Part shown: positions 1-64,000 of the stretch, piece by piece
Layout of the letters: each line of letters opens with the position of its first letter
How positions within the stretch are numbered: position 1 is the first letter of the stretch
Assembly: GCA_040768745.1 (NCBI GenBank)
Contig: JAXGMI010000001.1
Location: 128,001-192,000, forward strand
DNA: 64,000 nucleotides
From: Desulfomicrobium sp.
GTDB lineage: Bacteria > Desulfobacterota > Desulfovibrionia > Desulfovibrionales > Desulfomicrobiaceae
Reading direction: 5' to 3'
Made by a program: the position numbers and the translations under genes
Notes under the pieces: model-generated
Databases searched by the model: none
Seen by the model: the letters and a program-made list of their open reading frames with translations, nothing else
Told to the model about the DNA's origin: nothing

Positions 1-22
1 AAAGGCCGCTCCTGCGGCCTTT
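1..22. terminator. Intrinsic terminator-like hairpin (possibly bidirectional) downstream of the asmA-like gene
   Basis: AAAGGCCGC-TCCT-GCGGCCTTT perfect inverted repeat with A/T flanks; the left flank is cut by the window edge. Confidence 0.6.
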
Positions 23-168
23 CTCATGTTCCACTTGAAGTTCCTGACCTTGCACCCGGATTTCCCTTGCGGCTCCGCGCCCTGTGCCCGGGCCTGAATC
101 CGGAAGCCTCGGGACAGAGCTTCTGACGGATCCACGTCCAGATCAATCGCATTGACAACCGTTGCACC

Positions 169-2220
169 TCATTCAAAAAGGCGGCGCAAGCCCTCAATCC
201 CTCTGTCCAGTCCCGACCCGACACCCTTCAGGACATCCTGCACGACCCGACCTCCGCGGGCCTTCAAGGCCCGAACCAGGCCTCCGAAATCCACATTCAC
301 CGATGGCTGGCCGATGGTTCCGGTCACACGGACCGGCAGGCTGTTCAGGCCCGGCAAACCTTCCTCGAATTTGCCCTCGCTTCCTTCCAGGGTCAGAATC
401 CCCTTGTAATCCAGGGACTCGCTGACCAAGTCAGCCTGCCCGCTGGCAGTGATCCGGAAGCGCTCGGCCAGGAAAAGAAAATCCCTGGTGGTTTCAACCC
501 CGTTGACAATGCTGGCGCTTCCCGAGGCCACGGAAAAGCGGGTCAGATCCGGCTCGTCCGGACCGGGCTGCTGTTTTTTCACAACACGGATTGCGTCCCG
601 CAACAGCTCGGCCATGTTGACCCCGTGCACAGCGCCGTTGACCACCTTGAAGTCGAGTTTTCCGTTCAGGCTTCTTTTCAGGGCCATCGCGTCCACTCCC
701 CGGGACCTGAGGGTGGCGGAGGTTTGGACGGCTCCGCTGACAAGGTCGCGTCCGTGCAGGTCCCGCAAAAACGGTCCAAGCTGCACGCCGGTCACGAAAT
801 GGGTCCACGACCATTCAGGCGTTTCTGAACGGACGTCCAGGACGGCCCCTGCCTCCAGCCGCCCGGCATAGGCCTTTGCGTCGATCCGGTCCAAATGCAT
901 GAGACCGTCCTTGGCCCGGACCGTGACCTGTGCATCCTCCACGCGGCAATGGGCCATGGTCAGGACGCCCACGCGCAACGTTCCGTTAACGTCCAGTTCG
1001 CGCATTGTGCTCCACGGATCAGCCTTTCCACCGGATTTGGACCCATGGCTGCCTTTCGTGTCGACGCCCTTCCGGGGGCGATACCGATCCAGGTCCATGG
1101 AGTCGGCGTGAAGGTCAAAATTGAAGGCCGGATCACGCAGACCCGCGGCCGTGAGGCGCCCTTCAACGGTCGCATTGTCCACGCTCAGAACCAGGCGGGA
1201 AATATCCACCCTGTCCTTGCTCCCGGTCCACGCGCAGGACAAGGCCATCCGTTCCAGGGCCGAGGGGTCGGCCGGAGCGGGCACCCCCATGCCGAGCCGC
1301 TGCAGAACATTCTTCGGCTGAAACGGGGCTATGTCCAGACTTCCGGCCGTCGTCCAGTTGCCCGCATCCTGCATCCTGGCCCGCACATCAAGACCCAGAC
1401 CCTGCATGCGGGCGTTGTCGAGACGTCCGTCGGTGGAGACGAGATCGGCCGTGATGGTGACTGTTTCGGGACCATGGGGCAGCTTGGCCCCTTGCAGGCC
1501 CGCCTTCATGTCCAGCCCCTCCAGGGTCAGACGATCCAGGGTCAGGGTTGCCGTGGTTGCGAAATTCAGGTTCGCTGTGACGTCAGCAACTGTTGCCAGG
1601 GCGCTGCTATCCACGGCAAATGGCTCGCCAAAGGCAAAATCAGACACGTTCAGCTGAATTCCGCTGACGTCCACTGCCTGTCCCTTTTTCCGATCCCTCC
1701 AGACAACGCGTGCGTCGGAAACACGGAAGCCATCCACGATGAGCGAGGCCAGACGCGGGACCCGTTTGTCCCTGGACAGCACCGATCCGGCATCTCCGCG
1801 ATCTCCGGCCCCGGTGTGGTGTTCCGGCGCAGCACCCAGATCGGACCAGTTGTTGTGGCCATGCTCATCCCTGGTCAGATGCAGGCTCAACCCCTCCACA
1901 TCCATGGCCACGACCTCCAGGCGGGAGAAAAAGAGAGGCAGCAGGCGGGCTTTCAAATGGGCATTGGTCAGGATCAGAAAAGGGCCCTCAAAACCCGGCG
2001 CGTTGCCCAGTTCCAACGACCCGGTGGTCAAGGCCAGATAGGGGTAAAGCTCAAGCTCCAGTTCCCCGGCGATGGTCAGCTCCCGGCCCGTGTTCTCCCG
2101 CACGGCCGCAATGATCTGCGGCTTGAAGGCGTTGGGATCGACGATGAGCAGAAGCCCTCCGAGAACGAGCCCAACAACCACCACCAACCCCAGAATTCCC
2201 CGGAAAATCCAGATTTTCAT
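169..2220 (-). CDS. AsmA family outer-membrane assembly/lipid-bridge protein
   Basis: 683 aa; N-terminal TM anchor then DPNAFKPQI...TGRELTIAG, and a C-terminal G-x-G-x-ADL...LPVRVTGT..P pattern typical of AsmA. Confidence 0.85.
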   Translation of the reverse strand: MKIWIFRGILGLVVVVGLVLGGLLLIVDPNAFKPQIIAAVRENTGRELTIAGELELELYPYLALTTGSLELGNAPGFEGPFLILTNAHLKARLLPLFFSRLEVVAMDVEGLSLHLTRDEHGHNNWSDLGAAPEHHTGAGDRGDAGSVLSRDKRVPRLASLIVDGFRVSDARVVWRDRKKGQAVDVSGIQLNVSDFAFGEPFAVDSSALATVADVTANLNFATTATLTLDRLTLEGLDMKAGLQGAKLPHGPETVTITADLVSTDGRLDNARMQGLGLDVRARMQDAGNWTTAGSLDIAPFQPKNVLQRLGMGVPAPADPSALERMALSCAWTGSKDRVDISRLVLSVDNATVEGRLTAAGLRDPAFNFDLHADSMDLDRYRPRKGVDTKGSHGSKSGGKADPWSTMRELDVNGTLRVGVLTMAHCRVEDAQVTVRAKDGLMHLDRIDAKAYAGRLEAGAVLDVRSETPEWSWTHFVTGVQLGPFLRDLHGRDLVSGAVQTSATLRSRGVDAMALKRSLNGKLDFKVVNGAVHGVNMAELLRDAIRVVKKQQPGPDEPDLTRFSVASGSASIVNGVETTRDFLFLAERFRITASGQADLVSESLDYKGILTLEGSEGKFEEGLPGLNSLPVRVTGTIGQPSVNVDFGGLVRALKARGGRVVQDVLKGVGSGLDRGIEGLRRLFE

Positions 2221-2388
2221 TCCATGCTCCCGTTTTGATACTCATCCCTGCCCAGCATGCGGGTTCACTTCAGGACCGATCCCGCATGGTCCCCCCGGCA
2301 CCGGAGAAAACCCTGTGTGCGCACTCTGGCCGGGAATTCGAGACGAATCCCTGCAGCGTTCCGCAGGCCAGACCAAACCCTGGGGTGG

Positions 2389-3675
2389 TCATGCCGGCCG
2401 GACTGGCCTGGCATGAAAACGACAGGTCGTGTCCTGATACAGAACCGCGCTGCTGCTCAGATCCACAAACCACGCAGAACAAAAGCTGCGCCGGTCCGCT
2501 GTCCAGAGCCACAGATGCCGGTCAGGGAAAGGCCAGGGACAGCATCCGTCCGGCCCCTGGGCAGGGCGCAGGAGGGACACCAGCTCGTCCACCGTTGGCA
2601 GGCGCCACTCCTTGCCGGACTCGGCGACAAAAGCCCGGGCCTCGTCCCAGGTCATGGGCCAGGGTGAGACGTGACCCCAAACCAGACCGGTACAAACATC
2701 CAATTCGCCGTCCTCAACCTCTTTGAGCCCGCCCTGATGAAACGCCAATGGCCGATTCAGCCCATCCAGAAAGGGAAAAGGCCGGGGGAACACGCCCGTC
2801 CGCAATGGCCTCGAGCGGAGTTGTCCCAAAACCGTGCATGCCGGCTCTGGCAGCATGCAGTCGGCATCAGATCTCGAACGCAGGTCCTCCTCCAGCAGGT
2901 CAAGAAAGTCGCGCATGATCCGTGCGTCAGCAAAACGATCCTCCGGATCTTCGGCCAGGGCTTGGCGGAAAAATTCGATCCATGGTGGGGTGAAAAGAGG
3001 TGCAGCCACAGGACCACCATCCGGAAGCATCCCTGTCAGCAGACGGTGCAGCAGGACTCCAGCGCTGTACAAGTCCGCGGCCGGCCCGGCTCTCCCAGGA
3101 TCGTCCTCCTGCTCCGGGGCGCAGTAATAGGGCGATCCGACCTTGAGCCCGCGGGACCTGATTCCGGTTTCACCTCGCATGCGGGAAAGACCCAGATCAA
3201 TGACCTTGATCACTCCATCGCTGGCGAGCAGCAGGTTGGCGGGCTTGACATCCCGGTGCACGACCCCTGCGCGATGCAGGAAGCCCAGGCCCGCCAGAGT
3301 CTGACGGACCACGTCCAGGGCCAGAAGCGGGGACATGGCCCGGGTCGGGGCCTCGGCCACCATGCCTTCCCCGATGAGAGCGCCCACGTTCATGCACATG
3401 TATTCGAGGACCATGAAAAACCTGCCCTGGTCCTGGTCCAGGTCCCAGACCGTGGCCAGGTTGCGGTGGTCGCAGGCCGCCATGAGCCTGGCCTCGCGAA
3501 GGAACGCTGCCTGTACGGCCTCAGCCCCCATGATCTGAACCAGCAGGTCGTTGGGTTGCAAGAGCTTTAGGGCCATGATCCGGCCGAGTTCCCTGTGCCG
3601 GACCTTGTACACCGTTCCCATTCCGCCCTGGCCCAGGCGGCCGAGCACCGTATACCGACCGATGTTCCTGCTCAC
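2389..3675 (-). CDS. Hanks-type Ser/Thr protein kinase with C-terminal DUF1566 (Lcl-C/CLec-like) domain
   Basis: GQGGMG loop, ALK, HRDVKPAN, DLG, APE motifs; C-terminal TGLVW...TWDEA...WRLPTVDEL...W..D...AW.V; GTG start placed at the GTGA overlap with the upstream stop. Confidence 0.85.
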   Translation of the reverse strand: MSRNIGRYTVLGRLGQGGMGTVYKVRHRELGRIMALKLLQPNDLLVQIMGAEAVQAAFLREARLMAACDHRNLATVWDLDQDQGRFFMVLEYMCMNVGALIGEGMVAEAPTRAMSPLLALDVVRQTLAGLGFLHRAGVVHRDVKPANLLLASDGVIKVIDLGLSRMRGETGIRSRGLKVGSPYYCAPEQEDDPGRAGPAADLYSAGVLLHRLLTGMLPDGGPVAAPLFTPPWIEFFRQALAEDPEDRFADARIMRDFLDLLEEDLRSRSDADCMLPEPACTVLGQLRSRPLRTGVFPRPFPFLDGLNRPLAFHQGGLKEVEDGELDVCTGLVWGHVSPWPMTWDEARAFVAESGKEWRLPTVDELVSLLRPAQGPDGCCPWPFPDRHLWLWTADRRSFCSAWFVDLSSSAVLYQDTTCRFHARPVRPA

Positions 3676-4391
3676 CACAGCCTCGCTGCATAAAATGGCG
3701 GAAACCCGCGCCGCAGGATCTTCTCCGCTGTGCCTGCGATGTCGTAGGGCACAAACCGCACCTCGATGGTGTTCTCCGACGTATCCCATAGAACATATTT
3801 GGCATGGTTATCGCCGTCCCGGGGCTGGCCGACGCTGCCGGCGTTGACGATGGACCATCCCTGGAGAAGCTGCAGAACTGCCCGGCCCAGGGTTCTGCGA
3901 CGCAGCTCTGCTCCATCCCAATGCGCCAGGCCAAGCTCGTGGGTATGGCCCACAAAGGTCAGTCTCTCCCCCTGGGCAAACCAAAATACAAGGCCCTGGT
4001 CGTCCACCTGGAACAGGTAGGTGGTCACGCTGTCCGGCGGAAAGCCGTGCACGAATCGTGCACCCTCCACGACAACAGACCTGGGCAGATTTGCAATGTA
4101 GTCCAGACTTTGAGGAGAGAGCAGGGCTTCGGTCAGGATCAGGCCTTTGCGGGCCGTGGCATTGAACCAGGCCCGTTCGCTTTTGGACACGATGCCCAGC
4201 TCATGGTTGCCCATGCAGCACAACACGTCCCTTTCACGCATGGCCTGCAAGACCTCCTCCGGATTGGGACCATACCCGACCATGTCTCCCAGGCTGACGA
4301 TCCGGGCCACGGGAAAGGTGGCCATATCCGCCCAGACGGCCTCCAGGGCCTCGAGATTTCCATGAATATCCGACAAGACGGCGATCTGCAT
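3672..4391 (-). CDS. Calcineurin-like metallophosphoesterase
   Basis: DIHGN, GDMVGYG, GNHE, HG, GHTH and GSVGQPRDG motifs. Confidence 0.9.
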   Translation of the reverse strand: MQIAVLSDIHGNLEALEAVWADMATFPVARIVSLGDMVGYGPNPEEVLQAMRERDVLCCMGNHELGIVSKSERAWFNATARKGLILTEALLSPQSLDYIANLPRSVVVEGARFVHGFPPDSVTTYLFQVDDQGLVFWFAQGERLTFVGHTHELGLAHWDGAELRRRTLGRAVLQLLQGWSIVNAGSVGQPRDGDNHAKYVLWDTSENTIEVRFVPYDIAGTAEKILRRGFPPFYAARLW

Positions 4392-4522
4392 GCGTGCTCC
4401 GTTCCTGGCAGAGAAAAGGTCTTTGCTTTTTTGCGCACCGATGCTAAGCGAAAGCTCAACAAAATTTTTTTAGCCAGATAATGATTCAGTATTTCGGAAT
4501 GATACACACTGAAGGATCGCTT

Positions 4523-5086
4523 ATGCGCCGCAAGTATTTCTTCATCTTCTTCTTTATCTTTTTTCTCTCCACCCCTGTCTCGGGCGGACAGATCGGCGAA
4601 GTGACATTTCCCGACAGGCTCCTCCATGGACAATCAAACCTGACACTGAACGGCCTGGGCATGCGGACCTTCGCTTTTTTTGACGTGTATGCCGCCGGCC
4701 TGTATCTGGCCACCCCTTCCAAGGACGCCCAAGCAGTCCTCCGTGCTGACACCCCCCGCATCATGACCATGCACTTTTTGCGCGGCGTGCAGGCCAAGCA
4801 AATCGCCCAGGCCTGGCAGGAGGGGCTGGATACGAACACTCCTTCAGCTGAGGCCTCCCTCAAGGATCGGTTTGCCCAACTGGCAACGATGATGGAGCCC
4901 ATGGACAAGGGCGATACGCTCGATTGCGTGTATGAACCCGGGGCCGGTACGACGATCCGGGTCAAAGGCGTGGTCAAAGGCATCATCCCGGGCAAGGATT
5001 TCAGCGACGCCCTGCTGGCCTGCTGGATCGGCCCCAAGCCTGGCCCAGGTGAAAAGTTCCGAGCCGGCATTCTCGGCCAGCCCTGA
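4523..5086 (+). CDS. Chalcone-isomerase-like exported protein
   Basis: Signal peptide, LNGLGMR..FFDVYAAGLYL, F..ALL..WIG motifs; ATG with GAAGGA upstream. Confidence 0.8.
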   Translation: MRRKYFFIFFFIFFLSTPVSGGQIGEVTFPDRLLHGQSNLTLNGLGMRTFAFFDVYAAGLYLATPSKDAQAVLRADTPRIMTMHFLRGVQAKQIAQAWQEGLDTNTPSAEASLKDRFAQLATMMEPMDKGDTLDCVYEPGAGTTIRVKGVVKGIIPGKDFSDALLACWIGPKPGPGEKFRAGILGQP

Positions 5087-5105
5087 CCACCGCACCCCGG
5101 AACTC

Positions 5106-5330
5106 CTATTTTTTGGCGGGAAACAGGCCCCTCAGCCCTTCCCAGGCGTAGCGCGCCCCCCGGACCATGAACAGACCCAGGACCGTGAGCAGCGCCGCGT
5201 TGGTCTTGGCGGCCTGCACCATGGAGTCCTTGAAATATTCCCTGGCCTGCTGGTAGTCACGTTCCGCCTGGCTGACCAAGGGGTCCTGCGGCTGATCTGT
5301 CGGGACCAGGGTATCTTTCTTTTCTTCCAT
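5106..5330 (-). CDS. Small hypothetical membrane protein
   Basis: TGATG coupling to the transglutaminase gene, GGAG RBS, one hydrophobic segment. Confidence 0.55.
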   Translation of the reverse strand: MEEKKDTLVPTDQPQDPLVSQAERDYQQAREYFKDSMVQAAKTNAALLTVLGLFMVRGARYAWEGLRGLFPAKK

Positions 5331-7267
5331 CACCATCTCCTTGTAAATTCGCGTACCAAGCGCTCAAGTTCGGTCCTGTCGCTTCGCTCTCCATAGCGCA
5401 CTGCCACATAGGCATCCACAATTTCACGCGCAGGACGGGACAGGTCTGGCTTTTCCGCCTCGATGCGCCGTGCGTAATCGAGGGGACCTTCGGCGGGATT
5501 CAGAGACACGCCCAGATGTTGGAGTTTCTGCCGGAACCTGTCGTACAGAACCAGCGCCATATCTTCAACGTTTCGCCGAGTCCTCAGCTTGATCACGAGA
5601 ATCGTGCTGAATATGACCCCAAGACCCGCCGCGAGCACTGCGGCGAGCTTTCCGGCCCCGCCCCTGGTTCGCGGATCAAAGCCGAGGCGCTGCCACAACC
5701 CCCGCTGACGCTCATGCCCGAAACCCAGCACCCATTGGTTCCAGCCGTTGTTGGCCGCATCCCAGCCCCATTGGAAGAATCGTCTCACCTGGCCCAGCAT
5801 CCGTGCACCTCGGCTCGGAAGCGCGCCCGCCTCCTGGGACAGGACCGCCTCGACCCCGCTGCTCAGGCGCTGCGGAGAGACCACGGAAGTCGGATCCTCC
5901 CGGATCCAGCCCTCCCCTTCCTGCCACACCTCAACCCAGGCATGGGCATCGGACTGGCGAACGATCAGATACCCGCCCAGGGGATTCTGCTCCCCACCTT
6001 GATACCCCACAACGATCCGGGCTGGAACCCCTGCCAGCCGGAGCAGAAAAGTCATGGCCGATGCGTAATGTTCACAATACCCCTGTCGCGAGACAAACAG
6101 AAAATGATCGATGACATCGCCCTGGGATGGGCCGGGACGGAGATTGTACAGGAAGCCGTCACGGAACATGCGCAAGATCGCGTCCACCATCCCGCGCGAA
6201 TCCAGGCCGTCCCGGATCCACTGTTGAACCAGGGCCCTGGCCTGCGGATTTCCGTCCGCGGGCAGACCGACCCATTCCGGACCAGGTCTTGGCGTCCTGT
6301 CCGCCAGGACCGGGAGGGACAGGAGGACATAGCGTGTCCGGGATGTGAGCAGGCGCAGACTTTCCAGCGTCCGCTCTTCACGCAGCACGGTTCCATGCGG
6401 GGACTGGACGGGCCGGTCCAGGGAGAATACCCAGCGATTGCCGTGCGGCTCCAACGTCAAGCTGTAGGAAACGCTTCCGGGCGGAGGGCCGGTTTCATCG
6501 CTTGGGATACGGACAAACGGGAGGGACTTGAACCATCTTACCCCGTCAAAGGTATCCAGAACCAGCCCGCGCCAGTACAGCGCATTGCGCTCGGGCACTG
6601 TCCCGGAAAAATCCGCCCGGAAGGCCACCTCCCGCGACAGGGACAACCCGGACACCGAACCTGGTTCCAGAGTCTCGCTGAATCCGCTGACGCCCTCGTC
6701 CCGTTCGTCGTGCACCCCCCACAGCGCGCCCTGCAGACGTGGAAAAAAGACGAAAAAGAGGAAGGCCAAAGGGATGGATTGGACCATGAGCAGGGCTCCC
6801 CGCCTCAGATCCGGACAGATCCGGGTTTCGGCCGAAAACATGTGCAGGTGGGCGGTGACCACGGACATGACCGAAAACAGCATGTACATGCTCATGACCA
6901 GGGTCTGGGAGTACAGCACGTTGGTCACCACCACGAAGTAGGCCAGGAAAAGAAGGGCCAACAGATCCCGGACGGATTTGCTTTCCAGAACCTTGAGTCC
7001 GAGCATGAGGGATAGGAGGTCCACCCCGGCGTCCCGGCCAAAGGAGCGGCCATGCACGGACAGAACCAGGGCTGCACAGCCCAAGGCCAGGGCCACGCGC
7101 AACCAGCGCGGGGGCACCGGCCAGCCCCTGTACTGCATGCCCAGCCCATAGCCCCAGGACGCGCAGACAAACAGGGACACGAACAGGGACACACGAGCCA
7201 AGTGGGGAGCGAAGGCCAGGGCCAGAGCCAGAAGGACCACGCTGAAGCGACGCTTGTCGTGGATCAT
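5330..7267 (-). CDS. TgpA-like membrane transglutaminase (DUF3488 + transglutaminase + DUF4129)
   Basis: Multi-TM N-terminus, FFPRL, LYWRG, GYCEHYASA catalytic Cys, DAHAWVEVW, DPT; ATGA overlap with the DUF58 gene. Confidence 0.9.
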   Translation of the reverse strand: MIHDKRRFSVVLLALALAFAPHLARVSLFVSLFVCASWGYGLGMQYRGWPVPPRWLRVALALGCAALVLSVHGRSFGRDAGVDLLSLMLGLKVLESKSVRDLLALLFLAYFVVVTNVLYSQTLVMSMYMLFSVMSVVTAHLHMFSAETRICPDLRRGALLMVQSIPLAFLFFVFFPRLQGALWGVHDERDEGVSGFSETLEPGSVSGLSLSREVAFRADFSGTVPERNALYWRGLVLDTFDGVRWFKSLPFVRIPSDETGPPPGSVSYSLTLEPHGNRWVFSLDRPVQSPHGTVLREERTLESLRLLTSRTRYVLLSLPVLADRTPRPGPEWVGLPADGNPQARALVQQWIRDGLDSRGMVDAILRMFRDGFLYNLRPGPSQGDVIDHFLFVSRQGYCEHYASAMTFLLRLAGVPARIVVGYQGGEQNPLGGYLIVRQSDAHAWVEVWQEGEGWIREDPTSVVSPQRLSSGVEAVLSQEAGALPSRGARMLGQVRRFFQWGWDAANNGWNQWVLGFGHERQRGLWQRLGFDPRTRGGAGKLAAVLAAGLGVIFSTILVIKLRTRRNVEDMALVLYDRFRQKLQHLGVSLNPAEGPLDYARRIEAEKPDLSRPAREIVDAYVAVRYGERSDRTELERLVREFTRRW

Positions 7268-8205
7268 TCGGCCTCCGGCATGAGTGCCAACGCTTCCAGG
7301 CAACGATGGGCATGCGCGGCCCCGCTCCCGGGGGATATGGTTTGCCCTGGCAAGGACAGACCATAGAGCACCCCCATCTGCTCCGCTGCGTGAACCAGGC
7401 CGGCCAAACGGCTGATGCGATCCTCGTAACCCGACGCGTGCACCTCGTTCCACTCAAAATACAGGGTTTGGACCAAGACGCTTCCGTATTCCTTGACAAA
7501 AAGGCCCAGCCCCCGCGCCGAGGCCTTCCAGGACACGCGCGACAGACCATCCCCGGGTTGATAGGGTCTGACTCCCCCAAACTCCATGCCAGGGGCTGCC
7601 CCGCCATCTCCTCCGTCCCCGTCACCCTGGGCCATGGCCCAGTTCGAGGCCTTTGCCGGAACAAGGCGGGGATATACCAGGCCAGTGACAGGCAGGATGA
7701 GGAGAGACCACGCCCGGAAAAGTCCCAGCGGAAAACGGGTGCTGATGGTGACCTGTCCCAGGGGCAGGAGCCCTCGCCGGGTGACGGGCACCAGCAGATC
7801 CACTGCCCGTCCTTCGGCAGTGGTCAGGGAAAGGTCCGCGCCAGCCTTCCCGATCTTGACCTGCAATGCCCTGCGTTCCCTGCCCGCAGCGCGGAAGAAG
7901 AGCTGCAGCTGCGCTTCCTCTCCGCAAAAAGCGGGCGAAAGCCGGCCGTGTTCAAGGATGAGACCGGCCAGGTTGGCATAGGCGTGGATGGACGATATGA
8001 TGGCGATGCCGGCCAGAAGAAAAGTCAACAGGAAAGCGAGATTGTTCGTATAGTTGACAGCTGCGACAAGCATGGCCAGCAGGAAGAAGCCGAAGACCAG
8101 GCCCGACCGGGTCGGCAGGATGTAGATCCGCCGCTGGTTCAGACGTACGGGAAATGCGGCATGCTGCCGGGCCAGCAGCAGTGTGCGCAAGAACTTCGGC
8201 ATCAT
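7264..8205 (-). CDS. DUF58 domain protein
   Basis: IYILPT...NYTNNL, RFPLGLFRAW, EFGGVRPYQPGD..RVSWKASAR. Confidence 0.88.
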   Translation of the reverse strand: MMPKFLRTLLLARQHAAFPVRLNQRRIYILPTRSGLVFGFFLLAMLVAAVNYTNNLAFLLTFLLAGIAIISSIHAYANLAGLILEHGRLSPAFCGEEAQLQLFFRAAGRERRALQVKIGKAGADLSLTTAEGRAVDLLVPVTRRGLLPLGQVTISTRFPLGLFRAWSLLILPVTGLVYPRLVPAKASNWAMAQGDGDGGDGGAAPGMEFGGVRPYQPGDGLSRVSWKASARGLGLFVKEYGSVLVQTLYFEWNEVHASGYEDRISRLAGLVHAAEQMGVLYGLSLPGQTISPGSGAAHAHRCLEALALMPEAE

Positions 8206-8209
8206 GGCC

Positions 8210-9109
8210 TCAGGGGATGGGAACGGCATCCAGAATCGCGGCCATGTCAATGCCTGTCCCGGCAGGGCGCAGTCGGTGCACGGCCAGACTGGGGAAAACA
8301 GCCTGCACATCCTCGGGCAGCACAAAATCGCGACCGTCCAGGAAGGCCCAGGCCCGAGCGGAGCGGACCAGTGCCTGCCCGGCCCGCGGAGAAAGGCCGG
8401 TCACGAATCGACCTCCTGTCCTGGTCCAATCCAACAGGTCCCGCACGTAGCACAGCAGGGGGGTGCTGGTGCGGATCAGGTCCACCCTCTCCTGCAGGTC
8501 CAGCACTCCACCGGCATCGGTGATGGGCTCTGGCATGGCGGGCCGTCCGCTGACGTGGCTGCGGCCCAAGAGCTCCAATTCCGATGCAGTGTCCGGGTAA
8601 CCGAGGCTGAGGCGGAAAAGGAAACGGTCGAGCTGGGATTCAGGCAGAGGATACGTCCCTGCCTGATCCAGGGCGTTTTGGGTGGCCAGGACAAAAAAAG
8701 GCTGCGGAAGAAGACGGGTCGTATTGTCCTGACTGACCTGCCTTTCCTCCATCACCTCCAGCAAGGCGCTCTGGGTGCGCGGAGTCCCCCGATTGATCTC
8801 ATCGGCCAGAAGCACGTTGGTAAAGACCGGACCGGGGTGGAAGACAAACGATGCCGACGCTGCATCAAACACGGAAACACCCAACAGATCGGCCGGGAGC
8901 AGGTCGTTGGTGAACTGCACCCGCTTGAAGTCCAGGCCCAGAACGACGGCCAGGGCCTTGGCCAGAGTGGTCTTGCCGATGCCAGGAATGTCCTCGATCA
9001 ACAGGTGTCCCCGGGCCAGCAGACATGCCATGGCCAGCCGGATCTGGACGTCTTTGCCCAGCACCACCTGGCTCAGACGGGCCATGGCCTCCCTGGTGAA
9101 ACCAGACAC
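8210..9109 (-). CDS. MoxR family AAA+ ATPase
   Basis: GHLLIEDIPGIGKT, RVQFTNDLLPAD, LADEINR, ATQN, YPLPESQLDRF; GTG start with GGGGAG RBS. Confidence 0.92.
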   Translation of the reverse strand: MSGFTREAMARLSQVVLGKDVQIRLAMACLLARGHLLIEDIPGIGKTTLAKALAVVLGLDFKRVQFTNDLLPADLLGVSVFDAASASFVFHPGPVFTNVLLADEINRGTPRTQSALLEVMEERQVSQDNTTRLLPQPFFVLATQNALDQAGTYPLPESQLDRFLFRLSLGYPDTASELELLGRSHVSGRPAMPEPITDAGGVLDLQERVDLIRTSTPLLCYVRDLLDWTRTGGRFVTGLSPRAGQALVRSARAWAFLDGRDFVLPEDVQAVFPSLAVHRLRPAGTGIDMAAILDAVPIP

Positions 9110-9110
9110 T

Positions 9111-9896
9111 CTACTCCCCCAGCAACTGGCCCATGGAATACAGGCGGCCAGGCTTCTGGGCAGAAATCCAACGCACGGCCCGCAGGGCCCCGCGTGCGAA
9201 ATTCTCACGGGAATGGGCGCGATGGGTGACCTCGATCCGTTCGCCCGGACCGAAGAAATAGACCGTATGGTCGCCGACAACGTCCCCCCCGCGCAGGGCG
9301 TGGACTCCAATCTCCTTCTCGGGCCTCGCCCCGACCAGACCATGACGCCCGTAGCTGCCCACCTCTCCCATGTCCCACCCGCGGGACTGGGCCAGGACCT
9401 GGGCCAGCTTCACTGCTGTGCCGCTGGGGGCATCCTTCTTGTGATGATGATGGATCTCGGTGATCTCCATGTCGTAGGCCTCTCCCAGGATGCGCTCCAG
9501 CAGAGGCAAGACCCGGACCAGGGCGTTCACACCGATGGACATGTTCGGGGACCAGAAAAGAGGAATGGTCTTGGCCAACTCTTCCAGTTCGGCCAGCTGA
9601 ACTGCCGTGAGGCCTGTGGTCCCGATGACGACGGGATTGCCTGTCTTGGAAGCCTTGCGGGCAGAACTGAGGCTCACTTCCGGGGCGGTGAAATCCACCA
9701 CCACCGCACCCGGGCTGCGGGGCAAAATCTCATCCAGATCGCTGGCCACGAGACAGCCCAAGAGTTCGAGCCCCGTGGAGACTTCCGCCCGTTCCACCAC
9801 GCCCTGCAGGGCAAACGCGTCCGAATCCTTGACTAGCCGGACCAGGGTGGACCCCATGCGACCCTTGGCTCCCATGATGATGACTGGAGTACTCAT
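9111..9896 (-). CDS. dapB: 4-hydroxy-tetrahydrodipicolinate reductase
   Basis: [41 protein letters not shown]. Confidence 0.97.
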
Positions 9897-9911
9897 GATT
9901 TCTCTCCTGTG

Positions 9912-11768
9912 TTAGATTGCCGCCGCGCCGAGGAGGCGCAGATACTCTTCTTCGCTCAGAATGACTGTACCGCTGGTCTTGGCCTTGGCGATCTTGTTCG
10001 CCCCCACGTTCTCCCCGCAGACCAGATAGTCGGTCTTGGAGTTGACCCCGCTCTGAACCAAGGCGCCAAGGGCACGGGCCTGCTCCTGCATCTCATCCCG
10101 GGATCCCCGCGCCATCTTGCCGGTAAAGACCACGTGCTTTCCGGCCAGGGGGCTGTGTGTCTCCGCCCGCGCCCTGGCCATGCCCGTGGGCAGGATGCGG
10201 AAACCCAGGCTCAACAGGTGATCCATTGTCGGGGCCAGGCGCTTTATGCCCTGGGCTATGGACCGAGCGGTTATGGCTCCGAAACCGTGGATGGCTTCGA
10301 TCTGCTCCTGGCTGATGTGCAACAGCTCCTCCAGCCGGAAATGCTCCAGCAGTTTGCGGCTGTCGCCCTTGCCGAGATTCTCGATGCCCAGAGCGGCCAG
10401 AAAACGCCAATCTTCGACCTCGCGGACGCGGCTCAGGCGCACTGCTTCGGCCAGGTTGGCCGACTGCACCGGTCCAAACCCCATGGTCTTGAAATGTTCC
10501 TCTCCCAGCGCGTACACCTTTTCCAGGCTGTCATAGCCGAGGCTGACCATCTTTTCCACAGTTTTGCGGCCAAACCAGTCCGCGTTGCCCATGGTCTTGA
10601 ACCAGTGCTCGATGGTCTGCACGGTCTGGTCCGGACAGTGTTCGGCGTGGCATATCAAAAAATCACTTTCCCGGACAAGGCCGACGCCGCAAGAGGGACA
10701 CACCGCGGGCAAGGTCACATGGACCGCCACCAGCACGTCCTCTACCTTGGGAATGACCTCGCCACTGCGAATGACCTCGATCTCGGCTCCCGGACCCAGG
10801 CCTTTTTTCTCCAAAAAACCAGCATTGTGGGCCGTAACGCGGCGAATGGTTGCCCCCGAAAGATTGATGGGCTCCACAAGCAGGACCGGAGTGACCTTGC
10901 CGGTCCGCCCCACCTGCCAGCGAACTTCCTCCACCCGGGTCAGGGCTGTCTCGCCTTTGCGCTTGACCGCGATCTGCCAGCGGTAATGGTGGCTGGTGGC
11001 GCCCATGGTCCGGCGCACATCCTTGTCCACCACCTCTACCACCATCCCATCCAGGGGGTAGTCCACCTGACCCGAAAGATCAGCGGTGATCTCCTCCATG
11101 CGCGAAAGGAGTTCCTCCCCACCGCCTTCCCAGGCCGGCAACAGGCTGTAGGGAACGAAATGCACAACCCCCGCGTCCAGGGCGGTCCTTGCCGATTCGT
11201 TCACCACGTCCGAAGACACAATGCCCACAACCAGATTGCGCGGATGTTCAAATTTACCGGCCAGGTGGGCCTGAAAATAGCTCTGCGTGATGACCATTTC
11301 CCCCACGCCCAGACCCCTCCCGCCAATGGGGATCATGCCCTTGGCAAATGCCGAGCTGACCTCGTATCCGGCTTCTCCATCGCCCCGCGTGGCAAACACG
11401 GTCCCGTCGTCCCTGCCGGCCAGACCGTCCAGCTTGGGTGTCACCCTGAACCGAACCCCGGACACGCCAATCTCGGCCGCCTCCCTGCTGACCCTTGCCA
11501 CGAAGCGCTCCAGTTCCTCGACAGTATAGGCTTTTTCCGTGGACAGCATGGGCACAGGATGCCGGATTTCGCGCTTGCCGCTGAAGGTCTCGGGCTCCAC
11601 ACGATGCAGAAACGGGTGGTCGGGTTCCAGTTCATGCAGACGGGCCACAAGCAGGTCGTACTGTGCATCACTGACCAGGGGAGATCCCTGGCGATAGGCC
11701 TCATTGTATTCACGCAATCGTTCGACCAGACGTTGGGCCTCAGAGGGAAGTGCCACAGGAAGGTTCAT
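9912..11768 (-). CDS. ligA: NAD+-dependent DNA ligase (LigA-type, divergent adenylation domain)
   Basis: Domain Ia Y...SDAQYD, KLDG, TRGDG, HPRN, DGMV, QVGRTG.VTPV, RSGEVIPK, C4 Zn finger, HhH repeats, BRCT (VFTG...KTDYLVCGEN.G..K). Confidence 0.88.
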   Translation of the reverse strand: MNLPVALPSEAQRLVERLREYNEAYRQGSPLVSDAQYDLLVARLHELEPDHPFLHRVEPETFSGKREIRHPVPMLSTEKAYTVEELERFVARVSREAAEIGVSGVRFRVTPKLDGLAGRDDGTVFATRGDGEAGYEVSSAFAKGMIPIGGRGLGVGEMVITQSYFQAHLAGKFEHPRNLVVGIVSSDVVNESARTALDAGVVHFVPYSLLPAWEGGGEELLSRMEEITADLSGQVDYPLDGMVVEVVDKDVRRTMGATSHHYRWQIAVKRKGETALTRVEEVRWQVGRTGKVTPVLLVEPINLSGATIRRVTAHNAGFLEKKGLGPGAEIEVIRSGEVIPKVEDVLVAVHVTLPAVCPSCGVGLVRESDFLICHAEHCPDQTVQTIEHWFKTMGNADWFGRKTVEKMVSLGYDSLEKVYALGEEHFKTMGFGPVQSANLAEAVRLSRVREVEDWRFLAALGIENLGKGDSRKLLEHFRLEELLHISQEQIEAIHGFGAITARSIAQGIKRLAPTMDHLLSLGFRILPTGMARARAETHSPLAGKHVVFTGKMARGSRDEMQEQARALGALVQSGVNSKTDYLVCGENVGANKIAKAKTSGTVILSEEEYLRLLGAAAI

Positions 11769-12880
11769 GCTGCAGACTCCGCTTCAGATCGGCAAACACG
11801 CTGTAACCCATCGAAGTTCTCGGGCGGTCCCACGGCAATGAGCGTGTCTCCGGCCTCGATGACGGCTTCGGGATGGGGATTGAAGATCATGCCCCCATCC
11901 GCCTTCTCGATGGCGATGATCATGAGGTTGAAACGGGGGCGGATGCCCGAGGTGATCAGATTCTTGCCGACCAGCTCACAACCGGGGCGGACTTGGATTT
12001 CCTCCATCTGCAGTTTGTGCCCCTGGGTGGCCAGATCCACGAAATCCGTGACCGTGGGCCTCAGCATGACCTGGGCAATGCGCTTGCCGCCGATCTGATG
12101 CGGGGTCAGAACCCGGTTGGCTCCAGCCCTTTCCAGTTTGGAAATCGACTCGGGCCGGTCGGCCCTGGCGATGATGGTCAGATCCGGGTTGAACTGCCTG
12201 GAGGAAAGCGTGATATAGACATTCTCAGCGTCCTGGCTGACACAGGCGAACAACCCTCTGGCCCGCTCCACTCCTGCGGCCAGGAGAAGTTCGTCTGTGG
12301 TTGCGTCACCCTCCAGAAAGAGCAAGTTCTCCCGCTCCAACTCAGCCAGCAGTTCCGGGTCCTTCTCGAGGATGACAACGGGCAGGTTCTCGCGACGGAT
12401 TTCAGCGGCCACCACTGCCCCGATGCGCCCAAATCCACAGATGATATAATGGTCTGCCAGGGCATTAATGATCTTTTGCATTTTCCGTTTCCCCCATAAA
12501 TCCTGGAGCCGCCCTTCCACCACCACCTGCGTAAAGGCCCCCACGAGATAGGCAAAACTGCCCACGCCCATGAGGATGAGCACAGCCACCATCAGGCGGG
12601 CCCTGTCCGAAAGCGGGTGCAATTCCATGAAACCGACAGTGGAAAGGGTCATGACCACCTGATAGAAGCTGTCCAGCAGGGTCCACCCTTCCACAACCAC
12701 GAAGATGAACAACCCGTACGCAAAGACCGCCAGCAGGAAGCCAGCCCCCAGGATCAGCGGGAAAAAGGATCCAAACCGGAATTTCACCACCTGGTACAGG
12801 CCGGTCAACCCGCGAAAGTTCCTGGCCCAGCCAGGCCACATGCGGTGCAGAAAAGATTTGGGCGGTGACGGCGCGCTCAT
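11765..12880 (-). CDS. Potassium channel protein with TrkA-N/TrkA-C (RCK) domains
   Basis: 2 TM plus pore TLSTVGF, GFGRIG Rossmann motif, GDAT, C-terminal RCK_C (FNP...[11 protein letters not shown]). Confidence 0.9.
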
Positions 12881-14895
12881 CCTCGTGTCGCCTTGGAAAC
12901 ATCCAGGCCATACTCTTTTTCCAGGTTCTTGATCCGGTCTCTGAGCCGGGCCGCTTCCTCGAACTCCAGCATTTCAGCCGCCTTGCGCATTTCCCTGGAG
13001 AGGCGCTGAATCTCCTTGGCCGCTCCGGCTGGTCCGGGATCATATCCTGCGCCGGTCTCGGCGGCCCGTCCCTGATCCTGGACTTCCCGGTGCAGATCAT
13101 AGAGCACGTTCTCGGCGTTCTTGCGGATGGTCCGGGGGATGATCCCGTGCTCCCGGTTGAAAGCGGTCTGGCGTTCACGCCGGCGCCGGGTCTCGTCCAT
13201 CGCCTCGGCCATGGAGCGGGTCACTGCATCGGCGTAGAGCAGGACCGTGCCCCGCACGTTGCGGGCAGACCGGCCAAAGGTCTGGATCAGGGAACGGGTC
13301 GAACGCAGGAACCCCTCCTTGTCCGCGTCCAAAATGGCTACCAGGGAAACTTCCGGAATATCAAGACCTTCCCGCAGGAGATTGATGCCCACCAGCACAT
13401 CAAACTCCCCGTTTCGCAACGCCTGAATGATGGCCACCCTTTCCAGGGTGTCGATATCCGAGTGCAGATACCGGGCCCGCACTCCCCTGGAAATCAGAAA
13501 TTCCGTCAGATCCTCGGCCATGCGCTTGGTCAGAGTAGTGACCATAACCCGTTCATTATCGGCAATGCGGCCCAGGCACTGTTCCATGAGGTGGTCCATC
13601 TGGCCATGGGTGGGAATGACTTCCACCACGGGATCCACGAGGCCAGTGGGTCTGATGATCTGCTCCACCACGACGCCTTGGGCCCGTTCCAGTTCCCAAA
13701 GACCGGGAGTGGCGGAAACGAATACAGAAGTGTCGATGCGGGCCAAAAATTCCTCGAAGCAGAGGGGGCGGTTGTCCAGGGCCGACGGTAAACGGAACCC
13801 GTAATCCACAAGGGTCTGTTTGCGTGATCGGTCCCCGTTGAACATGCCTCCGATCTGGGGCACGGTGATGTGCGACTCGTCCACGAAGAGCAGGAAGTCC
13901 CTGGGAAAATAATCCAGGAGCGTGGCCGGTGGTTGTCCCTTGACGCGACCGTCCAGGTGCAGAGAATAGTTTTCGATCCCGTTGCAGTAGCCGAGCTCCT
14001 CGATCATCTCCAGGTCAAGCTGGGTCTTCTGTTCCAGGCGCTGGGCCTCTACCAGCATGTTCCGGGCATGAAAATAGTCCAGGCGCTGGCGCAACTCCTC
14101 TCGGATGTCGGCCATGGCCCGCACAAGGTTGTCCCGATCCGAGACGTAATGGCTGGCGGGATAGATGACCGTTTTCTGGATGCGGGACAGCACCTTTCCC
14201 GTCAACGGATCTGTCTCATAGATCCCGTCGATCTCATCCCCGAAAAACTCGAGGCGCAGGGCCTGCTCGTGCTTGTAGGCCGGGACGATCTCCAGCACGT
14301 CGCCGCGCACGCGGAAGGTGCCGCGATGAAGGTCATAGTCGTTTCTCTCGTACTGAACATCCACCAACCTTCCAATGATCCCTTCCATGCCCACCTGTTG
14401 CCCGCATTCCACAGGAATGACCATTCTGGCGTAGTATTCGGGAGATCCGAGGCCGTAAATGCATGATACCGAAGCGACGATGATCACGTCGCGGCGTGTG
14501 AGCAAGGCGTGGGTGGCGGCATGTCGCAGCTTGTCGAGGTCCTCGTTGATGGCCGAATCTTTCTCGATATAGGTGTCAGAGTGAGGAAGATACGCTTCCG
14601 GTTGATAGTAGTCGTAGTAGCTGACGAAATACTCCACCGCATTGCGCGGAAAGAGCCCCTTGAACTCGTTGTACAGCTGGGCTGCCAGGGTTTTGTTCGG
14701 GGCCATGATCAGGGCCGGGCGATTCAGCTCCGCAATGACATGGGCCATGGTAAACGTCTTGCCCGATCCGGTCACGCCGAGCAAAACTTGGTCCCGCACG
14801 CCCTGCCGCACCCCGGCGCAAAGTTGGGCAATGGCGCTTGGCTGGTCCCCACGCGGGACATATCCGGAGACAAGTTTGAAAATGCTCTCAGCCAT
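12877..14895 (-). CDS. uvrB: Excinuclease ABC subunit B
   Basis: [40 protein letters not shown]-terminal UVR domain; start at MAESIFKL. Confidence 0.98.
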
Positions 14896-14923
14896 GGATA
14901 CCTGACCTGCAGAGTGTGGCATC

Positions 14924-15754
14924 CTATTTGGGCCGGATGCCCAGGACGTTGGGTGCTGGCCAGAAATTTCTGTTGCTGCCCTGGAAAAAATCAGATTGGT
15001 ATTCGCCCACCCAGCGTCCAGTGAATCCGTTTGCATCCACGTACATGGCGGCGTCGGCCCCACCTTCCACATACATGGCTCCAATCAGATCCAACGGCAA
15101 ATCCAGCAGGGCCTGGGCGAATTCGTGCAGGGAGAGGCGCGGCCGGGAATGGATGAAAAGAAGCCGACCGGCCTGGTCCATGGCAATGGCTGCGGCCGAA
15201 TGGCGCCTCTCGCTCTGAGACCAGAGATTTTCGCCCTGACGGCTGATCAGCCGGTAATTCTGGATGATGCCGTGGTACCTGTCCAGCACGGTCTCCCAGT
15301 CGGGGTCGGCCTTGCGGTCCACCCAACGCACGGGCGGAAGCTCGGGATCCTTGGGCTGAAAGGCCAGGATGGCGCCATACCCTGGGTGCATATACCCGCT
15401 GACCACCCCTCGGATATCGCGCATAAAGCCGGTACTGCGCATGCGATCATCGGAGCGGAACATACCGGCGTTGATCACCGCCACGAAACCCTCGGTCCTG
15501 GCCCACTCCTGCATGGTTTGCATCCGGCCAGCACTCAGGGCCGTGCCCAGCGACAACCCATACTGCTCCGTATCGATGCGCACGGCGGCCATGACACCCT
15601 GCTGGCCACTCAAATCGCCGGCCTGATCAGGGATCCGGAATTCACGGAGCTCCAATCCTGGGGCCAAAAGGGTCCATTCCTCCGCCCGCAGCGGGAGGAC
15701 GAAGGCAAACATGAGCAGAAAAACAAGAATGGCGCGGAGAAAAAGGGCGGTCAT
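14924..15754 (-). CDS. Phosphodiester glycosidase (NAGPA-like) family exported protein
   Basis: Signal peptide, INAGMF, AMYVEGG, PNVLG. Confidence 0.75.
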
Positions 15755-15910
15755 GGCAATGCTCCCAAGAAGCCGGATGGCCCGTCATCCGGTTCATTTC
15801 ATAGAAGCGGAATCATTTCAAGCAGAACGGATCTGGCGGCATTGAAGCCCAGGTCAAAGCGTGCTAAACGTTCACTGGTAAAATCAGACATGCTTGGGGA
15901 GGGAGGATTC

Positions 15911-16399
15911 ATGGAAATACATCGCAAGGAATCGAATGCACCCCAGCCCTGTCCGCGGGGATTTGCCGCCAGCATCTGCATCCGAGTGTTTAAGGGACGC
16001 AAGGACGTCGTCGTGCATCTCTTCCGGCCGCAGTGGGAGCCCGCAGAGATGGAGAGCGTGCACTGGGCCGACCTGATCCAGGAAGGTCCGCATGAACCAG
16101 CGGCGGGCAGGGGCGACAGCAGAGCGGTGGTTCTTGAATCCTTTACCCGGGATGAATTGGAACTTATCGTCAAGTACCTCGCCGGGCGCTATGCAGACCG
16201 CCTGACACACATCACCACCACTGCCCTCGATTTTCCCCTGCCGGCGGATCTTCTGCCCCTGAGCTCCATGCCGGAAGGCAAGGACATAGGCCGCATCCGC
16301 TTTGAAATCGTGCCCGGCTACCCCCTGCCATTTGCCGTTCACGGGCTGTACGATCTGAGCCAGCACAAGCCCATGGACCAAGGTTTGAATCCGGACTAA
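15911..16399 (+). CDS. Hypothetical protein
   Basis: 3' part of ORF 14996..16399; strong GGAGGA RBS before ATG; fills the gap between minus-strand genes. Confidence 0.7.
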   Translation: MEIHRKESNAPQPCPRGFAASICIRVFKGRKDVVVHLFRPQWEPAEMESVHWADLIQEGPHEPAAGRGDSRAVVLESFTRDELELIVKYLAGRYADRLTHITTTALDFPLPADLLPLSSMPEGKDIGRIRFEIVPGYPLPFAVHGLYDLSQHKPMDQGLNPD

Positions 16400-16923
16400 T
16401 TCTGGCGCCCCTCCAGCTCGAAGCCGCGCCGCAGCAGGCGAAACAGGTTTCTGCCGTTCTTGGACGGATTTCCGGCCGCCTTTTCAGCAGCTGCGGCCTT
16501 GACGATCTGGTGCACCTGGTGCCGGTCCAGCCCAAATCTGCGGACCATCTCCCCCAGAAGGCCCTCATCGCCGGCAACCAGAGCGTCTCGCCATTCTTCG
16601 AGGCGATGAAAATCCTCGGCCTGCTGATAACGCAACTGGTCCAACGCCTCCAGGGCCTGCCGCACAGGTTCCGGATCGATACGCCGCATGACCGCGCCGA
16701 TGAACTGCAGGTGGCGCCGTCGTGCCTCCTTGTCTTTCAGGGAATGGTAGAACCTGATCGCTTCGGCCAGATCCTCGGGCAATCCCATCCGTTCGACTTG
16801 GTCAGGTTTCAGCTCGACCAGGCTTTCTCCGAGCTTCTGAAGGGCTGTCACATCCCGTTTGCGCTGGGATTTGCTGGGACGACCATCGTCTGCAGGGTCA
16901 TGTCCGTGGACAAATTCCGTCAT
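16396..16923 (-). CDS. yjgA: Ribosome biogenesis factor YjgA/DarP (DUF615)
   Basis: SKSQRKRD..ALQKLGE, RRRHLQFIG..MR, FH.LE.WRD.L. Confidence 0.92.
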   Translation of the reverse strand: MTEFVHGHDPADDGRPSKSQRKRDVTALQKLGESLVELKPDQVERMGLPEDLAEAIRFYHSLKDKEARRRHLQFIGAVMRRIDPEPVRQALEALDQLRYQQAEDFHRLEEWRDALVAGDEGLLGEMVRRFGLDRHQVHQIVKAAAAEKAAGNPSKNGRNLFRLLRRGFELEGRQN

Positions 16924-17651
16924 CTTTGCACTCCATACTCATGTGCGGGCTCAATCTGTAACCGGCCCTTATGCAGAGACCATCGCCCGCGGTGCGACGG
17001 CATCTGCAGTGCCTTTTCCAGGCGGGACAGAAAATCGGACCGGCGGACTTCGAAGCCACCAAAATGAACCATGTGCGGGGTGGTCTGTTGGCAGTCGAAC
17101 AGTGTATATCCCGCCCCATCCAGAATCCGCATCAACGCCACAAGCCCGGCCTTGGACGCGTTGGATTCACAATGGAACATGGACTCGCCAAAAAAAGCCC
17201 GTCCCAGGGCAACGCCGTACACCCCACCGACAAGTCGACCGCCGGACCAGACCTCCATACTGTGGGCAAAACCGATCTCAAAGAGGTGGCAGTAGGCTGC
17301 GTGCATCTCCGGCACAATCCACGTACCGTGCGCGCCCCGGCGGGGAATTCTGGCGCAGGCTGAAATGACCTGTTCAAAGGCGCGGTCCAGGGAAAAGGAA
17401 AACCTGCCTTGACGCAGGGTGCGCTCCAATCGGGCCGGAACATGGACGTGGGCTGGCTCCAGGATCAGGCGGGGGTCAGGACTCCACCACAGAATGGGGG
17501 CGTTTTCGCTGTACCAGGGGAAGATGCCCCGCCTGTAGGCCATGAGCAGCCGCATGGGGGAGAGGTCCCCGCCCACGGCCAGCAGGCCGTCGGTGTCGGC
17601 AAGGGCGGGATCGGGAAACACGAGTTCCGGGGACAGGGCAAAAACGGTCAC
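16920..17651 (-). CDS. aat: Leucyl/phenylalanyl-tRNA--protein transferase
   Basis: GLLAVGGDL, AYRRGIFPW, WWSPDPR, FFGESMF, ASK, DCQ. Confidence 0.97.
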   Translation of the reverse strand: MTVFALSPELVFPDPALADTDGLLAVGGDLSPMRLLMAYRRGIFPWYSENAPILWWSPDPRLILEPAHVHVPARLERTLRQGRFSFSLDRAFEQVISACARIPRRGAHGTWIVPEMHAAYCHLFEIGFAHSMEVWSGGRLVGGVYGVALGRAFFGESMFHCESNASKAGLVALMRILDGAGYTLFDCQQTTPHMVHFGGFEVRRSDFLSRLEKALQMPSHRGRWSLHKGRLQIEPAHEYGVQR

Positions 17652-17657
17652 GTCCGC

Positions 17658-19883
<2,226 letters not shown>

Positions 19884-20198
19884 TTATACCTCTTCCATGG
19901 AACAACGCAGAGGAAAAGACCTTTTTCTGGCCATATTGTGCACCAGATGGACCTTTGTCTCTGCAACTTCCGCTGTGTATATTCCACAAAGACCAATCCC
20001 TTTCTTGTGAACGCTCATCATGATGGCAAGTGCTTCTGGCTCGGATTTATTAAAGACGTTTCGCAACACTTCTACAACAAACTCCATTGACGTGTAATCA
20101 TCGTTGTGAAGCAAAACTTTGAATTGTCTTGGTTCTTGCACTTGGTCATCGACCAGTATTTCCGGACTGGAACCAGGAACCTCATATGGCTCGGTCAT
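19884..20198 (-). CDS. clpS: Clp protease adaptor ClpS
   Basis: VLLHNDDYTSMEFVV, M.VH..G, AETK, FPL. Confidence 0.96.
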   Translation of the reverse strand: MTEPYEVPGSSPEILVDDQVQEPRQFKVLLHNDDYTSMEFVVEVLRNVFNKSEPEALAIMMSVHKKGIGLCGIYTAEVAETKVHLVHNMARKRSFPLRCSMEEV

Positions 20199-20212
20199 GC
20201 AGCGCTCCACAT

Positions 20213-20515
20213 CTATTCATCGTCGCCGTACTCATCGATCCACGACTGCAGAATCTGCACGATCTGTCTGGCCTGTTTGACCGAGGAAATATTGAACTTG
20301 GAATGCGGCGAAAATCGGCCATTTCGCTTCTGGTACCGGGATACCCGAAACCTGACCGGCCCGAATTCACTCTCCCCGCGACCGACTTCCTGATATGCAA
20401 AGATCAAGGTGGCCCAGGCTCCTCGGGAAAGGACTTCCTTTTTCAATTCCCTGACCTTCTGCACTCCCTCCTCATCGGTCCAGTCCATGGAAATATCGTC
20501 AATGGTTTCAGCCAT
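20213..20515 (-). CDS. Conserved-looking hypothetical protein, first gene of the clpS-clpA-aat-yjgA run
   Basis: GAGGAG RBS, globular composition, 14-bp gap to clpS. Confidence 0.75.
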   Translation of the reverse strand: MAETIDDISMDWTDEEGVQKVRELKKEVLSRGAWATLIFAYQEVGRGESEFGPVRFRVSRYQKRNGRFSPHSKFNISSVKQARQIVQILQSWIDEYGDDE

Positions 20516-20748
20516 GCGTGCTCCTCACGGTTGTCGTCGCCCGGCATAAGCAGAATGCGACGTGGTGCAAAATCTATGGGAAGTGCGGCCATTGATGCAC
20601 AAGCTAATAATGCCGCACGTGCCAAATGCAAGCCTCAAACATCGTGCGCCGAAACGCTGTGCAGGAGGTTGGAAATGGAAAATGCAGATGGAAGCGCTCC
20701 AGGGAGGGCGCGAGCTATGCAGTCAGAAACGGGGCATGCCCGGGGGTA

Positions 20749-20788
20749 AGAAAAATCACGCCCCCGCATGCGTCAACTCGGGGGCGTG
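20749..20788 (-). terminator. Intrinsic terminator
   Basis: CACGCCCCCG/CGGGGGCGTG 10-bp stem followed by a U-tract on the minus strand, just after the 20806 stop. Confidence 0.8.
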
Positions 20789-20805
20789 CAGACAAACTGA
20801 CCAGC

Positions 20806-21132
20806 TCAGGGTTGCTCATAAAAAACATAGGTCGAAAATTCAGCCACCTCGAAATACACCTTTTTTTCATTCCCGTCGGTTTGGCCGTTGAGATTGACAT
20901 CCTGGACCCCATACCCGAAGCGATACCCCCTGGCTTGGCTGTCCGCAGTGCCGTATGCAGTGGAGAGTTTGTCTATCTTGATGAAGCGGTGGACGAGCTT
21001 CTCCCCGGCAAAGACTTCGAGCACGCCATTGGTCCCTGTCCAGTTCTGGATGGACCGGCCAAGCTGGTTCTGGGCTTCCTGGGTGCATCCCAGAATTCCG
21101 GCCAAAAGAAAAATAGCGAACATCAAACGCAT
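20806..21132 (-). CDS. Putative lipoprotein
   Basis: Signal peptide with lipobox ILGC, GGAGAGGA RBS, own terminator. Confidence 0.75.
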   Translation of the reverse strand: MRLMFAIFLLAGILGCTQEAQNQLGRSIQNWTGTNGVLEVFAGEKLVHRFIKIDKLSTAYGTADSQARGYRFGYGVQDVNLNGQTDGNEKKVYFEVAEFSTYVFYEQP

Positions 21133-21193
21133 GATATCCTCTCCTGTTCATCGTTACTCAGACAAAATTATCTGTGTCGATTCGCCGAGCTGA

Positions 21194-21916
21194 TTACAAC
21201 GCTCTTTCCTTTCTATTCATTTTAGTCCACCCCGGAACCATGTCCCAGGCTTTTCTCAGGAAATCCTCATGCTGATCAGACATGGGGTTGAACTCCCGCA
21301 ACCGTGCCTTGAATTTCGACCCATGATTGCGATGCTGCACGTGGCAGAGTTCATGAAGAATGACATGGTGCACCACGTCCGAGGGCAAAAAGAGAAGCTT
21401 CGCGTTCAGGCTGATGCATGAACTGGGGGAGCAGCTTCCCCAGCAGGTGATCTGGTTGCGGATCTGAACCTTGCTGACCTCGACATCGTGATGCCCGGCC
21501 AGGTCCCGAAAAACAGGGACCAGCCAACGTTTACCCTGGTCCACAAGCCACCGCTGCAGCAGGGAAATACCCCCCATTTCAGCACCCGGAGGTAGGCGCA
21601 ACTGCAGAACGCCCTCACCGGCTCGCAACTCAGTTCTGGCGCCCATGTCACGGCAAACATGATATGTGCGATCACAAAACGGCAAACGGATCAGCCTAGG
21701 CAGGGGATCCTGCCCAGGGGCCTCATTGCGGGCCGCGAGGTCAGCAAAACGGGCCAGAATCCACTGCCGGTGCCCATCCAGAATGGCTGGAACGTCTGCA
21801 GCCGAAACCCTGTACGGCAGTACAACCTCAAGCCCGCTGCCTGCGCGCATCCGCAGCCAGACCTTGCGCGCACGTCTGTTGCGCGTCACGGAGACGGGAA
21901 TCGATTGCCAGTGCAT
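21194..21916 (-). CDS. YgjP/DUF45 (M48-like) zinc metallohydrolase
   Basis: WGSCS...ISLN.KL, HVILHELCH...NHGSKF; start uncertain. Confidence 0.85.
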   Translation of the reverse strand: MHWQSIPVSVTRNRRARKVWLRMRAGSGLEVVLPYRVSAADVPAILDGHRQWILARFADLAARNEAPGQDPLPRLIRLPFCDRTYHVCRDMGARTELRAGEGVLQLRLPPGAEMGGISLLQRWLVDQGKRWLVPVFRDLAGHHDVEVSKVQIRNQITCWGSCSPSSCISLNAKLLFLPSDVVHHVILHELCHVQHRNHGSKFKARLREFNPMSDQHEDFLRKAWDMVPGWTKMNRKERAL

Positions 21917-21919
21917 GCG

Positions 21920-21943
21920 AAAAAGGGCGGCCTGGGCCGCCCT
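21920..21943 (-). terminator. Intrinsic terminator after the PEP synthase gene
   Basis: AGGGCGGC-loop-GCCGCCCT stem plus U-tract on the minus strand, 3 nt after the stop. Confidence 0.8.
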
Positions 21944-21946
21944 CTC

Positions 21947-24900
21947 CTACCAGGTTTTGGTGCGTTGGACTTCCAAAGCCTGTCTCTGCTCTTCAAAGGA
22001 GGTAAACCCGGCCTGGTGTAAGGCATCAAGAACCGTGGTTTCCCAATCCCAGCTGGCATAGATGACAGGCTTGTGGAAGGTGCTGCGGAACGAGGCCAGT
22101 TCCTGTCGGTAGAACTCCTCCTTCACGCTGCCCAGGTTGGTCTGCAACTGTTCGTGCAGGCGGGCCAGTTCCCCTTCGTACCAATCCATGAGATCCGCTG
22201 CAGAGGTGTTTTTCCTCAGGATATGCTCGTAGCGGTTTTCAGCCAGCAACAGGTGCAGGTGTTCCAGATGCTGTTCCGAGAGCCACTTTCCGAGATCCGC
22301 AACAGGGATGTTCTCGGCCTCCACTTCAGCAATGTCAAACTTGGTCTGCTGGTATGTGTCGGGCACTACCGAGGCTGAAACAATTCCAGCGATGCAGACC
22401 AGGCCGCGGAGAATCTTGGAGTTGGACACGCCCTGCCCGCAGAATCCGACCTTTTTGCCGAATTTCTGGCCGGTGAAGATGGTAGTCAGGATGGCCCAGA
22501 CAACTGCTGGATCTTCCTCGTCGTAGATGTGCCTGAGCCGCGAATTGTCACGATCCGTGCCGAGAACCAGCTGGGTCATGTCATTGGAGCCGATGGAAAA
22601 TCCGTCGAACTCGCGGATGAATTCCTTGGCCAGAATGGCGTTGCTGGGGATTTCTGACATGAGGATGATCTTCAGGCCATTGTCTCCGGACTGGATGTTG
22701 TGCACCTTGCTCAAATAGCGCTTCATGGACCTGGCTTCCTCCAGGGTGCGCACAAAGGGAAGCATCAGATGCAGATTGCTCCCGCCGAAGGCGCCACGGG
22801 CCAGTTTGAAGGCTTCCAGTTCCCAGTCATGGACATTGCGGGACACGCCGCGGTAACCCAGCATGGGGTTGTCTTCAAGGCCTTCGAAAAGCAGACCGCC
22901 CAACAGGTTCCGGTATTCGTTGGTCTTGTAGTCAGTGCTGCGGTAGACGATGGTCTTGCTGTGAAAGGCCATGGCGAAGAGGGCCAGACCCTGGGCCAGG
23001 CTCTGTATGTAGAGTTCCTTGCCGCTGCGGTACCCGCGGGACCTGAGGATCTCTTGTATCTTCTGCGTCAGGGTGCGAACCGTATCCATTTCGCTTTGCA
23101 AGCCAACCTTCTTGGCCACATCTTCACGCAAGGCGGAGATTTTTTCCAGCGTGTCCACGATGACTGGATCTTTTTCGATCCGGTTCATGATCGCGGCAAT
23201 GGAATCCTGGATTTCCAGGCGACGGCGCTTGGACTGGGGGTCTCCTCCCAGGTTTTCCAGTTCATCGGCGTAGCCCATGATCACAGCCACGTGGTCCTGC
23301 AAGCTGTTGGAGGTTTTGAGGACTTCAAAACGCTGGGTGGCAAACTCGAGATGCTCATCCAGTTTCTTGTCCAACTCTCTCAGCTGACGATGGATGGCCA
23401 GGACTTCGTCAGTGCCCTTAGCCCCTTCGCGCTCCGTCAACTCTTCCATCTTGCGGGACAGGCCGGTCACAATGCCGACATAGCTGCGCAGCTTGATATC
23501 CAGGGCAATGGTACCCGCTGCCATTTGATCGAACACAATCTTGGTCAGATCGTTTTCCAGGGCGGTGAGCTTGGTTTTGACCACTCCATCCAACGTGCCG
23601 AGATCATAGGCTTCGAGCGCCAGGGGATGAACCCCGATATTGCCGAGCATGAACTCGGCCCGCAGCAGACCCACTTCGAAATCCGGGACATCACGCAGGC
23701 GAGAAAGGAAAAGCGACTGCCCCACGTCTGCCAGAATAAGGCCGACCTTGGTTTTGGTCGATGGCAACTTGCTGACGTCTATCTCTCCGCCCACTTCGAC
23801 CAGCGGCAGGAGACCACGGTATACCCTGCCCCGGGACCCGTCCACGGTTACATCATGGCCATCCAGGGCCCGCAGTTTTTCTGGCCGCTTTATACCGATG
23901 ACTGCAGGAATGCCCAGTTCACGGGAGGTGATGGCCGCATGGCTCGTATCGCCCCCCGCATCAGCCATGATCGCCGATGCGATGCGCATGCCCGGGACCA
24001 TGTCCGGGTCGGTGCGCTCGGCGGCGAGAACATTGCCCTTGTTGATCTTGTTCAGCTCGAGTGCCGACCGCAGGTATCGCACTGAACCCTGACCAGCCCC
24101 GCGGGACGCGCCATTGCCTTCCAGGAGGATTTCTGCCTCCTTGACTGCAGCTGGGTCCACTTCCTTGCGGCGCATGAAGATGGTGTAGGGGTGCTTTTCA
24201 AGCTCTTCGTTCCAGCGTGTTTCAGGCCGTGCCTGCACAAACCAGAGGCGGTCCCACTGGTCAATGCAGAATTCGGAATCCATGATCATTCCGCCATAGC
24301 CTTTGCTGATACAGCGCACGCCCTTGGCCACGGACTCAGCCTGGGCCAGGGACAGGGACCAGCGGTAGGCCATTTCATCGCCCACTGCCTCGACCTTGGT
24401 GCCACGGCCCGATTCCTTGTAGACGATGCGCTTGTCCTTGCACCCCATGTATCGGACTACCACTTCCTGACCGTTCCCGCGCTGGAAGACATAAAATTTA
24501 TCCGGAGTGACCAGCCCGCTGACTACGGCCTCTCCCAGTCCGTAACTGGCATCGATGGAAACGAGGTCCCTGCGCACCGTGCCGCGACACCCCGTTGAGG
24601 TGTCAGCGGAAAAAGCCGTTCCTGAAATGACCGGGTTGATCATGCGCATGATGCACACGGACAGGGAGGTATTCTCGATGGCCCATTCCTGTTTGGCCTT
24701 GATGGCGATCTGATCGTCCCCCGTCTGTTCGGCCTTGGCCACAGCATCAAGAATGGCTTCACGGCGATAGGTCATGGAGCGCAGATTGTAGGCCGAGGCA
24801 CAGTCCCAGTGATAGGCCTGGACAACGTAATTCTCTCCGACAATGTTCAGATAGGTGTCCTGCAATCCTGCGAATGCCTTTTTGCGGCTGTCCTCGCCGG

Positions 24901-25531
24901 CGGCGGAAGAACGAACGGCCACTGGTTCGTTTTCAAGACCCGCCTCCTTACAGATGTCCAAGTACGCGCCGCGCACAGCATCCGCCACTTCTTTGGGCAA
25001 ATCCACGGAGAGGATGGCCACCTGCACCAGAACCGAGCGTTTGCGCAACTGGTCAATGCCTTCAGGAGAAACCGCAAAGCCCTCAACCACGTTGTTGACG
25101 AAGGTGCGCAGACGTATCAGGGTTCCCTCCTGCTTCTTGGAAACCTCCTTCACGTCCTGGGCTATTTTGCGCACGAATTTCTGCAGAAATTCGGAATCCT
25201 TGTTAATTTCCGGGTCAGCCCAATCCGTGGAATCATAGGCTTTGTCCACCGTGGATCGAACGACCGCTGCGTTGACCTTGGTCTCATCGAGAAGTTTATG
25301 AAAGCCGATGGAGGAGATGGCCCGGAATTGCGGCGCCCTGATGCCCTCTATGGTAGAGATGATAGCGGTGTTGTAATTTTTTCCGCCAACCAGGAGCTCC
25401 GCATCCTCCCCGATGGTCACGATATCCTTGCCCGTCAGCACAAGCTGCTTCTCGATCTGCTCGACGAGGATTGCGGGTTCTCCGGATTTATCGGACTTTT
25501 TCTTGGAATTCTTTTTCTCGGTGTCGGGCAT
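21947..25531 (-). CDS. ppsA: Phosphoenolpyruvate synthase (pyruvate,water dikinase), long form
   Basis: VGGKN, AVRSSA..ED, FAGLQDTYLN, QARPET, TSHAAI.SRELG phospho-His, NPMLGYRG, GFSIGSNDMTQ, CGQG. Confidence 0.93.
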   Translation of the reverse strand: MPDTEKKNSKKKSDKSGEPAILVEQIEKQLVLTGKDIVTIGEDAELLVGGKNYNTAIISTIEGIRAPQFRAISSIGFHKLLDETKVNAAVVRSTVDKAYDSTDWADPEINKDSEFLQKFVRKIAQDVKEVSKKQEGTLIRLRTFVNNVVEGFAVSPEGIDQLRKRSVLVQVAILSVDLPKEVADAVRGAYLDICKEAGLENEPVAVRSSAAGEDSRKKAFAGLQDTYLNIVGENYVVQAYHWDCASAYNLRSMTYRREAILDAVAKAEQTGDDQIAIKAKQEWAIENTSLSVCIMRMINPVISGTAFSADTSTGCRGTVRRDLVSIDASYGLGEAVVSGLVTPDKFYVFQRGNGQEVVVRYMGCKDKRIVYKESGRGTKVEAVGDEMAYRWSLSLAQAESVAKGVRCISKGYGGMIMDSEFCIDQWDRLWFVQARPETRWNEELEKHPYTIFMRRKEVDPAAVKEAEILLEGNGASRGAGQGSVRYLRSALELNKINKGNVLAAERTDPDMVPGMRIASAIMADAGGDTSHAAITSRELGIPAVIGIKRPEKLRALDGHDVTVDGSRGRVYRGLLPLVEVGGEIDVSKLPSTKTKVGLILADVGQSLFLSRLRDVPDFEVGLLRAEFMLGNIGVHPLALEAYDLGTLDGVVKTKLTALENDLTKIVFDQMAAGTIALDIKLRSYVGIVTGLSRKMEELTEREGAKGTDEVLAIHRQLRELDKKLDEHLEFATQRFEVLKTSNSLQDHVAVIMGYADELENLGGDPQSKRRRLEIQDSIAAIMNRIEKDPVIVDTLEKISALREDVAKKVGLQSEMDTVRTLTQKIQEILRSRGYRSGKELYIQSLAQGLALFAMAFHSKTIVYRSTDYKTNEYRNLLGGLLFEGLEDNPMLGYRGVSRNVHDWELEAFKLARGAFGGSNLHLMLPFVRTLEEARSMKRYLSKVHNIQSGDNGLKIILMSEIPSNAILAKEFIREFDGFSIGSNDMTQLVLGTDRDNSRLRHIYDEEDPAVVWAILTTIFTGQKFGKKVGFCGQGVSNSKILRGLVCIAGIVSASVVPDTYQQTKFDIAEVEAENIPVADLGKWLSEQHLEHLHLLLAENRYEHILRKNTSAADLMDWYEGELARLHEQLQTNLGSVKEEFYRQELASFRSTFHKPVIYASWDWETTVLDALHQAGFTSFEEQRQALEVQRTKTW

Positions 25532-25714
25532 TTTCTCCTCCTTTATTCATGCGCGAATCGAAACTCTCCGCTGTGGCCTGAAAAAACTTGGCGCCACTTA
25601 AACCTTATCGACAATTCAGTCAAAAACAATTCCTATTAACTTTTGCATATCATGGAAAAAAATTATGCAAAAGTGCTTGACAGCAAAAAACAGTACCCAT
25701 CGACTGCTTTATGA

Positions 25715-28700
25715 TCATGACATGACCTTCTGCCCACAGGAAGGGCAGAACTTGAAGTCATCCCTTGTTACAGGAGCAGTGCAAGTCGGGCACTTACGGG
25801 GAGCCGGCACGAGCACCACGAGAAGCTCCCCCTCTTTGACCGGGACCATCTTCTTGTCTTCCTGGTAGTCGGCAAACTTGAGCACGCGCTCGACCATGCC
25901 GTCCACAGGCGCCAATACCGACTTCTCCTGCTTCATGATGGAGATGTTGAACAGCTCCTCTCCCTTCCTGACCATGTCGCCCGGCTTGACAAGCATGACC
26001 CACAAATCGCCGCTGGAAGGCGATCCCACTTGGTATGGGTTATGCTGATCGGCCATCTCCACCCCTGACTCTTCCTTGCCGATGGCCTCAGCAACCTTGA
26101 TCTGTACGGCAAAGGATTCCGAATCCAGGGAGTAGGACACCAGGCTCATGCCGTGATCATCTGGCCGGGAAACGTGCTTCATGCAAAGAACGTGGTGCTT
26201 TCCCCCTGAATCCTTGAACATGACCTCATCACCGGCCTTGAGCCCCTCGAACCAGACATGCAGGGGCAGGCGGTTACAATCCCCATACTTGCCCACGAAC
26301 TTGATGGTGTTCAGGGCATCCCCGGGCTGACTGAGGAACATGAGCAGCTCCTCTTCCGTGGGAATGCGCCCGATGTGCTCGGCCAGACTCTGCTGCTCCC
26401 TGGCCACGTTGACATCCTCCAGGGTGACCAGAGGAGAACATTCAGTCCGGCGGGCAAGAGCTTCCCTGTATTCCGGCCCGAAGGCAGATTCATAGACCCA
26501 ATCCGGGGGAAAGCCCAGGGGCAGGCGGCCAAACTTGCCCAGCAGCAGGTCGCGAAACGCGTCATTGGCGTCCTGGTAAATCTTCAGCCGTTCTGCTTTG
26601 ATCTCATCGGAAAGGGCTTCTTCGGGCAGGCTGACGACCTGTTCCAGAACGGACAACAGCCGGCGCAGGCCCCGCCGACCACCCCGTTTGTAGGCCCCGG
26701 TCACGGCCAGGAAGGCCGTGTTCCAGGTGATCTGTGACCCCGGCGTCACGTCGTGGTAGCGCACGATCTTGCGGATGCCGGCCAGGAACTTGAGCATGAA
26801 GGGCAGCAGATGGATATACCCCTGCTTCATGGCCCCTTCCTGGGAGGAAGAGGTCGCCCCGCCCGGCATGCCGTGTTCGATGACGTCATAGTCGATGCCC
26901 TGAAAATAGGGGGCCGTGTAGCGATCATAGTAGGGCATGATCTGCTTCAGGACGAAACCCGTGGTGCGGATCATCTCCTTGTTCAGGTTGGTCTTCAGGC
27001 CCAGTTCCTCGATGTAGGCCGCCGTGGAGAGGACTTCGCCCTGCCCGTACCAGCGTACCGACGCGCCAATGGCCGTGTCCACGATGTGCGCGCCGGCCTT
27101 GGCCGCCGCGGCCACAGCAGGAACGAACAGGCCGTCGGTGTAGTGGCGATGGTAGTGGACGAGCAGGTCCGGATAGATCCTGCGGATGGCCGAAACCAGC
27201 TCGGTCATGAACACCGGGGGACACACCCCAGCCATGTCCTTGAGACCGAGAATGATGAGGTGCTCGGCCTTCTTCCTGGAACAGCCCGCCACCTGGGCGG
27301 TCATGTCAATGATCTCCTCCACCACTCCCAGATAATGGGATACGTCGAACCCCTTGGCCCACGACAGCGAGATGGCCGGCTCCCAGATGTTTCCCCTGGA
27401 GTTCAATGCAACTTCGGCAAAGGGCCGCATATTCTCGATGTGGTTCAGAAAATCAAAGCAGCGCACCACATCGTAGTGCTCGCAGATCATTTCCCCCATC
27501 CGGCGCATGATGTTCCGCGGCTGAGGCTTGTAGCCCAGCACGTTGGTGGATCTGATTAGAATCTGTTTCAGCGTCTTGGGCGCGAACTCATTCCATTCCT
27601 TGGCCTCGGAAAAGGGGTAGGTCATGTTGGCCAGCATGGCCACGTGGTAGTGCGCCCCTCCACCGTTCTCCAACGAAAAGAAGCCGCAATTATCCAGGTA
27701 CGGGCCGATGATCCGGTCCTCTGCCAGGCGGAAGCGGTTGCCCGAATTGGATTGCGTGATGTCCCGGGTGGTCGTATCCGAAAAATGAACATGGTCGGAA
27801 TCCCGGATGTAGGACAAGATTGCGTCCCGATCTCCCCGAGGGTAGGGATAATGGTAATACTCGGGTTCGATCCCGGGCAGAGAGGGCCTGAACGGCTCCA
27901 TGCGCTTGCCTTCCCTGGTCCGGTACTCCCCGAGCTTGACGTAGGGGTTGTAGCCATGTGCGGAAATCTTGGCCACCAGCCGGGAAAGACGTACCGCCTC
28001 GGATTCCTTGTCCAGATAATCCATCAGCTCAGGGGTGTTGGCCACGAAACCGGTATCGTACTCCCCGCAACGGAACCGTGGATGGGCAATGATCTGGCGG
28101 TGGAAAGGAATGGTGGTCTTGATCCCACCGATGACGTATTCGCCCAAAGCCCTGTCCATGATGCCCAGCACCTTGTCCCATTGTGGACCGTAAGCGATCA
28201 GCAGGGACGCTGCCGAATCATACTGGGAGGGAAATTCGTACCCGCTGCACACGCATGAATCCACGCGCACGCCGGGACCGCCGGGAGAAAGGTAGCGGGT
28301 GATACGACCGGCATTGGGGGCAAAGCCATGCTGGGGGTCCTCGCAGTTGACCCGGACCTGCATGGCATGGCTCTGGGGCTTGCAGTTCTCCTCCGACAGC
28401 CGGAGCTCGGCCCCGAACGCCACAGCGATCTGTTCCTCCACCAGGTCAATGCCGTAGCGGCATTCGGTGATGCCGTGCTCCACCTGCAGACGGGTGTTGA
28501 CCTCAATCAGATAGGCCCTGCCAGAGGCATCAACCAGAAACTCCACCGTGCAGAGGGAGTGGTAGCCCACGGCCCGAACCAGCTGGCGGGAGTATTCCTT
28601 CAGTTGCTGACGCAGGGAATCGGTCATGCCCGACCAAGGCGATGGCGTGATCTCCACCAGCTTTTGATGATTGCGCTGCACCGTGCAATCGCGCTCGTCA

Positions 28701-29410
28701 AAGGCGAAGACATTGCCGTACTTGTCGGCAATGACCTGGATCTCGATATGGCGGATAGAGGTCAGCAGGCGTTCCACATACAGGCGCGGATTGCCGAAGG
28801 ACGCCTGGGCCAGGGTTGAGGCCTTGACGAAGGCGTCGTCCAGTTGATCCTGGCTGAAAACCTCATAGATCCCGCGTCCGCCCCCGCCCCCTTCGGCCTT
28901 GAGCATAGCCGGCAAACCTATTTCGGCCGCCACCTGCTTGGCCTCCTCCACGGTCACGGCCCCTTCGGAACCAGGTACCACAGGAATGCCCAGCTTGTGG
29001 GCCAGTTTCCGCACCTGGACTTTGTTGCCCAGCAGACGCATGGCCTCTGACGTGGGGCCGATAAAAATAATGCCCGCTTCAGCGCATTTTGTTGGGAAGG
29101 ACTCATCCTCCGAGGCAAATCCCCACCCTGGATGGATGGCCGCCACCCCCCTGGCCTTGGCCATGGAGATGATCTTGTCGATGTCCAGGTAGGCCCGAGG
29201 GTTTTCCCCGAGATGCAGAAGTTCCTGTGCCCCGGCGGTGAAGGGCGCGGTCTTGTCCACGTCCGTGGCCGTGATCATGGGCACGGCCTGGAACACCTCC
29301 TTGATGGAACGGACTATCCGTCTGGCCGGTATGCCCCGGTTGGCCACAAGAATCCTCTTGCCCCGGACCTCCCGGGACACTTCTTCAAAACTTCGGGGAA
29401 TCAAAGACAT
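25715..29410 (-). CDS. pyc: Pyruvate carboxylase with C-terminal zinc ribbon
   Basis: Biotin carboxylase (ANRG, GGGGRG, RDCTVQR, EVNTRLQVEH), carboxyltransferase (KDMAG, MPGG, VTPGSQ), biotinyl IMKQE, terminal CPTC..CPSC. Confidence 0.93.
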   Translation of the reverse strand: MSLIPRSFEEVSREVRGKRILVANRGIPARRIVRSIKEVFQAVPMITATDVDKTAPFTAGAQELLHLGENPRAYLDIDKIISMAKARGVAAIHPGWGFASEDESFPTKCAEAGIIFIGPTSEAMRLLGNKVQVRKLAHKLGIPVVPGSEGAVTVEEAKQVAAEIGLPAMLKAEGGGGGRGIYEVFSQDQLDDAFVKASTLAQASFGNPRLYVERLLTSIRHIEIQVIADKYGNVFAFDERDCTVQRNHQKLVEITPSPWSGMTDSLRQQLKEYSRQLVRAVGYHSLCTVEFLVDASGRAYLIEVNTRLQVEHGITECRYGIDLVEEQIAVAFGAELRLSEENCKPQSHAMQVRVNCEDPQHGFAPNAGRITRYLSPGGPGVRVDSCVCSGYEFPSQYDSAASLLIAYGPQWDKVLGIMDRALGEYVIGGIKTTIPFHRQIIAHPRFRCGEYDTGFVANTPELMDYLDKESEAVRLSRLVAKISAHGYNPYVKLGEYRTREGKRMEPFRPSLPGIEPEYYHYPYPRGDRDAILSYIRDSDHVHFSDTTTRDITQSNSGNRFRLAEDRIIGPYLDNCGFFSLENGGGAHYHVAMLANMTYPFSEAKEWNEFAPKTLKQILIRSTNVLGYKPQPRNIMRRMGEMICEHYDVVRCFDFLNHIENMRPFAEVALNSRGNIWEPAISLSWAKGFDVSHYLGVVEEIIDMTAQVAGCSRKKAEHLIILGLKDMAGVCPPVFMTELVSAIRRIYPDLLVHYHRHYTDGLFVPAVAAAAKAGAHIVDTAIGASVRWYGQGEVLSTAAYIEELGLKTNLNKEMIRTTGFVLKQIMPYYDRYTAPYFQGIDYDVIEHGMPGGATSSSQEGAMKQGYIHLLPFMLKFLAGIRKIVRYHDVTPGSQITWNTAFLAVTGAYKRGGRRGLRRLLSVLEQVVSLPEEALSDEIKAERLKIYQDANDAFRDLLLGKFGRLPLGFPPDWVYESAFGPEYREALARRTECSPLVTLEDVNVAREQQSLAEHIGRIPTEEELLMFLSQPGDALNTIKFVGKYGDCNRLPLHVWFEGLKAGDEVMFKDSGGKHHVLCMKHVSRPDDHGMSLVSYSLDSESFAVQIKVAEAIGKEESGVEMADQHNPYQVGSPSSGDLWVMLVKPGDMVRKGEELFNISIMKQEKSVLAPVDGMVERVLKFADYQEDKKMVPVKEGELLVVLVPAPRKCPTCTAPVTRDDFKFCPSCGQKVMS

Positions 29411-29430
29411 ATTATATCTCTCCATGCGCG

Positions 29431-30279
29431 TTATGTGTCCCCTTCTGATGCGTCCTCAGGAAAGAGGGAGCCGGAATGCAACGTCCGTGTCCCATCCTGC
29501 GTGTGCAAGACAATACCGCCGTCAGGGCTCAAACCTCTGAACAGGCCGCGAACCGATGATCGATTGTCAACAATCTGAACCATGGTCCCAAGGTAGGCTA
29601 AAACCGTCTCAATTGAATGGGAAAACTCCAGAAGGGTCGAATCAGAAAGAGTTGATATATAGCAAAGACGGCCAACATTCACAAGCCGTATCCACAGCTC
29701 AAAAATGGACCGTCGAGTTGCAGGAGGTCCCAGCGTCCCGGCACTGGCCACATGGTCAGTTCGCATCATCGCCTCCGGGGGAGAGGAGGACAGATTCAGA
29801 CCGATACCTGCTAAAAGCACTTCCCCCCTTTCCTCGACCAGAATACCACCCACCTTGCGGCCATGCAGCAGAAGATCGTTGGGCCACTTGAGTTGGAGGG
29901 GTAAACGCAATCCCCGCAGTCCCTGACACAGAATCCAGCCCATCAAAACAGAGATCATGTTCCGCCACGGTTCTGGCGGAAAAGGAAGACGCCAGGCCGC
30001 GAAAAGATTCCCCGGATCGGAAATCCAGGCCCTGCGCATTTGTCCCCTCCCCGCCCACTGCCGCGAGACCAGGACCGAATCCCAGGCATCAAGGCCACCG
30101 ACACTGGCCAGATGATGGGCCACATCCAGCGCAGAGGAACACGGTCCACAGAGGTATACACGTTCGCGCAGATCCTCCCCGGTGACCATTCCGGCTCCCA
30201 ACAGCACACGGGCATCAGGATGGGCTGGAGAAAGTCCTTCGGTGATGCCGTCAATGGGCAAAGTCCAATGAATGGGCAT
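29431..30279 (-). CDS. birA: Biotin--protein ligase (no HTH domain)
   Basis: QWAGRGQ.RR.W, KWPNDL, KVGGIL, GIGLN; adjacent to pyc. Confidence 0.92.
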   Translation of the reverse strand: MPIHWTLPIDGITEGLSPAHPDARVLLGAGMVTGEDLRERVYLCGPCSSALDVAHHLASVGGLDAWDSVLVSRQWAGRGQMRRAWISDPGNLFAAWRLPFPPEPWRNMISVLMGWILCQGLRGLRLPLQLKWPNDLLLHGRKVGGILVEERGEVLLAGIGLNLSSSPPEAMMRTDHVASAGTLGPPATRRSIFELWIRLVNVGRLCYISTLSDSTLLEFSHSIETVLAYLGTMVQIVDNRSSVRGLFRGLSPDGGIVLHTQDGTRTLHSGSLFPEDASEGDT

Positions 30280-30301
30280 GGTGCTCCACCAAGGGCCCTG
30301 C

Positions 30302-31564
30302 TCAGGCCTTGGCCTGCTTTTTCTGCATGAGCAGTCGTTTCAAGTCCGTCTTATCTCCGGCGCGATGGGCCTGGACAGTCCGTTTTGTGGGAGGGAGGCG
30401 GGAAATCGAGACAGCGGAGTCCAGAGGCGCATTGACCTGGCCATGGGCCTTCTCCCCGGTGTCGTGCCCGGAACTCGCCATGTCGCCTGCAAACGGCACT
30501 TCGACGAGGGCCCTGCGTCCTGCCTCTCTTTGCGGCGACTCAGGCCAAGGTATGGCAGCCGCGGGGGTGTCTGCAGCGGAGGACACTGGCCGGGGAGATG
30601 GGAATGCAGGGGGCGCCGAAATAATCCTGGGGCACCCTTGCGGACCGGCACTGGCCGAGCGAGAAGAGGGGAAAACGGGAACTGGCCGGGGAACAACGGG
30701 CGATGCGCCCCGGCGGTCGTCCATAACACGCACAGGCTGGTAGAAAATGGACCGAAGGTAGCGTTTGGGCTCGAACATGGATGTCACGCCGTTCAAGGAT
30801 TCAGTAGATCCGATGATCAGGGACCCATCGGTTTCCATGACCCCGGCTATTTTCTCGAAAACCGCTTTCTTGTCCGTAGCAGTGAAATAAATTGCCACGT
30901 TCCGGCAAAATACAACATCAAACCTGCCCATCCCTGCAAATGGCTTCATCAGGTTGAACTTCCTGAACACGGCCATGGAACGAATCTCGTCCTTGACCTT
31001 CCACCCGTCCCCGTGCGCAGAGAAGTATTTTTGCAGGACTTGGGGAGGCATGCCCCGCTCAGCCTCGAATTTATTGTACTTTCCGTAGCTGGCCTTTGTC
31101 ACTGCATCGTCTGAAATGTCCGTACCCAATATGGAAATCTGATAATTGCTGAGGTTGCCCAGCGTTTCACGCAGAATGATGGCGATACTGTACACTTCCT
31201 GGCCTGTTGAACATGCAGCGCTCCAGATGCGGATAGGCACTGGCATATTGGCATACATCCGGGCCCTGGAGTCTACGAGGTCAGGCAGTATCTTGTGCTT
31301 GAAGAGTTCAAAGGGAGAGGAATCGCGGAAGAAAAAAGTTTCATTGGTGGTGATGGCATTGATCATCTCCTTTTCCATGTTCCCACTGCGATCCGCCTTG
31401 GCCTTGGCATAAAGCTCCATGTACGAGGTACAGGAGTATTGCTGCATCATGGGCTTGAGGCGCGTTTCAAGCAGATAGGCCTTGCTGGCGTCGAGGGCCA
31501 CTCCGGAGATGGAGTAGACATACCGAGTCAAGAGCTTGATTTCATCCTGGGATATGGCGGTCAT
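30302..31564 (-). CDS. cheR: Chemotaxis methyltransferase CheR with long Pro/Ala/Ser-rich C-terminal tail
   Basis: TTNETFFFRD, IWSAACSTGQEVYS, GTDIS, FCRNV.IYF. Confidence 0.93.
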   Translation of the reverse strand: MTAISQDEIKLLTRYVYSISGVALDASKAYLLETRLKPMMQQYSCTSYMELYAKAKADRSGNMEKEMINAITTNETFFFRDSSPFELFKHKILPDLVDSRARMYANMPVPIRIWSAACSTGQEVYSIAIILRETLGNLSNYQISILGTDISDDAVTKASYGKYNKFEAERGMPPQVLQKYFSAHGDGWKVKDEIRSMAVFRKFNLMKPFAGMGRFDVVFCRNVAIYFTATDKKAVFEKIAGVMETDGSLIIGSTESLNGVTSMFEPKRYLRSIFYQPVRVMDDRRGASPVVPRPVPVFPSSRSASAGPQGCPRIISAPPAFPSPRPVSSAADTPAAAIPWPESPQREAGRRALVEVPFAGDMASSGHDTGEKAHGQVNAPLDSAVSISRLPPTKRTVQAHRAGDKTDLKRLLMQKKQAKA

Positions 31565-31595
31565 GGTGTGGCCATTTCCTTGCAGTTCTGTGGGA

Positions 31596-32666
31596 TCATC
31601 GCACAGTGCGGACGATTTCAGATGCGATCATGTGCAGGGGAACAACCGTGTCCACTACTCCGGCTTCGATGGCTGCCTTGGGCATCCCATACACCACGCA
31701 GGATTCCTCGTCCTGACCGATGGTCACGGCTCCAAGGTTCTTCATGACCTGCAAACCAAGGGTTCCATCCCCGCCCATGCCCGTCATGATCACGCCGGTG
31801 CTGAGGGGCCCGTACTCCCGGGCCACCGACCGAAACAGATAATCCACCGCGGGCTTGCAGTTGTTTTCGGGTGGATCGTCAGTGATCTGGATGATCTTCC
31901 GTCCACCGACTCCCGAACCAACACGCATCTGTTTCCCGCCGGGAGCGATATAAATCGTGTCGGGGGTCACCGCCTCTCCCTGACTGGCCTCGCGAACATC
32001 ATACTGGCATTTGGTGGACAGGCTCTCGGCCAGGGATCTGGTGAAAAGAGGAGGCATGTGCTGCACCACGAAAATCGGCACTCCCAGCCTGGGCAGCTGC
32101 GGCAGCACCCTGGCCAGGGCGTTGGGTCCCCCAGTGGAAACCCCAATGGCCACGACCTTGGACTTGCCGGTCCGCTTCGCGGAAGAACCAGTCGTTGGAA
32201 CGCGCTGGGCCTGCGCACCCCCTCCAACGCGATACCGCTCCCGCAGCATGGCCCGCATTTCCAGCCGCTTGGCAAAGGCGTTGACGCGCGCCAACAGCGC
32301 GTATTTGAGCGTCTGTATGTTTTCCTGCCTGGCCTCTGCATCAGGCTTGGCAATGAAATCAAAGGCTCCCAGTTCAAGCGCTTTCATGGTGATTTCACTG
32401 CCGCGCTTGGTCAAGGTGGACAGCATGATCACCCCGACATCCGAAAAATTCGTTACGATTTCCTGCAGTGTTTCAAGTCCACCCATGACGGGCATTTCGA
32501 CGTCCAGGGTGATGAGATGGGGTTTGAGGCTTGCAATGCGGGACAGGGCGATCTTGCCGTTACTGGCAGTGCCCACCACCTCAACTCCGGGTATTTCGGC
32601 CAGCAGATCGCTCACTACCTTGCGGTACATGATCATATCGTCAACTACCAGGACGCGCAGATGCAT
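31596..32666 (-). CDS. cheB: Chemotaxis response regulator methylesterase CheB
   Basis: REC domain plus GVSTGGP, VQHMP, IAPGG, MTGMG.DG, QDE.SCVVYGMP. Confidence 0.96.
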   Translation of the reverse strand: MHLRVLVVDDMIMYRKVVSDLLAEIPGVEVVGTASNGKIALSRIASLKPHLITLDVEMPVMGGLETLQEIVTNFSDVGVIMLSTLTKRGSEITMKALELGAFDFIAKPDAEARQENIQTLKYALLARVNAFAKRLEMRAMLRERYRVGGGAQAQRVPTTGSSAKRTGKSKVVAIGVSTGGPNALARVLPQLPRLGVPIFVVQHMPPLFTRSLAESLSTKCQYDVREASQGEAVTPDTIYIAPGGKQMRVGSGVGGRKIIQITDDPPENNCKPAVDYLFRSVAREYGPLSTGVIMTGMGGDGTLGLQVMKNLGAVTIGQDEESCVVYGMPKAAIEAGVVDTVVPLHMIASEIVRTVR

Positions 32667-32875
32667 CGAATCTCCCGATCTTTTTTGCCCGGACAATACC
32701 AGAGTAGATACCTAAACTTCTTTTGGAGCCGCTAGTCCTGGTCCATGGGCCTGCTGAACAGTTTTCAGCCCGGCCTTCCTTCCCTGCAGGGTCCCCTCTC
32801 GTGGCCAGAGTAGAAAGGACGATGTGCTGGTTCCGGAAAAGGCCGGATTTCCATGCGCTGGCTTGGGCCCCAGAT

Positions 32876-33325
32876 CTACTCGTCGCCCAGCACTTCCTCG
32901 ACGTCCAGAATGGCCACGAGATCACTGGAGGCCTTCAGCACCCCCAGAAAATATGCATCCTTCATCCCTTTGATGTTGGAAGGCGTCGGCCCCACCTCTT
33001 CCCACTTGGCCTTGACCACATCGGTGATCCTGTCGACCAGGAGCCCTATGTTTTCCTCCCGGGAATTGACGATGATGATTCTGCTGCTGTCCGTCTGCTT
33101 CGACGGCGCGAGTCCCAGTTTTCGTCCGAGATCGATGATGGTCACGATCCGGCCGCGCAGATTCATGATGCCGAGCACGTATGCCGGAGCCTGGGGAACC
33201 CTGGTCATTTCCAGCTGCCTGTTCATTTCCTGAATGACATTGATGTCGATTCCGCATAGCGCGGAACCCACGAAGAAACAGGCCAGCTGTACTGGACCGG
33301 TCATCGCCTTGGCTGCATGCTCCAT
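32876..33325 (-). CDS. cheW: Chemotaxis adaptor CheW
   Basis: T.VP.AP..V.G..NLRG.IVTIIDL, GLLVD. Confidence 0.95.
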   Translation of the reverse strand: MEHAAKAMTGPVQLACFFVGSALCGIDINVIQEMNRQLEMTRVPQAPAYVLGIMNLRGRIVTIIDLGRKLGLAPSKQTDSSRIIIVNSREENIGLLVDRITDVVKAKWEEVGPTPSNIKGMKDAYFLGVLKASSDLVAILDVEEVLGDE

Positions 33326-33344
33326 GGGCTTTTGCCTCTCTCGT

Positions 33345-36300
33345 TCAGCTCGCGTAGCGCTTCAAACAGTCATAAATGGTTTGCAGAAGCAGCTCCCTGT
33401 CCAGCTTGATCTGATAATCATCGATCCCCAGGGCCTTGCCTCTGGCCATATCCTCATCCCCGGCCAACGAAGTCAGCGCAACGATGGGCACCATGGAAAA
33501 ACGGGTGTCCTGACGGATGCGCCGGGCCAGTTCAAAACCGTCCATGTTGGGCATTTCGATGTCTGTGACGACCAGGTCGAATTTTTCAGGCTCGCCTTCC
33601 AGCATTGTCCACGCAACGAGGCCGTCCGGGGCCACCTCCACGGTGTACCCGTCATCCTCTATGAATTTTTTGACCTGATTGCGGAAAAAATCCGAATCCT
33701 CCACCAGAAGAAGGTGCGGGACACCCACCTGGCCCGCGTCGTCCGGGATTTCAACGGTTCCCCGCACGGCGAACCAGTCCGGCTGCACAGTTTGAATCAG
33801 CTCGAAAATGTCCACGAGCAACGTCGTGTTGCCCCCAATGACAGCCGAGCCGCTGATGCCGGGCTGCTTGAGGGTGAAGGTATCCACCCTCAGGCTCACC
33901 TCCATGGCGTCCACGGGCTGCTTGGCCAGGAGTCCGATCTCATGCCCAGCCATGAGAAAAACGATGACCACCAGTTCCCCCGAAAGCTCCATCATGCCCA
34001 CGTTGGCGGCTTGATCCATGGAGAATACCGGGAGGGTCCCTCCCCGATACTTGATCACCCTTCGGCCGCCCAATTCCTCGATCTCCTCTGCATTGACCAG
34101 CTCCACGCGGGCCACAAGGTCAAGCGGCACAGCGCAATGCTCCTGCGGGGTGTTGCGGAAGAGGAAAAGGGAAAGACGTTCCTCATTCTCGTCGGACGCG
34201 CTGCCTCTGGCCACCTGCACTGTCCGCTCACGGGCGCTTCCCAGGCCCAACTCGCCCAGGCGGCCGAGGCCAACCACATCCAGGATCAGGGCCACATGGC
34301 CGTCTCCCATGATCGTCGCGCCGGCATATCCCTGGCAGGACTTGAAATGGCGGCCCAAAGGCTTGACCACGATCTCCACGGAATCATGCAGCCGGTCCAC
34401 CACCAACCCATAACGAAACTGGCCGGCAGAAACGACCACCACATGGATGTCATCCCGGTCACATTTTTCATCTCCCCATTGGGATGCAGACGCATCCCCC
34501 CGGAGTATTCCGGCAACCATGCGTGAGGCCTGACACGCCCCGGCATCGAGACCAAGCACGTTGGACAGATACAAAAGCGGAATCAGCTCACCTCGCAGCA
34601 CAAGCACTTCCGCATCACCGACCAATTCCACCCGTTCCCGGATCTGGTCCACAGAAAGTCTGAGCAGCTCGTCCACATTGACCTGCGGGATGGCGTAGCG
34701 TTCCTGACCAATGGATACAAGCAGACTCGGGATGATGGCCAGCGTCAAAGGGAGCTTGATGCGGATGGTCGTTCCGTGCCCTTGGGATGTTTCGATGTCC
34801 ACCTGCCCGCCCAGCTGATCCAGGTTTGACTTCACCACATCCATGCCCACACCCCGGCCTGAGACATCTGTCACCTTCTCAGCCGTGGACAACCCGGGCA
34901 GAAAAATCAAGTGGGCCTTTTCCTTGCCGGACATGTTTTTGGCCTGATCCAGCGTAATGAGCCCGCGGGCCAGGGCTTTTTCCACAATCTTGTCGGTGTT
35001 GAGCCCCCGGCCGTCATCGACGATCTCAATGATAACCTGTCCGGCTTCATGATAGGCCTTCAGAATGATTGTGCCTGTGGAAGGCTTCCCCGCCCTCACC
35101 CGTTCATCCGGAGTCTCTATCCCGTGATCAGCAGAGTTGCGGACCAGATGGGTCAGCGGATCACCCAGTCCCTCGATGATGGTCTTGTCCAGTTCCACAT
35201 CATTGCCTTCGAGCTGCAGGTCGATCTCTTTACCCAGGTTACGGGCGAGATCGCGGACAACGCGCGGAAACTTGTTGAAGATGTTGCCCACGGTCTGCAT
35301 ACGCGTAAGCATGATCGTTTCCTGCAGCTCCGAGGTGACCAGGTCCAGACGCTGACCCGCCACCTCGATCTGGTGGAAGGTATTGGTGGAAATGGCCTGC
35401 ATGAGCTGATTGCGGCTCAGGACCAGCTCCCCGGCCAGATTCATGAGATTTTCCAGAAGGCTCACGTGCACCCGCAGGGTATCCGATTGGGATGCGGCCG
35501 ACCTGGAAGTCCTTGATTCAACCTTTGGTCCGTCTTGGGACCAGGACTTTGGCAGCCCTGCCTTCGTGGGCTGCTCCATGGGCTGATCGACCTGATTCGA
35601 GAGGGGCTGGCCGGGTGCCGCAGCGGGCATTGGGGGAACGGCAACGTCGCCATCCAGGGACTGCTGCTTCTGGATGTCGGCGTGCCCCTCGTGCAGGGAG
35701 CCAGGGCGAGGGGTCTCAGGATCACTGAGCCTGTCCGCAGAGGCGGCGGACGAGGCCGAAGAGGTGCCAAAACGCAGAGGCATGATGCATTCCTGCTTCA
35801 GTTCAAGCAGTGCAGGGATGATATCGTCCTCGATGATGGAGCCAAAAAGAGCGAACAGGGGGATCCGCTGGGAGAAATGCCCGTCTTCCAGGTCCCCCAC
35901 CGCCTCGACATCCACCTTCAGATCCAGGATCGTTCCGGTCGAATCCATGGTCTGGACGAGGTCGAGGGGATTTTTGTTCTTATCCTGAACGTCATGAATG
36001 AGATCAAATTCGAGGAGATAGAGATTTTTGCCGCCTTTGCAGTGCTGCAGAAGAACGGTCTCGGGCAGAGAAAAAATGATGCGACCAGAACGGTCCGCAA
36101 TATCGACGGCACGGTCCGCCGCCTTGTTTTCCAAGGTCTGAGATCGATGGGAAGCAACGCTTGTCAAAGCCGCAATATGGTCCTCGATATCCTCGTCATT
36201 GCTTCGGGCCACGTTGCCGATCAGGTCCCGCAATTTGTCAAAGGCCAACAGGACAATGTTGACCACGTCCGGTTCCGGGGTCAATTCGCGGTTGCGGATC

Positions 36301-36527
36301 ATGTCCAGCACGCCTTCGATCTTGTGTCCAAGATCCTTGATTTTAGTCAGACCCAGAAAGCCCGCGCCACCTTTGATGGAATGGGCCGCGCGGAAGACCT
36401 TGTTGACCAGTTCTTCGTCGATTTGGGCTCCGGCCTGCTCGATGGCCAGCAGATCATTCTCGATATCGCCAAGGTGTTCGGCCGATTCTTCCACGTACAT
36501 CTGCAGCGTCTCGTCATCCATCATCAT
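33345..36527 (-). CDS. cheA: Hybrid chemotaxis kinase CheA (HPt-P2-dimer-HATPase-2xCheW-REC)
   Basis: FRAAHSIKG, HLVRNSADHG, DDGRG, SGRGVGMDVV, two CheW-like domains, C-terminal receiver. Confidence 0.96.
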   Translation of the reverse strand: MMMDDETLQMYVEESAEHLGDIENDLLAIEQAGAQIDEELVNKVFRAAHSIKGGAGFLGLTKIKDLGHKIEGVLDMIRNRELTPEPDVVNIVLLAFDKLRDLIGNVARSNDEDIEDHIAALTSVASHRSQTLENKAADRAVDIADRSGRIIFSLPETVLLQHCKGGKNLYLLEFDLIHDVQDKNKNPLDLVQTMDSTGTILDLKVDVEAVGDLEDGHFSQRIPLFALFGSIIEDDIIPALLELKQECIMPLRFGTSSASSAASADRLSDPETPRPGSLHEGHADIQKQQSLDGDVAVPPMPAAAPGQPLSNQVDQPMEQPTKAGLPKSWSQDGPKVESRTSRSAASQSDTLRVHVSLLENLMNLAGELVLSRNQLMQAISTNTFHQIEVAGQRLDLVTSELQETIMLTRMQTVGNIFNKFPRVVRDLARNLGKEIDLQLEGNDVELDKTIIEGLGDPLTHLVRNSADHGIETPDERVRAGKPSTGTIILKAYHEAGQVIIEIVDDGRGLNTDKIVEKALARGLITLDQAKNMSGKEKAHLIFLPGLSTAEKVTDVSGRGVGMDVVKSNLDQLGGQVDIETSQGHGTTIRIKLPLTLAIIPSLLVSIGQERYAIPQVNVDELLRLSVDQIRERVELVGDAEVLVLRGELIPLLYLSNVLGLDAGACQASRMVAGILRGDASASQWGDEKCDRDDIHVVVVSAGQFRYGLVVDRLHDSVEIVVKPLGRHFKSCQGYAGATIMGDGHVALILDVVGLGRLGELGLGSARERTVQVARGSASDENEERLSLFLFRNTPQEHCAVPLDLVARVELVNAEEIEELGGRRVIKYRGGTLPVFSMDQAANVGMMELSGELVVIVFLMAGHEIGLLAKQPVDAMEVSLRVDTFTLKQPGISGSAVIGGNTTLLVDIFELIQTVQPDWFAVRGTVEIPDDAGQVGVPHLLLVEDSDFFRNQVKKFIEDDGYTVEVAPDGLVAWTMLEGEPEKFDLVVTDIEMPNMDGFELARRIRQDTRFSMVPIVALTSLAGDEDMARGKALGIDDYQIKLDRELLLQTIYDCLKRYAS

Positions 36528-36693
36528 GGCGTGAACTCCGTGAAATTTTCAACCAGCGGGCATGACCAACCCTGCCCCAGATCTCCGTAAAAGAGCAGGC
36601 CACCCGGTGAACCCTCGTGTTCCACCAGCCTACGTGGCTGTCAGCAAAGGTCGTCTTCTTTTCCACCCTTGACCCGGAGCTGGAGACCACCTC

Positions 36694-36996
36694 CTAGGCG
36701 CGCATGTTCAAATGCTGGTCAAGACGCATGGATCGAAACATTTTCATGATATTTTCCGGAATATTGACGAGCGAGAAATGTCCACCGATCTTCTGCATGG
36801 AATTGTGCATGGCAATGACCATGCCCATTCCCACAATGTCCATCTTCTTGGTGCCGTCGAGATCGAGCCGCAATTCCAACGGACCTTCATGCAGGAGGTT
36901 GACCACCTCGTGTTTGAAACCCGGAACCGTCGCTGCCACAAGATCGTGTTCTGGGCTGATCGTGACGAGGACACCTTCTCGGACAACGGTCGACAT
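36694..36996 (-). CDS. STAS domain protein (anti-sigma factor antagonist-like)
   Basis: About 100 aa, LDL......D..G.G pattern; AAGGAG RBS; the usual phospho-Ser (DSSG) is replaced by DIVG. Confidence 0.75.
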   Translation of the reverse strand: MSTVVREGVLVTISPEHDLVAATVPGFKHEVVNLLHEGPLELRLDLDGTKKMDIVGMGMVIAMHNSMQKIGGHFSLVNIPENIMKMFRSMRLDQHLNMRA

Positions 36997-37159
36997 GCCA
37001 GACTCCTTGTGGGCTGGATCTTGATCAGGGCCTGCGTTCTTCTCATCCGGGCCCACATGCACAAAGACCCTACAGCAGCCTCAATTTATTGCAACAACAA
37101 CTGAACATTCCGGGCAATCGCGGTCAGGAGAACAGTCTCTGCATGACGGACTGATACCG

Positions 37160-38593
37160 TCATTCCGGGTCAGCCTGCATGCCCTGGATCTTTGACTCCC
37201 TGCTTCTGGCCACAATGCTCTTGGCCGGGATGAGCCCCGTGGCTGCGGCCGAGACGATGTTCCCGGCCACGCCCGGCCCGTCGCCAGCCACGTAGAGCCC
37301 GGCAATGGCCGTTTCCAGATTTTCGTTGCACTCCACCTGGGTGGCGAAGAACTTGATCTCCGGCGCGTAGAGGAGCGTTTCATCGTTGGCCACGCCGGGC
37401 ACCACGAGATTGAGCTTCTCCAGGCCCTCCACCAGGTTGGTCAGGATGCGCTCGGGCAGGGCCATGGCGATGTCGCCGCAGACGACCTTCTTCAGCGTCG
37501 GTTCGATGTAGCTGTTGCGGATGCGGTTCCAGGTGGAGCGCCGCCCGCGCTTCAGGTCCCCGAAGCGCTGCAGGATGGGCTTGCCACCGCCGATGAGGGT
37601 GGCCAGGCGGCCGATGGACTCGCCGTAGGCCTGGTTGTCCGTGACCGGCTCATTCAGGACAACCTTGGACAGGAAGGCGAAGTTGGTGTTTTCGCTCTTC
37701 TTGTCCATGTAGGCATGGCCGTTGACGCAGACGAAATCCTGGTAGTTCTCCTGGGCGATGAACCCGCCGTAATTGGTACAGAAGGTGCGGGTCAGATCGT
37801 CGTACTTGGAGGTGCGGATGAAGAAGGTCGGGTCGTAGATGATGGAGCATAGGTCCTGCATGATCTCGTTGTGGACCTCCACGCGCACCCCGACCTCGAT
37901 GCCCCGCTGGGTCACGGCCAGGCCGTGGCGCTGCACGAGCTGGCCGACCCACTCGGCGCCGACCCGGCCCGGGGCCAGGATGACGTTTTCGGCGCGGTGC
38001 TCGCCCTTGTCCGTGATCACTCCGCGCACGCGGCCGCCTTGGACCAGGATGTCGCGGACCTCCTCCCTGGTGCGCACGGTCACGCCCCTGGACTGGATGT
38101 ACTCGACCATGCCCGTGATGTGGCCGGGCAGGTTGTCGCTGCCCAGATGCTTCTGCTTGATGACCAGCAGGTCGATACCGAACTTGCGGGCCTCCTTGCG
38201 GATGGACTTGGCCTCCTCGATGTTGGTCGGGTAGACCTTGCCGTCCATACCGAAACGGTTGAAAATGGTTTCGGTCTCGTCAATCAATCGCATGGCCTGG
38301 CCCGCGCTCATGAACTGGGTCAGGTCGGTCTTGCCCAGCTTGTGGATGAAGTTGAGCTTGCCATCGGAAAAGAGCCCGGCCCCGCCCATGCCGGAAAGAA
38401 TGTTGCACGGTTTGCAGTGAACGCAGTCCTGCTCTCCCACCAAAGGACAGTTTCTGGACTTGGAGGCCCGGCCCTTCTCAATCAGCAGCACCTCCAGGCT
38501 GGAGTGCTCCGCCAGATGAAAGGCGGCAAAGAGCCCGGCCGGACCACCTCCAACGATGATGACGTCGAATTTCTTCCTTTCCACGGATTTCAC
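37160..38593 (-). CDS. FAD-dependent oxidoreductase (COG2509-like)
   Basis: GGGPAG, CxxCxxC, GAGLFSDGKL, GVRVE, RTFC.N, VNGH, AGDG.G; GTGA overlap with typA. Confidence 0.88.
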   Translation of the reverse strand: MKSVERKKFDVIIVGGGPAGLFAAFHLAEHSSLEVLLIEKGRASKSRNCPLVGEQDCVHCKPCNILSGMGGAGLFSDGKLNFIHKLGKTDLTQFMSAGQAMRLIDETETIFNRFGMDGKVYPTNIEEAKSIRKEARKFGIDLLVIKQKHLGSDNLPGHITGMVEYIQSRGVTVRTREEVRDILVQGGRVRGVITDKGEHRAENVILAPGRVGAEWVGQLVQRHGLAVTQRGIEVGVRVEVHNEIMQDLCSIIYDPTFFIRTSKYDDLTRTFCTNYGGFIAQENYQDFVCVNGHAYMDKKSENTNFAFLSKVVLNEPVTDNQAYGESIGRLATLIGGGKPILQRFGDLKRGRRSTWNRIRNSYIEPTLKKVVCGDIAMALPERILTNLVEGLEKLNLVVPGVANDETLLYAPEIKFFATQVECNENLETAIAGLYVAGDGPGVAGNIVSAAATGLIPAKSIVARSRESKIQGMQADPE

Positions 38594-40425
38594 TTGCCCT
38601 CGGTCTTCTTTTTCCTGGCCGTCATGGTATGGCGCTTTTGGGCCGAAAGCTCGACCTTGCGCAGGCGGATACTCTGGGGCGTCACTTCCACCATCTCGTC
38701 ATCCCGAATGAAATTCAGCGCCTTTTCGAGGGTCATGGGCAGCACCGGCGTAAGAATGATGGCCTCATCCTTTCCTGAAGCCCGCAGGTTCGTGAGCTTC
38801 TTTTCCTTGGTGGGGTTGACGTCGATGTCGTTTTCACGGTTGTGCTCGCCGATGATCATGCCTTCGTAAACGGGATCTCCCGGCTGAACGAACATGCGCC
38901 CACGGGGCTCCAGATTGAAAATGGCATAGGGTATGGCCTGGCCTTGGCGGTCGCTGACCAGGGAACCTGAAAAGCGGGTTGGAAAATCCCCCCGGTATTC
39001 GCCGTACCCGTCAAAAAGGGAGTTCATGATCCCAGTGCCCTTGGTATCGGTCAGGAACTCGTCCCGGTAGCCGATCAGGGCCCGGGACGGTACGGAGAAT
39101 TCCATGCGCACGCGGCCGCTGCCGTTGTTGACCAGGTTCAGAAGCTTTCCACGACGGATGGACAGTTTTTCCGTGACCACACCCATGAATGCCTCGTCGC
39201 AATCCACGTACACATGTTCCAGGGGCTCCATGCGCTTGCCGTTCTTCGTCTTGTAGATAACCTCGGGACGGCCCACGCCCAGTTCGAATCCCTCCCGGCG
39301 CATGGTCTCGATGATGATGGCCAGTTGGAACTCGCCCCGGCCCTTGACCATCATGGAATCCTTGTCCTCGCTTTCATCCACCTGGATGGCCACGTTGATC
39401 AACGCCTCCTTTTCCAGACGGTCCTTGATCTTGCGGGACTGCACGATCTTGCCTTCCCGGCCGGCAAAAGGCGATGTGTTGATGGTGAAACGCATGGATA
39501 CCGTGGGCTCGTCCACGTCGATGCGCTTCAGTCTGACCGGGCTCTCCTTCAGGCAAATGGTGTCGCCGATGTTGACCTTATCCAGGCCCGCCAGAACCAT
39601 GATGTCGCCCATCTCGACCTGCTCCTGATCCTTGAGCTGCAGGCCCTCGTATGCCTGAACTTTGGTCGGACGGAAGAGAGTTTGGGCATCGTTTTCGCCC
39701 ATGCACAGGAGGTCCGTCTTCTCGCGCAGGGTGCCGGCCTTGATCTTGCCGATGACCAGCCGGCCCAGGTAGTCTGAATACCCCAGATCCGAGACAAGCA
39801 TATGAAAGGGCGCGGACGGATCAAAGCGCGGACCCGGGATACGCTCCACAATAAGATCGAAAAGAGCATGCAGGTTCCCCTCCCGCTGGTCCAGTGTGGG
39901 AGAAGCTATGCCTTCCCGCCCGATGGCATACAGCACAGGGAATTCCAACTGCTCCTCATCCGCCCCGAGATCGATAAACAGGTCGTAGACTTCGTCCAGC
40001 ACCTCCTGGGGCCGGGCATCGGCGCGGTCGATCTTGTTCACGACGACGAGGATGGGCAGGCTGGCGTCCAGGGCCTTCTTCAACACGAAACGGGTCTGAG
40101 GCAGAGGGCCTTCGGAAGAGTCCACCAGCAGGACAGCGCCATCGACCATGGACAGGGCGCGCTCCACCTCCCCGCCGAAATCAGCATGCCCGGGAGTATC
40201 CACGATGTTGATCTTCACGTCCCTCCATCGCACGGAACAATTCTTGGCGGCAATGGTGATTCCGCGTTCACGTTCCAGGTCCATGGAATCCATGACCCGT
40301 TCATCCACGGATTGGTTCTCCCGGAACACGCCGGACTGTCGGAACATGGCATCCACCAGGGTGGTTTTTCCGTGATCGACGTGGGCAATGATGGCAATAT
40401 TTCTGATGCGCTCATTTTTCTGCAT
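38590..40425 (-). CDS. typA: Translational GTPase TypA/BipA
   Basis: IAHVDHGKT, ERERGITI, DTPGH, NKID, GRGE, EVTP.SIRLRK. Confidence 0.97.
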   Translation of the reverse strand: MQKNERIRNIAIIAHVDHGKTTLVDAMFRQSGVFRENQSVDERVMDSMDLERERGITIAAKNCSVRWRDVKINIVDTPGHADFGGEVERALSMVDGAVLLVDSSEGPLPQTRFVLKKALDASLPILVVVNKIDRADARPQEVLDEVYDLFIDLGADEEQLEFPVLYAIGREGIASPTLDQREGNLHALFDLIVERIPGPRFDPSAPFHMLVSDLGYSDYLGRLVIGKIKAGTLREKTDLLCMGENDAQTLFRPTKVQAYEGLQLKDQEQVEMGDIMVLAGLDKVNIGDTICLKESPVRLKRIDVDEPTVSMRFTINTSPFAGREGKIVQSRKIKDRLEKEALINVAIQVDESEDKDSMMVKGRGEFQLAIIIETMRREGFELGVGRPEVIYKTKNGKRMEPLEHVYVDCDEAFMGVVTEKLSIRRGKLLNLVNNGSGRVRMEFSVPSRALIGYRDEFLTDTKGTGIMNSLFDGYGEYRGDFPTRFSGSLVSDRQGQAIPYAIFNLEPRGRMFVQPGDPVYEGMIIGEHNRENDIDVNPTKEKKLTNLRASGKDEAIILTPVLPMTLEKALNFIRDDEMVEVTPQSIRLRKVELSAQKRHTMTARKKKTEGK

Positions 40426-40450
40426 GTGACAATCGTTCTCCTTCAGGCAT

Positions 40451-40517
40451 AAAAAAACGGCCTCTGTTCCGAAGCCGGTTCGGCATGTCGTGCGCACCCC
40501 GCACGAAACCGGTTTTC
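40451..40517 (-). promoter_or_regulatory. Putative terminator/antiterminator leader upstream of typA
   Basis: CGGCUUC-GGAACA-GAGGCCG-U7 just before the GAAGGAG RBS, with a competing upstream pairing. Confidence 0.55.
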
Positions 40518-40685
40518 CGCTACGCCCAACCTGAAATGGACGTCAAGGAGCAATTGACCAACCAAGGCCGCTTTGCCAAGGCTCCCCTTGGCTTTCCGGC
40601 CTGGCAGGCTGCTTCTCAACGGGGGGCTCCTGTGACCAGGCATCAGCGCATGGGCAAACAGAATGCGCGGACCTGCATCCCAGAT

Positions 40686-41123
40686 CTACTTCCTGGGGGC
40701 GCAACGCAGGTTTTTCAGCCCGTCCCGGAACAGCACCTCCACCGTATTGAAACTGACGAACTTCTGCACAGCCCCCAAACCAAAGACCGGATGGTCCATG
40801 ACGTCGCCTGCCCTGAAGGAGGCGGCCATGGAGTAGGGCACGAGACTGCCGGCATCAGCTACAGATTTTTCCCACTGGGCCTCCACCGATGCGCTTTGTT
40901 TGCGGGAAGGGGAGGTCGTCCTCGGCGCCTTGGGCGCAGCAGGCTGTTTGATCTTCACCTCGGCCGAGGGCGACTGGTAGGCGTGCCGGGCCAGGCAGAT
41001 CTTGCATTCCACCTTGGCAATCCTGCCTTTATCCATAACCACCACATGGTGGTCTGTTACGGTCTTGCATCGTTTGCACAGGGACTCCACGGAACTGCCG
41101 GCCTGTATCTGATTCTGGGACAT
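40686..41123 (-). CDS. Hypothetical protein: N-terminal C/H zinc ribbon, linker, C-terminal Tudor/KOW-like domain
   Basis: CKRC...H...CKIC...H; F..GDV.DHPVFGLG.V......VEVLF. Confidence 0.75.
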   Translation of the reverse strand: MSQNQIQAGSSVESLCKRCKTVTDHHVVVMDKGRIAKVECKICLARHAYQSPSAEVKIKQPAAPKAPRTTSPSRKQSASVEAQWEKSVADAGSLVPYSMAASFRAGDVMDHPVFGLGAVQKFVSFNTVEVLFRDGLKNLRCAPRK

Positions 41124-41149
41124 CACGCTTCCTAAATTGTAACGGGTGG

Positions 41150-41181
41150 AAAAAAAAGCCACAAAGAAAACTCCTTGTGGC
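41150..41181 (-). terminator. Intrinsic terminator in the leader of the zinc-ribbon gene
   Basis: GCCACAAGGA-GUUU-UCUUUGUGGC-U8 on the minus strand, 26 nt before the ATG. Confidence 0.7.
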
Positions 41182-41525
41182 AACCGGAATGATTGTTCTC
41201 TTTCCTACGCCGTGGGCCCGATTAACGCAATGCCCGGAGAAGGGGTTCAGCCGCAGGGCCAGCAGTGCGAAATTCTCTGCCCGCCTGAAACATAAACCTC
41301 TACTTTACCTTTTTGATTCATTGTCCCCTGCTTGCCCCGGACTGACACCTTTTGTGTCCCTGGGGTGAGAACTTTCCTTTCGAAACCATGCGCCGGGTAC
41401 TGCCCATGCTTCCCGACTTGCAGGACCGGTGCGCTGGCCAGCACCGCCCTCATCCAGGCTGGACCTTGACCCGTGTCGAGAATATGCAGACAAATCAGGA
41501 ACCGTTTCGCATGCCTGGAGGCCGT

Positions 41526-42230
41526 ATGTCCATGTATTCCAAATTCGCTGCCTGGTACGATCGCATCTTTCCTTTCAGCCCGGGGGTCTATGCCTTTCTG
41601 AGCCACCACCTTGGGGACAGGGGTGGCCCCGTCCTGGACCTGGGATGTGGCACTGGGGACTACTGTGCGGCTTTTACCCGGGAAGGTATTCAGGCCGTGG
41701 GTCTGGATCTGGACCTGGAGATGATCGCCCAGGCCATGGCCCGCTCGCCCAGGACCGAGTTCCATGTTCTGGATATGGCCCTTTTTTCACAGTTGCCAGG
41801 ACCTTGGAGCATGATCTTCTCCATCGGCAACACGGCAGCCCATCTGCCCCAAAACCGCTTCTGGGCCTGCGTCGAGGACATCGCCGAGAACCTCCTCCAG
41901 CATGGCGTGTGGATCGTGCAGGTCATGAACTGGGACTATGTCCTTGGTCTGCCCGCCTTTTCATTCCCTCCCAAGATCATGGACGGGGCGACATTCCATC
42001 GCGCATATGAAGATATCACTCCGGAGGGACTTACCTTCCGCACCGGGCTGGACATCGACGGTCAGCGTGTTTTTGACGATTGCGTTCGCCTGCATCCCAT
42101 GACCTCGACCGCTATCATCGACGGGCATGCCGAGCGGGGATTCCGTCTGGTGGAGCATGTGTCCGACTATGCGGGCAGCGGGTTCGACCCGGAGGTCTTT
42201 TCCGCAAATATTTTTGTGTTCACCCGCTAG
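41526..42230 (+). CDS. Class I SAM-dependent methyltransferase
   Basis: VLDLGCGTG, GLDLD..MI, GNT..HL; GGAGG RBS. Confidence 0.9.
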   Translation: MSMYSKFAAWYDRIFPFSPGVYAFLSHHLGDRGGPVLDLGCGTGDYCAAFTREGIQAVGLDLDLEMIAQAMARSPRTEFHVLDMALFSQLPGPWSMIFSIGNTAAHLPQNRFWACVEDIAENLLQHGVWIVQVMNWDYVLGLPAFSFPPKIMDGATFHRAYEDITPEGLTFRTGLDIDGQRVFDDCVRLHPMTSTAIIDGHAERGFRLVEHVSDYAGSGFDPEVFSANIFVFTR

Positions 42231-42238
42231 GGACGGAT

Positions 42239-42922
42239 ATGGACTTCATTGCCTCCATGGCCCAAAGCAAGCTGTTCAAGGGCTTGACCGAAACGGAATT
42301 GCGCCAGTTGCAGCGCATCAGCGAGCGACGCACATGCGACAAGGGCGATACCCTTTTTCAGGAGGGTGCCGAGGGTGTCGGATTTTTCGTGGTGGTCGAG
42401 GGCCAGATCAAAATCTTCAAGATGTCCTTGGATGGCCGCGAGCAGATCCTGCATATTCTCGGGCCAGGAGATCCCCTGGGAGAAGTCCCGGTCTTTGCTG
42501 GGCAGACCTTCCCCGCCAATGCCCAGGCCCTGACAAAATCGCACCTCTATTTCTTTCCCCGCCGGAAACTCATCGATCTGTACAGAGAAAGCCCGTCACT
42601 GGCCATGAATATGCTGGCAGTGCTGTCCCGCCGGTTGCGGGAGTTCACGGTCCTCATCGAAAACCTGGCCCTGAAGGAAATCCCGCAACGCCTGGCCACC
42701 TACCTCCTGCATCAACAGGCCCAGAAACCCATCTCGTCCCGGGTCAAACTCAACGTGACCAAGGGTGTGCTTTCGAACATCCTGGGCACATCCCAGGAGA
42801 CATTGTCCCGGGTGCTGGGGAAGTTGTCCCAGGAGGGCCTGATCGAAGTCCAAGGCAAGGAGATCTCCATCCTGAACGTGCAGCGTCTTCAGGAATTGGC
42901 GGATGGGGAAATCAGGCTGTGA
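42239..42922 (+). CDS. Crp/Fnr family transcriptional regulator (HcpR-like)
   Basis: cNMP-binding fold (LF.EG...G.IKI......GREQIL..LGPGD..GE) and HTH QETLSR. Confidence 0.9.
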   Translation: MDFIASMAQSKLFKGLTETELRQLQRISERRTCDKGDTLFQEGAEGVGFFVVVEGQIKIFKMSLDGREQILHILGPGDPLGEVPVFAGQTFPANAQALTKSHLYFFPRRKLIDLYRESPSLAMNMLAVLSRRLREFTVLIENLALKEIPQRLATYLLHQQAQKPISSRVKLNVTKGVLSNILGTSQETLSRVLGKLSQEGLIEVQGKEISILNVQRLQELADGEIRL

Positions 42923-43011
42923 ATTGAGGGAATGGTCGAGGGCGACGCAACGGCAACAGGACACCACGACCACCCGCCGCTTCCGACATCCTCGGCATTG
43001 AGGTCTTCGTC

Positions 43012-44817
43012 CTAGCGGTCCAGCCGGTGCATCAGTTCCAGAGCCATGGCATGACGGTTGAAGGGCGGAATGATATACACCCCGGCAAAATGGGGCCAGG
43101 CGTATTCCAGCAGCTCCCAGGCGATCTCGATGCCTTCCTGCTGCCCCTGATCCCCGGCCCGGGCCATGCGCTCCCTGGCCTCCAGCGGAATCTCGATGCC
43201 GGGAAACTCGTTGTGCAGGAATTCGGCGTTACGGCTGCTGGCCAGGGGCATGACCCCCAGCACAATGGGTGCGGCGATGTGGCTGGTGGCGGACAGAATC
43301 TCGTCCACCCGGGTCTTGGAATAGACGGGCTGGGTCAGAAAATACGCGGCCCCGGCCGCGATTTTCTTTTCCATGCGCCCTACCTGCAGCGCCATGTTGC
43401 GGGTGTTGGGATTGAAGGCCCCGCCGATGCAGAAATTGACCGGCAACCGCATGGGATCGCCGTAGTGATTGCGGCCCTGATTGAAACCGGCCAAGAGGCC
43501 CATAAGCTCCAGGGAGCGCACGTCGTACACGCCCGTTACCCGCTCCGCACTTCCGGCGGATGGCGGATCGCCGGTCACGGCCAGCACGTTGTACAGTCCT
43601 GACGCGGCCAGGCCCATGATGGTGGACTGCATGCCCACCAGGTTGCGGTCCCTGCCGGTCAGATGCACGATCACCTCTGCCCCGGTGCGCTGACGTACCA
43701 TCCCGGCCAGGACGATATTGGAAAGCCTGGGCACGGCCAGAGGATTCTCGGCAATGGTGATGCCGTCCGCACCAGCCGCCTGCAGGGCCTCGGCCGCAGC
43801 CAGAACCGGACCCACATCCAGATGCTTCGGAGGGTCCAACTCCACCAGGACGACCCTGCCTTCGGACAGGCGGCGAGCCAGCGGCGTCGGTTCTGCCGAG
43901 ATCGGTTGTGCGTCTTGTGCTTCTGCAGGTTTCACCGAGATCAGACGGGCACCCCTTCCTTCTCCCAGAACCCGAACCAGGGCCGCGATGTGTTCAGGCC
44001 CGGTGCCGCAGCACCCCCCGACTATGCTGGCACCTTGGTCCACACAGGCCGCAGTCTGTCTGGCGAAATATTCCGGCGAGGAGGCGTACAGCAACCGGTC
44101 TCCCTGCGCTTCGGGAAAACCCGCGTTGGGCAGCACCGAAAAAGGCACGGCCAGAGGGGTCAGTTCGCGGACCACGTCCAGGGCGTTTTTGGGGCCGATC
44201 CCGCAATTGAAGCCCACCATATCGGCACCGGCCAGGATCAGTGCATCGAAGCACTCCTGGGCCGTGCGACCGGAATGGGTCCTGCCCCGCTGGGTAAAAA
44301 CCATCTGGGCCACTACGGGCACCTTCACGCAGGACTTGACCCCGCGGAGTGCGACCAAGAGCATGGACAAGCTGGCAAAGGTCTCCAGCATGATGACATC
44401 CACGCCTCCATCGGCCAGGGCCAGGGCCTGCTCTGCGAAAATCCTCTCCAGTTCCGCCGGGTCGGACATGTCTTCAGCCAGACGACCCAGAGGGCCCATG
44501 GCTCCGGCCACCCAGCGGTCTGCTCCGGCGCTCTTGCGGGCCAATTCTGCCCCCCGGGCGTTGATCTCGCGCACCCTGCCACCCAGTTCGAAGCGAGCGA
44601 GCTTGATCCGGTTGGCCCCGAACGTGTTGGTCTCGATGAGTTCCGCCCCGGCCTGCACATATTCGAGATGGATAGAGGAAATCAGGGCGGGATCCATCAG
44701 GTTGAGTGCATCGTAGCAGGCCCCGCTTTCCAGCCCGCGTTCGAACAGCAGCGAGCCCATGGCCCCGTCAGCCACGACCACACCCCTGCCTATCCGGCTC
44801 AGAATATTTTCAATCAC
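43012..44817 (-). CDS. yitJ: Bifunctional homocysteine S-methyltransferase / 5,10-methylene-THF reductase (YitJ type)
   Basis: DGAMG, ETNTFGAN, GFNC, PNAG, GGCCGTGP; C-terminal MTHFR ELDPPK, RDRN, TGDPP, TQPVY, FLHNE.PG. Confidence 0.92.
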   Translation of the reverse strand: MIENILSRIGRGVVVADGAMGSLLFERGLESGACYDALNLMDPALISSIHLEYVQAGAELIETNTFGANRIKLARFELGGRVREINARGAELARKSAGADRWVAGAMGPLGRLAEDMSDPAELERIFAEQALALADGGVDVIMLETFASLSMLLVALRGVKSCVKVPVVAQMVFTQRGRTHSGRTAQECFDALILAGADMVGFNCGIGPKNALDVVRELTPLAVPFSVLPNAGFPEAQGDRLLYASSPEYFARQTAACVDQGASIVGGCCGTGPEHIAALVRVLGEGRGARLISVKPAEAQDAQPISAEPTPLARRLSEGRVVLVELDPPKHLDVGPVLAAAEALQAAGADGITIAENPLAVPRLSNIVLAGMVRQRTGAEVIVHLTGRDRNLVGMQSTIMGLAASGLYNVLAVTGDPPSAGSAERVTGVYDVRSLELMGLLAGFNQGRNHYGDPMRLPVNFCIGGAFNPNTRNMALQVGRMEKKIAAGAAYFLTQPVYSKTRVDEILSATSHIAAPIVLGVMPLASSRNAEFLHNEFPGIEIPLEARERMARAGDQGQQEGIEIAWELLEYAWPHFAGVYIIPPFNRHAMALELMHRLDR

Positions 44818-45653
44818 TGTCCACCCTCAAGATCGCCAAGGAGAACCCGGTGCACATCCTGGACGTCGCGCTGCACGGTTCGGGCGTAGCGCACTGCCGG
44901 ATACCCGAACATCATGACATACATGGATCTGTGCTCCCTGGGGACGCCCAGCTTGCGCCCCAGCTCCGGGACCACCGACTGCAGGGCCCAGCGGGCGAAT
45001 CCGCACCAGACCGTGCCCAAGCCAAGGCTGTGGGCCATGAGTTCAAAATAAGACAGGGCGATGAACGGGTCCGCCTCGGCAGACGTCGCGTCCGAGGGGG
45101 AGGATGCGATGAGCATATGCGGGGCCCAGCGATAGATGATGTCCCGCCCCCGCTCAAAGGGCTCCACGAACTTGGCGAAAAAGGCCATGCTTTCGGGCAG
45201 GGCATCCTCTGCCGCTGCCATGCGGATACCCTCGATGGTCTGCAGGCGGATCAGATCCATGACCGCTGGATCGTCAACCAAAGTGAAACGGACCTTGCGC
45301 TCGTTCTTGCCCGTGGGCGCGTGGGCGATCACATGCATGAGCCGCTGGATCGTCTCCGGTGCGACGGCATCCTTGCGATAGCGACGCACGGATCTGCGGC
45401 TTTTGATCAGATTCTCCATGGCGTCCGGTGCGAAGGGCATTATTTCCTGGCTCGCATCCGGATCCTTGTCCAGGATGGACAGCGCACCCGTGGGGCAGAC
45501 CGCCAGACAGTGCTGACAACCGATGCAGAGGGATTCCCTGTGGACCGGAACAGCCGGCAGCCCCTGATCCATGACGATGACGGATACGGGACAGTCGGCA
45601 ACGCATTCGCCGCATTGGATGCAGCGTGTCTCATCAATATGAAACGCAAGCAT
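44814..45653 (-). CDS. Nitroreductase family protein with two 4Fe-4S ferredoxin motifs
   Basis: CIQCGECVADCP, CIGCQHCLAVCP, RRSVRRY, APTG.N, GLGTVW; GGAGGAGG RBS. Confidence 0.92.
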   Translation of the reverse strand: MLAFHIDETRCIQCGECVADCPVSVIVMDQGLPAVPVHRESLCIGCQHCLAVCPTGALSILDKDPDASQEIMPFAPDAMENLIKSRRSVRRYRKDAVAPETIQRLMHVIAHAPTGKNERKVRFTLVDDPAVMDLIRLQTIEGIRMAAAEDALPESMAFFAKFVEPFERGRDIIYRWAPHMLIASSPSDATSAEADPFIALSYFELMAHSLGLGTVWCGFARWALQSVVPELGRKLGVPREHRSMYVMMFGYPAVRYARTVQRDVQDVHRVLLGDLEGGQ

Positions 45654-45739
45654 GTACGCCTCCTCCACCAATTCAGCCCAAAAAATTCGGGCAAAGAACA
45701 TTCCTACGATGTAAGGCTGAGTTTCTCAAGTAAGCCTCC

Positions 45740-45786
45740 AGGCAACACAGTTGCGCCACGCTTGACTTCATGCAATCGTGTTGCAT
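45740..45786. promoter_or_regulatory. Two tandem Zur-type operators around a TTGACT -35 element
   Basis: AGGCAACACAGTTGCGC (45740-45756) and ATGCAATCGTGTTGCAT (45770-45786) resemble the ATGCAAC-N3-GTTGCAT palindrome I recall for Desulfovibrionales Zur; directly upstream of znuA. Confidence 0.75.
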
Positions 45787-45816
45787 AGATATTTTTGCAG
45801 AATCATGGAGAAAGTC

Positions 45817-46716
45817 ATGAAAAATATGCTGGTTGTTCTCATCCTGATAATTTCCACCCCCATGCTGTCCTGGGCGGAGAGCTCCGTATTTGTGACCATC
45901 GCTCCGCAAAAATTCTTCGTCGACAAAATCAGCGGCGGCCAAATCCCGGTCTCGGTCATGATCACACCCGGCGCCAACCCACATGCCTACGAACCCAAAC
46001 CAAGCCAGATGGCCATGCTGGCCAGGGCGGAGGTCTATTTCGCCATTGGCGACAGCTTTGACCGGGTCTGGCTGGAAAGACTGAAGAAGGTCAACCCCAG
46101 CATGGCCGTCGTGCACACGGACGCGGGCGCGACCAAGATCCCCATCCATGACGCAAGCCAGGGTCATGGCAAGGCCCCGCCCCGCACGGAGGAGGACGGC
46201 CCGCATTCCCATGGAGGATGGGAAGGATCTGACCCGCATATCTGGCTCGATCCGAAATTGGTCGAGATCCAGGCCGCCCATATCCGCGACGGCCTGACAG
46301 CGGCAGACCCGGCCCATGCCGCCGCCTATGCCGCCAACTACGCGGCCTTTGTCCGGGAACTGGACGAGATGGATCGGGAAATCAGGGTTCTCCTCGCCCC
46401 CATACCGAAAGCCAGGCGCACATTCCTCGTGTTCCATCCATCCTGGGGCTATTTTGCCCGAGCCTATGGCCTGAACCAGGCCTGCATCGAAGTCGAGGGC
46501 AAGGAACCAAGCCCCCGTGAACTGGCTCGCATCATCGACATGGGTCAGAAGCAGGGTATCAAGGCGGTCTTTGTCCAACCGCAGTTCTCGGAAAAAAGCG
46601 CTGCCGTCATCTCCGAACAGATCGGCGCCCGGGTGGTCCGGCTTGATCCCCTGGCTGAAAACTGGGCCGAGAACTTGCGCCACGCCGCCCGCGTCCTGGC
46701 CGAGAATCTGCAATAG
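45817..46716 (+). CDS. znuA: Zinc ABC transporter substrate-binding protein
   Basis: Signal peptide, NPHAYEPKP, His-containing loop, DPHIWLDP, FHPSWGYFA. Confidence 0.9.
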   Translation: MKNMLVVLILIISTPMLSWAESSVFVTIAPQKFFVDKISGGQIPVSVMITPGANPHAYEPKPSQMAMLARAEVYFAIGDSFDRVWLERLKKVNPSMAVVHTDAGATKIPIHDASQGHGKAPPRTEEDGPHSHGGWEGSDPHIWLDPKLVEIQAAHIRDGLTAADPAHAAAYAANYAAFVRELDEMDREIRVLLAPIPKARRTFLVFHPSWGYFARAYGLNQACIEVEGKEPSPRELARIIDMGQKQGIKAVFVQPQFSEKSAAVISEQIGARVVRLDPLAENWAENLRHAARVLAENLQ

Positions 46717-46776
46717 GCATCCTGCTGCAGTGCGGAATCTCCGCACCGATCACCTGTAACAAGCCTAGGGAAAGCC

Positions 46777-47658
46777 ATGCCTTCCGACCATCTTTGCTCG
46801 ACCTGCTCCGGCCATGGACTCAGCCCTCTCCCAGAGCCCAAACTCCGGCTCTCCACCCCTCCCGGACAGCCGGTCATCGAACTCGATGGCGTGTCGTTCT
46901 CCTATGACAACCGGGAAGTGCTCTTCGATGTCAACCTGACTGTCAGGGCAGGGGAGTTCATGGCTGTGGTTGGACCCAATGGCGGGGGCAAGACCACCCT
47001 GGTCAAACTCGCCCTCGGACTGCTCAAGCCAGGAAGAGGCACGGTCCGCGTTCTCGGCGCCGACCCCCTGGTTTCCAGGCCTGCCGTGGGCTACGTGCCT
47101 CAACATGCCCACGTGCAGCCCAGCTTTCCCATAACCGTACTGGATGCCGTGCTCTTGGGTCTGCGCCGCAAGGGCGGACTCTTGTCCTGGGGGCACTGGC
47201 CAGGGTACCGGTCCGCGGACAGACAGAAGGCCATGGACTCCCTGCGCATGGTTGACATGGCCGACCTGTCCGGACGCAGGTTCGATGTCCTGTCCGGAGG
47301 ACAAAAACAACGCGTGCTGGTGGCCCGGGCCCTGGTTTCTGAACCAGCCCTGCTCCTTTTTGACGAACCCACTTCCAATATCGATCCCCAGGGCAAAATC
47401 TGTCTTTTCGACCTGCTCTCGATCCTGAGTGAGTCCATCACCATCGTCATGGTCAGCCACGACCTCATCACCACGTCCACCCGCATCACCAGCGTGGCGG
47501 CAGTCAATCGCCGACTGATCCAACATCACGGCCGGGAACTGACCCCTGACATGCTCGCCCTCATCTACGGCACCCACGACGCCACCTGCCCCATGGACGA
47601 GTACATCAAGGGCCTTTCCTCCGTCTTCGGGGAAAGCAGGCAACGGAGGCAGCCATGA
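46777..47658 (+). CDS. znuC: Zinc ABC transporter ATP-binding protein
   Basis: [28 protein letters not shown]. Confidence 0.9.
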
Positions 47659-48464
47659 CCGAAATTTTGGGTCTTGCGTTCATGCACAACGCCATTCTGG
47701 CCGGGGTATTGGCCAGCCTGGCCTGCGGGCTCATCGGCTCCCTGGTGGTGGTCAACCGGCAGGTCTTCATGGCCGGTGGGGTCGCCCACACGGCGTACGG
47801 GGGGGTTGGATTGGCTTTTTTCCTAGGCCTGCCGGTACTGCCCTGTGCCGTGGGTTTCACCGTTCTTGCGGCCCTGGCCATGGCTCACGCGTCCTTTGGC
47901 CGGACCGAACGGGCTGATGCCCTGGTCGGCATCATGTGGGCTGCCGGCATGGCCTTTGGCATCATCCTCATGGACCTCACGCCCGGATACAATGTGGACC
48001 TGATGAGCTACCTCTTCGGCAGCCTCCTGGCCGTGCCCACCAGCGACATACTGATCATGGCAGTCCTGGATCTCGCCATCCTTGCCGTGGTCCTGTTCTG
48101 GTACAAGGATTTTCTGTCCCTGTCCTTTGACGCCGAGTTCGCCCTTTCCACCGGAGTGCCTGTCCGCCTGCTCTACACCCTCATGCAGGTCATGACCGCA
48201 GTGACCGTGGTCATGGTCATTCAGGTGGCCGGATTGATTCTGGTCATTGCGCTTCTGACCATCCCACCCATGCTGGCTGAACTCTTCACCAGTTCCCTGT
48301 GGAAAATGATGGCCCTGGCCACCCTGGCCAGCCTGGTCTTCTGCCTGGCCGGCCTGGCCCTGTCCTGGCACCTGGACCTGACATCAGGGGCAAGCATCAT
48401 CGCCTTTGCAACGGCTGCCTATCTTGGGGGATGGTGGATGCAATCCTGGCGGAGACGGGCATGA
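47655..48464 (+). CDS. znuB: Zinc ABC transporter permease
   Basis: ABC-3 permease: H..YGG, YLFGS, G.ILV.ALL.IP. Confidence 0.9.
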   Translation: MTEILGLAFMHNAILAGVLASLACGLIGSLVVVNRQVFMAGGVAHTAYGGVGLAFFLGLPVLPCAVGFTVLAALAMAHASFGRTERADALVGIMWAAGMAFGIILMDLTPGYNVDLMSYLFGSLLAVPTSDILIMAVLDLAILAVVLFWYKDFLSLSFDAEFALSTGVPVRLLYTLMQVMTAVTVVMVIQVAGLILVIALLTIPPMLAELFTSSLWKMMALATLASLVFCLAGLALSWHLDLTSGASIIAFATAAYLGGWWMQSWRRRA

Positions 48465-48931
48465 ACTCCAGGATGACCGTGAAGATGGCCAAGGATCGCC
48501 TGGCCAAATCAGGGCTGGAAGCCACTGACCATCGGGTCCGGGTGCTCATGGCTGTGGGCAACACCACGCACCCCACCACGGTCCCGGAAATCCTGGAACT
48601 GGTCCGGGTCAGCAGGGATATCAACCGCGTCACGGTGTACCGGATTCTGGATTTGCTGGTGGAACACGCGGTCTTGAACCGGCTCGGACTCGGAGAGAAG
48701 TCCCAGCGCTTCTGTCTGCGAGAGATGGACAGCCCTGGAGAGCACCCCCACTTCCACTGCACCCGTTGCGACCGTTACCTGTGTCTGGATGCACCGAGCC
48801 TGCCCATCGACCGGGGCGCCCTGGCCAGACTGGCTCTGGACATCGACCACGTGGAAATCCACCTGGAAGGAATCTGTCCAGCCTGCCAAGGAAAAGAGTC
48901 TCTGTCCGATTCCGGGAAGGAGTCCGATTGA
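48461..48931 (+). CDS. zur: Fur family regulator, probably Zur
   Basis: TVYRILD, HPHFHCTRC, GICPAC; ATGA-coupled to znuB. Confidence 0.8.
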   Translation: MNSRMTVKMAKDRLAKSGLEATDHRVRVLMAVGNTTHPTTVPEILELVRVSRDINRVTVYRILDLLVEHAVLNRLGLGEKSQRFCLREMDSPGEHPHFHCTRCDRYLCLDAPSLPIDRGALARLALDIDHVEIHLEGICPACQGKESLSDSGKESD

Positions 48932-49064
48932 TCCCCTGGCGCAGAGTTGCCTGCACCGCCATGCACGCAGCGGGCGGAGTCAAGACGCCCTAGTTCCCAT
49001 CCTTGCCAGATTCGTCCCGGGCATTTACAAACGGCCCTGGTCTTCACCATTCAAGGAGCCGGAT

Positions 49065-49790
49065 ATGAAATTCCCTTCTTTCACCCTTCAGACCCTCGGC
49101 ATTCTTGCCCTGGCCGCGGGCTTAGGTCTGGCCTTCAACGCCAACCGGCCGGACAGTCTGCCGTTAGTCCGTGTCCACGAAGTCGCGGTCCAGGCTTCCC
49201 CGCAGGACAATGAAATAACCCTGCACGACGCGGCCCAGCTTTCTGCGTCCGGACAGGCTGTCTTCGTCGATGCGCGCGATGCATCGGACTATGCCCAGGG
49301 ACATATCGCCGGGGCCTTGTCCCTCCCGGCCTTTTCCTTTACCCAGGACTTCCCCTTGGTGCGGGACAGCCTCCACAACTCGACGGTCATCACCTATTGC
49401 GACGGCGAACACTGTGAGCTGAGCCGTGACCTGGCCGAACAGCTGAAGGCTCATGGCCTGCGCAATGTCCGCGTGCTCAAAAATGGCTGGACTCTGTGGC
49501 GGGACAAAGGGCTGCCCACCGCCACGGGCCAGGAACCCCTGCTCCGGGAACCCCAGGAACTGGAACATCCGGCGCAGGAATCCCTTTCGCAGGAGACCCC
49601 GCGGCTGGAGCATGCGCCGCAACAGACCATGCCGGACGGGCCTGCGCCAGAGCAGTCAACGCCAGAGGGGATCGCCCACCCGCAGGAGCCGGCGCAAGAA
49701 AAGTCCGCGCCGCAGGAAGCCACGCCGCAGGAACCGTTGCTCCAAAAGACTCCGCCCCAAGAATCAAAGCCCACGGGAGACCAATCATGA
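49065..49790 (+). CDS. Exported/membrane-anchored rhodanese-like protein with acidic Pro/Gln/Glu repeat tail
   Basis: N-terminal hydrophobic helix, VDAR....Y..GHIAGA, YCDGEHC, GW..W...GLP; AGGAG RBS. Confidence 0.85.
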   Translation: MKFPSFTLQTLGILALAAGLGLAFNANRPDSLPLVRVHEVAVQASPQDNEITLHDAAQLSASGQAVFVDARDASDYAQGHIAGALSLPAFSFTQDFPLVRDSLHNSTVITYCDGEHCELSRDLAEQLKAHGLRNVRVLKNGWTLWRDKGLPTATGQEPLLREPQELEHPAQESLSQETPRLEHAPQQTMPDGPAPEQSTPEGIAHPQEPAQEKSAPQEATPQEPLLQKTPPQESKPTGDQS

Positions 49791-50227
49791 CTGCAACAGG
49801 CTTGGCCCAGGCTTCGCGCATGGCTTTGGCATGTGTTTTTCTCGCTGCGGCCCCACATAAAATCCTGGTTCCGGCGGAGTTCGCCCAAAGCCTGTCCAGC
49901 TACCAGATTCTTCCGGACATGCTGATCAATTTCATCGCGCTCACCTTGCCTTGGCTGGAAATGCTCGTGGCCTTCCTGCTCCTCTGCCAGGTCTGGACAG
50001 GGCCGTCCCTGCTCCTGGCCAACGCGATGCTCACGGTTTTTCTCGGGGCCCTCGTCCTAGCGTACGTCAGGGGGATCGACATAGCCTGTGGGTGTTTCAG
50101 CTCCTTACGCACCCCTTCTGACGCCATGACCCTGTACATCGCGCGGGACGCTGCGTTCCTGGTTCTGGGTCTGATCGCGGCCTGGTTGCACGCAAACGGC
50201 CTGAAAAGAAAGACACTGGATGGATGA
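49787..50227 (+). CDS. MauE/DoxX family membrane protein
   Basis: LPWLE, RGIDIACGCF, RD motif; ATGA-coupled to the rhodanese gene. Confidence 0.88.
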   Translation: MTATGLAQASRMALACVFLAAAPHKILVPAEFAQSLSSYQILPDMLINFIALTLPWLEMLVAFLLLCQVWTGPSLLLANAMLTVFLGALVLAYVRGIDIACGCFSSLRTPSDAMTLYIARDAAFLVLGLIAAWLHANGLKRKTLDG

Positions 50228-50436
50228 CCTGCAGCGTCAGATCTCAGCCAGCTTGATGGCCAGCGTACCTGGCCGCCTGAAAAGGGTGGGGCGTGATGGC
50301 TGGGGTTCGGGGCGCTGATTTTCACCCAGCCAAGGTTATGCCTGCACTGCTGCGGTGTCTGCGGCTCGGGTTTGCCTTCCTTGGGCGGCCTGCATGCGGG
50401 CCGCAGGGCCCGCAAAAAGTGTCAGGCCAGCGCAAA

Positions 50437-51087
50437 TTATCTCCCGCCTGAATCAGAAGCCCCGCCATCAAGTGGCAGAATGGCCACCTGAACCACCCCC
50501 TGAAGAAGGCGGGCAAACTCCCTGGCATCGCTGTCGCTGCCAACCAGCGATCCGTAATGCATGGGCACAGTCAGACCAGGCATGATGTCTTTGGCCGCAG
50601 CCGCAGCTTCGGCCGCTGTCATGACGTAGGTGCCTGAAACGGGCAGCATGGCCACATCGACCCGGATACCCGTCATTTCAGGGATACGATCTGTGTCTCC
50701 GGCGTGGTAAAAGCGAAGTCCGTCCATCAGGAGCACAAAACCAAGCCAGCCGTTTTTTTGGGGATGAAATTTCTTGCCCACGTTGTAGGCGGGCATCACC
50801 TCCACCCTCACCCCGGCCACGTCGAGTGTGTCTCCCGGAACCACGATGCGCACATCACCCGTGAGTTTCTTCAACCCTGTTTTTTCAGTCACAATGATCG
50901 TGTCCGGCCTCGCGATTTTGGCCACATCCTCCGACGAGCAGTGATCGTAATGACTGTGTGTGATGAGGATGAGGTCGGCCTTGGGGCCTGCCTGGATCTG
51001 ATACGGATCGATGTACACAATCCTGGAGCCACGGATCAGGAAAGACGAATGGCCAAACCAGGTCAACATGTCTTGAGGAATGGTCAT
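50437..51087 (-). CDS. MBL-fold metallo-hydrolase
   Basis: GHSSF, THSHYDH, YHAGDT, PMHYG; GGAGG RBS (alternative start 51105). Confidence 0.9.
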   Translation of the reverse strand: MTIPQDMLTWFGHSSFLIRGSRIVYIDPYQIQAGPKADLILITHSHYDHCSSEDVAKIARPDTIIVTEKTGLKKLTGDVRIVVPGDTLDVAGVRVEVMPAYNVGKKFHPQKNGWLGFVLLMDGLRFYHAGDTDRIPEMTGIRVDVAMLPVSGTYVMTAAEAAAAAKDIMPGLTVPMHYGSLVGSDSDAREFARLLQGVVQVAILPLDGGASDSGGR

Positions 51088-51104
51088 GGATGCCTCCGTA
51101 CTCA

Positions 51105-51938
51105 TTAGGCCATCGTTTCATCGAGAAGCTGACCCAGACGCTCCAGATGGGCCTTCTCCTCGCCCGCGATCTGCTCCAGAATCTGCCGGTTCTCGTCGCT
51201 TTTGGTCCAGGCTGCCGCTCGCGAATAAAGGTCCAGGGCCTGGGCTTCGATGGACATGGCCATGGACACGACATCCACCACACTGTCGAAGTCTGGTTTG
51301 AACCGGTCCATGTAGTCCTCGGTAGTCAGCCCCCCCTCCATGAACGGCGAGACCAGGGAACACTCAAAAGCCCCCCGGTCGTCTTGCCCTGTCAGGCGGG
51401 TATACTCGGCAAAAAGCCGGTCCTTGTGCTTGATCTCGATCTCAGCCAGCAGGCGGAAGACGCTTTTGACCCTCTCGTCCTGAACCCGGTCCAGCATCTT
51501 CAGATAGAAGTCCCGCAGCCCGTCTTCGAGAGAATAGGCCATGGCCAGAATCTTTTCAGCGCTGTTCAGTTCGGCAAACAGGTCCACCCCTTCATCTTCC
51601 CCCCCGAACGCGCTCTGCCCGTTCCAGGCCTTATAGCCACCACTCAGATTGATGACATGATCGTATCCCTTGCCCGACAGGGTCTGGGAGGCCACCCGGC
51701 TGCGACCGCCGATGGCGCAATAGACAACCACAGGCTTGGAAGGATCGATCTCCTCCAGCCTGTCGGTCAGCTCGGGCAATGGAACCAGCTTGGCCCCAGG
51801 GATATGTCCGGCTTCGTATTCGCCCGGTTGACGGACATCGAGGATGGTCACCTCCTGCAGGGTCTTGTCGGACAGGTATTCCCTGACATCTGCAGCACTC
51901 ATGGATTGGACCGGTGTAAAGAACTGTTTCCAACGCAT
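51105..51938 (-). CDS. Rhodanese-ferritin-like (rubrerythrin-type) fusion protein
   Basis: DVRQ..EY..GHIPGA, YCAIGGRS; C-terminal E..H diiron-type motifs (EIKH, EKAH). Confidence 0.88.
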   Translation of the reverse strand: MRWKQFFTPVQSMSAADVREYLSDKTLQEVTILDVRQPGEYEAGHIPGAKLVPLPELTDRLEEIDPSKPVVVYCAIGGRSRVASQTLSGKGYDHVINLSGGYKAWNGQSAFGGEDEGVDLFAELNSAEKILAMAYSLEDGLRDFYLKMLDRVQDERVKSVFRLLAEIEIKHKDRLFAEYTRLTGQDDRGAFECSLVSPFMEGGLTTEDYMDRFKPDFDSVVDVVSMAMSIEAQALDLYSRAAAWTKSDENRQILEQIAGEEKAHLERLGQLLDETMA

Positions 51939-51967
51939 AGGGCACTTCCTCCCACGATATGTGATTG

Positions 51968-51996
51968 ATCATGCCTCTGGATGGATGAAAATTCAA
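51968..51996 (-). promoter_or_regulatory. Putative sigma70 promoter of the rhodanese-MBL operon
   Basis: TTGAAT-N17-CATGAT on the minus strand. Confidence 0.45.
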
Positions 51997-52010
51997 CATG
52001 TCTTGGTGTG

Positions 52011-52045
52011 TTGACATGAAGCCACGCTTATCGTTAATTTACGAT
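52011..52045 (+). promoter_or_regulatory. sigma70 promoter of arsR-hgcAB with overlapping ArsR-type palindrome
   Basis: TTGACA (52011) N17/18 TTAATT/TAATTT; palindrome ATCGTTAATTTACGAT (52030-52045, 7 of 8 pairs) covers the -10. Confidence 0.7.
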
Positions 52046-52065
52046 CATACTGTCATGGAACACGC

Positions 52066-52335
52066 ATGAACAAAGATCACAATCTGGCCGTGCTCTGCAA
52101 GGCCCTGGGGCACCCAGCCCGGGTGGCCATCCTCCGGCATCTGCTGCAGGTGGACCGCTGCATCTGCGGCGACATCGTGAACATCCTGCCCCTGGCCCAG
52201 TCCACGGTCAGCCAGCACCTCAAGCAGCTGAAGGAGGCCGGTCTGATCCGCGGTGAGATTGAAGGACCGTGCATCTGCTACTGCGCGGACAAAAATCGCC
52301 TGGCCGAACTCAAAAACCTCATCACCGCACTGTAG
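52066..52335 (+). CDS. arsR: ArsR/SmtB family metalloregulator
   Basis: [37 protein letters not shown]. Confidence 0.92.
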
Positions 52336-52341
52336 GCCCTT

Positions 52342-53526
52342 ATGAAACCGCTGCAGCCCTTTCCCATGGCGCCTTCCGGATCCTGCGAGGCTCCTTGCTC
52401 AGGGACCGAAATCTCCAAGCCGACCCCCTCGGCTCCGGGAGCGTGCTGAGGACCTCCGCCGGCCCCTGGTGCAGGGGTGGACGACCTTCCTGGCTATCGC
52501 ATCGAACCTTATGTGGATACGTTCATGCCCACCGCCGCAGGGCGCATTCCTCGCGTCCGGACCAGTCCCACGGCCTGGGACCGGCTCGGGACCTGCCGGG
52601 CCCGGCTGGGCCTGGACCGCAATCAATATATCGTCAACCCTGGCCTTTTTGCCGTAGGCCTGCCCGACGCCGGTTCGCCCGTGGTCGTCACCGCCAACTA
52701 CAAGCTGACCTTCGACACGGTCCGCTTCGCCCTGGCCGGGCGGGACGTCTGGCTGCTGGTGGTGGACACGCGCGGCATCAACGTCTGGTGCGCGGGCGGC
52801 AAGGGCACCTTCAACGCAGCCGGCGTCAGCGAGCAGGTCAGAAAGACCGGGCTCGAGCGCGTCGTGTCCCACCGTCAGCTGATCCTGCCCCAGCTCGGGG
52901 CCAACGGAGTGCGGGCCCTCGACCTGCGCAGGACCTGCGGGTTCGAGGCCGTGTTCGGACCCGTCCGGGCCGAGGACCTGCCCCGCTACCTGGACCAAGG
53001 CATCGACGAGGCCATGCGCGAGGTGACCTTCACCCTGCGGGAGCGGGCCACCGTCATCCCCGTGGAGCTGGTCCTGGGCTGGAAGCCCATCCTGGGCGCC
53101 TTGGCCGTGGCGGCGGTCCTGAGCCTTTTCGGGTACGGATTCTCCCTCGGGGCCGTCTGGAGCCGCTGGCTGGTGGCGGCAGGAGGCACCATCATGGGCC
53201 TCTTCTGCGGCGCGGTCCTCTTCCCTCTGCTCCTGCCGTGGCTGCCGCGCGCCTTTTCCCTGGGGGGGGCCGGACTCGGGCTGGCCGGCGCCCAGGTGCT
53301 GCCCCTTTTCTTCCCGCACGCCCCCTGGCCGGCACTGGCCGGGGCGGGGATGTGGACCGCCGTCCTCTCGTCCTGGCTGGGCCTCAATTTCACGGGTTCC
53401 ACGCCCTACACCTCGCCGTCGGGCGTGGAGAGGGAGATGCGCCGGGCCATCCCGGTTCTGGCGGCCTGCACCCTGCTGGCGTTGGTCCTGTTCGTGGCCG
53501 GAGGCTTCGCCGGTGGATCGGCATGA
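52342..53526 (+). CDS. hgcA: Mercury methylation corrinoid protein HgcA, predicted selenoprotein form (394 aa, Sec36 at TGA 52447-52449)
   Basis: TANYKLTFD, cap helix TRGINVWCAGGKGTF, PQLGA, FGPVRA.DLP, TM domain, NFTGSTPYTS.SGV..EM; the frame is open from ATG 52342 except for one TGA after TGC, followed by a hairpin. Gene identity is near certain; the extension and Sec are inferred. Confidence 0.93.
52459..52480 (+). promoter_or_regulatory. Putative bacterial SECIS element in hgcA
   Basis: CC-G-GCCCCUG-GUG-CAGGGGU-GG hairpin; the 7-bp core starts 13 nt after UGA and the loop begins with G. Confidence 0.7.
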
Positions 53527-53798
53527 AACGCTACCGCCACCTCGAAAACGTGACCACCTTGACCTATGACAAAGCCAAGTGCGTGGGCTGCGGCCTGTGC
53601 GCCACGGTCTGCCCGCACCGCATCTTCGCCCTGCAAGGCGGCAAGGCCGAAGTCCTGGACCGCGAGGCTTGCATGGAGTGCGGGGCCTGCGCCCTGAACT
53701 GCCCCACCGCGGCCATCACGGTCACACCCGGTGTGGGCTGCGCCCAGTACATCATCCAGACCTGGTTGCCGGGCAAGCGCAGGACGTCCTGCTGCTGA
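53523..53798 (+). CDS. hgcB: Mercury methylation ferredoxin HgcB
   Basis: CVGCGLCATVCPH and CMECGACALNCP, GVGCA, C-terminal CC; ATGA overlap with hgcA. Confidence 0.95.
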   Translation: MKRYRHLENVTTLTYDKAKCVGCGLCATVCPHRIFALQGGKAEVLDREACMECGACALNCPTAAITVTPGVGCAQYIIQTWLPGKRRTSCC

Positions 53799-53857
53799 AT
53801 CCTTGACCACGGCCCCGAAATGGCTGATCTTTTCGCTTCCAAATCACGGAGGACACC

Positions 53858-54412
53858 ATGCTCGACCGCGCTGAAGCGCTGGCCTTGCTCAAGGCCAGCG
53901 CCCCCGACCAACTCTATGTCCACGCCCTGGAAACCGAAGCCGTCATGCGCGCCCTGGCCGAACGCCTCGGCCACAATCAGGAGGTCTGGGGCCTGGCCGG
54001 TCTGCTGCACGACCTCGACTACCCGGAAACCAAGGACACGCCCGGAAAGCACGGCCTGCTGACCGCGGAAACCCTGACCGGCAAGCTGCCGGACGACGCC
54101 GTGCAGGCCATCGCCCGCCACAACGAGATGAACGGCAACCTGCCCCAGACCCCCTTCGACTTCGCCCTGCGCTGCGGCGAGACCGTCACCGGGCTGATCC
54201 ACACCGCCGCCCTGGTCCGCCCCACCCGCATGCAGGGCATGGAGGCCAAGAGCCTGAAGAAAAAGATGAAGGACAAGGCCTTCGCCGCCTCGGTCTGCCG
54301 CGAAACCATCAAGGAATGCGAGAAGATCGGCCTGGAGCTGGCCGACTTCCTGACCCTGGCCATAGGAGCCATCACGGGCATCGAGGCCGAGGTGGGACTG
54401 GCGGCGTCCTGA
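53858..54412 (+). CDS. HD/HDIG domain metal-dependent phosphohydrolase
   Basis: H...TEAVMRALA, GLLHDLD, HG, KK.KDKAFAA; GGAGGA RBS. Confidence 0.9.
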   Translation: MLDRAEALALLKASAPDQLYVHALETEAVMRALAERLGHNQEVWGLAGLLHDLDYPETKDTPGKHGLLTAETLTGKLPDDAVQAIARHNEMNGNLPQTPFDFALRCGETVTGLIHTAALVRPTRMQGMEAKSLKKKMKDKAFAASVCRETIKECEKIGLELADFLTLAIGAITGIEAEVGLAAS

Positions 54413-54416
54413 CTCC

Positions 54417-57400
54417 ATGGAAGGCTTCATCCTCCACGCATCCAACCGTCTGGAAAACCTGGCCGAACTGCTGGCTGAGGTGCTGAAATCACCGCCGGAC
54501 CCCATGCAACAGGAAACCATCCTGGTCCAGTCCGGCGGCATGCAGCGCTGGGTCTCCATGCAGCTGGCCCGCCGACACGGCGTCTGCGCGGGTGCGCGCT
54601 TCCCCTTCCCCGTGGCCTTCGCCTACGAACTCTGCCGGGAGCTGCTGGCCGACCTGCCCCCCGAATACCCCTTGAGCCAGGAGCGCATGCTCTGGCGCAT
54701 CGTGCACCTGCTGCGCGGCCTGCTGCACGAGCCGGAGTTTGCGCCCCTGGCGCGCTACGTGCGCGAGGACTCGGAGCTCAAGTCCGTGCAGCTGGCCGAG
54801 CGCATCGCCTATCATTTCGACCAGTACCTCATCTTCCGACCCCAGTGGGCCGCACGCTGGGAACGCCATGAACCGAGCGGGAACTTCGTCCTGCCCGGCC
54901 ACGTCACCAGCGAAGCCTGGCAGGCCAGGCTGTGGCGGGAACTGGTCAGGGACATGGGCGGGGAACACCGTGCAGCCCTGCTGCAGCGGGCCATCGCCAG
55001 ACTGGAAAAGGGCGTTTCCCTGCCGCGGCTGCCCGCCCGCGTCTGCGTCTTCGGCATCCCGACCCTGCCGCCGGTCTACTTGGACCTGCTGCAAGCACTA
55101 TCCCGGCACAGGCCGGTACATGTCTTTCTACTCAGCCCCTGCCGACAGTACTGGGGCGATCTCCTGACACACAGGGAGCAACGGCGGGCCTACCGGAGCC
55201 AGTTTCTATCCCTGGAAGAGCGTTTTGAGGACGCTACGCCACTAGCCGGACTCGGCGCAGTTGGCCGGGACTTTCTAGAATTGCTACTTGATAGAGACAT
55301 TCAGGAATCGGAGGAGGACCGCTACGAGGAGCCCGACACAACCACCATGCTCGGACAACTCCAGGCCGACCTTCTTGATCTGGACGTTCGCGAGGAAAAG
55401 ACGGACTTCTCCGACACCTCCATCCAGATCCACTGCTGCCACAGCCCCCTGCGCGAAATGGAGGTCCTCAAGGACCTGATCCTCGATCTCCTGTCCAAAG
55501 ACCCGTCCCTCTCCCCCCAGGACATCCTGGTCATGAATCCGGACATCGAGAGCTACGCGCCGGTCATCCAGGCCGTGTTCGGGACCGCCGGGGAGGGCCT
55601 CCCCTTCTCCATTTCCGACCGCAAGCCCACCAGGGCCGCCGAAACCGTCCGCCTCTTTCTCGACCTGCTGGAGTTCGGGCAGCACCGCTTCGAGGCTTCG
55701 CGCGTCTGCGCCCTGCTCGAAGCCCCGCCCGTGCGGCAACGCCTCGGCCTTTCCGCGGCCGAAACGCAGCGGGTTCTGGAATGGGTCCGCGCATCGGGCG
55801 TGCGCTGGGGGCTGGACCTGGATTTCCGCAGGCGGACGGGACTGGGGGATTTCGGACAGAACACATGGCAGAGCGGCCTGGCCCGCCTGTACCTCGGGTA
55901 CATGACCGGCGCGGCAAGCCCGCTCCACGGCATCGCCCCTCTCCCGCTGCGCGGCTCGGCCGAACAGGAGCTGCTGGGCCGCATGACCGACTGGATCGAC
56001 GAACTGGGGACCCTGTGGTCCCGGCTGCGCGACGCGCGCGCACCGGCCGACTGGCGGGACTGCCTGCTGTGGATCCTGGACGCCTTCTTTCCCCAGGACC
56101 GCGCCCAGGCCGAGCACCTGCTGGCCATCCGCAGGACCGTGACTGACCTCATCGACGAAATGGGTGACTTCGAGGCCGACGCCCGGACCATGCTCTACAT
56201 CGTCCGCAAGCGCCTGGACGAAAGCGGCGGCGAGTCGGGCTTCCTGGCCTCGGGCCTGACCTTCTGCGGCCTGCGCCCCATGCGCTCCATCCCTTTCCGG
56301 GTGGTTTGTCTGACGGGCCTGACCAGCACGGCCTTCCCGCGCCAGGACACCCCCCCGGGCTTCGATCTCATGGCCGCACGGCCCCGGCCCGGCGACCGCA
56401 GCCTCCGCGAGGACGACCGCTACCTGTTTCTGGAGAGCATCATCTCGGCCCGGGACAACCTCATCCTGACCTACCCCGGCCTGTCCCAGTCCGACAACGC
56501 CGAGGCCCCGCCCTCGGTCCTGGTCTCGGAACTGCTCGATTTCCTGGACAGGGGCTGCACCGTGGACGGAGGGAAACCATCGGAGACCCTTGTTTTCAGG
56601 CACAGACTGCAGGCCTTCCATCCGGACTATTTCAGCGCGGGGTCGGGCCTCTTCTCCTACTCGGCCCAAAACCGCCACGCGGCGCAGGCGCTGTTCGCCG
56701 AGCACCAGTCCAGGCAATTCTTCCCCGATCCCGCTATTCCCGGAGAGGCGCATGCAGAGCAGGAGATCGAGGTCGACATCGAGGAGCTGACCCGCTTCCT
56801 GACCCACCCCTGCCGCCACCTGCTGCGCGCCCTGCGTATCGACCCGGACTGCGGGGAGGACGAGCTTCTGGACGAGGAACCCCTGGCCGCACCCACGGGC
56901 CTCGACGCCTACGGCCCGCTGCAGGAGCTGCTGCGCACGGCCCTGGACGAGCCTGCCGCCGACCTCGAGGGACTCCTTCTGACCTGGCAGATCCTGCCTC
57001 CCGGACAGGCCGGTACGGACGCCGGACGGGAACTCTGCTCCCAGATCCGCTCCCTGGCCGACCAGGCACGGGCCGTCATCGGCGACGAAAAGGCCGCGCA
57101 CCTCGAACTGAAGCTGCTACTGGGCAGGGTCACGCTCACAGGGCGCCTCGACATCCACGGCGACCGCATCGTGACCTGCCGCCCGGCCAAGACCAAAAGC
57201 TCGGACATGCTCCGCCTGTGGGTCCGCCATCTGGCCGCCTCGGCCTCGGGCCTTGCGCCCCGGTCCACGCACATCGGCACCGATGACTGCTTCCCCGCAC
57301 CCGAAGCCCCGGACGCCCGGAATCTCCTCGAACGGTTGATGCGGCTCTACACGCAGGGCATGCGCGCCCCGCTGCCCTTCTTCCCCCGCACCTCCCTGGC

Positions 57401-57614
57401 CTTCGCCCAGGCCCGCTTCAAAGGCCGCAAGCCCAAGGAGCGACGAGAGGCATTGATGCAGGCCATGCGCCATTGGGTAGGCGGCTACATGGTCAGCCCC
57501 GAACGTGACGACCCGCACCTGGCCTTTCTCTTCCGCGACGTCGAGCCGGACTGGGAGGAATTCGCGGACGTGGCCGAGGAAATCTACGCCCCCCTCCTGG
57601 GAGGTGCCGATTGA
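54417..57614 (+). CDS. recC: Exodeoxyribonuclease V gamma subunit
   Basis: SNRLE.L, LVQS.GM.RW, FDQY..FRP.W, HSPLRE.EVL, PMRSIPFRV, DRYLFLE. Confidence 0.95.
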   Translation: MEGFILHASNRLENLAELLAEVLKSPPDPMQQETILVQSGGMQRWVSMQLARRHGVCAGARFPFPVAFAYELCRELLADLPPEYPLSQERMLWRIVHLLRGLLHEPEFAPLARYVREDSELKSVQLAERIAYHFDQYLIFRPQWAARWERHEPSGNFVLPGHVTSEAWQARLWRELVRDMGGEHRAALLQRAIARLEKGVSLPRLPARVCVFGIPTLPPVYLDLLQALSRHRPVHVFLLSPCRQYWGDLLTHREQRRAYRSQFLSLEERFEDATPLAGLGAVGRDFLELLLDRDIQESEEDRYEEPDTTTMLGQLQADLLDLDVREEKTDFSDTSIQIHCCHSPLREMEVLKDLILDLLSKDPSLSPQDILVMNPDIESYAPVIQAVFGTAGEGLPFSISDRKPTRAAETVRLFLDLLEFGQHRFEASRVCALLEAPPVRQRLGLSAAETQRVLEWVRASGVRWGLDLDFRRRTGLGDFGQNTWQSGLARLYLGYMTGAASPLHGIAPLPLRGSAEQELLGRMTDWIDELGTLWSRLRDARAPADWRDCLLWILDAFFPQDRAQAEHLLAIRRTVTDLIDEMGDFEADARTMLYIVRKRLDESGGESGFLASGLTFCGLRPMRSIPFRVVCLTGLTSTAFPRQDTPPGFDLMAARPRPGDRSLREDDRYLFLESIISARDNLILTYPGLSQSDNAEAPPSVLVSELLDFLDRGCTVDGGKPSETLVFRHRLQAFHPDYFSAGSGLFSYSAQNRHAAQALFAEHQSRQFFPDPAIPGEAHAEQEIEVDIEELTRFLTHPCRHLLRALRIDPDCGEDELLDEEPLAAPTGLDAYGPLQELLRTALDEPAADLEGLLLTWQILPPGQAGTDAGRELCSQIRSLADQARAVIGDEKAAHLELKLLLGRVTLTGRLDIHGDRIVTCRPAKTKSSDMLRLWVRHLAASASGLAPRSTHIGTDDCFPAPEAPDARNLLERLMRLYTQGMRAPLPFFPRTSLAFAQARFKGRKPKERREALMQAMRHWVGGYMVSPERDDPHLAFLFRDVEPDWEEFADVAEEIYAPLLGGAD

Positions 57615-60600
57615 TGGAGCCCATGGACCTCTGCACCGCCCCCCTGGACGGCACCACCCTCATCGAGGCCAGCGCCGGCACCGGCAAGACCTACACCCTG
57701 ACCGGCCTTTTCGTGCGTCTGCTGCTGGAGAAGGGTCTGACCGTGGACCAGATCCTCGTCGTGACCTTCACCGACGCGGCCACCGAGGAGCTGCGCGGGC
57801 GAATTCACGAACGTCTGACGGAAATTCTGCAATTGCTGGAGAGAACGCGCGCACCCAAAAACAAAGACGACCTGGAATCCTTCGTGTCACAGATGAACGA
57901 TCCGGACGCCGTCCGCCGCCTGGAGCTCGCCCTGCGCAACTTCGACCTGGCCCAGATCTTCACCATCCACGGCTTCTGCCAGCGCATGCTCGGGCGCAAC
58001 GGCTTCGAATGCGCAGCCCTGTTCGACACCCAACTCGAACCGGACCTCTCGGACCTGCGCCGGCAGGTCTGCCTGGATTTTTGGCGCAGTCGCATCATGC
58101 CCCTGGACGGCCTGACTGGCACGGAAGTGCGCCAGCACCTGACCCCGGACCATCTCACGGAACTGTCCGGCCTGCCCTTCCTGGCCCAGCGCATCCGCAT
58201 CGTGCCGGACACCACCGCCCCGGACCCCACGCCCCTGGACCGGACAGTGCGGGAGGCATGCGAAAGGCTCAAGGCCTCCTGGTCAGTTACGGAACCTGAA
58301 GTCCGAGCGCTCCTGCTGGCCCGAACAGACAGTTTCAATGCCCGCCAGTTCTCGCCACAGAAGCTGGATCAGCGCTTGAAGGCAACGCGTGATTTCCTGA
58401 ACGACCCGAGGCTAGACGCCAAAGAGCAACTCAAGGCCATGGATGAGCTGGCTCCGGACTATGTACGCGGCATGACCAAAATGGCCTTCGCCGCCCCGGA
58501 GCACCCGCTCTTCAAGGAAATCGGGAGCCTCCTCGAACTGATCGAGGCCTTGCGCCAGGCCGTGGCCCCCTTCGTGGTCCACTTGCGTCATGCCTTCCTG
58601 TCCGGGTTCACGACCCGCCTGGACGAGCTCAAACGGCTCCGCAACGTCATGGGCTTCGACGACCTGCTGCGCGGAATGCACGCCGCCCTGGCCAGCCCCG
58701 AGCTGGTGACCGCGGTGAGAAACCAGTATCGCGCTGCCCTCATCGACGAGTTCCAGGACACCGATGGCCTGCAGTACGACATCTTCCGCACCCTGTTCGC
58801 TGCCGCGGACGCCGAAAACTGCCTGTTCCTCATCGGCGACCCCAAGCAGGCCATCTACTCCTTCCGCGGCGCGGACCTGCACACCTATCTGCAGGCGGCC
58901 GACAGCTGCACACGTAGCCGCACCCTGGTGGTCAACCATCGCTCCACGCCCGAGCTGGTCGAGGCCGTGAACCGCCTGTTTTTCCGGCAATCGAACCCCT
59001 TTCTGCACCGCAAGATCGCCTTCCGGCCGGTCTGTGCGCCGGGTGGGAATCACGAGCGATTCAACGAGGACGGTCGCGCGCCCGCTCCCCTGGTTCTCTG
59101 GCACACCGCGAGTGACGACAAGCCCCTGGCCAAGGGGGCGCTTGCGCCGCGCATCTGCCGGGCCGTGGCCGCCGAGATCAGCCGCCTGCTGCGGGGTGCG
59201 GCCGAAGGGCGCATCCGCATCGGCGACACGCCGCTCCTGCCAGGGAACATCGCCGTCCTGGTCGAAACCCACGCCCAGGGCGAGGCCATCCACCAAGCCC
59301 TTGGCACGCTTCGCATCCCAAGCGTCGTGACCCATACCTCGTCGGTCTTTGCCAGCCCCGAGGCGGCGGAACTCCTGTCCGTGCTGCGCGGCACGGCCGA
59401 ATGCCAGCGACCGGCGGCCCTGCGCACGGCCCTGGCCGCGCCCATGATCGGCCTGACGGCAACGGAACTCGCCGCTCTCGACGAGGACAGCGTAAAACTC
59501 GAGGCATGGTTCGAACGATTCCTCGCCTACCGGGATGTGTGGGAGCGGAGCGGGGCCATGGCCGCGCTGCAGCGTCTCTTCGCCGACCTGGGCGTGCGGG
59601 AGCGCCTCGTGTCCCTGCCGGGCGGCGAGCGGCGCATGACCAACGTCCTGCACTGCATGGAATTGCTCCACAGCCGGGAGCGCGAGACGGGTGTGTCCAT
59701 GCACGCCCTGCTGACTTGGTTCTCACGCAAGCTCGGCGCCGACGCAACCGAGGACACCCAGCTCCGACTGGACACGGACCGCGACGCGGTCCAGATCGTG
59801 ACCATCCACAAGAGCAAGGGCCTGCAGTACCCGGTGGTCTTCTGCCCCTTCATCTACGGCAAGGCCAGATGCCCCGAGGACCGCGCCCTGGTCCACGACG
59901 GGGGGCTGCTCCTGGACCTGGGCTCGCCGGATCTGCCCGCCAGGATGCGCGCGGCCTTGGAGGAGGCCCAGGCCGAGCGCGTGCGTCTGCTCTACGTGGC
60001 CCTGACCCGCGCCAAATGCCGCTGCTACGCGGTCTGGGGGCGCATCAACGAGGCCGAGACCTCGGGTGCGGCCTGGCTCTTCCACGGACACCGCGTCGAG
60101 GCCCCGGGGGCCCTGGGCTGGGAGGCCGTCACCAAGGAGATGGTCCGGGAGGATCTCGAAGCCCTGCGCTGCCAGTGCGTCGATGTCGGGGAGTTGCCTG
60201 ACTCCACGCCGGAACCCGGCCCCCCGCAGTTCACGGATGCCCCGGAACTGAACTGCCGGACCTGGGAGCGCACCCTTGGACCGGGCTATGGCCTGGCCAG
60301 CTTCACGGGCCTGACCCGCGGATCGGAGCACGGCGCCAGGCCCGGCCTGGATGAGGACGACGCGGCAGGGCAGGCAGAAGACGACGAATGGTCCATGGCC
60401 AGATTTCCGCGCGGGGCCGCCGCCGGGTCCTGCCTGCACCGCATCTTCGAGCGCATAGACTTCACTGCCAGCGCCACTGTCCCCGGCGAGGTCGCGGACG
60501 CGCTGGCCGCATACGGATTTGACGAGGCATGGGAAAAGACGGTTCGCGACATGGTCGAACAGACCCTGCGCGCCGACCTGGACGGATTCAGGCTGGAACA

Positions 60601-61117
60601 AATCGGAATGAAGGACCGGCTTGTGGAACTGGAGTTTCTCATCCCGTTGCGCCCCGTGACCCGCGAGAGCCTGGCCGCCGTGTACCGGGAAGCGGCCGGG
60701 CTCCTGCCGCCTGAGCTTCCCGATCGCATGGAGGGTCTGCGCTTCGACCCGCGCCGGGGCTTCATGACCGGGTTCATGGACCTGGTAGTGCGCAGCGGCC
60801 GGAAGTTCTATCTCCTCGACTGGAAATCCAACTGGCTCGGCCCCACGCCCGGCCACTACACCAAGGAGGCCCTGCACGAGGCCATGACCGGCAGCCACTA
60901 CTTCCTGCAGTACCACCTCTACTGTCTGGCCCTGAAGCGCCACCTGGCCCTGCGCATGCCGGGATTCGACTTTGCGGAGCACTTCGGCGGCGTGCGCTAC
61001 GTCTTCCTGCGCGGCGTGGACCCGCAGCGACCGGGCCAGGGCGTGCACGCGGACTGCCCTGACCTGCGCTTCCTCGATGCATTGGACAAGGCCCTCATCG
61101 GCACGGAGAACCGCTGA
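57614..61117 (+). CDS. recB: Exodeoxyribonuclease V beta subunit
   Basis: ASAGTGKT, VTFT.AAT.ELR, IDEFQDTD, GDPKQAIYSFRGAD, TIHKSKGL, YVALTRA, nuclease G.MDL...DWKSN. Confidence 0.97.
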   Translation: MEPMDLCTAPLDGTTLIEASAGTGKTYTLTGLFVRLLLEKGLTVDQILVVTFTDAATEELRGRIHERLTEILQLLERTRAPKNKDDLESFVSQMNDPDAVRRLELALRNFDLAQIFTIHGFCQRMLGRNGFECAALFDTQLEPDLSDLRRQVCLDFWRSRIMPLDGLTGTEVRQHLTPDHLTELSGLPFLAQRIRIVPDTTAPDPTPLDRTVREACERLKASWSVTEPEVRALLLARTDSFNARQFSPQKLDQRLKATRDFLNDPRLDAKEQLKAMDELAPDYVRGMTKMAFAAPEHPLFKEIGSLLELIEALRQAVAPFVVHLRHAFLSGFTTRLDELKRLRNVMGFDDLLRGMHAALASPELVTAVRNQYRAALIDEFQDTDGLQYDIFRTLFAAADAENCLFLIGDPKQAIYSFRGADLHTYLQAADSCTRSRTLVVNHRSTPELVEAVNRLFFRQSNPFLHRKIAFRPVCAPGGNHERFNEDGRAPAPLVLWHTASDDKPLAKGALAPRICRAVAAEISRLLRGAAEGRIRIGDTPLLPGNIAVLVETHAQGEAIHQALGTLRIPSVVTHTSSVFASPEAAELLSVLRGTAECQRPAALRTALAAPMIGLTATELAALDEDSVKLEAWFERFLAYRDVWERSGAMAALQRLFADLGVRERLVSLPGGERRMTNVLHCMELLHSRERETGVSMHALLTWFSRKLGADATEDTQLRLDTDRDAVQIVTIHKSKGLQYPVVFCPFIYGKARCPEDRALVHDGGLLLDLGSPDLPARMRAALEEAQAERVRLLYVALTRAKCRCYAVWGRINEAETSGAAWLFHGHRVEAPGALGWEAVTKEMVREDLEALRCQCVDVGELPDSTPEPGPPQFTDAPELNCRTWERTLGPGYGLASFTGLTRGSEHGARPGLDEDDAAGQAEDDEWSMARFPRGAAAGSCLHRIFERIDFTASATVPGEVADALAAYGFDEAWEKTVRDMVEQTLRADLDGFRLEQIGMKDRLVELEFLIPLRPVTRESLAAVYREAAGLLPPELPDRMEGLRFDPRRGFMTGFMDLVVRSGRKFYLLDWKSNWLGPTPGHYTKEALHEAMTGSHYFLQYHLYCLALKRHLALRMPGFDFAEHFGGVRYVFLRGVDPQRPGQGVHADCPDLRFLDALDKALIGTENR

Positions 61118-62880
61118 TGTTCGCCAGTCCCGCCATCCTGCCGCGCCTGCGGTCCAGCGACCTCTTCACCGAGGCAGACCTCTACCAGGCCCGCTTTGCC
61201 GCCTCCCTGGCCCGGCCGGGACACGCCGATCTCGCGGCCGGCCTGACGGCCCTCGTGTCTCTGGCCGTGCGCGAGGGGCACGTCTGCCTGCATCTCGGCG
61301 ATAAGGGCGTGCGCGAGCGGCTGGCCGCATTGGGCCTGGACGGATCGGACGACTGCCTCCAGACTGGCGTTGTCGGCGCACCGGATTCCGGGCTATCGCT
61401 CATCCTCGACGGGGAGCGCCTCTATTTTCCCCGTTTCTTCGGCGACGAGCAGTCCCTGGCCCGCGCATTCCTGCGCCTGGCCGGGACGCCGCCCCGGGAC
61501 ATACCTGCCAAGCTGCTGCCCGACATTTTCAAGGCCCGAGGCGGGCAAACCGACTGGCAGGACGTGGCCTGCTTCGCTGCCCTGCGCAGCCGCTTCTGCG
61601 TCATCTCCGGCGGCCCCGGTACGGGCAAGACCACGACCGTGGCCCGCATCCTGGCCCTGGCTGTTCGCCTGCACGCCGGAAAGGATTTCCGCATCCGCCT
61701 GGCCGCGCCCACGGGCAAGGCGGCCTCGCGCATGTCCGAGGCACTGGCCTCGGCCTTTCCGGGTGAAAGCCTGCCGCCGGAACTGAAAACGAACCTCTCG
61801 CAGGACGCCCAGACCGTGCACCGCCTGCTGGGCTGGAGCGCTCGGGGCTTCATCCACGGCCCGGACAACCCGTTGCCCCTGGACATGCTGGTGGTGGACG
61901 AGGCGTCCATGCTGGACCTGGAGCTGGCCGCGCGCCTCATGGACGCCCTGCCCGACCATGCCGGGCTGGTGCTCCTGGGCGACCGCAACCAGCTGGCCTC
62001 GGTGGAGGCCGGGGCAGTGCTGGCCAGCCTCTGCCGCGAGGACGTGGTCAACGCCTTCTCGCCGGATTTCGCGGCCGACGCCGCCAAGGCCTGTGCCCAT
62101 GGGCTGCCCGTAACGGGGAGTCCGGCCCTGCTGACGGACCATGTGGTGGAGCTGAAGAAGAACTGGCGTTTCGGTGCGGACAGCGGCATCGCGGCCCTGG
62201 CCGAGTACATCCGCAAGGGGGAGGCGGAGAGGGCGGCAGCGCTCCTGGCAACGCCACGTGGGGGTGTGATGATGAAGACATGTTCCGGACAGGCGGAACT
62301 GGTTGCGGAACTCGCCCCACTCCTGCGCAAGGCGTTCAGGTCCTTGGGCAGCGAAACGGACCCGGCCCGGGCCTTCGAAATTTTCGGGGCCCTGCGTCTG
62401 CTCTCGCCAGTCCGCAGAGGACCGCGCGGGACCGAAACCCTAAACCGCTTGGCCCGCGAGGCCCTGGGTATGCCGGCAGGGGACGGCTGGTATCCGGGTC
62501 GGCCGGTCATGATCCTGGAAAACGACTACAACCTCGGCCTCTTCAACGGCGACACAGGCATCGCCCTGCCCGCCGGCGACACCCTGCGGGTCTACTTCCC
62601 CGCTCCCGAAGGCTTCGTCTCCTTCGTCCCGGCCCGCCTGCCCCGACACGAAACCTGCTACGCCATAACCGTCCACAAGAGCCAGGGCTCGGAATTCCGC
62701 CACACCGTCCTGATCCTGCCCGAGGAACCCTGCCCGGTCTTGAGCCGGGAACTCCTCTATACGGCCCTGACTCGGTCGCGCGAACGCTTCAGTCTGGTCG
62801 GTACAGCGGAACAGGCCATGGAGGCCATCCTCCGCCCGGCGCGGCGGGATTCGGGCCTGTGGGCCATGCTGAACCGCTGA
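61117..62880 (+). CDS. recD: Exodeoxyribonuclease V alpha subunit
   Basis: GGPGTGKTT, APTGKAA, VDEASM, GD..QLASV, NGDTG, TVHKSQGSEF, YTALTR. Confidence 0.97.
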   Translation: MFASPAILPRLRSSDLFTEADLYQARFAASLARPGHADLAAGLTALVSLAVREGHVCLHLGDKGVRERLAALGLDGSDDCLQTGVVGAPDSGLSLILDGERLYFPRFFGDEQSLARAFLRLAGTPPRDIPAKLLPDIFKARGGQTDWQDVACFAALRSRFCVISGGPGTGKTTTVARILALAVRLHAGKDFRIRLAAPTGKAASRMSEALASAFPGESLPPELKTNLSQDAQTVHRLLGWSARGFIHGPDNPLPLDMLVVDEASMLDLELAARLMDALPDHAGLVLLGDRNQLASVEAGAVLASLCREDVVNAFSPDFAADAAKACAHGLPVTGSPALLTDHVVELKKNWRFGADSGIAALAEYIRKGEAERAAALLATPRGGVMMKTCSGQAELVAELAPLLRKAFRSLGSETDPARAFEIFGALRLLSPVRRGPRGTETLNRLAREALGMPAGDGWYPGRPVMILENDYNLGLFNGDTGIALPAGDTLRVYFPAPEGFVSFVPARLPRHETCYAITVHKSQGSEFRHTVLILPEEPCPVLSRELLYTALTRSRERFSLVGTAEQAMEAILRPARRDSGLWAMLNR

Positions 62881-62992
62881 CAGAGGTGGAATCCCGATCG
62901 TACATGAATAATTTCCGATGGTTCCTTGCCAAACAGGGACCGGAAGCTGTATTCTTGTTTGATTCTGATCCACAACACAGGGGACTTTCGAC

Positions 62993-64000
62993 ATGACATT
63001 TATCGGAAATTCTTGGAAAAATCTGAACCTGTGGCAAAAGGCCGCGGCCGTGACGGTGTGCTGCGTGGCGCTCTACGCCGCCTTCGGATTCCTGCTCCTG
63101 CCCCTGATCACCCGCCATGTGCTGATCGAAAAGGTCGGCCCGGCCATGAACCGGCAGGTCAGCGTCGGGGACATCCGCTTCAACCCCTTCGCCCTGACCG
63201 CCGACATCACAGGGCTGACCATCAGCGAGCGCAACTCGACCGGGGAGTTCGTGGCCTTCGACGCCCTGCACACCAACCTCGAACTCAGCTCCCTGCTGCG
63301 CCTGGCCATCGTCATGCGCGACCTGCGCCTGGACGGACCGCGCATCAACATCCGCCTCGACCGGGATGGCCGCACCAACTTCGCGGACCTCGCCGGCGGC
63401 AAGCAGGAGCCCGCCCCCGAAAAGTCCGAGCCGCTCATCGTGCCCGTGATCATCGAGCCGGTCAGCGTCGGCAACGGCACCATCGTCTTCGAGGACCAAG
63501 CCCACGGCGTGACGCACGTGGTCGATGAGATCAACTTTCTGGTGCCCCAGTTCTCGTCACGCAAGAAGGACTGGACGACCTTCATGACCCCGACCCTGTC
63601 CTTCCGCGCCAACGGGGCGCCCTTCAACCTCCAAGGAAAGACCATCCCCTTCGACAACTCCCTGAAAACCGAGTTCGCCCTCAACGTCATGGACCTCGGC
63701 CTGCCCCAGTACTGGGCCTACGCCCTGGCCAGCGACAACCTCAAGCTGGCCAAGGGGACCCTGAACCTCGAAAACAAGCTTGTCTTCGAGCGGCACGAGG
63801 ACAGTCTGCCGACCTTCTCCCTGCAGGGCACGATCACGGGGCGCGACATCGAACTGACGGACGACGGGGAGCCCGTGCTCTCGGCCGCCAGCACGGAAAT
63901 CGTTCTGGACGACATCTCCATCCTCAACCTGCAGCTCGGCCTGCGCTCCGTGAGCCTGGAGAGCCCGTTCATCAAGGTCGTGCGCAAAAAGGACGGCAGC
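62993..64000 (+). CDS. DUF748 / AsmA-like protein, 5' part (runs off the window)
   Basis: Not in the ORF track (no stop in window); own translation MTFIGNSW...Y...GFLLLP...RQVSVGDIRFNPFALT; GGGGA RBS. Confidence 0.8.
   Translation, partial: MTFIGNSWKNLNLWQKAAAVTVCCVALYAAFGFLLLPLITRHVLIEKVGPAMNRQVSVGDIRFNPFALTADITGLTISERNSTGEFVAFDALHTNLELSSLLRLAIVMRDLRLDGPRINIRLDRDGRTNFADLAGGKQEPAPEKSEPLIVPVIIEPVSVGNGTIVFEDQAHGVTHVVDEINFLVPQFSSRKKDWTTFMTPTLSFRANGAPFNLQGKTIPFDNSLKTEFALNVMDLGLPQYWAYALASDNLKLAKGTLNLENKLVFERHEDSLPTFSLQGTITGRDIELTDDGEPVLSAASTEIVLDDISILNLQLGLRSVSLESPFIKVVRKKDGS

Follow-up and report, generated by a model that had tools for sequence, protein, structure and literature searches.

A Predicted Selenocysteine-Bearing N-Terminal Arm on the Mercury Methylation Protein HgcA of a Desulfomicrobium Species

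Where does the mercury methylation protein HgcA begin in Desulfomicrobium, and is an in-frame TGA upstream of its called start read as selenocysteine (Sec, U)? The question is raised by a locus in a window of 64,000 nucleotides (the whole stretch of DNA that was analyzed, from contig JAXGMI010000001.1 of assembly GCA_040768745.1). The original prediction held that gene callers miss an N-terminal arm of HgcA here, that the frame of the called gene runs back to an upstream ATG, and that the only interruption is a TGA directly after the codon for Cys35. When checked against the sequence and its translation, the coordinates, the frame, the single TGA, and the peptide string were all exact. The GTG at 52477 with which the ORF list opens hgcA lies in the same frame as ATG 52342, 45 codons away, which makes it codon 46, and the TGA at 52447–52449 is the sole in-frame stop between ATG 52342 and 53524 (Table 1). 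The arm that the list omits starts with a conserved island, MKPLQPFPMAP, and would carry C35-U36-G37 near its end. We note that the open frame alone is little evidence for such an arm, because a 509-aa ORF in an alternative frame covers the same GC-rich DNA as the hgcA frame.

The full-length translation scores 372.9 bits against the NF040863 HgcA_corrinoid profile (cut-off 275), with residues 69–389 aligned to positions 1–324 of 325. As a test for the arm this profile was uninformative, since it begins at residue 69. The HgcA translation holds the cap-helix sequence GINVWCAGGKGTF; the corresponding motif of the original HgcA description is N(V/I)WCA(A/G)GK, and W149, C150, A151, G153, and K154 of the cap helix are invariant across 90 aligned rows. 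On the upstream side, the stop codon of the arsR-type gene (TAG 52333–52335) is separated from the hgcA ATG by a gap of 6 nt, in which a terminator scan found no terminator-like site; the promoter and terminator scan as a whole gave no promoter-like site and two terminator-like sites, which is chance level. On the downstream side, the hgcB start overlaps the hgcA stop in the tetranucleotide ATGA. The HgcB encoded here is the Cys form (GVGC) and ends in a C-terminal Cys-Cys, the Sec form of HgcB being listed with the motif GVGU in the tabulated part of a review (PMC13188914).

Table 1. Features of the hgcA locus, in coordinates of the window.
Feature	Positions	Strand	Basis or remark
arsR-type metalloregulator gene	52066..52335	+	ORF; NF033788 HTH_metalloreg 71.1 bits (cut-off 55)
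Full-length hgcA (predicted)	52342..53526	+	394 codons including Sec36; stop TGA 53524-53526
N-terminal arm, residues 1-45 (predicted)	52342..52476	+	omitted by gene callers; Pro/Gly/Ala/Ser-rich
TGC-TGA, putative Cys35-Sec36 codons	52444..52449	+	sequence; translation with TGA = U
Putative SECIS hairpin	52460..52480	+	fold, covariation, Sec-form specificity
GTG, start of the ORF caller, here Val46 in the 3' arm of the SECIS	52477..52479	+	ORF list (349 aa)
hgcB, 91 aa	53523..53798	+	NF040864 HgcB_ferredoxin 124.7 bits (cut-off 99)

To place the TGA in a family context, we searched 201 genomes of the order with the extended HgcA protein, found hgcA in 71 of them, and read the in-frame upstream region in all 71 loci. 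The homologues align from residue 1 on through the TGA. At the aligned position, C-TGA-G is present in 58 of the 71 loci and C-TGC/TGT-G in eight (L045, L049, L051–L054, L056, and L059); contig ends cut two (L038 and L079), and the motif is missing from L055, L058, and L081, that is, from 3 of the 69 informative loci. A wider sample, the best 80 of 580 relatives from a collection of species-representative genomes, partly overlaps the first and extends to Desulfobulbus- and Desulfobacterales-type lineages. Among these best 80, 38 have TGA, 40 have a Cys codon, one is without the motif, and one is cut off. The expected exchange between TGA and Cys codons within a conserved C-[U/C]-G was therefore found in both samples. 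In the 90-row alignment, C35, U/C36, and G37 are invariant in every row, and they are the sole invariant arm positions before Gly51. In 61 of 66 loci, the reading frame continues from the U/C codon for 354–369 codons before it stops, and the remaining five are accounted for by two contig ends, a pair of split genes, and an internal TAG; because the frame runs uninterrupted over this length, each hgcA would contain one Sec site and not several.

Downstream of the TGA, the original prediction had placed a GCCCCUG/CAGGGGU hairpin with a G-starting loop, beginning 13 nt from the UGA and enclosing GTG 52477 in its 3′ arm. The hairpin was found as described. Its core consists of 7 bp, one of them G-U, formed by GCCCCUG (52462–52468) and CAGGGGU (52472–52478) around the loop GUG (52469–52471), and an outer pair, C52460–G52480, follows past a G-G mismatch. 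The first stem base is the 13th nucleotide after the UGA, the loop begins 19 nt after it, and G52477 and T52478 of the GTG are bases of the 3′ arm. In the bacterial SECIS consensus the apical loop lies 16–37 nt after the UGA, and one of its first two bases is a G. Like the SECIS of Escherichia coli fdhF, the HgcA element is a stem-loop that lies inside the coding sequence directly after the UGA, and its loop, ∼20 nt on, has a G-rich start; unlike the fdhF element, it has a GUG triloop, a 7-bp G+C-rich stem, and a pairing register that depends on the clade.

Folding energy was rejected as evidence for a SECIS, as the 60-nt fold of −20.6 kcal/mol has z = +0.26, ordinary for GC-rich sequence, and 116 of 200 dinucleotide shuffles gave folds of equal or better energy. 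An Rfam scan of positions 52000–53000 gave no SECIS match, and its three matches elsewhere were at chance level. Since neither energy nor Rfam gave support for the hairpin, nor NF040863 for the arm, the case for both rests on comparison. Every TGA clade has a hairpin ∼20 nt downstream despite the differing peptides encoded there (GPPPAPGAG, GPKPDPRAG, GPQTVSGFG, and GPRNELPPEAAG). An ungapped alignment of the 55 distinct Sec-form downstream regions (A1) contained three hairpin registers and was split into A2, A3, and A4, the register differing by HgcA clade with column sums of 54, 55, and 62, respectively. In A2 (23 sequences), 94.2% of the cells are paired versus 40–58% for slid partners, and three of nine pairs are compensatory; the corresponding values are 83.3% versus 27–49% and six of eight pairs for A3 (12 sequences), and 98.8% versus 27.5–87.5% and two of eight pairs for A4 (20 sequences). 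Columns 24 and 30 of A2 (52467 and 52473 in the window) form UA in 18 sequences and CG in five, with none unpaired, and columns 21 and 33 (52464 and 52476) form CG in 19, UA in two, UG in one, and another combination in one; both pairs involve synonymous third codon positions. The A2 covariation score was reached by 0 of 500 shuffles, a count that overstates independence because the sequences are related, so that the slid-partner control is the fairer one. The two compensatory pairs in A4 are both contributed by row L080, in which the peptide departs from that of its clade at this place (…ILAPEVEGE… versus …ELPPEAAGE…).

We also applied an alignment-free test that scores contiguous stems whose loop starts 16–37 nt past a given codon. 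A stem score of at least 6 was reached by 71 of 85 distinct Sec forms versus 6 of 48 Cys forms, and by 16.8% of 39,708 other in-frame positions in the same genes; the stems of the remaining 14 Sec forms are all interrupted. The loop begins 18–23 nt past the UGA in 81 of the 85, and a G is among the first two loop bases likewise in 81. These comparisons support the assignment of the hairpin as a conserved SECIS that is specific to the Sec forms, and the covariation in three clades together with the enrichment in Sec forms agrees with the predicted position of such an element directly 3′ of the UGA.

The Sec machinery, which the original prediction presupposed, is present in the genome as a complete set: tRNA-Sec (83.4 bits, cut-off 47; called by ARAGORN as tRNA-SeC with anticodon TCA), selA (628.1 bits), selB (365.9 bits), and selD (324.4 bits), the last of which itself carries one in-frame TGA. 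Across the order, 182 of the 201 genomes gave a selA match, among them all eight with the Cys form of HgcA; four Sec-form genomes, whose assemblies are 69–94% complete, gave none. With nearly the whole order carrying selA, its presence was dropped as a way of telling Sec from Cys forms; its distribution is consistent with the Sec reading and is no test of it. Readthrough of the UGA by near-cognate insertion of Trp or Cys, with the hairpin merely slowing termination, would accommodate both the unexceptional hairpin energy and the fact that selenium in the protein is predicted here from sequence, but it is scarcely credible against the complete Sec machinery, the replacement of the residue in homologues by Cys in every case, as expected for Sec, the SECIS-like distance and G-containing loop of 81 of the 85 Sec forms, and the background-level occurrence of the hairpin in Cys forms.

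The codons on the 5′ side of the TGA were compared across 22 close relatives (17 distinct sequences), with L032 and L033, which are without the MxPLxP motif, left out. ATG 52342 is invariant in the 17 distinct sequences. Synonymous usage among them is broad, with all four codons at Pro3, five at Leu4, and three at Pro6, and the variable columns upstream of the TGA number four, one, and seven at codon positions 1, 2, and 3, respectively. In many relatives a stop codon lies 1–3 codons before the hgcA ATG. Judged by these patterns, the codons 5′ of the TGA evolve as coding sequence, i.e., as codons that are translated. The codon at 52477 is GTG in 12 of the 23 distinct clade sequences (A2) and GTC, GTA, or GCC in the other 11, and only 15 of 58 Sec forms have their first in-frame start past the TGA at +10; on this comparison GTG 52477 is not a conserved start.

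These observations bear on a further reading, in which the TGA is a true stop that closes a leader peptide of its own, 35 residues long (ATG 52342–TGA 52449), and HgcA is made from GTG 52477. ORF callers do pick this GTG, NF040863 requires nothing before residue 69, and the sole database protein at this region is a truncated 346-aa form, which was the only match touching residues 1–70 in a protein-database search whose index cannot match U-bearing records. A leader peptide is nevertheless very improbable, given that the nine codons between the TGA and the GTG are kept in frame with G37 invariant, that the 8 + 40 homologues with a Cys codon in place of the TGA have one continuous ORF, that the GTG is replaced in nearly half of the close sequences as described above, and that a hairpin specific to the Sec form stands downstream of the TGA.

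We put at about 0.9 the probability that hgcA is a selenoprotein gene that starts at ATG 52342 and has its UGA recoded to Sec. The support that exceeds chance comes from the C-U/C-G conservation, the synonymous variation upstream, and the covariation and Sec-form specificity of the hairpin, and with this comparative evidence the hidden N-terminal arm and the recoding proposed at the outset are supported. In the literature that we searched, Sec in any HgcA is the subject of bioinformatic statements only, and we found no experiment on it. In the mechanism that we propose, translation would begin at ATG 52342, and at UGA 52447 the hairpin at 52460–52480 in the mRNA would recruit SelB with Sec-tRNA(Sec), leading to insertion of Sec. 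The product would be a 394-residue HgcA, the first ∼45 residues of which would form a Pro-rich, unstructured tether bearing the vicinal Cys35-Sec36 ahead of the corrinoid-binding domain. By analogy with other vicinal chalcogen pairs discussed below, the Cys-Sec pair may take up Hg(II) or hold CH3Hg+, exchanging with the methyl-cobalamin site.

In one elaboration of this mechanism, the SECIS of this lineage would also act as a switch between isoforms that responds to selenium, with GTG 52477 lying in the 3′ arm of the hairpin. When selenium is ample, UGA 52447 would be read through to give the arm-bearing HgcA; when selenium is scarce, translation would stop 27 nt before GTG 52477, and reinitiation there would give an armless, still catalytic HgcA. 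The presence of the GTG here and in 15 of 58 Sec forms fits such a switch, as does the apparent activity of the armless core in the published material considered below. We regard the switch as quite improbable and as at most a local elaboration, the GTG being unconserved across the family. If it were true, selenium would tune the affinity of HgcA for Hg(II) and would not turn methylation on or off.

Residues 1–45, the predicted arm, include 12 prolines, and in an AlphaFold2 model built on the 90-row alignment the first four ten-residue blocks have pLDDT values of 57, 53, 54, and 68, with residues 1–40 modeled as coil with essentially no secondary structure. From residue 51 on, pLDDT is 91–98 for most of the fold (mean 86.8, pTM 0.79). 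The folding alignment covered the soluble 230-residue part and drew on 44 of the 69 usable rows with Sec and on every one of the 45 rows with Cys. The natural reading of the model is that the arm is a flexible tether, with the caution that low confidence is no proof of disorder. Apart from the C-U/C-G motif, a second conserved island lies at the start of the arm; the MAFFT alignment shows Leu at position 4 in 54 of 83 rows, Pro at position 6 in 73 of 83, F, L, or I at position 7 in 63 of 82, and Pro at position 11 in 40 of 52, and the strict pattern L-x-P-[FLI] is present in 40 of 90 arms. The original prediction counted Cys15 and Cys19 among the residues that capture Hg(II) together with Cys35 and Sec36. 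Conservation does not support this part of the proposal: Cys15 is C in 19 of 41 and Cys19 in 11 of 43 non-gap rows (alignment A6), and in 20 of 90 arms the Cys35-U/C36 pair is preceded by no other Cys.

What might the pair itself do? The C-terminal Cys pair of MerA lies on a flexible tail that hands Hg(II) to the active site. Like the MerA tail, and like the C94/C95 tail for which the same is proposed in HgcB, the HgcA arm would hold a vicinal chalcogen pair on a mobile segment beside a buried reaction center; the HgcA pair differs in being N-terminal and in having selenium for one sulfur, and the likeness is one of analogy. The most probable role on this analogy, to which we give roughly even odds, is that of the Cys-Sec pair as a soft-metal ligand on a flexible arm that handles Hg(II) or the CH3Hg+ product. 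Counting against an essential role in Hg capture are the 3 of 69 informative loci without the motif and the lack of conservation of the additional Cys residues.

As the main alternative, Sec may be inserted and the Cys-Sec pair cycle as a selenylsulfide in redox chemistry, not in Hg(II) acquisition. Thioredoxin reductase has a Gly-Cys-Sec-Gly tail that is C-terminal, redox-active, and next to a flavin/dithiol center. The G-A-C-U-G of HgcA resembles this G-C-U-G tail, and in both proteins Cys-Sec-Gly would sit on a flexible terminal segment, the HgcA arm being flexible in the model; HgcA differs in being without a flavin/dithiol center. A redox role would also be compatible with a recombinant core that appears catalytically competent without the arm. 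Against it, electrons already come from HgcB, and CU motifs cluster in organometal-handling proteins according to a survey of selenoprotein families (bioRxiv 10.1101/2022.07.06.499078). We consider redox cycling in place of Hg(II) acquisition to be rather unlikely, and we hold the same view of the particular tasks that it could serve, for example, holding the corrinoid or the thiols of HgcB in the reduced state, or guarding the enzyme from its own substrate.

The same survey provides a further parallel. Vicinal Cys-Sec is found in organometal-linked proteins of the SAO system (SaoL, SaoB, and SaoC), as in HgcA, and the SAO CU motifs are often replaced by packed Cys in non-Sec homologues (bioRxiv 10.1101/2022.07.06.499078). 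The folds are unrelated, however, and the SAO motifs are C-terminal or internal, whereas that of HgcA would lie on an N-terminal disordered arm. The literature search returned no experiment on what the HgcA arm does. One published preparation is nonetheless relevant: HgcAB of strain ND132, made in E. coli with an N-terminal His tag, methylated Hg in lysate (PMC11588087, in the available text of which the start codon of the construct is not given). The construct was probably armless, because a protein tagged at its N-terminus ahead of a Sec codon could hardly have been purified at full length, and the result suggests that the catalytic core of HgcA can work without the Sec arm. The original prediction had gone on to make methylmercury output dependent on selenium supply, and this claim is weakened because the E. 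coli-made ND132 proteins were active in lysate.

HgcA as a CU selenoprotein was already published in 2022–2023 by Haft and Gwadz, and what we describe is in this respect a rediscovery. The original prediction was right in stating that HgcA extensions with CU were already on record, and the class is not new. In the available text of their preprint, “Eight unexpected selenoprotein families...” (bioRxiv 10.1101/2022.07.06.499078), most HgcA proteins are described as selenoproteins whose CU motif lies on the N-terminal side of the predicted start; 20 of 20 hgcA genes were extendable via one UGA = Sec, to 363–400 residues, all species examined encode Sec machinery, and reference data were added to the NCBI annotation pipeline. 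The journal version (J Bacteriol 205:e00259-22) is cited in a 2024 PNAS paper on HgcAB for the suggestion that selenoproteins may occur among hgcA and hgcB homologues, and the 2026 review (PMC13188914) includes HgcA (NF040863), motif CU, among prokaryotic selenoproteins.

The locus described here agrees with the form of Haft and Gwadz in its HgcA core, its adjacent hgcB, its one in-frame UGA before the annotated start, its C-U-G-P, and the Sec machinery in the genome, and the predicted length of 394 aa falls within the 363–400 of their available text. The extension that the preprint gives for ND132, …DDAPCUGPRPDPRAGVFEKPGY…, is plainly homologous to the arm here. Two small differences can be drawn from that text. 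The motif here is ACUGP, whereas PCUGP was perfectly conserved in their 20 sequences; the strict PCUGP fails for the family at large because the residue preceding Cys35-U/C36 is P in 48, A in 20, V in 20, and S in one row of our 90-row alignment. In addition, their “minimal” extension of ND132 begins at MAP, and here the start that is conserved stands eight codons before that point. SECIS elements are mentioned in the available portion of the preprint in the methods and for SaoC, with none for HgcA, and the mapping of the HgcA hairpin with its covariation may thus be an addition to their work.

These findings carry the warning that hgcA surveys and expression constructs based on automatic gene calls omit the arm. 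What is added here, for one genome, is the precise position of the start codon, the Sec codon, and the SECIS pairs that we predict, together with a list of naturally covarying pairs, some of them synonymous, that permits clean hairpin mutants. The methylmercury that HgcA produces is the form in which mercury builds up in food webs. If the Cys-Sec pair handles Hg(II) or the methylated product, selenium could influence methylation inside the enzyme, an idea that is already in print, besides acting through the external chemistry of HgSe.

The N-terminal arm of HgcA contains, in addition to the Cys-Sec pair, a second conserved island with the sequence L-Q-P-F-P-M-A-P, which spans codons 4-11 of hgcA and the corresponding columns of A6, our 90-row protein alignment that includes the arm. 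The island is located ∼25-30 residues ahead of the Cys-Sec pair, and the linker joining the two is hypervariable in both length and sequence. The pattern L-x-P-[FLI] ... M-A-[PSG] is common to forms with Sec and forms with Cys in several lineages. Position 6 of the arm is Pro in 73 of the 83 rows aligned there, and the strict L-x-P-[FLI] pattern is found in 40 of the 90 arms. The island could be a docking motif.

Several loci of relatives depart from the usual arrangement. At L055 (G197:C4:84061-86218), C-U/C-G is absent from its usual place in hgcA, and an in-frame A-C-TGA-P-P is present ∼50 codons farther upstream, with a 7-bp hairpin directly 3′ of it and the next in-frame start codon 29 codons downstream of this TGA. 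The A-C-TGA-P-P could be a displaced Sec site; L059, from a congener, has the CC form. Locus L058 (genome G185) has P-C-R-C where the vicinal pair is expected, and L081 (genome G183) is a divergent HgcA-like gene, 34% identical and devoid of any such motif, that may not encode a true HgcA. In two genomes hgcA is divided over two frames or two pieces, and a third genome has a TAG inside the gene (loci L057 in G005, L082 in G041, and L056 in G027); these copies are possible pseudogenes or assembly errors.

Features around arsR-hgcA-hgcB, in window coordinates
Feature	Position	Strand	Location
MauE-family membrane protein	49496-50224	plus	upstream of arsR-hgcA
Metallo-beta-lactamase-fold protein	50440-51105	opposite	upstream
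Rhodanese-rubrerythrin fusion protein	51108-51938	opposite	upstream
509-aa ORF (rejected)	52269-53798		another frame
L-Q-P-F-P-M-A-P island	52351-52374		hgcA arm
ATGA overlap	53523-53526		hgcA-hgcB junction
Terminator-like hairpin and T-run	53810-53835		after hgcB
HD-domain protein	53858-54409		downstream
RecC-like gene	54417-57611		downstream

Because hgcA and hgcB overlap by ATGA, translational coupling of the two genes is suggested. The number of sites in the region resembling the hairpin and T-run that follow hgcB is at the chance level. The 509-aa ORF, which covers the whole of hgcA and then continues in the frame of hgcB, was rejected as an artefact of G+C-rich DNA; open frames in this region are no evidence by themselves. 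Elsewhere in the same genome, selD (G000:C1:1640892-1641815) carries one in-frame TGA, and the selenophosphate synthetase is therefore probably itself a selenoprotein.

A stem scoring at least 6 at the SECIS position is retained in 6 of the 48 Cys forms (L052, L054, L056, L097, L110, and L118), and that of L056 has seven perfect pairs closed by a CUUC loop. A recent change from Sec to Cys may have left these stems behind as relics; they may also have arisen by chance, as their frequency is that of the background. Across clades, the distance of the hairpin from the UGA is kept, and the pairing register varies (column sums of 54, 55, and 62 in the clade alignments A2, A3, and A4, respectively), as do the loops, which read GUG, CGUGCC, GGUU, and GGA in these alignments. 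It seems that the SECIS hairpin has repeatedly been re-formed as the underlying peptide sequence changed.
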